From: Sphyrna mokarran | Taxonomy: Eukaryota | NCBI GenBank assembly: GCA_024679065.1 | Contig: JAGIQG010000013.1 | Coordinates: forward strand, 52,204,001-52,268,000 | DNA: 64,000 bases | Reading direction: 5' to 3' | Part shown: positions 1-64,000 of the stretch, piece after piece | Numbering within the stretch: the first letter of the stretch is position 1 | Layout of the letters: each line of letters begins with the position of its first letter | Translations under genes and position numbers: made by a program | Notes under the pieces: model-generated | What the model saw: the letters and a program-made list of their open reading frames with translations, nothing else | Told to the model about the DNA's origin: nothing | Database searches by the model: none

Positions 1-548
1 CATCCAAGACCTGTGAAAACATCTTTGCAATTTTTTTAGTATCTGTTCAGTAATCAAGGGCTTGGTGCCATGAAATACATTGGAAATCTCGTCTGGTACA
101 TGGAGGGTTCCAGCCTAAGCTTTTCACTTGTTTAAGCTGGGATGAGGGGATTTTGTTTAATGCTTACTTTTGGAAACTTCAGGTCTTCTTTTTTCCAATT
201 GCATTGGGCTCTAAGATTAGTTAGCCCTCTCTGTAGCTGTGTGTGTGTGTGAGTGATTTGTGAGTGAGTGAGAGAACAAGAAAGCGAGAAGGCGAGTGAG
301 ACAGCGAGCGAGAGAGCCAGTGACTTTGACATTACATTATTCTTATTTTGTGGTGAATGTATTTGCTCTTTGATTCAAGAAAACCTTGCTTTATTGTCTC
401 CTTACTGTTCACAGCTTAAATAGTTAAATATGTACTAATTTGGAAAAGGCATATTCTCATGGAAAAATAAATTTTAGCCTTTGTTATGACTAAGCATGGG
501 ATTAAATAGAGGAGAATCAGTTCACCTCTTCTCACTTGGTTATATGAA
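1..548 (+). mobile_element. 3' part of a degenerate LTR-like element containing a (GT)/(GA) microsatellite at about 236-315
   Basis: It ends in a stretch (gttatgactaagc...gttcacctcttctcacttggtt) resembling recalled shark solo-LTR ends. No TSD can be checked at the window edge. Confidence 0.35.
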
Positions 549-1099
549 ATACCTTCTAAATTTTGAAGGTCAAGTTTTTTCTATCTGTGACTGAAGAAGT
601 ACACATCTGCTATTTTCCCACGGACTCATCACATTCCCTCCTTTTATGTTTTAGAACATACAAAGTTTTAAGCAAATAGAAGTTTATAGTGCATATATGC
701 TCTCATGTGCCTTTACTTATTAATAGTTTAGACTTCAGAACATAAAGGTATAAAGTCACCTCAATTCCCTTGCATATAGACTGCTATAATTAGGAATTCT
801 GGTTGATAGATTTCCTATTCTGTTAGCCAACATTTGTGATTGTGGCAGCCCTTCGACAAGCTGTACAGACTTTCAGTGATTTAAGATGACCTTGCTTTTT
901 TATGTCCTGAAACTTTCCCCATTGATCAGCCATTGTCACCTAACAAAAGCTTTCCTATGTGTTAATAGCTTATTTATAAAAAGTGATCAGATATCTTACA
1001 TTTATAATCACAGTTTGCTGCCGACAGCAGTTCCAAAATGCTTACATGTGGGACACAAGGGAAAGTGCCATCCAAAGTGATAGAAAAGGGGAAAAAATG

Positions 1100-1590
1100 G
1101 TTTGGATTTAGCCAATGGTGGAGACAAGAGGTGGCATATTTTATAGCAAATTGAAGTGTTCCAGCCAGATATTATACAGGCCAATGGAGGCACTGATCAC
1201 TTCACTGGGCAGGACCAGAATGTCTGATATCAGACTTACAAAGCAAATGCTCTACTCTGAATTCAGTTGTAGCAGGAGACTTCCTGGAGGACAGCAGAAA
1301 TACTTTAGGATGTCCTTTTTTATTTTCCAGTAAAAGTCAAATACCTTCACCAATTCATAGCAGATCCTAGCTTGTGACCAATCAAACTGGGGAAGGCTTA
1401 TTTGGGCAGGCACCAGAAACTTTAGTGGGAATGCATAGAGGCAAAATTGAGGTGCTGAAGTGAGAACACAAACCTCCAAACCAACTCATCCACCCAAACC
1501 TACATGTGGTAGTCTGCAGTGTGTATATTGGACTTATCAGTAATCTCAGAACCCATCAAGTCATCCTTGATTCCAAGGGACTATCTAGGA
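1100..1590 (+). mobile_element. RTE-clade LINE, degenerate 3' fragment
   Basis: ORF 1115-1333 (RMSDIRLTKQMLYSEFSCSRRLPGGQQKYF) resembles the RTE C-terminal motif RM.D.RLPKQ.LY.EL..G.R..GGQ.KRFKD. Confidence 0.75.
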
Positions 1591-2444
1591 GAAGATACAG
1601 GCTGGTAATGCAGCTTTAATTATTCCTAAAGGTTGGAAGTTAACCACTTGGTACCAAAGGTTCGTTCAGCTGATTAGACAAATGAGTAGCAACCTATGCA
1701 GATCAGGAAAATCCCAGTTTTGATCTATATTCTGTGCCAAATTAACAGATCTTGTCAGGCATTACAGTGACTTTAGAGCTCCTGAGATAAAGAAATATAT
1801 CAGCCAAAAGTCCTTTCTTTCATTTGAGTGTTTTGAATCAGACTTTGCTGTGAGTATGAACATGGGCAAGAATGGGATGGGAACAGAATCAAGCTTGACT
1901 GTCATATTCCCCAAGTTTGCCATCCTGCCATCATTTACTTTAAAAGTTTACACGATTAAGGGCAATTCAGGTAACATTTGGAACAGTACACCCTGCATGG
2001 ACTCAAGCCTTTCAACTCAGGGAAAGAGTAGATTAATGTAAATATCAATGTTAAGGAAAAAAAATTGTGCTGTGCATTTGTAAATAGCCAACTTTGTTAG
2101 AAAAACCAATACCAACCTTTCCAGCAAACATTATCCTGTAATGCATGATAGCAACACACTTCATTTTGAACCTCCTCACGTCAGCACTTATTGATCAACA
2201 ATTATAAGGATATTTGTTTAAATTTCAGCCTATCAATGCACAAGAACAAGAAATGGATTTGGCAAGCCTTCCTCAATAATGCATTTACATTGGCATTTGT
2301 TTAGCTTGATTTCTGGAAGACTGACATCTCGACCAGACAGCTTGTGTTTAGACTGATAAATAATCAGGGAAGTGTCGGCCTTGAGAAAACACAACATTAA
2401 TGTGAGGAGCTATGATCAGGTATTCCAGCAGTAAATAGACTCAC

Positions 2445-2591
2445 CTGCAAGAGCTTCCACCGTGTATTCAAGTCCTCTAATTGGTTTAGATTGTATGGAG
2501 ATAGCTGGATGTCTGGTGGTTTGAACTGACGGGCAAGGTCATTCATGTGAGTCACATTCTCTTTCAAAGGAGCGATTTCTGCTTGGAAAGC
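2445..2591 (-). CDS. DMD: Dystrophin exon orthologous to human exon 60 (spectrin repeat 24)
   Basis: Encodes AFQAEIAPLKENVTHMNDLARQFKPPDIQLSPYNLNQLEDLNTRWKLLQ. Acceptor is a polypyrimidine tract then CCAG; donor is CAG|GTGAGT. Length 147 bp, phase 0/0, as for human exon 60. The sequence is closer to dystrophin than to utrophin. Confidence 0.97.
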
Positions 2592-3764
2592 CTGGATCCA
2601 AAAGAAGGAAAAAAAAATCATGTTGTGTTCAATTTACAATGTCACCTTACAATGATGCATATTTTCAGATGCTACAACTACAATGTCATATACAGCGGAA
2701 TGGATTAACGTGACAATATTCTGGAACTGTGATGCTTGTTTTGTCAGGTAGGTATAAAGCAGATGTCAAGTAGATTCAAACAGCACAAGGAGGATCCATG
2801 TCAGATTATTTCAATTAAAAGCCACACTCATAGTTGTCAGTTGGAAGAATCCTGTCATATTATAAAGCATCCACTTAAATTAGCAGACTTTAAAGCAAAC
2901 ACATCTCAGGTTGCTTCTTTGCCTTCTCGGAACTTCTTTCATTTTCACATGTAATAAGCAGAAGGAATCTCTGAAGGCTTCATATAGTTAATCTAATCAT
3001 TGACAGATTTAACACTTGCTGACTCTAAGTCTTCTATTTACGATTAATTTTACTTTTTACAGATGTCACAAACCAGTCAGTGTTTACTACTTAAGCAAAG
3101 GAGGAGAAAAGTTAATCATATTTCTTTTAGGCAGTTCATGCTCTTAATGACAAGTTTGTGCTGCTGTTAAATCAGTGAGAGAGCAATTGGGTAGTTTAAC
3201 TGTAATTGCATCAAGTACAAATAACACAAAGCAATTTTACTTCCTTTTCCTCACAAATTTTAAGCAAATGAGAAGAAATCTGTTGTGTAGTTTCTGCTGC
3301 AATAAGGCTGCTTCAATATGGTTGCTAAAGGAAGGACATGCTTGCATGATTGGTATCAATCTATTACTCTTGTCTCTTTAATGTGGAGTTGGGAGCAGCA
3401 ACAGCATGGTGATGAGAGTTGGAGCAGCACTGAGAAATGAGCAGTCTTATACAGTTAGCTATGAGTGAAATCCAGAAGCCAGGCCTTACTGTGGGAATTA
3501 AATTTTTATATCCATGAAGGTTGCATGAGGAATTAGAAAACAAGGATTCTTACTGGATTAATCAAAAGGGAAAGCAGAAGGAAAGTTTAGACATTGGAAT
3601 ATTTCATCAGCTGAGGCTATTGAGGTCAAGAACAAAAAATTGTTTCAAAGCAGAAGGCATACATGGATTGAGTTTACAGGATAGAATGTCAACACCAAGG
3701 ACTGAATGATCATCTCCTGTGCTGTAATTTATATAAATTAGTTAAAGCTTTCCTTGAGATTTGC

Positions 3765-4088
3765 TGAAAAAGAAACATGTTGAAATTTTTTGTCTTGTCC
3801 TCATCAAAGCACCTCGCAAGAATACTGATATGAGGGGATTGTAACAAATTTATACCATATGAGAGGAAAGTATTGCTTGGTTGATAAGCAGATAGGTAGA
3901 GGTGTTGCGGTGGATAATGTACCAGGTAACTGACAGTTAATTGCCAAGCATTGTTTGAAATTTAAATCAGACAGTTTGACTCAGATTGGTTAAGGCATGC
4001 TCTGTGGAATTAGTCAGCTAATGGCTGTCACTTATTTTGCTTAGTTGGAACAGGCACAATGTGTGAACATATTCTTTCTGTCTGCAAA
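3765..4088 (-). mobile_element. Degenerate interspersed repeat, probably a Penelope-like pseudo-LTR
   Basis: A related sequence lies in the opposite orientation at about 45840-46025. A decayed TGATGAG...AAAA hammerhead-like motif sits near the 3' end. Confidence 0.4.
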
Positions 4089-4512
4089 GCTTTCCTTTAC
4101 AGAGACCAGACTGAGGGAATGGTTTTTGTGATGAACTGAGTTTAGGACCATGTATCCTACCCCAACACTGAGCGGGATTTCTCAGTTTGGTTCAGGTTTA
4201 TTCCCATCACTCAGATTTGACATGTACAGTCGAAGAATGGAAGAGCTCTGACCGATTCTCAGTTTAGAGTTACCATCTCCATATGGAACCAGAGTCTAAG
4301 GAGATAAGAAGAGTGATTGAAATTGGTCAATAGGAACTTTGACCACACTTTGTGCAATGCAGGAATTGTGATTCCAGTTTCATGGTGATTGTCAGTGGCT
4401 TACAGCACTAGTTCTCCAAAAATAATGAATTGTTCAGCATTCGAGTGAATAGAGATCTAAGAGAAGAATGATCATAACTTTGTGGGTGGGATTTTATGGC
4501 CTCATTTGAACA

Positions 4513-4910
4513 AGACTGGAAATTCCTGCCCGAAAAGTCTGTTGTCCCCCACCTCTCATTTGCTCTGATTCTGTGTTGGACAAGGTGATAGAATTTTGGT
4601 ATGTGTTTTATTGCACCAGGTTGAAATTTGTACTTTAAGAAAAGCACATTAAGATGTAGTTCTGGAGAAGGATAGAGCAGCTTAGTTGAAGGGAACATAA
4701 GAACATTGAAGATGTTCTCAAGAAGGTGGAGGAGGCAAGATTGTTTGTTTGGCATATTGTTTGCCAACAGCCGAATTCTCTTGTCCCTCTGCTATCAATG
4801 GGAATTCCCATTGGCATCACCCCACAGTGGTAGGAAACTCAAGGACAGGGGTGTGCTGCAAGCGGGACCAGAGAATCCTGCTGACATGAATGGTCAGAGA
4901 ATTCCGGCCT
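4513..4910. mobile_element. MITE-like non-autonomous DNA element
   Basis: Imperfect terminal inverted repeats gactggaaattcct / agaattccggcc, with no coding capacity. Confidence 0.4.
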
Positions 4911-7214
4911 ATAAGTTGCACTTATAAAGTTTGTTTAGCCCAGCAGACCTTCTTATGGCATTTCATTACAGAGGCTGGGTCACTTGTAAGTAGTTGAATG
5001 TAGAGTAAATTTGATAATTACGACCAAATTAAGGGTAAATACTGTTTTCAGTGCCTCAGTGAGGATCAATGAAGTAGATTGCCATTCCCGCCTGATTTTC
5101 AAATGCTAAGTGCATGCAATAAAAATAAACAATTTTTTGAAATTCTGATTTTACATGGAAAAAGTTGTTTTGAGGGTTCTTATTTACCTACTCATTTATG
5201 GCTAGTCCCAACTAATGTCCTAAGAATCATTTATTAATGACCACATGCAATCTAATACACTGCATTGGACATGATGAAATCAGGTCTACAGTTCTGTTTT
5301 CCTATTTTGTAAAGCTATTAAGTGCAATCAAACAGCTCAAAATTCTAGCAGGCCTACCCTCTAGGTGGATATAAACGACAGTAAACTTTGTTGGTCTCTG
5401 TAAATTATTATTCTGATTAAATCTGATGCACCAATGGTGCATGTCAACTCAAATTACAACTCATTTTAAACTCAAATTTAAATGAGGAATTTTGACCTGT
5501 TCAAGGTCACGCCTTTTCACACTTGAGATACCATTTCTGAGACTGTATTAAAAAATTAACAGTAGCGCATAGTGCCGTGTGATGATGCTTCAGTACTTAT
5601 TAAGTTTGCAGCTGAAATAAAAGGTTTAGGGACGGGAAAAGAACACAAATCACCCCTCAGTGCTAGAAGCTCCTGTTGTTTCCCTGTGGAGTCACTGAAT
5701 GTATTAATGTTATAAAAGCACAGCTAAATAAGAAGTCATTTTTCTCTGGTTGCTCACTACGGTATAAGCCCCCCCCCATCCTGCCAACTCCCCCTCACCC
5801 CTCCAGGATGAAACCAAGGATATGAGAAGTTGCTTTTGTATTGGTTCTGGTGAGATATCATTGCAGCTGTAGCTGCAAGAGGGTTATGCAACCACTATCA
5901 ACCTCAGAGCAAATCTGTTAAATTTTCCAACTGATCACCAGGAAGTTCTGATTTTTAGTGGGCTTATACCTAGGGAATTTAGTACAATTAGTAATATACA
6001 GTGGATTAGAGTCAAGTATATGAAAGTAATGATCTGATTTAAAACCTGCATTTCTATTGATTTTCCAGCAAAGCCTAGTATTTCTAGCACAAGTTGTAGA
6101 ATTGAAAAATGGAGTGAATCATTTTTACTATTTGTGACAATCAGAAATATAGGCTATATAAAAGTATCATCTCATTTCATTCAAATGTTCCATATATTTT
6201 TTCATGTTCTCCCTTCCCCAAAGAACAGTAATGACAGTTTAGCAGATCTGTTCTATCCCACATGCTGTCAGCAACAGAATGACTTGCCTTACTCAATGGC
6301 CACTTGTGCACACTTTTTAACAGAGGCAACTGAAGAATCTGGAATGAAAATCCAGGCTATATATCCCTAGGCATATTTCTCCTCAACTCTGGAACTGAAA
6401 ATAGTAAGAATAATATGTGCAGGTAATAGAAGAGTGTAAATCAGCATTGGCATCACCTTGGTACAAACATACTCAGTTATCTCACAGTTCTGTCTCTCTT
6501 GTGAAACTCAGTCCAGTGCCTGCCACTTTGTCTTTCTCAAAATTGCTGAATATAATCTTTGGTCCCAGATGCCACATACAGTAGGATTGTAGGCTGACAA
6601 ATATAATGACAATGAGAATCTTTCACCTTTTGTGCGGCAGTTCACACACATACTGACTTGTCCCTTGCTAAGAACTGAAAATGTGTAATTTCAAGTGTCA
6701 ACAGCATTCAGAGATGGTCCGCCTTTCTGAGCAAACATTAGCTCTATATTTCTCCTGAGGGCAGAAGTGGAGTTAACTGAAGACTAGACTGTCTCCCCCT
6801 TTTCTCAAATCCCTCGATCCCATGGTCAAATAATTCAAGCAAACAGGTTTGCTGCAGGGTAGGTTTCAGGAAGGTGCTAAGAACTGGCTAGACCCCAAAA
6901 CCTTCTCACCCAGAAATACTTACGCAAATTTATCTGCATCATTTGCAAAGCCTTAAATTGGAAATTTCTAAACTAATTCAAAAATTCTATTTTAAGTTCT
7001 TTTAACCCTGTCCTTACTTTAAACCAGCAGTACTTATTATGGAGGCAGAAGCCACTTACAGCTGACCTCCCCTTTAGCAGAATCACTGCTCTGCATAAGT
7101 CCATCTATGAAATGTTCAACTGCGAGATGCCACCATACCTAAGATGTAACACCGGTGGGTCTTTTTTCCATTATTTCTCTTTCATAAGAAAAAGCAAAAG
7201 AGAATTCTCTTAGA

Positions 7215-7533
7215 CTGAGGTGAGGCTCTTATAACTGAATTGAGGATCTTATGACTGAGTTGAGGAGGAACTTTTTCATTCAAAAGGTTGTGAATCTGTG
7301 GACTTACTGCTCAATGAAACAGTTGAGGCTACCTTATTGAATGTTCTAAGGCAAGGATAGGTAGATTTTTGAACAATATGGGAATTAATGGCTATGATAA
7401 GTGGGCGGGTAAGTGAAGCTGAGTCCACCAAAAGATCAGCCATGATCATACTGATTGGTGGAACAGGCTCAAGGAGCCAGATGGCCTACTTCTGCTCGTA
7501 GCTTTATGTTTTTATGTTCTTATATTATGTTCT
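7215..7533 (+). mobile_element. CR1 LINE 3' end
   Basis: Typical CR1 3' region (gaggaggaactttttc...aggttgtgaatctgtgg...gatcagccatgatc...atggcctacttctgctc) ending in decayed TTATG/TTCTTA repeats. Confidence 0.75.
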
Positions 7534-10257
7534 TAAAAGTGCTATCCGAGATGTACAGCACAACAGCAAAATGCTGATAGGTCTAATGATATGATTGATT
7601 CCCCCTTTTATGGAAAAAGTAACTGACAACATGTCAGTTGCTATTCAGAGTGACACATTCAAAATAATATGCTCAAACATGTGGGGAATTACAAGTGAAC
7701 ACCCAAGTTCCATCACTCCATTCTGCTTTATGTTGAAGACAGAACAGTAAGTTGAATATAGCATTGTGGCACAACAATTTCAAAGACTTATGAATGTCAT
7801 TCCATATTCCACTTCCAGCTATTTAAATGTTCAAGTTAAATTAAAGATGATTACACAATGAAAATGGTAAAACAAGTGCATTATATATGCTTAATTCTGG
7901 TGCTGCTTTTTCATTAAATTATTAATATTTCTGACAAAATACTGGTATGTTTACATGCCTACTTAAGCATGCTTTCCTGTTGTATCAGTTTTTATAAACA
8001 CCGAGTTGAAATATCTTGTTTCTTCAGTCAGTGTTCTATGCTCAAAGTCAAGCAACAACCTAACTAATGAGTCAGTCTCATTTCTATTCTGTGAGACTCT
8101 CCTGATGTCCCTGACTAATTATAGTGCGCTTTCTCACGAACTTGATAAATTGATTCAATTTCACTCATTGACTCGCTTATGCTCCAATAAAATTGCTGTA
8201 ATGGTACCTGAATACCTGATAGCAGCACTACCTAAATGAGTCTTCTAAAAATTTATTAATGCCAAACACCTCAATGGCTTGATTTAGTAAAACAGCACAA
8301 AGGAACATTAGAAATGTCAACTCTACATCGTCCCTGTGAAACTTCAATCAAGTCATTGACAACAATGGTTCTGCTGCTAGAGTCATTTGTCTTGTGAACT
8401 ATCATCTGCTCATTTAACATAATATTTTTGGTTTGCAAGGAAAAGAAAATCTTAAAAAAAACTCTTTCCATTTGCTATTACCAGACATATTAAAATAAAT
8501 AATATTTTGGAACCTAATGAGCCCACTGAAGTAATCTTGGGTAATGGTTCTTTTCCTGCTTGAATGCTGATAAATTCTAAGGGAATATTAATAATAGATT
8601 ACAAAAGAAGGGACAGAGGTTATTTTTCAATGGCCACTGTTGTGAACAGCATAACCACCTCCCCAAAAACCTGTCTTGGGACTATCTCTATTCATATATA
8701 ATTTCTGGTTACGTCAGTGAAGGTGACATTAATGCGGCACAACATTCAAGTATTTGGGTAAGTCATTTGGCAAAACAGCATGTTCTGGGAAAAAGGCTAT
8801 TGTTCAAAAGAAATGGAAATGTGAACATGTATGTAAGCTCTCGCAAAGGCTTTTGAAACTTATACAATAGAGTGTGGCCATTCAGCCCACTGTGTCTGTC
8901 CTGGTTTTTTGAGAGAGCTTTGTAATTAGTAACACTCTTCTGCAGTTTCCCACTTGATATTTTTGAATCTAGATCCTATTACATTTTGCAAGTTACAGCT
9001 GATCTGCTTCCATGATTTTTTCAGTTAATGCACTCCAAATCACTGTGCAAAAATGAGTTGGACACAAGTTTGATCCTTTATCGATACTGGGTTAATGCAA
9101 TAGTAGTTAAGGGATGTCATTCAGCATTAAATTCCCCAAGAAGTGGATGACCAATTTCTATCCCAAAGGACTTCAATATAAAAGCACCAATTCAGTTCTA
9201 TTTTATAATTAATATTTTGAGATTCTCTTTTTATTGATCATTATGTCATAATTCACATAGGGATATAAGTAAATGCACACTACCTAGCACCAGTGGAAGT
9301 ATCCCTCAGTAAGGAAATCACTATTCATTCAGATGGGGTTTCATAGCACAGTCAGGAGAGAAGACTTATTGTTTAGATGAACACCATGGAGTTTTAGCTC
9401 CATAGGTTGCATATCCTTTTTTTTAACAAAGGTTCCCAGAATTGCGGCCAACTTGATTAGCATGCTGAATTGTCTGTTTGGCTGGAAATTAGACAGCACA
9501 AGACCACAGCCCATGAATAGATTAGTCCAGTATTTATTGGGGGCAGAGGTCACATTGACAGCTAACACGTGATTGGGAGGGTTAAGGATTTAGGGGGAAG
9601 GGGGCAGGGTGAAATCAGAGGGGGCATGGAGATTTGGATGGGTGAGAGCTGGAGATCACGGGTAAGACTGAAAGGGGATGTCAGTGATGGCAGGGTATGG
9701 CAGTTCTTGATCACAGTGAGTGGATGGAGTTGGTCAGAGGGAAATTGTGATCAGGATAATCCTGTTGTGCTTGGTGGAAACTCTCAGGCCCACAGCAATG
9801 TTGTAATAGGACTTAGCTGATGGATTCTGCTCCTGCTTTCACCCACTATAGAACCTCCTGGATAAGTTTCAATGAATGATCACCCATTTCTTAACCTGGC
9901 TCTGGTAAAACCAATTTCATAGGTGGAATCTTGTGCTCTTTTCTGTGGTGGTTTTGGTAGTGAGGGGATTTAATCAGACAGCAGTGTGGTAGGTAGAGAC
10001 TCCATCAACTTTCTGCCTCCACTAGGATTAAGTGAGTGATGGGAAAGCCAGTGAATAGCTTTTCTGCCCCACTCCCAATTGAGGCCCTTCAGTGGGAAAT
10101 TAATGACTTCATCCTGCTGCCACTAGTATTAACACAGCAGTGGACAGTGGACTCACCAAGCATAGAGAACAACAAGCAAACCCATGCAGCATTGCTTGTG
10201 GGCTCCTAGGAAGAAGTGGGGTCAATTGTTCAAAAGATACAGCTTACAATGGGGGGA

Positions 10258-10288
<31 letters not shown>

Positions 10289-11401
10289 TCCTGCTGAGAG
10301 CCACCTCTTTGCTCTTGCTGCTAATGCCCTCCTTCCTCCCCCATAACCTTCACCCTTTCTGCCATCACACACTTTGGCATTCGGAAGCTTTGGGTGATTG
10401 TCTTACCTGCAGCAGACTCCAACACTCCAGCACTGCTGAGTACAAAAGAGCTGCCCGGTCTCTGACTGGCAAGCAATTCAACAGGCAAAATTTCTGTTCC
10501 TAAGCTTCCGGATCCTGGGATAAGACCTCTAAGTACCTGAATGGTACAAGATGTAGTGAGCCTTCTCAGAAAGAGGTGATGTGTGTCTCTCCGGTTCTCT
10601 AATCAGCAGTCAAGACCTTGGTTGCCTCCACAAGATTCCATCCATGCAGTCTTTTGTGATACAAATGGGATGCATCCATCCCATCAGGTCCATGTAGACT
10701 CTTAGTGGAACAATCAAGTCAGTCCAACTTCCCCACTCAATCTCAGGACTACTGCATGTTTACTTCCTTCAAGCACCTTCCAATTTCCTTTTGATCACTG
10801 AATGTTTCTGATCGAACAAATTTGAGGACAAAGAATTCCAGTGCAATACCATTAGCTGCATAGAAACTTCTTCCTTACCTACTCCTTCATCGCTTATCCA
10901 TAATCATAAATGTCTTCCCTTGTCCTTGTACCAGCAGCAAATGAGAAGAGATTTTCCTGACTATTTTACCTAAGCCAGTCATAATCTGTAACCTCTATCA
11001 AATCTCCCCTCAATTGTCTTTGTTGCTCAAAGAAGAGCAACCCAGCATTTCCAACTTAACCTTGTAGCTAAAATCCCCCATCCTTGAATCCATTCTGGTA
11101 AACCTCCTTCTTTCAAGGTCCCTCTCATCTTTTCCAGACGTATGGTGACCAGAACTCGATGCAAGCCTTTATATGAGTTCAACATAACTTTTCTGCTTTT
11201 AGACTTAATGCTCTATTTACAAAGCCCCATAATCCAGATGCCTTACTAACCATTCTCAATATGTCCTGCCAACTTCAAAAATCAATGCACATGTACACCT
11301 AAGTCTCTCTATTTCTGCACACTCTTCAAAATTGTACTATTAAGTCTATGTTATCTCTCCCTTCCCTTTTCCAAATGCATCAGTTCATATGTCTCTATAT
11401 T

Positions 11402-12244
11402 GCATCGACAGGATGCAAGACTGGGCGGAGAAGTGGCAGATGGACTTCAATGCGGATAAATGTGTTGTGGTCCATTTTGGCAGATCCAATGGGATGAATG
11501 AGTACACTATCAAGGTAGGAGTCTTAGCTGTGTGGAAGAGCAGAGGGATCTTGGGGTCCGGGTCCATAAGACTCTCAAATCGGCCTCCCAGGTGGAGGAT
11601 GTGGTTAAGAAAGCTTACGGTGTACTGGTCTTCATTCATTGAGGGATTGAGTTCAGGAGTCAGGAGGTAATGCTGCAGCTTTATAGGACCCTTGTCAGAC
11701 CACACTTGGAGTACTGTGCGCAGTTCTGGTCGCCTCACTATAGGAAGGACGTGGAAGCTATTGAAGGGGTGCAGAGGAGATTTACAAGGATGTTGCCTGG
11801 ATTGGGAGGCATGCCTTATGAAGACAGGTTGAGGGAGCTGGGACTGTTCTCCCTGGAGAGACGAAGGTTGAGAGGCGACCTGATAGAGGTTTACAAGATG
11901 TTGATAGGAATAGATAGGGTGGACTCTCAGAGACTATTTCCCAGGGCTGAAATGGTCGCGACGAGAGGGCACAGATTTAAGGTGCAGGGAAGCAAGTACA
12001 GAGGGGATGCTAGGGGAAAGTTTTTTCACTCAGAGGGTGGTGAGTGAATGGAATCGGCTGCCGTCGGTGGTGGTCGAGGCGAACTCGCTGGGGTCTTTTA
12101 AAAGACTTCTGGATGAGTATATGGGATCCAATGGGATTGGGGGTTATAGATAGGTCTATGGCTGGTTAGGTTTTGATGTGTTCGGCACAACTTGTGGGCC
12201 GAAGGGCCTGTTTGTGCTGTAGTGTTCTATGTTCTATGTTCTAT
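11402..12244 (+). mobile_element. Young 5'-truncated CR1 (HER1-like) LINE
   Basis: Encodes DRMQDWAEKWQMDFNADKC and MLQLYRTLVRPHLEYCAQFWSPHYRKD...RLRELGLFSLERRRLRGDLIEVYK, with a few frameshifts and a stop. CpGs are retained and it ends in (GTTCTAT)n. Confidence 0.93.
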
Positions 12245-12804
12245 TAAATTCCATCATCAATTGTCTGCCCATTCTATTATATGTTCAGTTGTATATAGCT
12301 TGTATTATCATCATCACTGTTTGCTACTTCTCCAAGTTACCATTAGTAAATTTTGGAATTTTACTCTATACTCCAGTTATATGTACTAAAAATAGCATTG
12401 ATCCTATCACTGACACTTGAGGAATACCACCGTCTACCATCTTCAAGAGTGAAAAACAACCATTTGCCGCAACTCTGCTTTCTGTTCCTAAGCCAACTTT
12501 ATTTCTACTTGCCCATTGATCTTCCATTTCCATTCATCTCAATTTTGTCAACCAACATTTTATGAGGTACCTTGTCACAAACATCCACATACATAATGTC
12601 CACTATATTCCCTTCATCAATCTTCTCTGTTACTTCATCAAAAAAAAAATTCAATTAGATCAGTCAAGCACGATCTACCTTATACAATTCAGTGCTAGCT
12701 CTCCTTAGTTAGTTCAAGTCTCTCCAAATAAGTTTTGTTTTTCTGATTATGGATTCTTATCCACCACTGAGGTTAACCTAACTAGACATTAGTTGCCAGG
12801 GCTG

Positions 12805-13127
12805 TTTAAAGTTTAGTTTAAAGTTTATTTATTTATTAGTCACAAGTAGGCTTATATTAATACTGCAATGAAGTTATTGTGAAAATCCCCTAGTTGCCCA
12901 CATTCTGACGCCTGTTTAGGTACACTGAGGGAGAATTTAGTATGATCATTGCACCTAACCAGCACATCTTTGGACTGTGGGGGAAAACTGGAGCACCCAG
13001 AGGAAGCCCACACAGACGCAGCAAGAATGTGCAAACTCCACATAGATGGTGACCCAAGCCGGGATTCAAACCCAGGTGTCTGGTGCTGAGAGGCAGCAGT
13101 GCTAACTACTGTGCCACCGTACCGCCC
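12805..13127 (-). mobile_element. tRNA-derived V-SINE (HE1-like head) with alternative 3' tail (type B)
   Basis: A/B-box head GGGCGGTACGGTGGCACAGTAGTTAGC, V-domain (TGGGCTTCCTCTGGGTGCTCCAGTTT), tail GGGGATTTTCACAATAACTTCATTGCAG...AATAAA. Confidence 0.85.
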
Positions 13128-13782
13128 CCTCACACCCTTTCCTGAATAAGCATGTAACATTTGTCACTCTCCAATCACCTGGCACCTCGCCATTTCTAGG
13201 CATGATTAAAACATTAAGCAAATTCCTGTTATCTATATTCCCATTTCTTCAGCAATCTGGGAAACACACCATTAAGACTAGATAACTTATCTAATCTAAG
13301 CACATGTAGCCCATTGAATACCTTCTTCTTTTCAATTTTCACAATATCCATTGCCTCCATTATCTCTGCTTCTGCCAGTATTTTGTTAGATTCCCCTTCC
13401 TTAGTCAGCATCAATACAAAGTACTTATTAATATTCTAACCTTGCCTTGCATCTCTAAGCCTATATCACCCTCTTCTACTTGCTTACTATTTGCTGGTAG
13501 AATATTTTTGGGTTGTTTTTGTGTTAATTGCCATCCTATTCTCTCTTTGTAGTCCTGTTTTCCTCCCTCTGAACCTATTGTATATGACCTGCTTTTCATT
13601 GCACCTGACGTACATCATTAACTATCTTATTTTGTTTCATCACAATTTCTATCTTCCTCCTTAGCCAAACAGCCTTTCTTCTGGCCCCTTTACCCTTCAT
13701 CCTTGTTGGAATATACCTACCTTGTACCTGAAACATCTCTTCTTAAAAAATTACCCTCATTGTTTTTCCTGCCAGTCCCTGG

Positions 13783-13922
13783 TTGCTACTTCTCCAAGTT
13801 ACTATTAGTAAATTTTAGAATTTTACCCTATACTCCAGTTATATGTACTAAAAATAGCATTGATCCTATCTCTGACACTTGAGGAATACCAAAATCTACC
13901 ATCTTCAAGAGTGAAAAACAAC
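13783..13922 (+). repeat. 140-bp near-identical direct copy of 12321-12460
   Basis: Both read ttgctacttctccaagttac...cttcaagagtgaaaaacaac with only a handful of mismatches. Confidence 0.9.
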
Positions 13923-15076
13923 ACCCTGGCTAAATCCTTCTCATTGCACTGAAATTAGTCCCCTTCAAATTTAGATTTGTTGTTAAACATTGTGCCGTCT
14001 TTTTCTCTATTACTAATCTAAACATTATGATGCAATGATCACTCTTACCCAAATGCTCCTTTTTGATCCGTTTGACACAGCTGATATGCCAGCACCGCAT
14101 CCAGCAATCCTTTCTTTCTAGTTGGGTTGAGAATGAGTGGCCAGGTTTTAAATGGGTGTATTCATGTTTAGGTTTTTAACAGTTTAAGCTCCAACCTGAT
14201 ACAGACACACCCATATTCGGGGATTAAAATTACCCCAATGTCTCCATCAGAAGGGAAGAGGAGAAAATTAGAGAAACCAACAAATGATTTCTCTGTTTTG
14301 CATCATCAATTCCCCTAGCTATCAAAAGCTGTCCCTCTCAGAAAACATTCTCAATACATAAGCATTTAATTTACTTTTCCATAGTTCATAGTTCACTTCT
14401 GTCAAACAATGGGTAATTTTTTCCTACAATTACCTGACATTTGATGTCATCTTATACAACTCACCATTTTTAACTCCAGTTTATTCTGTCATCCCCATCA
14501 TGGAATGATTAAAATGCCACCTATATTGGATTTGAAAGCTAATTTTATAAATTTTGACAGATAGACATATAAAGGTGGAAATTTCCTGTGAACAGTGGGC
14601 AAGGCTCACTGCTGAGATTACAATTTTTAAGAAAAACAATCCTTTGAAGTCAAAACTCATAAGTGAAAGCAACTCATGCCACAGTAGGCCATTCACTCCA
14701 CCCCCCACCCTCTCCTCCCAGTATCAGGAAGTTTTTCTTTGCACCTAACCCTAGGAGTATCCGATTCTGGCACTCAAGGAAAAAATGTTGCATTCGCAAT
14801 TCCTAATATTGTTCGTAGTAACAGGTACATAGAATGGAGGGAAAATTCTTTTTCCCACATGTTCAGCAAAAAGATAGATGTTGTTAGCAAATAGAGCTCC
14901 AATGGAAGTAGTCCAATAGCAAAATCATTTGGAACAACTATGACATATTAACTGTTTATAGTGAATTCTGTCAAACTTCAATAGATTATGAACTGTATGC
15001 AAAATGACAATATACTAAACCTGCTTATTTTTTGTCAACCGTCATTCACACTGCAGGTTAATTTGTTGGCATTTAC

Positions 15077-15345
15077 CTTGACTTTTTCAATATGGTCTTG
15101 CAGTGAGTCTATCAGCAGGTCTCCCACAGGTTGCCAGGTATCTTTGACAGCCTCAGCCTGTCTCAATTTACGGTTCAATTCATCCATTGCATCTTGTAAT
15201 TCCAGGAGCCTCGCCAGGGCCTCATCTATGCGCTTTTGCCAATCAACAGAGCGAGCGCTCAACTTGTCCCACTCGATTTTTACCTCCTCGGCATGCTTCC
15301 GAATTACTCTGGCAACAGTTTGGGCATTCTCTTCTGGTGTTTTCA
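15077..15345 (-). CDS. DMD: Dystrophin exon orthologous to human exon 59
   Basis: Encodes (V)KTPEENAQTVARVIRKHAEEVKIEWDKL...WQPVGDLLIDSLQDHIEKVK. Acceptor TTCAG, donor AAG|GTAAAT. Length 269 bp, phase 1/0. Confidence 0.97.
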
Positions 15346-16071
15346 CTGAATAAACAGGAAGGAGAATTCTGTTTAGACTCTGAAGCTCACAAAAAGAATG
15401 GGAATTACTGCAATTAGATGGGAAAATTCTTTACTTTACTTTAAATTCTTCACTTTAAAACATTTGGCCAAAAATTAGTTCATGCTTCCTAATGACTACT
15501 TCTTGGGTTTGGCATCTGTTTATGCATTGCACTTCTGTGATGCAGTTTAGTTAAATTTTCTCCATTCAAGACATTATAAAAACAAAGATTTTCTGACTTG
15601 ACTTCACATCGCGTTCAGAAAAGAAGACAGGGGATTATAAAATGCTTCATCACAAAGAAATTATTAAATTTTTAGGTGGATCATATATAATTAGATTGTA
15701 GGGTTAACAATTGTGACAGCACCATCAGTTCAAGAATTTTGCATTACAGGGTAGCATTTGGGAATTTTATGCAGAAGTCAGCCTGCATAATTTTCCATCA
15801 ATTGCATGGGTTCCATCAGAAGTGCCAAGAATTCTGTACCAACAAACACTAACTTTCATAATCTGCCCCATTAAATTCTGATGAGGGCTATTTCATGGAT
15901 TCACAGCAACCAAACAATGCAGCACCCCTCTTCCTTGCAGCTATACGATAACCCTGCTCTTTGCTTTTTTGCTACGCTGTTAAGCTAAGCATTAGCCAAT
16001 CTTTAGAATGCAGTGAGTTTTTATGATCTTCCAAAAGCATGGCAAATCTTGAGGGGAAACGGGTCATATCC

Positions 16072-16295
16072 ATGTGCCACCAAATGAGTGGGTCACACAG
16101 GAATACGTGGAATGCTGTTGTAGAGCGTAATCCACTTTTTCTTCCACAAATTTGAAGACTACAGCTGTGAATCAAAAAACTTAATGTGCCACCAAATGAG
16201 TGGGTCACACAGGAATACGTGGAATGCTGTTGTAGAGCGTAATCCACTTTTTCTTCCACAAATTTGAAGATTACAGCTGTGAATCAAAAAACTTA
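16072..16295 (+). repeat. Tandem duplication, 2 x 112 bp
   Basis: Units start at 16072 and 16184 (atgtgccaccaaatgag...). One mismatch seen (gact/gatt). Confidence 0.95.
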
Positions 16296-19027
16296 AAATG
16301 TTTTATTGCAGCAGGAATCTTTAGAATTGAATTTAATATTCATGGGCAGGAGAAATAAAAGGTTAATCAAGGCTCTCAATACTGATCACCATCCAACAAT
16401 TGAAATTTGTACATGCGTGAGTTGGAATGAGAAAAGGACTGGGCTCAGCTGTGACACTATTTACAGTTGAATAGTTTGCCAATATCATATCCTGGATTTA
16501 TCCATGAAAGGGCAGTTACTTGGATAAATTACTCAGGAGGGCATAGTGTCAGTGGAAAGCTCAGTTGACATGCGTCAGCATTTTCAAATGAGATGGGACA
16601 AAGAATGGGCAAAAAAATTAAAGCATTCCCATGAAATCAACATCTCAATCATTTGCAGTGGCAAACATTGAAGTCCAATCTATCCAGTGGCCAATACAGC
16701 TGCTCTGAAATAGCTTCATTGTTTGTTGTCCAGGAATCCAACCCTGCCAAAAATTCTCAGAGCGCAAATTTACTGAAACCATGAGCAGTGATGATACCAT
16801 CAGACAAATTGGCATGAATAAATTATTGGGCCTGACATCATGACAGAACTGAAGAAATCCTTTTTCTATGAGAGCCAGCTGCACCAGCTGGCAAGCAGAA
16901 TTGCAAGATCACATTGATGTATAAGTTGCACTTGCAAGTTTGGAGATCATTAAAATTTAACACAGAAGTAGTAGTACTTTCCTGTAGTTTCCATAATGGA
17001 TAAAATTAAAAAAAACACAAAACTTGCTAAAGCATTTGAAATATAATTTCACACTTTTAGCTTTAAAGTTGCCACATTTCCCTATCTTCTCCAAATTGTT
17101 GATTTTTGCTAACTACCTTTCCATAGACATGGAGACATACCTCATATCTTAGTCATGTGGCTAATCTTCCCGTGCATTTTCTAACATGATGGTGAGGATT
17201 AGTATTTCATAGTTCCAGCACTTCCCTCCCTAACGTCATTTTAACAAAAAAATGCAGCAGTTTTTCACTGCATCATTGATAATCTGCTACCTATTAACAC
17301 CAAATTAAGGCTTGTTTTGTGCTGTGGATTTGTATTCCCTACAAGCACATTTTTAGTATTCAAAATTATTTTACTTAGATTGCAAAGAACCGTCACAAAG
17401 GAAAAACTTATTCTATCCATCGGAGCTGCAATCAAACAAGTCCCAGAAGGAAAAGAGCAGAATGATAATTCACTGTGCCACTAAGTCCTGTTTGATCATT
17501 TTATCTTCTGCACTTGAGTTACTCTGCCAAGGGGGACGAAATAATGGGCTGCTCTCAGCCCTCTGCAACGTTATGTGATGGATGGCTAGGAGGTTCATAA
17601 GTGATGCACCAATTGATGCTCCTTGAGTGATGGTGCTTTGGCTCCATTTATTGCTATCCAGTGATGTTCTAGCCAACAAAACCTACCATCTGGGGACTTG
17701 CAAATGTGAATCCAAAATCTATCATGTTGTGCAGACTATTTTTTTTACACCAACTACAGCAGCAAAAACCTTACCGAACCATACATACCAATTCAAATAA
17801 GGAATGGCTGTTTGCTGGACAAGGTTTCTCCTTGACAGCTTGTATATGCATGAATAATAACTCTGAGATACATCAGCAAGTCCTTGTTACCTCAAATGTG
17901 CAGGCACAGATATTGAGAAAAGGCAGATAAATATCAACAGAAAGGATTTGATGAAAAAGAGCTTGCACTCAATTGGGATTTTTTGTGTAAGAAGTCAGAG
18001 CTAACATAAGTATTATTTTATTTGTCATGCAGTTTAATTAATTGTTCACTATTATTAAGCTTGAATCTAGCACAAAATACATAGGCACAATTAACAAAAT
18101 ATAATCTTTAAAAAGTACAAATATTTTGCAAAGTTTTTGTTAAGCAATTGAATATTCAAATTAAATCCAAGGTGTGATAATGGTGGATATTTTTTTGCCA
18201 TTTTCAATTGATTTAAGCAAGTTTAAGATCATGAGCTGTGATAACTGAAATATTGTGTTATCACACAGTTTCTCCATTCTCCAGCAGCGAGTTTCAAATG
18301 CAATCAGAATGAAGCAATGGAAATATCTTTTCCTAACTGCAGATGGTAAGGGACCTATGTGAGATGGATTTGGGTACTCTCAACCTCATGTGCTTCCCCC
18401 ACAACAGAAACCTGTCCACAATTTGCACAATGGCAAAATACCTCAGCACCCCCCCACCCCCGTTCCCCAAGGCACAGGAATGATGAGGTCAATTGTTTTT
18501 GCCTATCATATCCCTACATGATTTGTTAATGACCAGTTTTATGACCAGATTAACAGAAAGCAAAGATTTGCTTGCTCCTTGTGGGTTAGTGCCACATCAG
18601 GTCTATGAGAAAATAAAACTTGACAATAGGATCATCTGGAGTATTTTATTTGGTGCAGTGTTTTAAAAACAGCCAGAGCTCCAGATGTCTTTCATGGTTT
18701 TGGAATCTCTCTCACCATTTTTATTAAATCTCACTGTTTTTAATGGTCCTTAGAGATAAACACAAAAGAATAGAAACCCACTAAGCCTGCTGTTATGCAG
18801 AACTCTTCTTTAAAAAGAATGGAGTTGTAAGGATAGCAAATTATTTAATCCTCTGTATTTGAGTCTACTGATAACACAAAGCCTCATCTCATCATTCAGA
18901 AATCTGCAAGACAACATAACTATCCCCAAGTGAACATAACTAAATGGTTTTCAGCAAATCACACAGCAATGACTGAATAGCTATTAACTAACTTTTATTG
19001 TATTCTGAACACAAGCTGAGTAATTAC

Positions 19028-19148
19028 CTTTTGGTGATGACAGAAGGCTTTCAGGTCCTTCAATAGGCTGATCAGCTAAGAACACACGTACTGTGTCCAA
19101 AACACTCATGACCACTGGTTCCTTTGCCTTCAACTCCCGCTTGAAAGT
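19028..19148 (-). CDS. DMD: Dystrophin exon orthologous to human exon 58 (not in the ORF track)
   Basis: Manual translation gives TFKRELKAKEPVVMSVLDTVRVFLADQPIEGPESLLSSPK. Acceptor TTTCAG, donor AAG|GTAATT. Length 121 bp, phase 0/1, joining exon 59 in frame. Confidence 0.95.
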
Positions 19149-19799
19149 CTGAAAGTATATAGCACATTAGAACTCAATTCTACAAGGATAAAATAAGTAT
19201 CAAAATTAAGTCATCAGTGAAAGAAACACTATTTAACCCTCAGGAATTATAACTCTCATAAATGTTACACATTCCTCTCTGTGGCTCACCATCTTAATGT
19301 GGTGCAAAGGCATGTGCACTCTGATAATCACTTAAGCAACGTTATTGGGATCTCTTGCTATTGGTAGGGTCTCCCATCATAGCCAGACAATGGCCTGGCA
19401 TAACAGGTGATGAACAGTTATGTTTTATCCCCGGCTGTGAAAGTGGAAGAAGGCTGCAGTGGCAAGGTAGCCTTGGTCATTATGGTGTAATATGTCACTG
19501 AAATTTAGCTACTAAATCTATCAAGATCATGTGATGAATGATGATGCCCCAAGTTCTCATGTAAACAAAGTCACATGCAGGTTTCTACTAGGGTCAATTT
19601 GCCAAGTTCAGCGGAGGTGTAGAATTGTCAATTGGGACAGGATGGTGAACCTGGGGATCCTGAGGCAAGGATCTGCACAGAGGTGACAGATGCATGAAGG
19701 TTGCTGGTCATGAATGTTGGGACAGAATTGTCTTTGAGCAGCTGCTTCTGTGACTGCACAGTCTTCCTCAGGATACTCTTTGCTTATGCCAAATGGGGA

Positions 19800-21810
19800 G
19801 ATATCCTAAAAACAATCTGTCCCACTTGCTCTTAGTGGTGAATGGCACTCTGCAGGATCACCATTTTTGTGGTCAAAGAAAGAAGACTCTAAATTTTATG
19901 AATCAGAATGTTAGAACACACATGGATCATCTCAAGAGTGACCATCCAGAAAGAACAATTGCAATTGGATCACATGAGCTATCTAGACTTGAAATTAACA
20001 TCACCACCCTCAGTAATACCTGCCTTCTTGGTGAGGGGCAGCTGAAGAAACAAGTTTAGGTGTGGAACAGGATACACATTACTGTGAAGGAAAGACTAAC
20101 AGTGACCCTCATTGGATGCATTGCCAGACACCACAATTATATAACTGAAAGGATCATGACACTTCAGCTCAGCCATAAATCAAAATGCCACCTCCATCAG
20201 CACTTATGCCCTACCCTGACTCTTGACTCTGATGAAGACTTTAAGGAACATTTCTACTCTGACCTTGAAAAAGTCCTACTGGCATCCCTAAATAAAAAAA
20301 AAATCATTCTTCAGGGGGACTTTAATGTCAGGATTGGCCATCAATCTGAGGTCTAGAGCAGAATCTGAGAAATATCTGAACTATCTGATCCATCAACAGA
20401 TGCCTTCTGGACAGATCATAGACTTGTCCAACTGGTGATGAACATCTGCTGAGCACAAAGACATCGCAAGGCACAAAAGTCAAAGAGGAAGAAGATAAAT
20501 GTTTCAGCATTAAAGTAATTCAGCCAAAGAAAGTAATTCCAAGTGCACTGCTTGACCAACCTGGAATATCTTCACATATCCAACTCAATTTAAGAATGGT
20601 AACAACACATGATGACAGCTGTACTAGATTCCTGTGCCCAGACCATTGGGGTCAAGTGTCCTTAACACCATGAGTAGTTCAATGAAAACAAACCTGAAAT
20701 ACATGACTCCAAGAACAAGGACAAGTGATTATATTGCCTGACACAATAAGGCAAAGTCGCAACTCAAGAAGGCAACAATGAAACACCTCAAGGATGAGTT
20801 CAAAGACAAATCCTGAAGTTAAAGGACATGTGGTGGGAATAGAAAGACCATAAAATCCAACAACAAACTGACCATCATGACTTACAATGGCTTTTGAAAC
20901 CATTAGCATAATCTATAAGCCAAAGTCAAATATCCCTTAGCTCACAGGATGATGTTTATTTTCTTCACAATGACAACTGCCACCAATTGCTGGATAGGAT
21001 ATTTTCATCTTACAGATTTGTAAGGATAAAAGACTCTCCCTGCCATGTCTCCCCCCACCCCACCCCCCACCACCACCACCACCACCCAAACATCTCTCCT
21101 GACTGCAAGAATGCAACAATTCTAACTATCTGCAAAGAGAGTGATAAATTGTGTTGTGGAGACTATTGGGCCATTTTCTTCTAGTCATAGCAAGGAAAAT
21201 TCTGACATGCATTCTTCTGAATCACCTATTTCCTGTGGCTGAGGAAATCGTACCAGAGACACAGTACATCTTCAGACTTTCCAGAGAAACCTCTGATGTT
21301 GTCTTTGTCATCAGATAAATCCAAGGATTGCAATCTTCAAACTGACCATTGCCAGGTTCTGTGGATTGTGTTCAAAGGTTTGGATATCTAAGGATCCTCA
21401 ATACAATCCTCAATGATGATATGATTACAACTATCTTGAATGAAAGATGTGAAAGAGATGCCTTCAAAAATCTGGACCAGGATCAAGTAAGGCAGTGTGA
21501 TTGCCCCCATCACAATCTACATGATACTGACTATTCAAGTCATGAAAGATAAACTGCCCTCTGCTGTCAGCATTGAACACCGACTAGATGGGAAAGCTCT
21601 AACCTCAGTCACCTCCATGCCAAAACCAAACCGACCACCATAGAGGTATATGATTTATAGTTTGCGGTTGATGTAGTGTCATTTGCTATTTTGCAAAAGG
21701 TTTGCAAGCCACTCTTGATCACTTCAATTCTGCATAAAAGAAAATCATCCTGTCTTTGAATATTGCCAAAACCAAAATTCATATATCAACATTCCGTCAC
21801 ACCAAAAATC
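19800..21810 (+). mobile_element. Degenerate RTE-clade LINE (APE and RT remnants, internally deleted)
   Basis: APE motifs NVRTHMD...PERTIAI..ELSR..I...LS.T...GEGQL and PTL.LDSDEDFKEHFYSDLE...IILQGDFNVRIG, followed by decayed RT-region sequence. Confidence 0.8.
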
Positions 21811-21964
21811 AGTGGGCTTTTGGTTGGGCCACCAAATCTTCTGCAATGAGTCCTGCCAAGACAGGGTAGAAAATCCCAGTCCTTGTTAGCCAAATATTCA
21901 ACCTTCCATAAATGTTGAAAGAGTGGTTCTGCAATGTGCTGAGCTGAGCACCTTGATGACTGAA

Positions 21965-22120
21965 TGGTCACCATAAAATAAGCTTTCAATTTCATATTTT
22001 ATTAATTGAAGCTGAATGCCACCAGCTGTCATAATGGGATTTGAACCCAGGTTCCCCAAAGCATTTGCCTTGATCTCTGGATTGCTAGTCCAGTCATGTT
22101 AACACTGCATCATTGTCTCC
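21965..22120 (-). mobile_element. 5' fragment of a second tRNA-derived SINE family
   Basis: gggatttgaacccag...tggattgctagtccagt is shared with the copies at 42606-43030 and 53005-53339. Confidence 0.6.
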
Positions 22121-23422
22121 TGTACTTCAGCAAATATCTATGCTAGTGCATTATTGGTGTAAGTACACTAAACTCAAGTTTCTTGCATGCTTTGGAGTTA
22201 TGTAAACAAAAGGCAGAGAGTTATAACTTGAAGAGATATAAACAATCAAGGATATTTGTGTGAATCAATATTTTCATGCAAGTCCAATGTAACTCAGTAA
22301 CACAAAATCTCTTTGCAATAAATCATATTGGTCTTGTATCACAGTTACCCTGGAAAGTTCTAGGACATTCTTGCTAACATCTTCAGATACGTCAAGAAGA
22401 AAAGGTAGGAGGAACTTATTGTTCAGGAAAACTCCAGCCAAAGTTACATAAGGTCCAGCTGTCACAATTCAGAACATTACTTTTCATCAAGTTTCAACAG
22501 AGACTCCCCATCGAGATTGTGAAAGCTATTGAAAATTCCAGTCAATAATTCTTTCAGTCAATTCACTGCTTAATTAGGCAGTTAACACTAGTGTTTTACC
22601 TCATAATCACATAAAACTTCTCTGTATTTAAATTGTGTTAAGACCCAAACTGACACCAAAGCATGTTGATTGAGAATATCTTCTCAAGGAAGTATTGCTT
22701 TGTGTTGTTGTTGGGACAAGCCTTCACTATCTGGATTCAGGCTATATGATAATTGTAGACTTAGTGCAAGACTGCTTTACAGTCCCCCCGTAGTTGTTGT
22801 GTGAATACATCCTTTGGCAATGTTTCTTTAAAGGATTCAGCAGCATTGATCATTATAGTTATAATTTCAATTTCATTCATAATCCTGTGGCCAGGAGGAA
22901 AAATTATTTTGAGTTACCCCAGCTTTATCTAAATTCTCTACCATAGTGGCTTAATTAAATACACGAAACAAAAAAAAACATTGCTCTTCCATGATTGTAA
23001 GATGATTCTGAAAATTAAACCATGCATGTCAACAAAGATGCATTGTTCATTTTGGGCTAAAGTGCTAATGCAATGTGTTGCACACTTCCCAGCATCACTC
23101 CAGAACCTGTGAAGGTTAAATTTCAAATCTTTTAAATGAAACCCAAACGTGTTTTTCATCACCTAGCACAGCATCCTTACAAGTTGCCATTTGTTATCCT
23201 GTAGTGATTAATTTTACGCTGAATGAAGTTGGCAAGCTAAGCACATTTTGTTATTTGCAGTGATCAATTCATAATCTAACTAAGAAGGGTATATATTCCT
23301 CAAGGGATGGAAGAGGTGCCATTTGTCTGGCAACACCAATCAGTCCTTGCAAGCAGATATGAAGTTAAAACATTCTTTTACGACAGAAGTTTAAAGCAGT
23401 AAAAATATCAATTTTTCCTTAC

Positions 23423-23579
23423 ACGATGAACATCATTCTGTTGTTGTACAGCAGGAACATCCCCACCAATAGGTCTTTGCCTTGTCAGTTCATCGTTCTT
23501 CAAATTCAACCATGCTAGTAAGTCCTGGAGAGAAATGTGTAGTCGCTTCCACTGCTCGGCACTCGTCTCCAGACAGGCT
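23423..23579 (-). CDS. DMD: Dystrophin exon orthologous to human exon 57
   Basis: Encodes (R)[52 protein letters not shown]. Acceptor TTTTAG, donor CGT|GTAAGG. Length 157 bp, phase 2/0. Confidence 0.96.
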
Positions 23580-25039
23580 CTAAAACGGTAAAAATAAACC
23601 TCAGCATTGTGTTCGCTCAATAAATAACACAAAAATAAAAAAAAAAGTGGGCTGTGCAAATGGCTGTACCTAACTGCAGCCGAACAGCTCTATTTGAGTG
23701 TTGCTATTCCATAAGATGTAGAATGTTTCTACTGTGCTTCCAGTACCATATACTAAAACAAAACAGTAAAATAAAAACTTCTTCTAATATATTATTCAAA
23801 CACATTTCTTGAAATTCTCTCTGCAAAACATGTGACAAGAAATGGAGCACTCTGAGAGAAATATACCAAATCACTGAATATTGTTCATAACCTTCTCAAC
23901 ATAAATGAATATTCCAAACATAAAGTTCTTTATTTTTTTCAAATAAAACAAACAACGCAAGATTCTGTGTTGGTATAACACATGCAATGTGTTTCACAAA
24001 GTCAGCGTCAGCTTCAATTTTATAGAAAGCTTTATCTTCTATCCCTCTCCATGAATGCTGTAAAAACACTGACTGGTGCATTGCTACACTACAGAGATTC
24101 AAAAAGTCCAAGCTTTGGTTCTCAGTCATTTAAGTTAAAACATTCAGCTTCAAGTTCTTCAGAGACAGGACTAAAGTCAGTGAAGTCTTTCTTTTTGATT
24201 GCTACCCAATGACCCTTGCTGGAAAAGATGCAAGTGTGAACCTTAGAAGGAAACATGATTGGTTGCAAAGCAATTGGGTGCTATTTAGAAAGGGTGTCCC
24301 AATCTCTCCCTGCTTCCCCCACATCAGCAGCATGCTTGCCTACAACTCTGCTAGTGGGAACCAGTAGTGATTCTCACTGGGCCCACTCCACTACTGCAGG
24401 TCAGAAGATTTCTGGGATCTGGAGAATCCCACATTGAATGGGCTAAGCATATTTGAAAGTTATTTAAATATGCTAATTGGCCTCATGCTCTTCCTGGGTG
24501 GGATCCGATTTGCACCAATAGCCAGGGACCAGGATGATTACAAACTATTTGGCACTGGGTGCTAAACCCATCTTTAGGTCCACAAAACGGCAGGATTGTT
24601 GTGATCTGCTGTAGGCATGGTGACGTCAGAAAATCACTCCCATTAACAATTTGCATCAGCAGGGTACAAGAACCTAAAAACAATTGTTTTAAGTCACAAA
24701 GTTAGTGTTGATTCATAAAATGCTTTTTATTCAAGCAGTCTGTTCCTTAGCACTATACTGAACATTAATTTGAGAAACCAATTCTGATGACTTCTATTCA
24801 AAGGTAGATAGTCACCGACCTTGTGAAACGATGGACAGAATTACTCCCAAAAATGGCAAAGTGTCAGGTTCTGCCTAAAAACAGATACATTTCCTCCAGA
24901 AAAACTGGCAAGTTTTCTCTCCACATTTTCTAACCTTTGTCAAAATAAAAGCAGGGGGATAGGTTTTGAGCCATCATTCCTGCCTTAAGACCAGCAAAAC
25001 CGGTTCCACAGAAATCAATCTCAGATTGAAAATAAAGTA

Positions 25040-25790
25040 TCCCCTGCCTCATCACTACTAGCATCCGGGCATCAGAGCCCTCTCCCCTCTCCTAACATAA
25101 GCAGGCAACCCCCTGCCCCCAATGCAGAAACTCCCCCTCCACCCAATGCAGACATCCCTCTTCTCCTCCCCCTCCACCGCACAATGCAGGCAACAATTCC
25201 TTCCTTCTTTTAAGGGTAGCCACCCCATCCTCCCCCACTATCCCCAAATGCAAACAATCTCCCCTCCTCCAGCCTCTATAGCGATTCCCACTTCCTACAC
25301 CCAATCCAAGCATCCCTCTTCCCAAGCTGCAGGCTTCCATTGTTCAGCTCACCCTCCCCCACCCCCAATGTAGGCATTCCTTCCCTCTGCAATGCCCCCC
25401 ATCCCCAAAATCAAGCATTCCCTCCCTCCACACCCTCCCCCCTCCAATGTAGGCATTTCACCCTCCTCATCAATGCAGCTGGACCCTCCCAACACTTCAC
25501 TCCCAACGCAACCACACCCTCCTCCTCTCAATCCAGGCATCCTCTCTCCTTGACCAATGCAGGCGTTCCAACCTTCTCCATGACCACTGTAGATATTTTC
25601 CCCTCCTCCCTTCCTCACCCCAACACGTGTTCCCCCTCTCCCATGCAATCATTTCCCCCACTTCTGCACCCCAACACAGGCATCCCTCCTCCTCCTCAAA
25701 GTAGACACACCACCCACCTCCCAATACAGGCATGCCCCTTCCCTCAAAAGGAGACATCTATCTTCCACCATCACTGTGCCCCATCCGACA
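25040..25790. repeat. Decayed C-rich minisatellite or low-complexity tract
   Basis: Recurrent cccaatgcaggcatccc-like cores separated by C/T runs. The overlapping ORFs are compositional artefacts. Confidence 0.75.
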
Positions 25791-26129
25791 TTATGAGAAG
25801 CCAAGCCTCCAAAGGGGTTCCGCATATATTTGTTTTTTTTTGCTTACTGTTCAAGTATATAGCAAATACTGCCAACTGACCACCCAAGAATAGTGATCTT
25901 CCAGCACAATGTAGTGTAAGGTGTTTCTAGATAATTAAGAGAGGCTAATGAACTTCATATTGATTGAATTCTTGAAGGAAAATTAACATTTCTACCGCAT
26001 TTCCTATTAGACTGCTATGAAACACAACACTTAAATTTAATTATTTTTCCTAAAATCTCTCAGTGACAAAATCGCCTCTTAATACCAACCTCCATCTCCA
26101 AGGTCCTTGAAATATCATAGCCCACATCT

Positions 26130-26780
26130 GCAACTATATATCTCACCAATTTACTGCCTGAATTTCTCCAATCAGATTTCGACCTCTCCCAAAGTAATAA
26201 AATGACCCAAACCAAGTATCAAATGACTTTTTCTGTGACTGACTGTCATTACATTATTTACATGCTTCTTTTGCAACTCCTATAAAGCCTTCAACAGTGT
26301 TTATTGCATTTATACTCACCAACTCTTCTCCTGTTAGCTCAGTTCCATGAGATTGCTTTCACTCAGTTCCACTCTTACATACATAATTGCAACCAATTTT
26401 ATCTCCAGTAGTCACTTTTATTGCTCACATGGCACTTATCATCTTAGAACTCTCTCAGGGCCTTATCCCTAGTCCCCTCCTTTCTCTCTAGCAATCTATC
26501 CCTTAGTGAAATTATCCATACATGGGAAAACTTTCACATCTGCTCTGATGTCACACAGTTCTACATAATTTTCAGCTCGATTCCCTAACTCCTCCTATAC
26601 ACCCAACTGCTTCTCTGGTCTCAGACCAGTTGTTTAATATTTAGTCTTGCATGAGTATACGTTCTTCTAGACATTGGAAAACCTAAAGCCATCACCTTCA
26701 TTCTCTGCCATAAACCTGGCCAACTTTATCCCCTCTACCAGCACTGTCTGAGCCTGATCCAGACTGTTTACAAACTCATC
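26130..26780 (+). mobile_element. Highly degenerate L2-like LINE RT fragment
   Basis: Decayed equivalents of QSGFR..HST, AFDTV, PQGS.LGPLLF and YADDTQ (tgctctgatgtcacacagttctac) in the expected order. Confidence 0.55.
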
Positions 26781-29399
26781 AGTGTCCATTTTTCAAGTGA
26801 AGCAACTTGGGAGTCATACGGTGGCCCTGAACAAAACTTGGTTTGGTAGTCAAGAATTATAACAGAACTGGACGAGATGTGAGCTTACTTAAAGTGACAA
26901 AAGATCCCACAAAATTACAACAGATCTCCTACTGTTGATTTTGGTTGAGTCAAGACCTTCAGAAGCCAAAATTCTGTGAAGATAAAGCAAAGGGAGAGGA
27001 AGCCACTATCAGGTCTTCTCTCTCCATCATGGGCCATAGGAGCATGCCTGGCTTTACTTCAGGGATTACAACCAATTTCTGCAGGTAGCATAGGGCAGCA
27101 GGATGATAGACAAATGTGCCAGGAACCTAGACTTCACCCACCAAGCCAATATTTGGATAAGTGTGCAAGGAAGGAGTGGCCAGCAGCAGTGCACTTGTGA
27201 TAAGTAGTGGAATTTTTTCAGCTTGATTTTGTACAGATCACAAAAATTTCAGGTTTACTCTTGTTTGTGCCGTTCACTTGATGTAAGCTAGGGTAATAGT
27301 TTGCTACAATCATCCAAAAACAGCAGGAAAATGACAAGTCACTATTACTGCTGCTGATCATTAGTCAATGACTCTCAGTCAACAGGGCACCTGTCATGAA
27401 ATCAGGTGCAACAAGGACAACAGAACTTGTGTAAAATGGCCCATTTGGTGAAATAGCAACAGGCAACAGGTGCTAGTGAAACAGGCACATTGAGACAAAG
27501 AGGACAACATATTTTGAAAAGACAAAACATCTGCGGAAGAAACCATTTATGTGACAATACACTTGTACGTGGTGCCCCGTGAGTTTTCCCATCAACCAGG
27601 TTGGCAGCTCTGCAATGGAGTTATGAGAGCAGACTGTTCTCCAAACTGAACCAGTAGAAAAAGAAATCAAAATGCGCATCAAAACCCCGATAAATTGGAT
27701 ATCAGTGTTTTCTCTGTGAATCAAAGCTGTTAAGCTATGTAACTTTCTTCTTGATTCAGTCATTAAAGCAGATCATTTAATAAGCAAGCTTGTGTGAAAG
27801 GCCAAAAAGGAGCTGACATATTTATTAATAGCCCTTGAATAATCCTCTATTTCTGACTCCAAATGACAGAAAAAATGTCACTATCGCGATCTGATGTTGC
27901 CAGTTTTTGAACAAGATAAATCTTTCTGTCAATACATTTGCTTTCTGAATAGGGTTTTTATCATCCATAAAGACTTATTCAGTTTGACATCAGCTGAAAA
28001 CAGTTGCTTGGTTCACACATGAACTCCTACCCCAAGAGGCATTAGTTATTGCCCAAGAATGATTGTTTGGGGGGGGGGGGGTCTCAGTGATTAGCAGCAA
28101 CGCTGATCTTGCTGAATCAAAATCCAGATTGCATTTTTAAGGCTGTGCATTTACTGTTTATGTTGCAATTCTGCAACATTGCTTTGCAGAAAGAATCCTC
28201 AGGTAAATGATTTTAAAGCAAAGTAGATTGAAAGCTGGGATGAACTGCTGGCTTTCATTAAACCAGCAGGCATGACATGGAAATTAAGTGGCTAAATTTA
28301 TGATGCAGCAAGTGGTGTTGAGACTCAGCTCAGGCAGGCTGCCTCACTTAACATCAGCTTTGCGTGGGCTGCTGCAATAACTGTTCTGTTGACTTTTCAG
28401 TGCTAAATTCTAACCAGCACAAAGGACACGGGATGGACACATATGCGCGGACAGATTGTGCAAACTAGGCGCAGCAATGTGAATCAATATCTCGAGCTAA
28501 CCGGTAGCTTTAGCATAGAAGTATCATTTGTGAAAACATATTTGCAGCATTTGTCAGAATAGCAAGAGCAAGCAGCAGTAACTTGGATGCTTGGTGATAC
28601 CAAACATGTTGTTCATATACTCTATCAGTCCTTAAACTTTTTTCACATGGTGTCCAGTTGACTCCATTAACTGACACAATCAGCAAACCATGCAAGGTCT
28701 CTGCTATAGAAATCTGTGCTGAGTCTGCTAACCTCTTATGAGATAGAAGCCAGGCATATGCGGCCTCCCTGAGCTGGGATGATGAAAATCACCTAAGAGT
28801 CCTGATCTCATTGTTCTTCCACGAATACAGTTGGAAGTGAGGCCACATGCAATCAGATGAGAATTAGGGTGGTTTAGCTGTAATGCTCCATGAGGTTGGA
28901 TAACTGGCTGATGATCACTGTCTGGGTTCACACATGAATAATGGTATTATTAATTGAGTAAAGGAAGGTGAATGGCATCTCTGTATTGCTGCAAGAAAAC
29001 TGATGAAAAACGAGAAAAAAAATCTGCACCCCTCATCCAAAATATAGCACTCCTCTTGCATGAATACTTTTGCTAGAGGATATATATCTCTTGTAACTAA
29101 AATTGGTTCTGTTGCATCATATGCCTGTAAAACATATTAGTAAGATGGATAATTTACTTCTTTAAAAAAAGCAGCATTGGGTATGGGCAGTTTACCCTGA
29201 CAAATGAGCTTTAGGGTGTCACGTGACTTATTTTGTGGTTTCTGTACAAGCAGAGTCAGATGTGGCTGTGATATCTGTGGGAAAATATGTAAAATATAAA
29301 TTGCCTTCTCGGGTGTTGATTGCTTCTCTCCGTTTCAATTGAAAAGACTTAAAGTAACAATGAATCTTGAATGAAATGTACAAAATTTGTACAGGGCTT

Positions 29400-29770
29400 T
29401 TGATTTGATTCGATTTATTATTGTCACATATATTAGTATACAGTGAAAAGTACTGTTTCTTGCGTGCTATATGGACAAACCATATTGTTCATAGAGAAGG
29501 AAACAAGAGAGTGCAGAATGTAGTGCCACAGTTGTAACTATGAGGTAAGAAAGATCAATTTATTGCAAGGTTAAGTCCATTCAAAAGTCTGATGGCAGCA
29601 GGGAAGAAGCCGTTCTTGAGTCAATTGGTACGTGACCTGAGACTTCTGTATCTTTTTCCTGACAGAAGAAGTGGAAGAGAGAATGTCTGAAGTGGGTGGG
29701 CTCCTCAATTATGCTGGCTGCTTTGCCAAGGCAGTGGGAAATGCAGACAGATTTAATGGTTGTGAGGCTT
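29400..29770 (-). mobile_element. Rex1/Babar-like LINE 3' end
   Basis: The ttgatt repeat tail, tttattattgtcaca...cagtgaaaag and agtctgatggcagcagggaagaagc resemble recalled shark Rex1-like 3' ends. Confidence 0.6.
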
Positions 29771-29774
29771 CATG

Positions 29775-30060
29775 GTAGATACAGGAAGTTGGGGGTCTCA
29801 GAATAAGAAATAGGTCATTTAGGACAGAGGTACGGAAACACAGTCAAATCATGTTAAATCTTTGAAATTCTTGGTTTGTGGAGACTCAGTTGTTGAGTAT
29901 GTTCAAATCAAAGGTTAACAGGTTTCTAGATACCAATAATATTAAGACATATGGGGATCGTGCAGGAAGATGGCATTAAGGTAGAAGATCACCCATGATT
30001 TCGATAAATGTTGAAGTAAACTCGAGGACCTGAATGGGCTACTCCTTCTCCTATGTTACG
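29775..30060 (+). mobile_element. CR1 LINE 3' end
   Basis: Homologous to the CR1 3' ends at 7215-7533 and about 52430-52700. Confidence 0.65.
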
Positions 30061-30354
30061 TTGTACTGGCTATATGAAAATAGAACTAGAAATGAAGATA
30101 TTTTGGTAGAAATCAATGCTGGAATGTTGATGGGATATCGACCATCCTCCATTGTGCAATGAACTGCTTAGTCAAAAACTCATTGTGAGAACTATGGAAA
30201 CATTGATACTGTTGTCACATGACAAAAACATGGCTTGATTTATCAGATATCGTGTTATTCTAATAACAGTCCAGAAACTCAGTTCAGGATATGCAAACCA
30301 GAGGGACGCCATTTTTTCCAGCAACAGAGAAAGAGCCCTGCCTGAAAAATCCAC

Positions 30355-30621
30355 AGTAAGAAGTCTCACAACATAAGATGAAAGTCAAACAGGTTTAGTT
30401 GGTAGCAAAAGCCACTAGCTTTCAGAGCGCTGCTGCTTCGTCAGGTAAGTTCACAAACAGGACATGTTAAGAGACAGCATTAATGCTCTCTTCACTCATT
30501 GTCTGCATCTTTAAGACTTGATTACCTGTAAAAACTCTCATTCCAACCATTATTTTGCAAACTGAGTTTGTGTCTTTATATGCTATGTTTACCCCAATCC
30601 AACGCCAGCATTTCCACATCA
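30355..30621. mobile_element. Short inverted Penelope-like insertion (copy B)
   Basis: Perfect 12-bp TSD tgaaaaatccac (30343-30354 and 30622-30633). Homologous to 37993-38438. Hammerhead-like motif CTGACGA...GAAAGCTA on the minus strand at 30413-30447. Confidence 0.8.
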
Positions 30622-33600
30622 TGAAAAATCCACCACAGGGAGAGAAATGGGGCTAACTTGTTTTACCCACAAGATTATATTTATTCATTCAAGGTGCAGC
30701 CATGATTTTGATTGAATTGTCAGAAAACTTATAACGTTAGGAATACTGTGTGAATTCATCAGCAGAGATCCTTTTTCATCCAATGAACTGAAAGGGAATA
30801 CCTTGGCCTGCAACGCTTTTGACAGTCACTTTGGATAGAGCAATAGTAACTTTAAGTAAATTTAAGTGTATGCTACATTTTTAGAACTCATTTTTCTTTG
30901 GGTGTGTGGTTTTATGTATATGAGAAATGGCTCTTTACTGCAATTACTTTTTGGATATTTAGAAAATGAATATGTATCCTTTCCTTTGACTCAAACTTAA
31001 AATGAACCTTTTTCACGTCTGCTTTTAAAAGTCATGGCACTCAAGGGGTTAATACACTTCTCAAAAATATATTCTGTTGCAATCAGTTGAGAGGCGGGAA
31101 GAAAAGGGAAATCATTCAACGTTTTTCCCTTGCCCATAGCAAAATACACTGAAATACGCTGAAAATGATACGCTGAAATGGCGTTTCATTTGCTGTGAAT
31201 ATTAGTATTCATATTTGCAATTCAAAATAGTGACAGCAGCTGAAAACTGTGTGTCGAGTAATTACTTAATCTGATCAATATATGAACAGGCTAATAGGAT
31301 TTTTACTCTTTACAGTTAAAATGTGTACAAATTTAAATTGAAAGAAATGTGAGCAATCCCCACCACTGAGACATGGATTAAAGTATTATGGGACTTAATA
31401 CCTCTAGAAAATTGACCTATTCACTGGGGCTAAGACAGGATCAGTTTGTGAATGTGTGTTCCCGGCACGGTTCCCCACTTGTACCCCCCATTTGAGCCTA
31501 CCACCAACCCCCTGCATCTGGATTTCTACAAGCATGCATCTAATTCAATTTCACCTCTAAGGGAAAATTGGTATGTCCTTCAAACTGCGAACAGTGGATT
31601 TTACATCATGTGTCTCTGTCCGTTGCATGCAGAGAGGTATTTCTAGCAACACAACTGTTACTTCACAAACATGGTCTGCGCATTAGAGGACAACCTGCTG
31701 ACCTTGAGAAATAAAAATTCCTATTAGATATCAGTGGTAGAAATAAAATCTATAAATGTGGTATGTTCACTTGAAATAAAATGAAATATCAGTTTGTGTC
31801 CATAAGTTGAAAATACATGTTTATGCTTTTATAACAGATCTGTGTTATTTATTAGTAGGCAAACTTGGTTAAAACATATAAAGATAAAATAAATGAAATG
31901 TGTGAGTAAGCAGTCTAGTGATGATTACAGGTTTGACTGACTGACAGGTGCTTGTAAGGAAGCTTAGTCTTCAGAGCAACTCTAAATCCTATTACAATAG
32001 AGTAGTCAGTATATTGGATTTATTTAAATGAGAGACTGATATCATCTAGCTAAAGAAATGGAATCATCTCTGGGTGCTGTAGGATGTTTGATACCGTGTC
32101 AAGGCAATCATCACTTTGCTAGAAGACAAGATTTGTTTTTATTAGTTTTAAAGAAAAACAAAATAAGAAATACTGATGTGAAAATCCCTTAACAAAGCAA
32201 TGTGTAGCAAGTTATCTCACTGACATCAAAAATTACCATTCGTGTCACTAATATAGACTTGCTTGATGATTTATTTTATGGACATTGTGCTCTAAACAGA
32301 AATTAATATGGTGAGCAATTGAACATTGTTTTACAGTTTGTGCCCTGTTTCAGCATTTAGTAGTCCCTGTTTGCTTCCTTGGAGACTCAATGAATACAAT
32401 CCAATTTTGAATGTGTGGGTGTGAGCCATGTTGATCAGTAAGATCCCAATTTTGAGTTAGCCAATCCTAACCTCACTGAATAGTATTCAAAAACCCCTTG
32501 ACGAATCCCATACCAAGAGTTTAAGGAGAGGGGGAAAGGACAAAAGGATGGGCACAACAATGGGCCAGAGTTTCTGCATTCGTTTTCCAGAGTCCTGCTA
32601 AAAAAAAACTTGTGAGCCTTGGATGCAGACTGGATAAAGATTAGCTGTGAAGTTGTGAAACCTATGATCAAGTCATTTGCTGGTAGTGTGCCCAAGATCA
32701 TGTGAAGAATGTGAAGTTAGGTTAAGTACTGCAAGACTAAGAATGCAAATAGATTCAGGATAAAATAGGAGGGGGAAAAACAATAAACAAGACCAAACAG
32801 TTTTTGACGGTCTTCCCACAGCATGATGACAATTTAGCTTTTTATTCCAGCCAGAAATTATGTAGATAACAGCTCTTCTCTACATTCATAAAGAGAATGT
32901 ACTGAGTTGATTAGTAATGCAAATTTCAGGTCACATCTGGTGCTGTAAATTATTTTTATCTTTGGTTTAAAGCAAGTTTCAGATGTAGACACTGCCATTA
33001 CTCCAGTGCAATCCTATCCAGAGGAAGACACGCAGACACATCTGCAAAGTGTTTCAGAGCAAGCTATTCATAGCTGTCTTAGTATTTGAATCTCTGCAAA
33101 GATAAATGTAACAAATGTGACACTTACTATTTACCTGAATACAGTTAATTTAATCTGTGGTTTTTGCCCTTTATGTCGTGCAGTGTAATGTATTTGTCAA
33201 TCTATTGCTGGTCTCAATTTCCTACATATGCGTGTGCAAATTTCTATGTGTCAAGCATCATGGTTATTGCTGATGACCCTGGTGAAGTTGCAGAGGACAA
33301 GCAAATATCACTGTCGACATAAATCTGGAAATGAAAAATACTCCAAAAATTTAACTGACCTTTGACAGCACCAGAGTCATAATGTACAGTGTCATTTGGA
33401 AGGTATGTTGATTTATATAAGTAACATTAAAGTGTCATTAATATTGAATGTTAATGAGGCTCATCAACTTCACTGAAGCTTCAGGCAGGAATTCTGCACT
33501 TTGACTTACTAATGAGGTACTTCCAGAGGCAATTAAAGTTTGCTGCTTCAGATATGTGCTGTTTACAGCCTTGACATTCAGAATGAAAGGGAAAAAAACG

Positions 33601-33810
33601 CACCATCGCAAGACTATTCCCTGTTGGAATCGGACTCAAAAGTCAACCATTGAGATTCAGCTAATAGAAGAATATGCAATGCTATTGGCCATCAATACCT
33701 ACTCGAGAAAAGCCAGACATGTCTGGAAATTAAGCTTTCAGTTGCAGCACATATTCTAATATTCGGTTTTTTTAGATATCTCACAAATGGCGGATTTCAA
33801 GTAAAACAAA

Positions 33811-34100
33811 TTATTTATTAATCACAAGTTGGCTTACATTAGGATTTCAATAAAGTTACTGTGAAACTCCCCTACTTGCCACACTCCCGCCACACGATGT
33901 TTGGATACATTGAGGGAGAATTCAGCATGGCCAATGCAGCTAACCAGCACACCTTTCAGACTGTGGGAAGAAACCAGAGCTTCTGGATGAAATTCACACA
34001 GATGTGCAGATGCCATACAGACAGTGACTAAACAGGGAATCGAACCCAGGTCTCTGACGCCATAAGGCAGCAGAGCAACCACTGTGCCAGCATGCTACCC
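33811..34100 (-). mobile_element. V-SINE (HE1-like head), type B tail
   Basis: Collinear with 12805-13127. Confidence 0.8.
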
Positions 34101-35419
34101 ATCAGCTTTCCAAACAAGAGCCCATGGTAAAAGTTCATTTTGAGTGAACCAGCAACTGACTGCACTGGGTCCCTGCCGTGGTTCTGCATCTTCCGCTTGC
34201 AGAAGGTGGTCAAGGTCCGGTGTGCCTTCACACTCAGATAGCGAGACCCTACAGAGATACCTTTATGCTGAGCCCTCTCCATGATGGTGTGCCCTAGCGA
34301 TGTATTTCTTCCGCCAATAGCACAGCCTGAATTATGACGTGCAGCTCCTGCACATCAATCTAGAGTTTGTTTTGATGTCCTCGTGGGAGTTTTTTTCACC
34401 AGGACCTCCTCACTGTCTAGAACACAGCCACCTCGCGACATAACTCTCTGCCATCAGGGGGAGTCAAAGAAACCTGAACGCAGAATCATTGGATGTAACT
34501 GCAAATGATTGCAATGTCATGTTAGTGGATTCCTGAAATACATCCATTAACATATCAGCAGCAATACTGCCAGATGCTGAGCTGAGATTTATGAATATAA
34601 AGAACACAACGCTGTTTGTTACACAGTGTTGCACTGTTTTCCAGACAATAACAACACTGTCGAGTGATTTCCAGTGGGAGTGAGGGCAGCCGAGTGAACC
34701 CCAAATCCAGCAGTTCAGTGTGAATGCTTTGTGCATTAGCTTTCTGCAAAGACTGTAAAATTTATTATTAGTTTTTCCAAGACACACTTCCTATATCAAG
34801 CAAAGAAGAAGACCACTAAAAAAGTTATTTTTCTTGGTACAAACATTACTCCTGTGCAGTGATAGGACTGAGTTTTTCCTCAATGTTACTGCACTTGCAA
34901 CACTTGAAACCAGTTTACAGACTCATTGGAGAATATCGAACGCCAAAATATTGTGACATACAGTGAAATGGAATAACTAAAGTTATCATGGATTTTCCTT
35001 TTTTCTGCACTGTGACGAGCACTGTAATGAAGAGATTAACTAAGACTCCTTCCCCCATTCTTTTTCCATTTAGTTTTTTTTCCCTCCCTCTTGTATCCTG
35101 AAGCTTATTCCTGAGTTAGCTGTATTTCCAGGGATGTCAGGCAATAGTTTCTCCAAGGACCTATGAACGTGAGCCTGAGAAGTGAGCATCAGGTGGTCTA
35201 TAATCCTTAGTAACACACAACACCGCACATCACATTTACCGAACTGCTGTCAGGGGAAATAGTGCATCCAATGTTTTATCTTATAAATTGTAACACAACC
35301 ATGGATTCCTAATAATTTTGAAATAACATTTTGAGGCAGAAATGCTGAACTTTTACCTTTACACAGGAATCAAAAGCAAAGCTTAGTCCTTCCAGGGGAG
35401 CGCAGCTGAAAGGTCTTAC

Positions 35420-35592
35420 CTAATATTTAGCGATTTTTTCCTGAGTTCAGTCCAATGCAAGTTCATGTCATCAAGACGCCTCTGCAACAAAACCCCATCC
35501 TCTGCACCTTCCAGACCTTTAAGTATTTTCTGTCCATTCTCATCCAAGTTATGGTAAGTGTCAGTATGAGCTTCAATTTCTGTCTGAAGATC
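35420..35592 (-). CDS. DMD: Dystrophin exon orthologous to human exon 56 (not in the ORF track)
   Basis: Manual translation gives DLQTEIEAHTDTYHNLDENGQKILKGLEGAEDGVLLQRRLDDMNLHWTELRKKSLNI(R). Acceptor is a T-rich tract then GACAG; donor is TAG|GTAAGA. Length 173 bp, phase 0/2. Confidence 0.96.
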
Positions 35593-35785
35593 CTGTCAAA
35601 GAAGGAAAAAAAAAACACATTGCTTCTATATTTCTCCATTTGTCAAAAATGGACTTTCACGATCAGAACAATCATTGAACTGTGCCTGACTTCACATTTT
35701 ATTCAATTTAATGATAAATTGGAAATAAAATTGACAACAAAATAAAACAAAACAGAAAAAAAAACGCATTCCTGACACCACTGAC

Positions 35786-35863
35786 CTTTACGTAATACGT
35801 TTTTCTTTGCAGCATTTTTAATCTAAACCTTGGAAGGATGCAAAGGCTTTGAGGCGCCTGCAT
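35786..35863 (-). CDS. DMD: Coding part of the alternative first exon of dystrophin isoform Dp116
   Basis: 26 codons, MQAPQSLCILPRFRLKMLQRKTYYVK, ending at the phase-0 donor AAG|GTCAGT, 193 bp from exon 56. The last 10 residues match the mammalian Dp116-unique MLHRKTYHVK at 8/10. An in-frame TGA lies upstream at 35915-35917, and the first ATG has A at -3. Confidence 0.88.
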
Positions 35864-36070
35864 TGTGCCCAGGATAGTTGCTTGAGAAAGCGCAGATCCT
35901 TGTCCACTTTCTGCTCAGTAATGTGCGGCTGGATAAGAACCAGCCTCAACATTCAATATTGCATAACGAGACCAGAGAATACAATACCATCATTCAGGGC
36001 AGTGGCCTTTTAGCAACACAACAGTTGAATAGACCACTCATATAATTAGCTTTGTTTTTTATAGAAATAA
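35864..36070 (-). promoter_or_regulatory. Putative Dp116 5'UTR and internal promoter
   Basis: No recognisable repeat directly upstream of the Dp116 ATG. On the minus strand, TATAAAA (36057-36063) abuts a SOX-like AACAAAG (36050-36056). Position is the main evidence; the motifs are short. Confidence 0.45.
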
Positions 36071-37540
36071 AAAAGCATCACAGTTCTCAGTTCTTTTTAA
36101 ATTTTAAAGGATTATGGCATGTGAACATTCCTGAAACAGATGCTATGCTCCTAATTTGCAAATAGCTTCGCACATCCGAGCATACTAACCCACCTACAGG
36201 TTTGATTGGGCCAACTGTACTATACTGAGAGAGCTTTTTGCTTTTCTGTACATTGGGCAATTGTTTTCTTTTCATTCTCATGATCCTTCCTACCTGCATC
36301 TTCTCAAAGAAGGAAATATAAGGTGAGGGTATCTATGTAGGTAAACTCCGATACCCCAAATTGGCTGGACCATCAACACTGGACAGTTCTTAAATGAGAG
36401 ATAGTTCACTCATCAGACAAATAGTTGAAACATTTATTACTGAATCATTAACACAACTAAAAACAACGAAACATGCCTGCTATATTGGCTACTGCAGACA
36501 AATACATGTTATACCTCAAAGTAAGATAGAAGATACTGAAATACAAAGCATATCCATCAGCAAATTCAACTATTGCTCCAAATACAAATCCTCAGATAAT
36601 GAAGCAATGTGTGCCAATTTACCATAAAATATGGACGCTATTAAGCCTTGTACTGATAAATGGCAAGCAAATTGCAGATCTTAGACAAAAATAATCACGA
36701 AAAGGAAGTGTCAAAGCGTTTTCTTTTCTTGTTCAATGGCAATGCCATTGCTAAATCTTCAACATCTTGGTGCTCATCACTACCCAGAATTTGAATTGGA
36801 ATAACTATGTAAATGTTGTGGCTATCCTAATTCAGGGGAATGAATAAGGTATGAAATCACAACTATCTTAGGACTCAGATGTCAGGACCCAGCCTCAAAA
36901 GCATAGTGCTTCAAGAGCATTAGTCCCTTGTGAAGGAGTGATTTTATGCACATGGTTGAAAGATGGAGAAGCAGAACTCTATTATCTGTATTTGTAGCTT
37001 CCTACAAATGCAGAAAGCTTCTCTCAACCTGTACATGAGATTCGTGAGTGAACAGACATTTTAAATGTTATAAACCCAAAATAGGTGCAGGAAAGATATT
37101 TAGGAGCCCAAGCTTTCAAAGGGATACTTGAAGACAATAGAGAACTAAGATGAAAGCAGAAAGAAAGGTATTTATGAAAATGAATTTTCAGCTACAATTC
37201 ATTGCTGTGGAGGCCAACTCCTGTGTTTTAGAGTGTGTGGAAAATCTGCAATTTAATTGAAGAAAACAACTCAGTCTTGGGCCAGGAGAATATCTGAACT
37301 GAGAAACAGTTTGTTTTGGATCTCCCTTGGGAAAAAATACATCAGGATTAGCTCTGGGAAGTCATGGATTGAGCTTTTGTTTAAAGTGAAAGCAATTTCT
37401 CAGTTTGGGCAATATTTCCTGGATTTTATGGTCAACAATTTATAGATGTTGTTGCCAAAAAGACAGTTTTATTATGCACCCTTTATAAAGCACTCATTCC
37501 TGACCACAAACTCATATTAGTGACATTACTGATGGCAAAG

Positions 37541-37680
37541 AATCACAGAATTCCTATAGTGCAGAAGAAGGCCATTTGACCCTTTGAGTCTGCACCGATT
37601 CTCCAACAGTGCATTCCACCCTATACCCATAACCCCACATATTTTCCCCTCTAATCCTCTCAACCCATGCATTTTGGGAT
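37541..37680 (-). mobile_element. 3' half of an HE1-like SINE (CR1-type tail)
   Basis: Reverse complement of the tail seen at 43680-43772 and 44850-44949. Confidence 0.65.
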
Positions 37681-37992
37681 AATAAGGAGTAATATATTAA
37701 GAGCAAGAAAATGACCAGGAAAAGAGTGGGACTCATTAAAGACCAAAGGGACAATCTGTGCTTGGAGCCAGAGGGCTCGGGTGAGCTCTTAAATTTTTCA
37801 TCTTTATTCATTAAGGAAAACGCCATTATAGCTGGAGATTTTAGAAATTCTCTAGGGCACGTTTTAAACGTATTAGTGGACATGCAGGTGCCTGAACCCT
37901 AGGGTCTGATGAGATGTACGATGGGAGGGAACAGAGGAAATTACAAGAGTCCTGACAGAGATAGTTAAATCTTCGCTGTCCACAGGTGAAGT

Positions 37993-38438
37993 TATGACGT
38001 GGAGATGCCAGCATTGGACTGGGGTAAACATAGTAAGAAGTCTTGCAACACCAGATTAAAGTCCAACAGGTTTATTTGGTAGTAAATGCCACTAGCTTTC
38101 GGAGAACTGCTCCTTCATCAGGTGAGTGCAGAATTCTAATCACAAACAGGGTATATAAAGGCACACACAATTTACAGAATACTGAGTAGAATGCGAGTCT
38201 TTACAGCTAATCAAGTCTTAAAAGTGCAGACTCTCCACTCACATTGTCTGCACCTTTAAGACTTGATTAGCTGTAAAGACTCGCATTCTACTCAATATTC
38301 TGTAAACTGTGTGTGCCTTTATATACCTTGTTCGTGATTAGAACTCCCACTCACCTGATGAAGGAGCACACTCTGAAAGATAGTGGCATTTACCACCAAA
38401 TAAACCTGTTGGCATTTACCTGGTGTTGTGAGACTTCT
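37993..38438. mobile_element. Palindromic Penelope-like insertion (copy A)
   Basis: Inverted arms of about 195 bp (38036-38231 and 38246-38438) with a 14-nt spacer and about 43 extra nt on the left arm. TSD cacaggtgaa(g/a)t at 37981-37992 and 38439-38450. Confidence 0.85.
38090..38124 (-). ncRNA. Minimal type-I hammerhead ribozyme motif (Penelope-associated)
   Basis: The minus strand reads CAC-CUGAUGA-A-GGAG(CAGUU)CUCC-GAAA-GC-UA-GUG: both conserved core boxes, a perfect helix II, a palindromic AGCU in place of helix III, and a short CAC/GUG helix I. Activity is not shown. Confidence 0.65.
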
Positions 38439-38970
38439 CACAGGTGAAATGCCAGAAGGTAACTAATGTGGTACCTTTATTCAAGAAGAGCAGCAGCAAT
38501 AAGTTGGTAATTAGAGGTCAGTTAGTCTAATGTTAGTGGTAGGGAAATTATTGGAAAAATTTTGGAAGGATAGGATTAATCAATTCTTGGAAAGTTAGGG
38601 ATTAATCAGGGATGGTCCAGAAGGTTAGAACCCATGGAATCCAAAGGCAAAATTGGCCTGTTGATAGAAGGCAAAGGGTGATGGTGGGGTGGGGCGGGGT
38701 GGGGAGGGGGGGGTTGTTTTTGTGATTGAAAGCCTGTGCCCACTGATGCACCACAGGGATTAGTACTGAGGCCCTTGCTATTTGTTACATACATTAACAA
38801 TTTGAATGTGACTGTGGAAGGTATAATTAGTGAGTTTGCACAGAATACAGGAGCAGGGAGATCTGTTACAATTTATAATATTTATAAATTTAGGCTACAG
38901 TTGGAATGTTGTGTGCGTTATGGTCACCACACAATTGGAAGGATATGCTTGCACTGGAAAGGGAGTACAG

Positions 38971-39224
38971 CCAGGTTCAATTCCCAGCTTGGGTCATTGC
39001 CTGTGCAGAGTCTGCATGTTCTCTCCATGTTTGCATGGGTTTCCTCTAGGTGCTCTGGTTTCCTCCCATAGTCCAAAGACATGCTGGTTAGATGCACTGC
39101 CCATGCTAAATTCTCCCTCTGTGTACCCGAACATGTGCCAGAGTATGGCGACCAGATAATTTCCACAGTAACTTCGCTGTAGTATTAATATAAGCCTACC
39201 TGTGAGAAATAAATAAATAAACTT
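38971..39224 (+). mobile_element. 5'-truncated V-SINE, type B tail
   Basis: B-box ggttcaattccc, V-domain, and tail ttccacagtaacttcgctgtag...(aaat)n. Confidence 0.8.
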
Positions 39225-39699
39225 CACAGGAGATACACCAGGAAGTTGCTTGCTTGGGATGCAAAGTTTCAGCCAAGAGGAGGGGCTGGATATGCTGGAT
39301 TTGTTTGCCGCAAAGCAGAGGAGGCTGAGGAGGGATCTTTTAGAGGTATACAAAATTATGGGCAGCATATAGAGTCTAGATCAGAAGAATCTTTTCCTTG
39401 TGACACAGGAGTCTAAGACCAGAGGAGAAGGAAGTGGATTAGAGGGGATCCAAGGAAAATCTTGTCACTAGATAGTGTTGGAAATTTTGAATGTGGTGCC
39501 TGAGAGACTGGTAGAGCCACGTACTCTCACAACATTCAAGAAGCATCTAGGTGATCACTTAAATCACCAAGGCACAGTAGATAATGATCAAGAACTAATA
39601 AGTGGGATTAGTTTAGATTGGTATTTGATGGTTAGCATGGACATGGTAGGTTGAAGGGCCTGTTCCTGTTCTGTATGACACTATGACTATTTCCATATT

Positions 39700-39985
39700 C
39701 CTTAATTCACATAGTCCCCAAAATATTATCAACTTCTGTCTTGACTAAGCTCAATAGAACAGCATTCACAACTCTCTGGGATACAGAACTCGAAAGTGTC
39801 ACAACCATGTGAATGAACAAAATTGTCCTCATCTCAGTCCTAAACAGTCAACTCCTTACCATGGAGACTATGACCCTCTGTGCCAGAGTTTCAGCAGGGA
39901 AATATCTAATTTGTCAAACCTCCTGATAAATGCTTATACATCAATTAGATCACCTGTCATTCTTCTAAATCAAAGAAATATAGGA
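39700..39985 (-). mobile_element. CR1 3' fragment
   Basis: Reverse complement of a CR1 C-terminal and 3' region (attcacaactctctggg, attagatcacctgtcattcttctaaa). Confidence 0.6.
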
Positions 39986-41493
39986 AATGGTTTGGAAAAG
40001 AGCACCCTTGCCATCTTCCCCATGTGCCCCCCCACCCCCCACTGCTTCCTCATTGCGCTCATTCCCTTCAAAGTACTAAAACGGTTGTGGAGGATCTGAG
40101 TCAGTAGCCTTTAAAAGCACTCCACTGCAGCAATAGGCAATCTAGATTAGTGGGTGGGCCACATAAGGGACTCTCCTTCACCTCAGTGTGCTGCGAGATT
40201 GAAATTTGTTAACTAGCCATGGCCTAATGAATAAGATTGAATATACACTAAGTATTATAGAGTGAGTTGTAAGAAATGTTTAATCATTCATATATTAGTA
40301 GAACTACAAATGTGGAAAACAAAATAAATATTTATGCTTTGGAAGCAGGCAGAGTGCAAAATTCTCACAGTCAGTGTTACCATAAACAGCACGTTAGACC
40401 CATGGTCTACGTGCGTACACTTCAATCATACCAGGAGGGAAAAGAAACAATGTGGCTGGAAATTAGCAGAATGTGACAATCCTGCGCGTGAATGAATGTC
40501 AATAAAATATTTCTTGAGCTGCACTCAGAACTTAGATGGATCTCATGTGGCCCTCAGGCTGCATACTTCCCACCACTGGCTTACAGTCTCAAAACTGGTG
40601 GTAATTCAGAGACAAACCCAGATCCCTGTGTGCATCTTCCTGAATATCAACTCATGTACGTAATATATAAAAAAAAATACATGCATATTACACGTGTATG
40701 CTTTTTATATCAATGCATATTATTTAAATCAATCCACAAGGAGGGAAATGGAACAAATTCAATCCAAGGCAGTTTATTTATGAGTCAGAACAATAGTATA
40801 TATGGTAAGTTACCAGTAGAAATACTAAGTCACATATATATCTGGATATTTGAAATGCATTGTTTCTTATGAGGCTGAAGCAACCCTTTACAACCTGCAT
40901 AAATTCATGGATGATAACTGGAACAACTTTTCTTTCAAAACATTGTATGCACTTTTACTCTGCCATGAAGTTATTTATTATAGCTGTTCATCTTTTTGAT
41001 ACATTTCCTATTCTATTCTTATATACATCATTGAGCAATAAACGTTTGTTTACACCAAAGATATATCACTTTAATTGATTGTGAAGCCCAAAAGTTGCAG
41101 AGCACTCATAAATGGTTGTTATAAATATATAACGCTTAAAAATGATTGCTAGCAATATTATTATAGCCACAACATAACTTGTTTCAAATTCTTCTTTGTT
41201 TTAAGGGAGCTAACCTGTTAAAATGAGAGAGTGGAATTAAATACATTGTGTAAATATGAAATTTTTGAATTCTGATTTGACAAGACAAATTAGGAGTAAG
41301 GGTCGGATCCTTCCGTGGGGTATGGGAATCACTGGCAAGGTCAGCACCTGTTGCCCATTCCTCACTGTCCTTAAGAAAATCATGGTCAGCCATCCTCTAG
41401 AACTCCTGCAATCCATCTGGTGAAGACATACAATGCTGTTAGGAAGAGAGTTCCAGGATTTTGAACCAACAACAATGGAAGAATGGCAATGTA

Positions 41494-42540
41494 GGGAATG
41501 ACTCTCCCATTGCGGCCCCCAAATTTTTTGGCGTGTGTGGTCCGGAGAATCGTGTGTTGGCCATTTTGTGCGATTTGCACGTGCTCCTGATGCATACGCG
41601 TCTCCCAGAGCCAGGGAACAGTCACGCTCAGAACTGCGCTGGAAACCGGCGAGAAGAGGCACAAGTGATTTAAATTTATATTTTAACATATTTTAAATAT
41701 ATTTTACATGTGATTATCCATACCGGGCACAATAGCATCTCCCAACCCGCCAGAGGTACTTCATTCCGGTGAGGTTTTGGGAAACTAGTGGAAGACCCTG
41801 CTGGAGCGAAGAGGGCAAACAGGGTCCCCCAGAGGGTTGGATAGCAGGGGGTGGTGCCCCCTAGGCATGGCCCGCCCTGGTAGTACCAGTCTGTGCCCAC
41901 TGGAACTGCCCATGCCTAGAGGGCAGTTTGGCACTGCCCACTGGACATCGGTTTGCTAAGGGAGCAGGCCTATTGTGGACAGGGTCTATTTGGGCAGGGC
42001 CTAGAGGCAATTGGTGGGGTTGGGGGTCCCGCTACCACTCTGCATGGGAAGCGGTCTCGGCTTGAGGGAGGAGCTGTTTGAGGGGCTGGTCTGCTGGGGG
42101 GGGATTTGTCTTCCATCGTGGTGGGGGGGGGAGTCAGCAGGAGAGAGGTGTCTGCTAGGGTAAGCGGGATGGGGTTATTGCCATTGCTGGGGACAGTGGG
42201 GCTGGACATGGGAGTGGTCTGAGATGGGGAAAGTCGGGGCTGGCCTGGGAATTGTGATCAGCCTATGGGGTGTTCCTGCAGCACTGTGGGGATCCTGGAC
42301 TGGTCAGTGATTGGGCTGGCCAGCAAATGAGGAAAATGATAGATCAGGGCCAGGGCACACGTGCAAAGTTCTAGAGCTGTCGGACTGTAATGCGAATAGG
42401 CTCCGCGGTTTTTAATGATATTCATTGTGACCTCTGCATTGCACACAATGGAGAGATTCAGGATTGAAGTTGCACTGAAAAGATAGTGGTGATCTCGAAC
42501 AGTTTTCCCACCAATTCAGCACTTTTGGGAGAATCGCCGC
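41494..42540. mobile_element. GC-rich non-autonomous TIR element (possibly PIF/Harbinger-like)
   Basis: Imperfect TIRs gggaatgactctccc / gggagaatcgccgc, a sharp GC shift, and interruption of the host LINE. TSD not clear. Confidence 0.6.
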
Positions 42541-42605
42541 ATTGTTTCAAAGCACAACAGTGTGTGGCTTTTAGCGGAACTTGCAAGTGACAATGTCCCA
42601 AGTGT

Positions 42606-43030
42606 CTTTTTTTGCATTCATTTGTGGGACATGGGTGTCGCGGGCTGGCCAGCATTTATTGCCCATCTTTAGCTGCCCTTCAGAAGCAGGTGGTGAGCTG
42701 CCTTCTTGAAATACTGATACAACCGAGTGGCTTGCTTGACTATTTCAGAGGGCAGTTGAAAGTCAACTTCATTGCTATGGTTCTGGAGTCACATGTAGGC
42801 CAGACCAGGTAAGGACGGCAATTTACTTACCTAAAGGACATTAGTGAACCAGATGGGTTTTCCACAATTGGCAAAAAGTTTTATGGTCATCAGGAGATTC
42901 TTAATGCCAGATGCGTGTTATTAAATTCAAATTCTATCATTGCTGTAGTGGGATTCAAACCTGGGTCCCAGAATATTATCTGAGCTCCTGGATTAATAGG
43001 TTAACGATAATACCACTAAGCCATCACCCC
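42606..43030 (-). mobile_element. tRNA-derived SINE (second family) with LINE-derived tail
   Basis: B-box on the minus strand near 42950-42965. Its tail (ctggccagcatttattgcccat) matches the 3' end of the host LINE at about 41315-41360. Confidence 0.7.
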
Positions 43031-43433
43031 TCTTAGAGCCCTTGTTGTACTTGGTGGTAGAGATTCAGGTTTCTGCAGCTGAATGAGTGTTGGTGTCTGT
43101 GGTGGAGGGGTTAAATTTTTAAGGTGGTAGACAGGGTGCCAATCAAGTGGGTTGCTTTGTTCTGGATGTTTTTGAGCTTCTTGACTGTAGTTGGAACTGC
43201 ACCTATATAAGCAAGTGGGGAGTATTATGTCACACTCCTGATTGTTGCCTTGTAGATGTTGGACTTATTTTGGGAAGTCAGAAGATGAGTTTCTCATCGC
43301 AGAATTCACAGATTCTAACTTGTGCTCGAAGGCATAATATTTATATAGCTGTTACAGTTCAGTTTCTGGTCAATGTTAATTCCAGAATGTTGATGGTGAG
43401 AAATTCAGAGGTAGTAATGCATTTGATTGTCAA

Positions 43434-43772
43434 AGGGAGGCACGGTAGCACAGTGGTTAGCACTGCTGTTTCACAGCTCCAGGATCCTGTGTTTGATTCC
43501 CAACTCGGGTCACTGTCTGAGTGGAGTTTGCACGTTCTCCTCGTGTCCGCATGGGTTTCCTCCAGATACTCCGGTTTCCTCCCATAGTCTAAAGATGCGT
43601 GGGTTCGGTTGATTGGCCATGCTAAGAAATTGTCCCTTAGTGTCTAGGGATGCGTAGGTTAGGGGGATTATTGGGTATAATATGTAGGGATATTGGGTTG
43701 GGCCTGGGTGGAATTGTGTTCAGTGCAGACTCGATGGGCCAAAGGGCCTCTTTCTGCACTGTTGGGTTCTAT
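43434..43772 (+). mobile_element. Full-length HE1-like V-SINE, CR1/HER1-type tail (type A)
   Basis: Head ggcacggtagcacagtggttagcactgc, V-domain, and tail gtgcagactcgatgggccaaagggcctctttctgcactgt. Confidence 0.88.
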
Positions 43773-44648
43773 GGGAGATTATTAGATTCTCTCTTGTTGG
43801 AAATGGTCAAAGCCTGATACTTGTGTGTTGATTATTATTTGCTGCTTATCAGTCTGAGCCTGAATATTGTCCATATGATTGTCAATGGCATCACTCACAA
43901 TAATTTCCAGGCTGAGTAACATCCTCTTAATGATAAAATAATAATGATTATTTTGAAGGGAACATCCCAGTTGTACAACTGATTTCTTACAACTAGGATC
44001 CCTCATTTGCTTGTGAATGCACAGGCAGGAAAGAAACAAGTCCCAGTTTCACACAGTTAAATATTCATAGGCACATTTCCATATACATTGGCCAGTATCC
44101 TGCAAGTATAATAATTCTGACGATATTCTCCTCTGGTTCTCGTATTAAATGCATTTGAATTGAATAAATGCTACCAAGGCAAGAAAACAGATTTCTCTGA
44201 TCCTGTCTTATTATGTAAAACAATAATGAAATGGACTGTTTTTGAAATTGACTGTTGGAACTACATCTACCATGGATATTGATAAAATAAAATGTATTGT
44301 AATCTTCGGTTAGACCCAGAATCATTTCACAGCATAATTTATTCAAGAGGGCTTAATTTTCACTTTGGGCACGATGCCTTGAAGCTTGTGCAGTGATCTG
44401 CAATACAAAGCAATAATGCTGTATGGGCTTCTCAAGACAATCCAAGAAAGAATTTGCAGCTTTGATCCATCAGTTAATGCTCTATTTGCTCAGAACAGGC
44501 TTTGTAACTTAATGCATTGTATACATTCTAAAATGCACTATAACCATAAATTGAAACATCAAGCTATCACCTGGATGTTGGGTCCCAAGTGCAGATCTAA
44601 ACACTTTTTTTAAAAACAGCTATTATTATGCTGTAAACCCCACAAATA

Positions 44649-44949
44649 GGGCAGAACTGTGGCACTGCTGCCTCACAGTACCAGAGACCTGGGTTCAATT
44701 CTAGCCTTGGGTCACTGTCTATGTGGAATTCGCACATTCTCTCTATGTCTATATGGGTTTCCTCCAGGTGCTCCAGTTTCCTCCTACAATCCAAAGATTG
44801 ATTGGCCATAATAAATTGTCCCTTACTGTCAGGAGGATTAGCAGGATAATATGTAGTGTTAAGGGGACAGGGCCTGGGTAGGATTGTTGTTATTGTAGGC
44901 TCGATGGGTTGAATGACTCCTTCTGCATTGTAGGGATTCTATGATTCTA
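44649..44949 (+). mobile_element. HE1-like V-SINE, type A tail
   Basis: Collinear with 43434-43772; ends gattctatgattcta. Confidence 0.85.
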
Positions 44950-44985
44950 AAATACATTTCTATTTTTAGCAAACCTTATGTTTTC

Positions 44986-45812
44986 TGTCAATATGTATGT
45001 TGCTGAAAATACGTTAGTGTACCTTTAAGAGATGTTTTTTCTAAATCAGGTTTTCTGCAGTTGCAAGCAGGCCTTTTTGGCTTCAATTGTTTCTCATTAT
45101 TGGCACCAGTGTTTCTGGAGGAGTCTTTTTATTATTACTTAAATGGAGGTTTGTTTATTTTTACTGGGATGTTTATGACCTTGCATTGTTAGAAGAAAAA
45201 CTGGTTGGCAGGGCAAGTGACAGGAACTTTTTCATCTTTCTGTTTGGCTGCAATTTGGGTTTAGTTTTTAGATGGGACATTAAGCTGGAAAGAAGTATCT
45301 CTCTCTCTCTGGTTTTAGAAATTCTGTTGGTCATCTAAAAGCAAAGTCTTATTGTTCTGGAGGAGGGAATCTGCTGTTGCTGGTTTGCTGGGAGTTCCTC
45401 GTGTTTTGGGAAGCTGTTCTGAATCTATCCAGAGAACTGTAAGCTTCATCCAAAGGAGTCAGTTACAGTATCACATCAGCATTAGTCTATGCTGTATTAA
45501 ACCTGTTTGAAGGATCTTGATTTTGGGATTGGTTTGATTGGGTCAGCTCCAATATTCGTAAAAGGTTATACATTATCATGGTTGTTTTGGTGTTGTCTGT
45601 AATTGATAGAAGTTATTGTTAATATTCCTACTATACATGTCGACTATATTCTTAAATGAACTTTGTTTGATAAAAGCTGTCTTGTGGGTCATTTGAATCA
45701 TACCTGAAGTGAAGCCTGTCATGCTTATCCTAGCCAAATTCAAGATGCAAAACTTATGATCCAGGCAAGCTCCATAAAACACTCTGGAGTTTTTGACCTG
45801 AACCACATAAAA
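44986..45812 (+). mobile_element. Probable solo LTR
   Basis: Begins TGT, ends in a decayed cataa(c)a, is about 830 bp long, and has an internal cctttaag and (TC)n block like recalled shark LTRs. No clear TSD. Confidence 0.45.
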
Positions 45813-45839
45813 GATATTTTGTTGAAGCTTTTCATGTTC

Positions 45840-46025
45840 AGTGACTGGCTGCCATTGTTCTATGTTCTCCATTGTTGTCCTCTTGGCAACAATTCAACCA
45901 GAATCAGCTTGCCAATCAATCAGCACATCCTTTTCCTGTAATATAAATTGTTGTGATCGTTTGAAATTATGTCTTCCTGCGTTTGTCCTAATGCAAGACT
46001 AAAAGCTCTTCTCAGCAATATTCAA
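45840..46025 (+). mobile_element. Fragment of the same repeat family as 3765-4088
   Basis: ccaatcaatcagcac...tataaattgttg...gcaagactaaaagct mirrors the reverse complement of about 3790-3900. Confidence 0.4.
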
Positions 46026-49000
46026 GTAAATTACAAGTATTGAGCATATATTCTAGGCTGACTCTGCAGTGTAATGATGGAACACTGCTAAGTTAGAGGT
46101 ACTGGAATCCATCTTTTCAAGTGAGTTTTTCAGACAAGATTCAAGCTCTGCAGGCAAACAATGAGATTTCTCTTTTTGTTCTCTACTGACATTCGCCACA
46201 ATTTGACTACTGGGTAATTTCACATAATTGCCAGATGAACTTTGCAGCAAATATTCTAACAGTTTCAACAGAATATTTGAACATTTGGACTTAGAGACAC
46301 TCATATTTGGTGTACCTTCTTCATCTATAACAATATATGTCTCCACAACTGACAATCTTAAAAACATCTGTCCAGCTCATCTTCAAAATAACTAACTAAC
46401 ATACCAGTAACGGTGTTAGATGGATCAAACCTTCAAAGAGTTGACTTTCATACAATAAACAATTATTTTGAAATAAGAGAAATGACAAAAATCTCATCCT
46501 GGCACAAGCTTGCTTATCTTGCAGCTCAAATAAGAAAATATACCCCAAAAAGTCATCTATCCTTTCTATTTTCAGATGCTGATGGACTGCTTTAAGTTTA
46601 TGCCATTGTCCAGCTGTATTTAAAAAAGTAGAAATTTCTTGTCATGGCTGCATGAACAGACTAAATCTTCCATTAAAATAGCATAGAGGGGAATTTGGTG
46701 CCAGAGCAGTGAGGATCCAGAAAACAAAACAGGGTCAATGGCAATTTTTCTTCTTATAAATCTTTAATACACATTAGCCATCGTTGCACTATCACAATGC
46801 GAAGTGGATATTATACAAAAACACTGTAAATTAATCTATGACTAATTAGGATCACAAAGACCAAGTATAGATTTTAATACCGAACACCTCTGTCAGGAAG
46901 TTCAAGTCAATTTACAAACCTGATTATTAAGCAGATCTGATCCTTAAAAAAAAAACAATTATTAACTGATCAGTAGCATGCCCTGTTGTATCTGCCTGAC
47001 AATAGCTCAAGATTGGTCCCCAGTTATTAATTCACAGTTCTACTTAAATTGACAGTAATGTGTATGTCAGTACCCAGTGACCATGGTACAATAAGGCTAC
47101 GTTTGGAGATTGTAAGCTCCAGAGTAAATAAGAGAGAGTCGGTAATTCATGAAAGTACAAAATCTGCTTCAACAAGGTGACTTCAACCTTGTTGCTGCAG
47201 ATAACGTCTGACAGTCTGATGGTAGTATATGGCACTCATATTTTAAATCAGCGCTGCCTGCAGAAACACATTTGGGAACATTAATCTGCTGTGAACAACA
47301 AAAATGCCACAAAGTAAAATTAAGAAGCAGAAGACTCAGCTTTAGAAAACAACAAACCTAAGACAGGGGATCATGCAAACACTGAGGACAATAGAGTTTG
47401 CCTCCTTACCATGACTGTTAATCACTACAAAGATACTGCACCATTAATATCCAAACACAGAATTGATGAATCTTTGCTAATTAAAATTTGCCATGCTTCA
47501 TAGAAAGACAAACATAACTTGATTGCAAGCTCTTGAATCTAACATGGAGCAGAATAAAATCATGGACCATTTATTTCATAATTGGTATGTGCCAATCTGG
47601 AATCATGTATCCTAATAAATGACATGTTCCATCTGTTAAACAAGCACTGGGAAAGATTCAAGCTTCACACATGCTGCTGATGTAGCCTCTCAGATAACAG
47701 TTACCAGAAATTAAAAATTCAGACCTAATGAATAGGACCAAATTTGGAACATACAGCACAACAACAATTAAGCACAGCTATTGTAAATTCTTATTTATAA
47801 TATGCCAATTTTATTTATCTATTTTATAGATGCATTTATTTTACAGATTCTTCCAAGATATTTAATGGACTATTGAAATTTTAACTCCGCAGCATCCAGT
47901 GGACCACCTGTGTTTTTATCACACAGAGACAATAAATGCTCTGGCATAAACTGCGATTACCAATACACTGTTCCATTGATAATATGAGGATTTCTGCCTG
48001 AAATTCTTGACAAATCAAGTTCCTAATTTTAGTCATACTACTACATGGAGAATCCTTGAACATAGAGAAATTGTCAGAAGGTTCCCAACCAGATGAAGCT
48101 GATACAGTTCCTAGCAGCCAATTCAGAAAGATCAAAGTCTACATCGGTGAGTAACTTTTCACTCTCTACAATAAGTTCCATCTTGTAAATATAGGTGGCA
48201 ATGGAAGAGTCAAATAGGCTATTATTGTATTTCACAGGAATTACCTTAAAGGGGAAATTAAAACAAACTGCAGCCAAATATTAATGCAAAATATTTCACT
48301 TGATCAATGAATTTCAACTCATACTGCTACAACTATAAAATAAGTTAGAAAAACAGTTTGCTAATTTTTGTAATAACATACAAAACTTTTAGAGAAATAT
48401 GGGGATATGGGGGCAGAATGAAAAACAACACAGGATGAAGCATATTGGAATATAAAATGTCATAGATCAGATGGGCCAAATGGCCTTCTTCTGTTTTATG
48501 GATTCTACATATCTTAGGTCAGTTTCTGAAATACTGAGTTATACTTGTGCTTTCATTTATCACTACAGGGCATTATTGTATCAACCTCTAATTCAAGAGA
48601 ATTGAGATAATTGGTTCTTTGATTTGGCTGGTGGAGGGGGTGGTCTGGGTGAGGGCAGATGGGGAGAATGAGAGGGAATGTGATTATTGGTATATGTAGT
48701 GAAAAGAGAGGCCCCATCACCAATGTTTGAACTATTATCCAACAGGTAGTTGAAGGAAGAACTATCACAACACTTTGCTTTATTATCTTTCAGACATCTC
48801 TATCCATGCCAAATTCTTTGCATAAAATGACCTCTAATTTTCTCAAGCACGTTCATACGTGCCATTTTATCAAATGCTTTTCTAAGCCCAGATAAACAAT
48901 ATTTATCACATTTCTCCAAGGGATTCTGGTCCTGAAATTATGTGAAGGTTCTAATTGGATTCCACCATTACTCTGGCAGGATATTTCTCATTCTGTAATC

Positions 49001-50714
49001 ACTCCTCGACCCCAACTCCCTTCTCCTGCCTGCCAAGCCTCCACCACATGCTGTGATCTATTCTGATTGCCAGGATTCATCCCTGGTGGTGCCTAGCTGG
49101 CACATCAATCTGGCCATCTCACATGAATTTTGAAAAATCAGGTTGGATATTCCACTATTTTGTCACTGAGCTCTTCCAGATCATTAGGTGTTGTATGTTT
49201 ATATAAATCCTTTTGCATACTGCAGCTTGTCATATTCATGTGACCTTTGATGTCATTATATGTAAATAAAGATTTTGTGCAGTAGCCACTTTACACACCA
49301 CATGGAAGAAGGTGTCAGAAAGTGTACAGCTAGGATTGAATAGATTTGGATATTTGTAAGAGAGCCAATAAAAAAAAAGCCAGAATAATTAAAACTTTGG
49401 TCTGTAAACTGTGACAGGACATTACAGCTGCCTAAGTCACTATGGTTTTGAATTGTCCAGTTTCTGCTCTGATTGAGATAAAGGGATACTTCAGGAGGAA
49501 CTGCCAGGGACAATGGCAAAAGTATAAGATTGTTACAGAGTTGAACAGAAAATCTGAACCAATAAGCGCAGCAATCCTGTAACTAGTGATGGGAGAAGGA
49601 GTGCTGCCAGCTATGTTACATCCTAGACCTTAGTGAAGAGCAGAAAAGCCAAAACTGTGAATTCTGGAGACCTTGAGGACTCATCTTGGAATCAATATTA
49701 ATGTATTTTATGAACTCTATGTGCTTAACAATTGGAGCTCTTGAAAAGAGGAAGAATAGTGATCAGTGTGCAACTGCAGTGAGACATCTTGTTGAGCCTT
49801 GAGAATTTAGGCAGCTAAAGGATGATGTGATTGTCTGAGGAACAAGAAATCCTGCTGTAAGAGCACGTCTGCTCAGAAGAGAAACTTAGGGTTAGATTTA
49901 ATCCATTGAGGCGAGAAGCTCAGGTTATGAAATTTCCTGACTTGTCTCATTTAAAGGGGACCCCCACCCGCCATATTTTCATTCTGGGAAGATGGAGGGA
50001 GGATGGAATTAGGCTTGACGCCTCTAGAAGCATACTTAGAAAGACTGCCTTGGTTCCCTGACACTACAGAGTTTTATAAAAGGCTAACCTTAATTCCTCA
50101 CATTGCCTCATACTGTCTACTCCCCCTGCCAATTCCATATTCCAAGCCATCAACATGCCTCTTTGCCACCTTTATGCTTCGAGATGGAGGGCACTAAATG
50201 CCATCATTTCAGCTAAAACAAATCAAAACCTTGGACTCATTACGCTTTAAACAGCAGAAGAGATTTGCTGTGTTTTGCATAAGACCAAGCCATTGACAGC
50301 TGAATAGGTTCTGATAGACAACTATCTTGTTCAGATCAAGCAAACTATATGAGAAGCAACACTTGAATTGCAAAAGGAAGCTATGATGAAATGATAACTT
50401 AAAACTATCAAGTCCATAGCTGTTGCTGTAAGAGAGAATCAGGAATACAAATGGCTTCCCAAGATGGCATCTTGTACAGTTGGCTTTGATAGCTAGATAA
50501 GCATTACTAAAAGTGTGAAGGCGGATAGGCAATGGCAAACATTGAAAAAGTGAATGGGTGAACTGCAACAACTGTTTATTTCTGTTTGATGCAAACGTAG
50601 AATGGGAAAGGTGGCCAAACCATGGGAAATTAGGGATAGAATTAAATCTAAGGAGAAGTATACAAATTGGCCAGTAAAAAACAATAGCCCTATTTATTGG
50701 GAACAGTTTAGAAT

Positions 50715-52700
50715 TAAGCAAAGGAGGACCTATGTTATTGACTAAGGGGAAAAATGAATGTGAGAGTAAGATTAGGGGAACTGTGAAAACAGACTTTAAA
50801 AGTTTCTACAGGTATGTGAAGAAAAAACAGTTGGTGAAGACAAATGTAGGTCCCTTAGTCAATAATAAGCAAATTTAAAATGGGGAACAAAGAGATGGTA
50901 ATAAACTAAATTCTGTCTTCACAAAGGAGGGCACAAATAATATATCAGAAATGTTGGGGAATACAAGGTTTAATGAGATGAGGGAACAATATTAATAGAG
51001 AAATGCTGCTGGGAAAATTGATCGAAAAAAATCGATCTAAATATGTTTCATCCCATTTAGTTAGGGCTTGACTTTTCTGCTGTGTATTGCCAGATCCAGA
51101 CCTAATACAGTGACAATATTTTCCAACAGACCCAAAGGAGTTCTTTACAATGAAGTTCAAATGCATTTGTAACCATGTGCTTTCAAGTTATTCCAGTGGG
51201 CTGGGATTGTTTGAAGACCAATATATCCCTAGGAACTGATAATATACATCCCAGATTACTTAAGGAAGTAGCCCTAGAAATAGTGGATGCATTGGTGGTC
51301 ATCTTCCAAGATTCTAGAAGTTCTTGAGGACTGGAGGGTAGCTAATATAACCCTATCATTTAAAAAGGGAGGTTGAAAGAAACCAAGGAATTATAACCAG
51401 TCAGCCTGATGTCAGCTGTGGGGAAAACGCTAGCGCCATTATAAAAGGCTTAATAGCAGAGCATTTGGAAAACAGTGGGAGGATTAATCAGCATGGATTT
51501 ATGCTTGCCAGCGAACATGCTTTGACAAATCTACTGGAATTCTACGAGGATGCAGCTAGTAGTTATGAGGAGGAGCCAGTGGATATGGTTTATTTGGACT
51601 TTCAGAAGGTTTTTGACAAGGTCCCACAGAGATCAACACATAAAATTAAAGCGCATGAGATCGTGAGTAGTGTATTCAGGTAGATTGTTTTGAAGAATGG
51701 GAATAAACGGGTCTTTTTCCTAGTGGCAGACAGTGACTAGTGATGTACCAAAGGGATCAGTGCTAGGACCCTAGCTATTCACAATGTATATTAATGATTC
51801 AGATGAGGGAACTAATATAATATCTCCAAATGAAACAAAACTGGATAGGAAGGAGAGCTGTGAGGAAGAGATGTGTCAGTATAATTTGGACAAGTTGAAT
51901 GAGCAGGCAAATGCAGGACAGATGCAATATAATGTGGATAAATATGAGGTTAACCATTTTGGTAGCAAAAACTGGAAAGGAAAGCAGATTATCTGAAAGG
52001 TTACAAATTGAGAGAAGGGAATGTGCAATGAGACCTGGGTGTCCTTGTATACCAGACACTGACAGTAAGCATGCAGATGCAGCAGGAAGGGTAGAGGAAC
52101 AATGGTAACATTGGCCTTCATCATGAGACGATTCATGTTTTGGAGCAGGGAAATCTTGCTGCAATTAACCAAAGCTTTGGTGAAGCCATATCTGGAATAG
52201 TGTGTACAGTTTTGCAGTTTTGAAAAAGATTGTTCTTGCTATGAAGGGAGTGTAGTGAAGATTTACCAGATTAATTCCTGGGAAGGTGGTATTGATGTGT
52301 GAGGAGAAATTGAATTGGTTAGGATTATATTCGCTGGAGTTTAGAAGAATGAGATGGGTTCTAATAGAAGCCAATAACATTCTAATAGGATTAGACAGGG
52401 TGGATGAAGGGAGAATATTCCCGATGGCAATGAAGTCCAGAACAAGGAGTCATAGTCTGTGGATGCAGGTTTAGCTCTAGGATGAGAAATTTCTTCACCC
52501 AGAGACTGGTGGAATTCTTTACCATAGAAAGCAGTTGAGCCAAAATGTAGTACTTTTTCAAGGCGTTAGATATAGCTCTTGGGGCTAAAGGGATCAAAGG
52601 ATATGGGGGTGAAGGGAGGAAATGGGAATAGATAACTGTGTTGGATGATCAGCCATTATCATAATGAATTGCCGAGCAGGCTCAAAGACTTTCTCCTGCT
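50715..52700 (+). mobile_element. Degenerate CR1 LINE (RT domain to 3' end)
   Basis: QHGFM...LTNLLEFYED...PVDMVYLDFQKVFDKVP, MYINDSDEG and LGLYSLEFRRMR motifs. An unrelated insert of about 185 bp lies near 51030-51215. Confidence 0.9.
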
Positions 52701-53004
52701 TCTTTTCTCCATGTTGGTTCTGGCACTCATGCAATATACTCAATGATTCCTTAACTTCGCCATTGATCACTAATTTTAAATTTTGTCAAAATCTTTCTGA
52801 AATATATAGTAAAAATTACTCTTTCTTTGTCATTATTCCAGTAATGCAGTCCAAATCACCAGCAGATTAGTTGAGCGTGACATGCCCATTTTTCTTTCCT
52901 CTGTGCAGTACACTTGTCAGTATTAAATTTCATCTGTCATTGTTCTGCCCACTTACATATTTTATCCAGCTCATATTGTAATTTTTCAGCTGCCTCATTT
53001 GAGT

Positions 53005-53339
53005 TATTTTTATTCTTTTATGGGATGTGAACACCGCTGGTGGGGCCAGCATTTATTACCCATCCCTAATTGCCTTGAATTGATGTTAGGCCATTTCAGA
53101 GGGTACCTAAGAGCCAGCCACATTTCTGTGGATACCCAATACAGGTAAGGATGGCAGGTTTCTTTCTCTGAAGGAAATTAATGGACTAGGTGCATTTTTG
53201 TAATAATTGACATTAGACTTGCAATTTGTAATGAAATTCAAATTTTATCATATGCCATGGTGGGATTTCATTTGAATTCAGGTCCCAGGGTCTCCAGATT
53301 ACTAGTCCAATAACAACACCATTGTGCCACCACCTCTCC
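53005..53339 (-). mobile_element. tRNA-derived SINE (second family)
   Basis: Collinear with 42606-43030. Confidence 0.7.
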
Positions 53340-56300
53340 TGAGTCCACAAGCTTGTCCAATGTAACCAATTTGCTTTGGGGTTTCTGAATCTGTCACTGT
53401 ATAAGAGGTCCAAAAATCATCCCTAGGGCATTCCATTCAGTGTTTCTCTTCACCTTGTCATAATTAGTGAAATGAATACATATTTTCTTCTGCCCTTCGA
53501 TTAATTTCCAAAATTTATCCTGAACAAGGTGTACATACATGGAAAAGATTAGTTCATCTTGCTTTGGCACAAAGGTGAAGTGAAATACTATACCATTCAG
53601 AAATTTGTTCAGTGCCAAGGTTGATTGACAACTTCCAGTTGATTAGTACTGTGAACCATTTTTTAAGCCTCTCAACCTAAAATCCATGTTTCCCATATTG
53701 ACAAGTAGTGTGCAAAACTATGACAGTGACCTTGAGGCAATTTACATCTCAGTGCACAAGGAACAATCCTGTCTCTCCTTGCCCACAAGGAAACCCGAGA
53801 AATAAACTTAAAGCATAACACACTGTGCTCCTTATGTGCCTGCCCCAGGATTCTGCTCCCTGCACGATTTAGCTGACACAGGGTTTCTTTCCTCCCCACC
53901 TTCTTATTCGGGTCTTAGTTTACAATTGCAGATTGATTGTTGATGGTAACAAGGAATCATATTCTTTGTCCTGCTCATCTGCTCACAAGAAACATATAGG
54001 AACACGGCAGGCAGGAAGCAGGATCAGAGTGGATAAGTGAGTCCTGTTATTTAAATGCATCATACCTCTTAGCTTGGTTCCTGCCTGGTGGGGGCAATTG
54101 AAATCAGACCAACGGGTTACAAATTGAGTTGAATCTTAGAAAGGCAGTTAGTCTTCCAGCAAGACATTGCCTATTTAGATGTCTGGAGGACAGAATTAAC
54201 ATGGTAAAATCAACATTCTAACTGGGTACACCATTAGTATTGATTCCACTGTGATTTGATTTACAATCAGGCCATAAGTCTGAAGCACAATTTATTCTTC
54301 AAATAGACTTTCCTATTACAATGCTCAGATAGTGTTAAGAGAGGTCTCAAAGGAGAAAATAAATGAAAACACCTGCTCTTCAGCACTGGCTAAATAATGT
54401 CACATCACACTACAGCATCTACTCTTAACAACATTGATTAAAAAGAGACAGCTTTACACGGGTACATGATCTGCTTGTGCAACCGCATCCCAATGAAAAA
54501 CTCATATCAAGTGCAGCACCACAATATATAAGGATTCTACCTGAATATATTATTGACATTTAAACCATTTGTGGAGTGACTATGTGCCGCTGGCTTTTTC
54601 TATCCTCAACATTGCCTGAGACATCAGATTCATTCCTTCCATCCCTAATTTTTTCAATTTTATATTTTATCTGTTACTATATATCATAAGATTATAATGA
54701 GGACACAAGATACAATGGTGGGGGAATATATTTCATAATAATATCAAGGAACTACATCTTAAATTTAATGTTTCAATTCAATATTTTGCTTCCATTGAAA
54801 GACAATACTTTAACCAAAGGATCATAGCTTTAATTTGTTCACCTGAACAGGAAGTAAATTCATGATCATGAATATTGGATATGATACCACATACTGGAAT
54901 TAAATTGTGGGTTATGGCATTAGTATATAAATACTGAACACACTGATGCACGATTACTTTATTTTTTAATGAAAGGTTAACTTAATCCGCTGGTAAATGT
55001 ACTATGTACCAGTTACAAATTAAAATACTAGTTTTAAATAACATACAAATGTAGCAAGTGGTTATTTGCTAATATTGTGAGCTATAACTCCTCGGCTTTT
55101 ATTGTTTATATAAATCTTCTCAAGTATTCTATAATTATTTCTTTGGATCAAAATATGCAGAGTTAATCTGGCACTATGTGGTGCTGTTTGCAAACATTTA
55201 TGACCGGGAGTTCCAATTATTGATCTCTGCTGATGACAATGGGGCACAGGATAGGACTTCAAATGTTCCCTGATCTATGAGATAGAAATATAAAAAAAAA
55301 CAGTCGTGGTTCCTGCATCTATTTCATGTCATTTGATTTCATTAGTAGTGCACATGTAGGTACAAAATAAGGATATGATTGGGCTGGTCTGTGATAATCC
55401 TTGCTGTTAATTAACCTTGCAAAATTCAGCCACAACCAATTGGATGATAATTGTAGCTACTATGCAATCAGAGCCTCAATTTGAGTTCTTGTCTTCAAGA
55501 AAGGAACATCAAGAGGACAAAAGCAACAAAAAAATTGACGAAACAACAGTTTAGCTCATAGTAAAACAGAATTACATTGAAAGGAAACTTAAAGTATTTT
55601 GTTCCAAGTATTCAAAAGAATCCAACAACATTGCCATCTCAATTTTAGATGTAAATTATTTTTCTTCCCCCTTTACTTGAAAATGCTAACGTAAATTTCT
55701 TGCCATTATCCAGAATCTCATCCAAGTCATAATGTTTTCTGAGCAAGCTATTGGACCATAGAGCTCATACATTCAGGTTTAATTCTGGCCCCTCCAAACA
55801 GTGACCAGTGGTGCTATGTAGTGTCCCCAGCTACCTGTGCTCATCTATCTGAGAATGACTAATTCAGCATACAGACCTAGATCAACATGGCTCAGTTATG
55901 TGCTAGCTTCCCCAACTGAGCCATCCATGTCTCACAGGATGTTCCCTCACTCCCAAGAAAAATCACATAAGATTTCAGTAGTTTCTTTTTCAAATCTTTG
56001 AAGAACATTCAGAAATCATCAAGGTGTTACCATTGCACCAAAAAGTCATGCAACATAGCCGACTATGAAGGCATGACCAGACAAAATTAGATCGTACTTC
56101 CCTCACAGAAACAAGCCAAAAATTACCATAATCAACCCACAGCAGACAGTTTAATTGCGAGATGTGATTGCATACCTGTCAACATGAACAAAGTTGGGTC
56201 TTTTCTCCAATAATTTTGTTTTTACAACACAAATATAAGGGTCAAAATAGCAAACATTTTAGTCAGATACTGGGAGGCTTTCTGTATACACTTTTATTAA

Positions 56301-57799
56301 AATTAAGACTTGTTCTCCTTAATTTATACTCAGCAGTTATAATCATCAACTGCATGTGTTGGCCCTTACCCATGTTTGTTTATATAACAGATAGAACTGA
56401 GAGTGTGGGATGGCAGATGTGCTGCACCTAAATTGATCTCAACATTAAAACCATTCCTTGATTATATTGCTCTCTACCAGGAATATTTTAGCTTCTGAAT
56501 GTGGAATTAATAATATTCATGCAGCATAACACTTACTCATTTCATAGATGCAGTCTTTTTGGCAAAAACAGAGACAAGTACCAAACTAAATGGCTAGTTT
56601 ACACTAGGCAGTTTATTCTCAGCATATTTATAACTGCAATGAAAGCATGCACACATTAAACTCATGCTGAATTCTTGGTCCCAATTCATTAGAATCGTAG
56701 CACAACAACAGGTTAAGCACCAAACATCGGCTAACAGTTGATATCAAATCATTTATTGTGAAACCATGAAGATGTTTTCTCTAGCTCATAAACCTAATCT
56801 TATACCTATTCAAAGTCGCTCGTAAACTTAAGTTTGAGCATAGTATAATTGACTTTACAGTCCAGTTAAAATGTACTCACTGTACTGAAATTGTATTTGT
56901 TCCAATCCCAGGAATTCCAGCAAAGGTCTAGGTCCATCCTTCTTTATCTTCTATTACTGTTTTCAGCCTATTCAGAGCTTACCCTAATATTTGTTTCTGT
57001 GCCTTTCTCTTTAAAAAAAACCTCGTTCTAGTTTGCCACTGATTTAGAAAACATTCCCTTCAGCTTCATGCACACATACTCACAAAAACACAGGTTGCAA
57101 TAGTGCTAGTATACAAAGCTTGCTTTCATTCAGCAATCCACCCAAGGTCTTTCTGCCTATTTCCACGGCAATCCATTTCCCTCCAGGATAAAGTAGAACA
57201 GCTACTGCTGCCATTAGTTCCGCTCACATCCCACTGCTTCCAATTAGCACCAATTTCCCCTTACAATACAGGCAGCCAGAAGGGCACGGCAGAAACAAAA
57301 AGGCAGCAGTCTTAAAAGCTGGGAGCAAAGACAAGAAAGGTTTTCTTCCTTCCACCTGCTGAGTTATTAAAGCTGCTGCAGCAAATACAGTGCCATTCTC
57401 CTGGGCTTTGCTTTTCCTGATGTGGGGTTAAACAGTATTTTTATCTAGAGTGTTAATTAGCCTCATATACATTTCTGCCAGTTTCTGCAGTTCTTGCCAG
57501 ATCCTCTGGTCTCATGCTCCTCAAGGGAAGCTGTGTGTAAAAATAAAAAAGCATTCCCTCTGCAATACCCTATTTTACTTTGTTCTTTTATACAGTAAGA
57601 TGCTGATAAATCTTTTACTTATTATGGTTTTTGAACATGTTTTTCCTGTACCAAGCTGCTGCACCACCCCCCCTTGTCCCACACCACCACTGCCTTCAAT
57701 GGACTCGTAGTCATACTGCTCTGTAATCATTAAGAAGTGCACTTAAACAACTTGGGGTGATTGCCCAGACCATTCTAAATCATGCCATTGTGGAGAAAT

Positions 57800-58195
57800 G
57801 CCTCCATTAGTTTATGCAAAAATCACCTCCCACAGTTCAGACTGGCACATTCCAAAGTCCAAGATTATGTGTTGAGGGATACAACAAAGCTTGAAACAGC
57901 TGTCACAGAGGTTCAGTGGGAAAGGCCACTGTTGAAAGCTCTCCTGCCACAATATACAGAAGGGTTAGAAACCATGTAAAATCCTTGGGCTGTGTGTGCC
58001 AAAGGATGTTTGACATGAAATATAAATGTACACTGAAATTATACATTTGCACAAATGTAATGATGAGTGTGGTGAGGCATCTCATTTACAGTTTCGAAAG
58101 AAGCTGATCTGTACTGCGTTTTCAATAATGTCAAATGTGAAGTGCTATCATGCTTAATATTACAAACTTTATAATAGAGTATATTTTTGGGGGGA
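57800..58195 (+). mobile_element. L1/Tx1-like LINE 3' end
   Basis: RLAHSKVQDYVLRD...QW resembles recalled C-termini of shark L1/Tx1 ORF2, followed by an AT-rich 3' UTR. Confidence 0.6.
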
Positions 58196-58803
58196 AAATC
58201 ACCTTGGACAGCTCAGATGAGGTCAGCAACTTAATATCTGGGAAGCTGTAAGCCCCTACCCAAAGCCTATTGATGCAGTTCTTTTAGTGCATGAGTGTGT
58301 AAGTGCAGTGTATCTGATTGTTGTCTAAGGTATAAAGTAGGTCAAAACAGCAAAGATCGGGTGCCAATGTCACTGGAATGGAATACTAACAACAGCACTC
58401 AGTCTGTGGTTGATTTTTGAAATAAAATGTATTCAGCTCTCAGAGTTACAAAGCCAATGAGCAGAGTGGACAGAGCAAGCCCTCATCCATCTCCTTGCTT
58501 TCTCCAAAAACCAGTACAATTCAAATTGAACCCAATTCATTGTCTCTACAAAAGAAACAAGGTGGAGCCAAGCTGACAGGAAGAGACATACCAGATCTTG
58601 GGCTTAGTCTGCAATTGATCTCATATGCGTAATTTTCTCACCATCGATTTAAGCAAATGAACAATGTACTGGGAATGAAACAATTAAAGGAAAGCATGAC
58701 GATAGTAATGCAGGAACACCTTAAAAAGACTGCAGAGGAAACACAGAAGGTAGGAGCGGGAATAGGCCACTCTGCCCTTTGAGCCTACCCTGTCATTCAT
58801 TAT

Positions 58804-59120
58804 ACTGAGATGTCAGCATTGGATTGGGGTAAACACAGTTAGAAGTCTCACAAGACCAGGTTGAAGTCCAACAAGTTTATTTGATAGTAAACCCACAAGC
58901 TTTTGGAAACAGTGTTCCGTCATCGGATGAGTGGAAAGTTTTGATCAGAGAAGGGCATATAAAGGCACACACAGTTACAGAATACTGATTAGAATGCAAG
59001 TGTTTACTTCTTTGATCAGGACTTTCCACTCACCCGACAAAGGAACAGCGTTCCAAAAGCTTGTGGATTTACTATCAAGCAAATTTGCTGGACTTTAACC
59101 TGGTGTTGTGAAATTTCTTA
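58804..59120. mobile_element. Palindromic Penelope-like insertion (copy C), within a minus-strand CR1 tail (about 58738-59290)
   Basis: 14-bp TSD ctg(t/c)cattcattat (58790-58803 and 59121-59134). Inverted arms at about 58843-58948 and 59013-59119. The hammerhead cores are decayed. Confidence 0.82.
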
Positions 59121-59899
59121 CTGCCATTCATTATCATAATTGATCATCAAATTCAATATCCTGATCCTCTCCCCCCTTCTTGAAATTAGGCAATGCTTAG
59201 GCCTCAACTATATTGTTAGTGAATTGCACCCATTCACTTTCTCTGGATGAAAATATTTCTACTCACTTCAGTTCTAAAAGGTTTACCCCTTTATAAAAGA
59301 TTATTTTACAAATGAAAAGGCACCTCTCTCGACAAGTATTTTCACAGGGTGGCATGGTCTCTTTAACAGCAATTCAATCAGCTCTCCTTTATTATTTTCA
59401 GTTCATACAGCAATTAATAAGAAGACATTTCTGGCAACTTGAATGTTTTGACCAAAGGGATCTGTATTCACACTGAAACAAAAGAGGAATCTATTCAGTA
59501 TCGACAGCTGTTCAAACCAATCCAAAGAGATCGGGAACATTTTGTTTTCACAGATGAAGAGGAAGTAGCAAGTTTCACACTTTTATTCACATTCCACGGA
59601 TTCACCAAAACAGCTGCAACTCACAGATAGCAGAAATAGCGAAAGCATTTGATTCAAACTCCCAGAAGCAAATGTGGGAGTTTCACATAGAAGGAAATGA
59701 ATATGCACGTTAATTAGGGCATTCTCACCTCCTATAGAAAGGAAAGAAATTCAATAAAACAGGAATGCTCATAAGCATTGTAGCACTTGTACACAATATA
59801 TTGCATGATGAGTGCCACACATCCTTCTGTCACTTCTCTCGCTTCAAAATAAAAGATAAATTCAGTCATATACTTTTACATGAATATAAATTTCTGTCC

Positions 59900-60960
59900 A
59901 ACATCATCACCAAACAGGTCTAGTCTGCTTTGGAAATGGTGACCCACCTGGATCATGATATACCCAGCAGAAAGATCACTGATACTCCAGTGCTACTTGG
60001 AGATATGATTGCCTGTGTACATGGCAGGATGGTGGACACTCATCTAATCAGCTTGGCCTGGGAGAAGGCCTTTGATAGAATATCATACACATATATATGA
60101 TGGATGTGCTCTCCAAAATGGGTTTTTAAGGAGAGAATCTACAATTGGATCGATCTACTCTGGCTAAATATCATACAGCTGTAATCAGGAAACAGAGAGC
60201 TTTCTGCTTAAAGCTGCAGTCATGTTTAAAATTCTTTTTTAAAGTTTATTTAACAGAGTCACAAGTGAGCTTACATTGAAGCAGAAATGAAGTTACTGTG
60301 AAAATCCCCTAGTCACCGCACTCTGGCACCTATTCAGGTACACTGAGGGAGAATTTAACATGGTCAATCCATGTAGCCAGCACATCTTTTGGAGTGTGGG
60401 AGGAAACCTGAGCACCCGGAAATAACCCATGCCAACACGGGGAAGATGCGCAAACTCCACATAGACGTGGACTCAAGTTGGGAATTGAACCTGGGTCCCT
60501 GGTGCAGCAAGGCAATAGCACTAACCAGTGTGCCATCATGCTGCCTTTTTTGATGAAGTTGTCCTCGCTGTGTCCTGTTTCTGCATCGTAGAGAATCCTT
60601 TTCTGAGTCCATCGGGAAGGAGATAACAGCACTGACAATCCTAGACAGCAGAGGTCAAAGCTTCTATGTACACAGAAGATGTCACCGTCCCCTGCTCAGA
60701 TCCACTACTGGTCTGCAAAATTAATGAACACCCATTGCTTCAAAGGCCAAAGTACATCACAGTAAAAAGGAAATAATTTTTTTGGGGGAACTGGACGAAC
60801 CAATTCTCTGTTCCTTCATCATGAGGTCAGATTGCCTGGGAATATAATTTGGGTGGAATGGGGCAAGCACCAAGAACAAGAAGGAATTAACAGTCCAAGT
60901 TAAACAAAAATTGGTAATATGAGAGCAATTGCACTGAATACAATTCTCTGCATTGTAGCT
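59900..60960 (+). mobile_element. Degenerate L1/Tx1-like RT fragment, interrupted by a SINE
   Basis: Translates to LISLAWEKAFDRISY near 60035-60090 (LD.EKAFDR motif), with a YxDD-like remnant near 60665. Confidence 0.6.
60236..60545 (-). mobile_element. V-SINE, type B tail
   Basis: Collinear with 12805-13127. Confidence 0.82.
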
Positions 60961-60999
60961 AAGAAACTGGTTAACAACTGCAAGGTGTTGGCATATATT

Positions 61000-61300
61000 G
61001 AATCATAGAATCTGTACAGTGCAGAAAAAGTGCTCATCAAGCCAGGACTGACAATAATTCCACCCAGGCCTTATCTCAGTAACCTCATTTATTTACCTTG
61101 CCAATCTCCCTACACTAATGGCCAATTAATCTAACCCACACATAGTATGTGGGAAGAAACCAGAATACTTGGAGGAAACCCACGCAGACACAGGGAGAAT
61201 GTGCAAACTCCACACAGATAGTCACCCGAGGCCAGAATTGAACCCAGGCCCGTGGCGCTGTGAGGCAGCAGTGCTAATCACTGTGCCACCATTCTGCTCC
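61000..61300 (-). mobile_element. HE1-like V-SINE, type A tail
   Basis: Reverse complement of a 43434-43772-like sequence; tail aatcatagaatc. Confidence 0.82.
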
Positions 61301-61971
61301 CACATGGTAGCCCCTCTCCTGCTCCTGTGCCAATACAGTTACACAACAACATTCAACTTATCAGGAGATTGAAAATGGACTGTATGCGCAGAGACATGAT
61401 AAAAAATTACCAGATAAAGTGAGAGAAAGACAAACAATGTGTCCTCATTCTGATGGTTACTTTTGTGTGACTCTAGCTGCACCAAGCTACGTCAACCCTC
61501 AGTATGCAACACCAAGGCCAGGGTTTTTCTGACCTCATGGAGATGGGTTTGGAGGTGATGAGGTAAATAGGGGGAGGAATACTGAATGGCTCTTTGATTT
61601 ATTCCCATCAACAAGAAAGTTACCTTGGGGTAGGCAAGATGGGAATTGGATGTCTGCTCCAAGGAGGCAGATGGCTGATTTAAATTCTTAAGGCTTTAAT
61701 TAGGTGTGGTATTTCAAGAGGTGATGTGACAGTGATTGCCTTTGGCAGCAAGATAGTATGTGACTGAATGTGGCATTAAAGAGACTTTGCAAAACTGAAA
61801 TTAATGTGAATCAGGGGAAAACTCCATCTCACTAAGGAAGACAACTGTAGTCATTAGAGGCTGTTCATCTCAGTCCCAGGATATGCAGATATTTCTCAGG
61901 ATAGTTTCCGAGGTTCAAACAACTTCAGCTATTTCAATGGCCTTTCCTCAATCATAAGGTCAGAACTGGAG

Positions 61972-62190
61972 ATAAAAACAAAATACTGTGGATGCTGGAA
62001 TCTGATGCAAAAACAGAAAATACTGGAAAATCTCAGCAAGTCTGACAGCTTCTGTGGAGAGTGAACAGAGTTCCCGTTTTGAGTCTGGATGACCCTCCAG
62101 AGTAAGAAGTCTGACAACACCAGGTTTATGTTTCTACATCAAGACCCTTCAGAGCCATGGGCTCTGACAAAGGGTCATCCAGACCCTTCT
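61972..62190. mobile_element. Second Penelope-like tail family, with partial inversion and a chimeric fragment
   Basis: Tail aaatactgtggatgctggaatctga...ctggaaaatctcagc, and a perfect 14-bp inverted repeat at 62083-62096 and 62171-62184. Confidence 0.55.
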
Positions 62191-62336
62191 CGGAGGCATT
62201 TCCACCATTTTGTAACATTTTCAAGTGGAGCCGTGTAGCCCAAACCGTCCACTGATTAGAAGTGGGCAGCCAATTTACATTGTTAAAGCCACAATTTGGG
62301 TTGAATTTGCATATCTCATTAGCACTTTGCTGCTGG

Positions 62337-63155
62337 GGGAGCAGCCCCCCTGCCGTGCACCGGCCGCAGCCCCCCCCGTTCACCTGCTGCAGCCCCCCCT
62401 GCTGTGCACCGGCCGCAGCCCCCCGCTGTGCACCGGCCGCAGCCCTCCCGCCGTGCACTTGCCGCAGCCACCCCTACCTCACCGTGCACCTGCCGCAGCC
62501 CCCCCCGCCATGCACCGGCCGCAGCCCCCCCCGCCGTGCACCGGCCGCAGCCCCCACGCCGTGCACCGCCGCAGCCCCCCCGCCGTGCACCGCCGAGCCC
62601 CCCGCTGTTCACCTGCCGCAGCCCTCCCCCGTGCACTTTGCCGCAGCCACCCCCCCTCGCCGTGCACCTGCTGCAGCCCCCCCCGCCGTGCACCGGCCGC
62701 AGACCCCCGCCGTGCACCGGCGGCAGCCCCCCCGCCATGCACTTGCCGCAGCCCCCCCGCCGTGCACTGGCCGCAGCCCCCCCGCCGTGCACTGGCCGCA
62801 GCCCCCCCGCCGTGCACCGGCTGCAGCCCCCCGCCGTGCACCGGCCGCAGCCCCCCCACCGTTCACCTGCCGCAGCCCTCCCGCCGTGCACTTGCCGCAG
62901 CCATCCCCCTCGCTGTGCACCTGCCGCAGCCCCCCCCGCTTCACCTGCCGCAGCCCCCCCCGCCGTGCCCGGCCGCAGCACCCCCGCTGTGCACCGGCCG
63001 CAGCCCCCCACCGTTCACCTGCCGCCCCTCCCGCCGTGCACCGGCCGCAGACCCCCGCCGTGCACTGGCCGCAGCCCCCCTGCCGTGCACTGGCCGCAGC
63101 CCCCCCGCCGTGCACCTGTCACAGCACCCCCGCCGTGCACCGGTCGCAGCCCCCT
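62337..63155. repeat. GC/CpG-rich minisatellite, unit about 24-25 bp, roughly 33 copies
   Basis: Consensus (c)4-8gccgtgcaccggccgcag, with recurrent variants ttcacctg, gcacttg and gcactgg. Confidence 0.95.
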
Positions 63156-64000
63156 GTCACAGACCAGTAGTTTCCCCGGGTCCACTGATTTTGCCCTTCA
63201 GATTTAGGCATCTGAGTGTGTTTCCAGTTTGAGATGCCCTCACAGTTCTCAGTCTGCCTCAGCAGTGCTCTGATCTCCCAGTGGGGTGTCAAGGATTTAA
63301 GAGTGGCCAACTCTCCAACTGGATTGACAGTATGGACAGCTCATTTGATGTTTCAGACTGTGATGCTGATCTCACTGCCGGCAAATTGACGCTCAGGACT
63401 CTCATCTGGTCCTGGCATCAGAGTCCTGAAACCTTGGCAAAATCTACCAAACAGCCTTAAATGTAAACATTAGACTCATTTTTAAATAAATTGTGAACAT
63501 GTCTTCGTAGATTAAACCCTGTTCTAAAATGGTCCTTAGGAAAGTGATGATGAAGCCAGCAACTAGCCTAATGATGAGTGAAATGCTCCAGCTGTAAAAA
63601 TGTAGTTAGCCTTTATCAGATAACGTGTACCAAGAATGGGATTGTGCAGGTTTATACAACTGAAAGATTCTGATTTTGAATTCTTGGAATGGAAAGCTTT
63701 GACAGAACATGGGAGTCAATGGCAACAGCACAGAAGGAGCTGAGTGTGCTAGCTGCTCATTTTACATCATGGTCATTTTTTCTTTTCTCTTGGTTTCCTG
63801 CAGTGAGGGACCGGGTAATTTTAACTGCTAGGAGTCATTCAAACGAGTCAAATGGATTGCTCACCTGAAGCAAGCAGGGATGATGTGGAAGCTGGCAGAC
63901 AGGAGCAGCATTCCAGAACTCAGGAATCCATGTCGGCTGTTCCTGCTAGTTAAATAAGTTGATCCGGAGATACCTGAAGGGATCACAGTTAGGGAAAGGG

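Follow-up and report, generated by a model that had tools for sequence, protein, structure and literature searches.

Does intron 55 of a shark dystrophin gene hold the first exon of the short isoform Dp116, and at which of two in-frame ATG codons would translation of that isoform begin? The question is raised by a 26-codon open reading frame (ORF) in Sphyrna mokarran, found in a stretch of 64,000 nucleotides of contig JAGIQG010000013.1 that was analysed as a whole and is called the window below. The human counterpart of this exon, S1, is 91 bp long with 24 codons, which by arithmetic gives a leader of 19 nt (PMC5664101). Classical Dp116 was defined from the second methionine (Met2); the upstream ATG was later proposed as the likely real start, its product was named Dp118 and its two cysteines were noted, with protein proof described as lacking by the same source, which also gives a translation initiation (TIS) score in human of 0.094 for the upstream codon versus 0.005 for the second, and reports a doublet near 116 kDa in mouse nerve and assembly of a dystroglycan complex by mammalian Dp116 (PMC5664101). 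The accessible portion of another source, PMC6849142, contains no mention of Dp118. S1 has been described as conserved from mammals to zebrafish, where RT-PCR confirmed the transcript, and "across all gnathostomes", with start codons that differ between species and with a modification of its cysteines suggested by Jin et al.; the shark sequences in the portion of that source at hand are DRP2, Dp71 and exon 78, not S1, and its Additional File 1C may hold a predicted shark S1 (PMC1790709). The upstream start is therefore not new, having been published as Dp118 (PMC5664101), nor are gnathostome-wide conservation and the idea of cysteine modification, in print since 2007 (PMC1790709). Our reading, to which we give a probability of roughly 0.85, is that the shark ORF and S1 are orthologous, that an internal promoter in intron 55 likely drives its transcription, that it is predicted to be spliced in frame to exon 56, and that both of its in-frame start codons are likely usable. 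The shark S1 is real and its naming holds, yet it adds just another copy to a feature already known, published and annotated.

The ORF has the 26 codons on the minus strand, and the 26-residue translation, first stated for it, and ends in a phase-0 donor, AAG/GTCAGT, from which the join to exon 56 is in frame (Table 1). The original prediction also had the ORF bounded by an upstream stop; this exists but does not adjoin the ATG, and no methionine codon lies between the two. The end of exon 55 (donor L011:2500) was located about 32.5 kb past the upper end of the window, and the intron 55 thus delimited, about 60.9 kb long, contains S1. The host gene is dystrophin and not utrophin, as judged from the identity of its exon 56 to that of whale shark dystrophin (93%); the exon 56 paralogue on contig C224 is 49% identical and matches named utrophin at 72%. 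Elsewhere in the same intron, at about 62100-63200 of the window, the sequence is GC-rich, repetitive and minisatellite-like, with long minus-strand frames of Gly/Ala/Arg-rich repeats.

Table 1. Features of the shark dystrophin and utrophin loci, in window coordinates unless a locus is named. Exon numbers are taken to be those of the human gene, consistent with PMC5664101.
Feature	Position	Strand	Basis
Coding part of Dp116-type first exon S1, from upstream ATG (Dp118-type start), 26 codons	35786..35863	-	translation, homology
10-codon core from second ATG (classical Dp116 start)	35786..35815	-	8/10 identical to goat, mouse, duck, coelacanth
In-frame TGA, 17 codons upstream of first ATG	35915..35917	-	
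Intron from S1 to exon 56, 193 nt	35593..35785	-	GTCAGT donor, pyrimidine tract, CAG acceptor
Dystrophin exon 56, 173 nt	35420..35592	-	PDB 9c3c_D residues 2733-2789, E 6.8e-23; 93% to whale shark dystrophin; contigs of runs guessed to be RNA, three studies
Dystrophin exon 57, 157 nt	23423..23579	-	tblastn; boundaries read off sequence
Dystrophin exon 58, 121 nt	19028..19148	-	tblastn; boundaries read off sequence
Dystrophin exon 59, 269 nt	15077..15345	-	tblastn; boundaries read off sequence
Dystrophin exon 60, 147 nt	2445..2591	-	tblastn; boundaries read off sequence
Second candidate first exon in intron 55, 19 codons, Trp-containing	56881..56937	-	salamander and turtle model N-termini
G-utrophin-type first exon	L033:8819-8709 (G000:C224:306119-306009)	-	81% to fish model, E 4.5e-15
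Proximal utrophin first-exon candidate	L004:4115-4065 (G000:C224:231614-231564)	-	82% to fish utrophin isoform X5/X6 starts, E 1.6e-5

The naming as a Dp116 first exon is borne out by the position in intron 55, by the in-frame join and by a comparison with goat, whose S1 peptide scores 81 on the shark ORF, the top of 674 candidates running from an ATG to a phase-0 GT in the intron, while no more than 33 was reached by any of 5403 control candidates; this excludes a chance ORF. A search of the shark's own genome with S1 returned one match, and one candidate was scored. The mammalian peptides given when the exon was named (MLHRKTYHVK and, upstream of it, MQQDQCCS(A/P)RFKLK) agree with the sequences available from PMC5664101. 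Like mammalian S1, the shark exon sits in intron 55 shortly ahead of exon 56, joins it in phase 0 and shares eight of ten core residues, as it does with coelacanth; it differs from human S1 in the length of the following intron, 193 nt as against 755 bp (PMC5664101). That the exon might still be a silent remnant in S. mokarran, or the ORF fortuitous, is an idea that can point to the lack of direct transcript evidence for S1 in this species, but the ORF and donor are intact, 24 of 26 residues are those of a whale shark model and the goat score stands far above all 5403 controls, so that we consider it extremely improbable. Of 22 runs listed, none recorded as RNA, 16 were guessed to be RNA, and contigs of four of these were compared with the window: three of the four had one contig each on exon 56, each running into the end of exon 55, where its overhang is identical to L011, as in the long form, and none of the four had a contig over S1 or its intron, a result of no weight either way because such contigs drop rare variants.

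The closest relative is whale shark XP_048458782.1 (RefSeq dystrophin isoform X2, 990 aa), a computed gene model that came top among the best 120 of 124 matches in an exon-56 search of proteins of 101-2000 residues. Exon, start and join are the same as in S. mokarran: the N-terminal peptide differs by two substitutions, at positions 6 and 13, and is followed directly by exon-56 residues, and the Pfam domains found in the model are PF00435, PF00397, PF09068, PF09069 and PF00569. The expectation that ORF callers would miss this exon thus failed, as this model contains S1 and starts at the upstream ATG. Of two homologue searches with S1 itself, one returned the query alone and the other two candidates, neither of them scored; the wider set of S1 proteins was assembled from the exon-56 search, three look-ups of clusters, each listed to at most 15 members, and one profile search, the last yielding mostly full-length dystrophin-family proteins and adding two of S1 type (mouse, medaka). 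Among the 419 proteins listed, 75 contain the S1 core, 42 of them starting at Met1 (one being the window's own peptide), 30 at Met2, and three carrying it internally. Met1 starts were listed for whale shark, coelacanth, tuatara, turtles, alligator, birds and mammals, including mouse BAE28714.1, whereas all listed S1 models of frogs (seven species), squamates (seven) and ray-finned fish (three), 17 species in all, start at Met2. The distribution supports the predicted age of the isoform, at least that of the jawed-vertebrate ancestor, and hints that the extension may have been lost in the Met2-starting lineages; such models are not proof of loss, because hamster, which has a Met1 model, also has one that starts at Met2. 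In some sturgeon S1 models (P0100, P0114) two extra residues stand at the join of S1 to exon 56, which suggests a second splice site 6 nt away.

The upstream extension itself is intact. In the shark, the first ATG is in frame 16 codons before Met2 with no stop between them; as in Dp118, the peptide begins with M-Q and has a Cys and a Pro at the same distances from Met2, but Dp118 has 14 extra residues, two cysteines and SPRF or SARF, where the shark has 16, a single cysteine and LPRF, with the Ser of the SPRF kinase site absent. The stretch between the two ATGs is identical at 9/14 positions to goat and mouse and at 8/14 to coelacanth. Across 14 distinct long peptides the invariant residues are M1, Q2, the Cys nine before Met2, the Pro six before it, Met2 itself, and L, R, K, T and Y; a pair of cysteines occurs in the bony-vertebrate peptides (12/14). 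The claim that M-Q, a cysteine and RF(R/K)LK are kept thus held for the first two, whereas R occurs in 10/14 and F in 8/14.

Conservation of this kind might be explained without translation if the second ATG were the only start and the upstream 16 codons a 5′ leader or promoter preserved at the DNA level. The definition of classical Dp116 from Met2, the Dp118 protein still unconfirmed at the time of PMC5664101, and the existence, among listed models, of whole lineages with Met2 starts alone would all suit that explanation, but the frame has stayed open across shark, coelacanth and amniotes, the indel separating the shark from bony vertebrates amounts to two whole codons, and the exchanges (K/R, L/F/I) are conservative; moreover, scanning ribosomes would reach the first ATG, with its A at -3, before the second. 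We therefore judge it improbable. Both ATGs lie in like contexts, with A at -3 and C at +4, from which it follows that ATG1 should be used when the exon is transcribed, with leakage to ATG2; both Met1-starting and Met2-only S1 models occur, which indicates that both starts are probably used. The short human leader and the reported mouse doublet fit such dual initiation. From an out-of-frame ATG of weak context at 35952 (minus strand), a frame runs across ATG1 to a stop at 35820, just before ATG2; this ATG would favour ATG2 if transcription began upstream of 35952.

The original prediction went in the other direction, suggesting that the upstream ATG is the real start. A homologous open extension was indeed found; sole use of its ATG was not shown, as Met2 is equally invariant and is the start of 30 of the 75 listed S1 proteins. 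The strongest form of the proposal would make the upstream ATG the only real start and its Cys and basic patch an essential palmitoylation or membrane anchor. Anchors of this N-terminal S-acylation type place a Cys close to the N-terminus, next to basic and hydrophobic residues. The shark peptide has that weakly specific pattern (Cys8, six K/R, no D/E), and the Cys invariant in 14/14 long peptides, the Cys pair in most of them, the human TIS score favouring the upstream codon (PMC5664101) and the modification suggested by Jin et al. (PMC1790709) are all in line with an anchor. Against it weigh the Met2 starts of every listed frog, squamate and ray-finned-fish model, the single Cys of the shark and the Cys-free G-utrophin-type exon of the same genome, and the literature searched, mostly without subscription papers, held no report of Dp116 palmitoylation. 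In our view an exclusive upstream start with an essential anchor is improbable, on a par with initiation at Met2 alone. Returning to dual initiation, we regard the extension as a peptide that is probably under constraint yet dispensable. The best guess for its role, a tentative one that we think doubtful, is S-acylation of the invariant Cys beside the basic patch, since the single shark Cys, the Met2-only lineages and the Cys-free utrophin exon all weaken it.

Intron 55 may hold more than S1. Further upstream lies a second candidate first exon (Table 1) with a strong start context (A at -3, G at +4), a TAA three codons upstream and a phase-0 donor, ACA/GTGAGT. It was the best of the 674 intronic candidates for the 17-residue N-terminus of Pleurodeles waltl X8 (XP_069060860.1), with a score of 32 that was reached by none of 5403 controls and by 3 of 300 shuffled queries; as this N-terminus was one of 11 non-S1 N-termini tried and the candidate came third under ungapped scoring, the test alone is modest. 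Independent support comes from two turtle models not used in finding the exon, Trachemys scripta X13 (XP_034610632.1) and Mauremys mutica X19 (XP_044858247.1), for which the same donor was the best of 2063 sites with a summed score of 37, reached by none of 15118 controls (singly, it ranked first and fourth). Salamander and turtle models share with the shark exon a phase-0 ending of the form [NS]-[KH]-[YC]-x-x-[SC]-T; their lengths differ (17 residues in salamander and 13 in turtle versus 19 in shark), and for the front part of the turtle peptide the best fit to the shark DNA is in a shifted frame (10/12 bases by back-translation). For other odd N-termini preceding exon 56 (P0007-P0011, P0041, P0049, P0086, P0115, P0121), intron 55 offered no convincing match. 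A second start in dystrophin intron 55 was not found in the literature searched, mostly without subscription papers, and is present in RefSeq models. From sequence comparison, we would put at about even odds the proposal that the jawed-vertebrate ancestor had two first exons in intron 55, the Cys-bearing S1 and the 19-codon Trp exon kept in sharks, salamanders and turtles, which, if true, implies an undescribed isoform of Dp116 size; an overlooked counterpart of the second exon in mammals is possible.

The utrophin paralogue offers a parallel. Published utrophin forms include Up140, Up113, Up109 and Up71, as listed in PMC10789850. Intron 55 of utrophin in S. mokarran has two conserved first-exon candidates, and the two-promoter layout may therefore be ancestral. 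The distal one, a G-utrophin (Up113)-type exon 78 kb from exon 56, has a stop directly upstream, no Cys, a conserved SPRY and the donor AAG/GTTAGT; it resembles S1 in lying in the paralogous intron, in its phase-0 AAG/GTYAGT donor and in a PR[FY] motif, but peptide similarity to S1 is not significant, with 385 to 1782 of 2000 shuffles scoring at least as high. A similarity search of the genome from S1 missed this exon, which came to light only when a fish utrophin model was used. The proximal candidate may be the start of Up109; paralogy between it and the second dystrophin exon was considered and is unsupported (144 to 1428 of 2000 shuffles for protein, 833 of 1000 for DNA). The utrophin introns (L005 and other C224 loci) presumably carry remains of LINE elements, in the form of many fragments resembling CR1-type reverse-transcriptase pieces. 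The donors of S1 (35785-35780, minus strand) and of the G-utrophin-type exon (L033:8708-8703, minus strand) both have an uncommon pyrimidine at +3, described as a feature of alternatively spliced dystrophin-family donors (PMC1790709).

Taken together with what is known from mammals, these results suggest how the shark exon would work. An internal promoter in intron 55 would drive transcription of S1, whose predicted in-frame splicing to exon 56 would give a short dystrophin of about 990 residues. Scanning ribosomes would mostly take the first ATG and produce a 26-residue, Dp118-type front end, and some would leak to the second and produce the 10-residue, Dp116-type one. By analogy with mammals, the product would have neither the N-terminal actin-binding domain nor the greater part of the rod, but would keep the last spectrin repeats and the WW, EF-hand, ZZ and C-terminal regions, and in Schwann cells and other neural cells it would anchor a dystroglycan complex. 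Dp116 RNA has been reported from mouse cortex and photoreceptors (PMC9896479), and Schwann-cell specificity cannot therefore simply be carried over to the shark.

For the dystrophin family, the S1 exon of S. mokarran is one more shark for a pattern in print since 2007 and present in RefSeq. Its value is modest: once the shark version is included, what is conserved in the Dp118 extension shrinks to the M-Q start, one Cys, a Pro and basic residues, which shows which Cys to mutate; the shark version is also relevant to a question raised in PMC5664101, namely whether part of the natural N-terminus is missing from Dp116 transgenes. Transcription of the second intron-55 start, if it occurs, would mean one more dystrophin isoform to catalogue.
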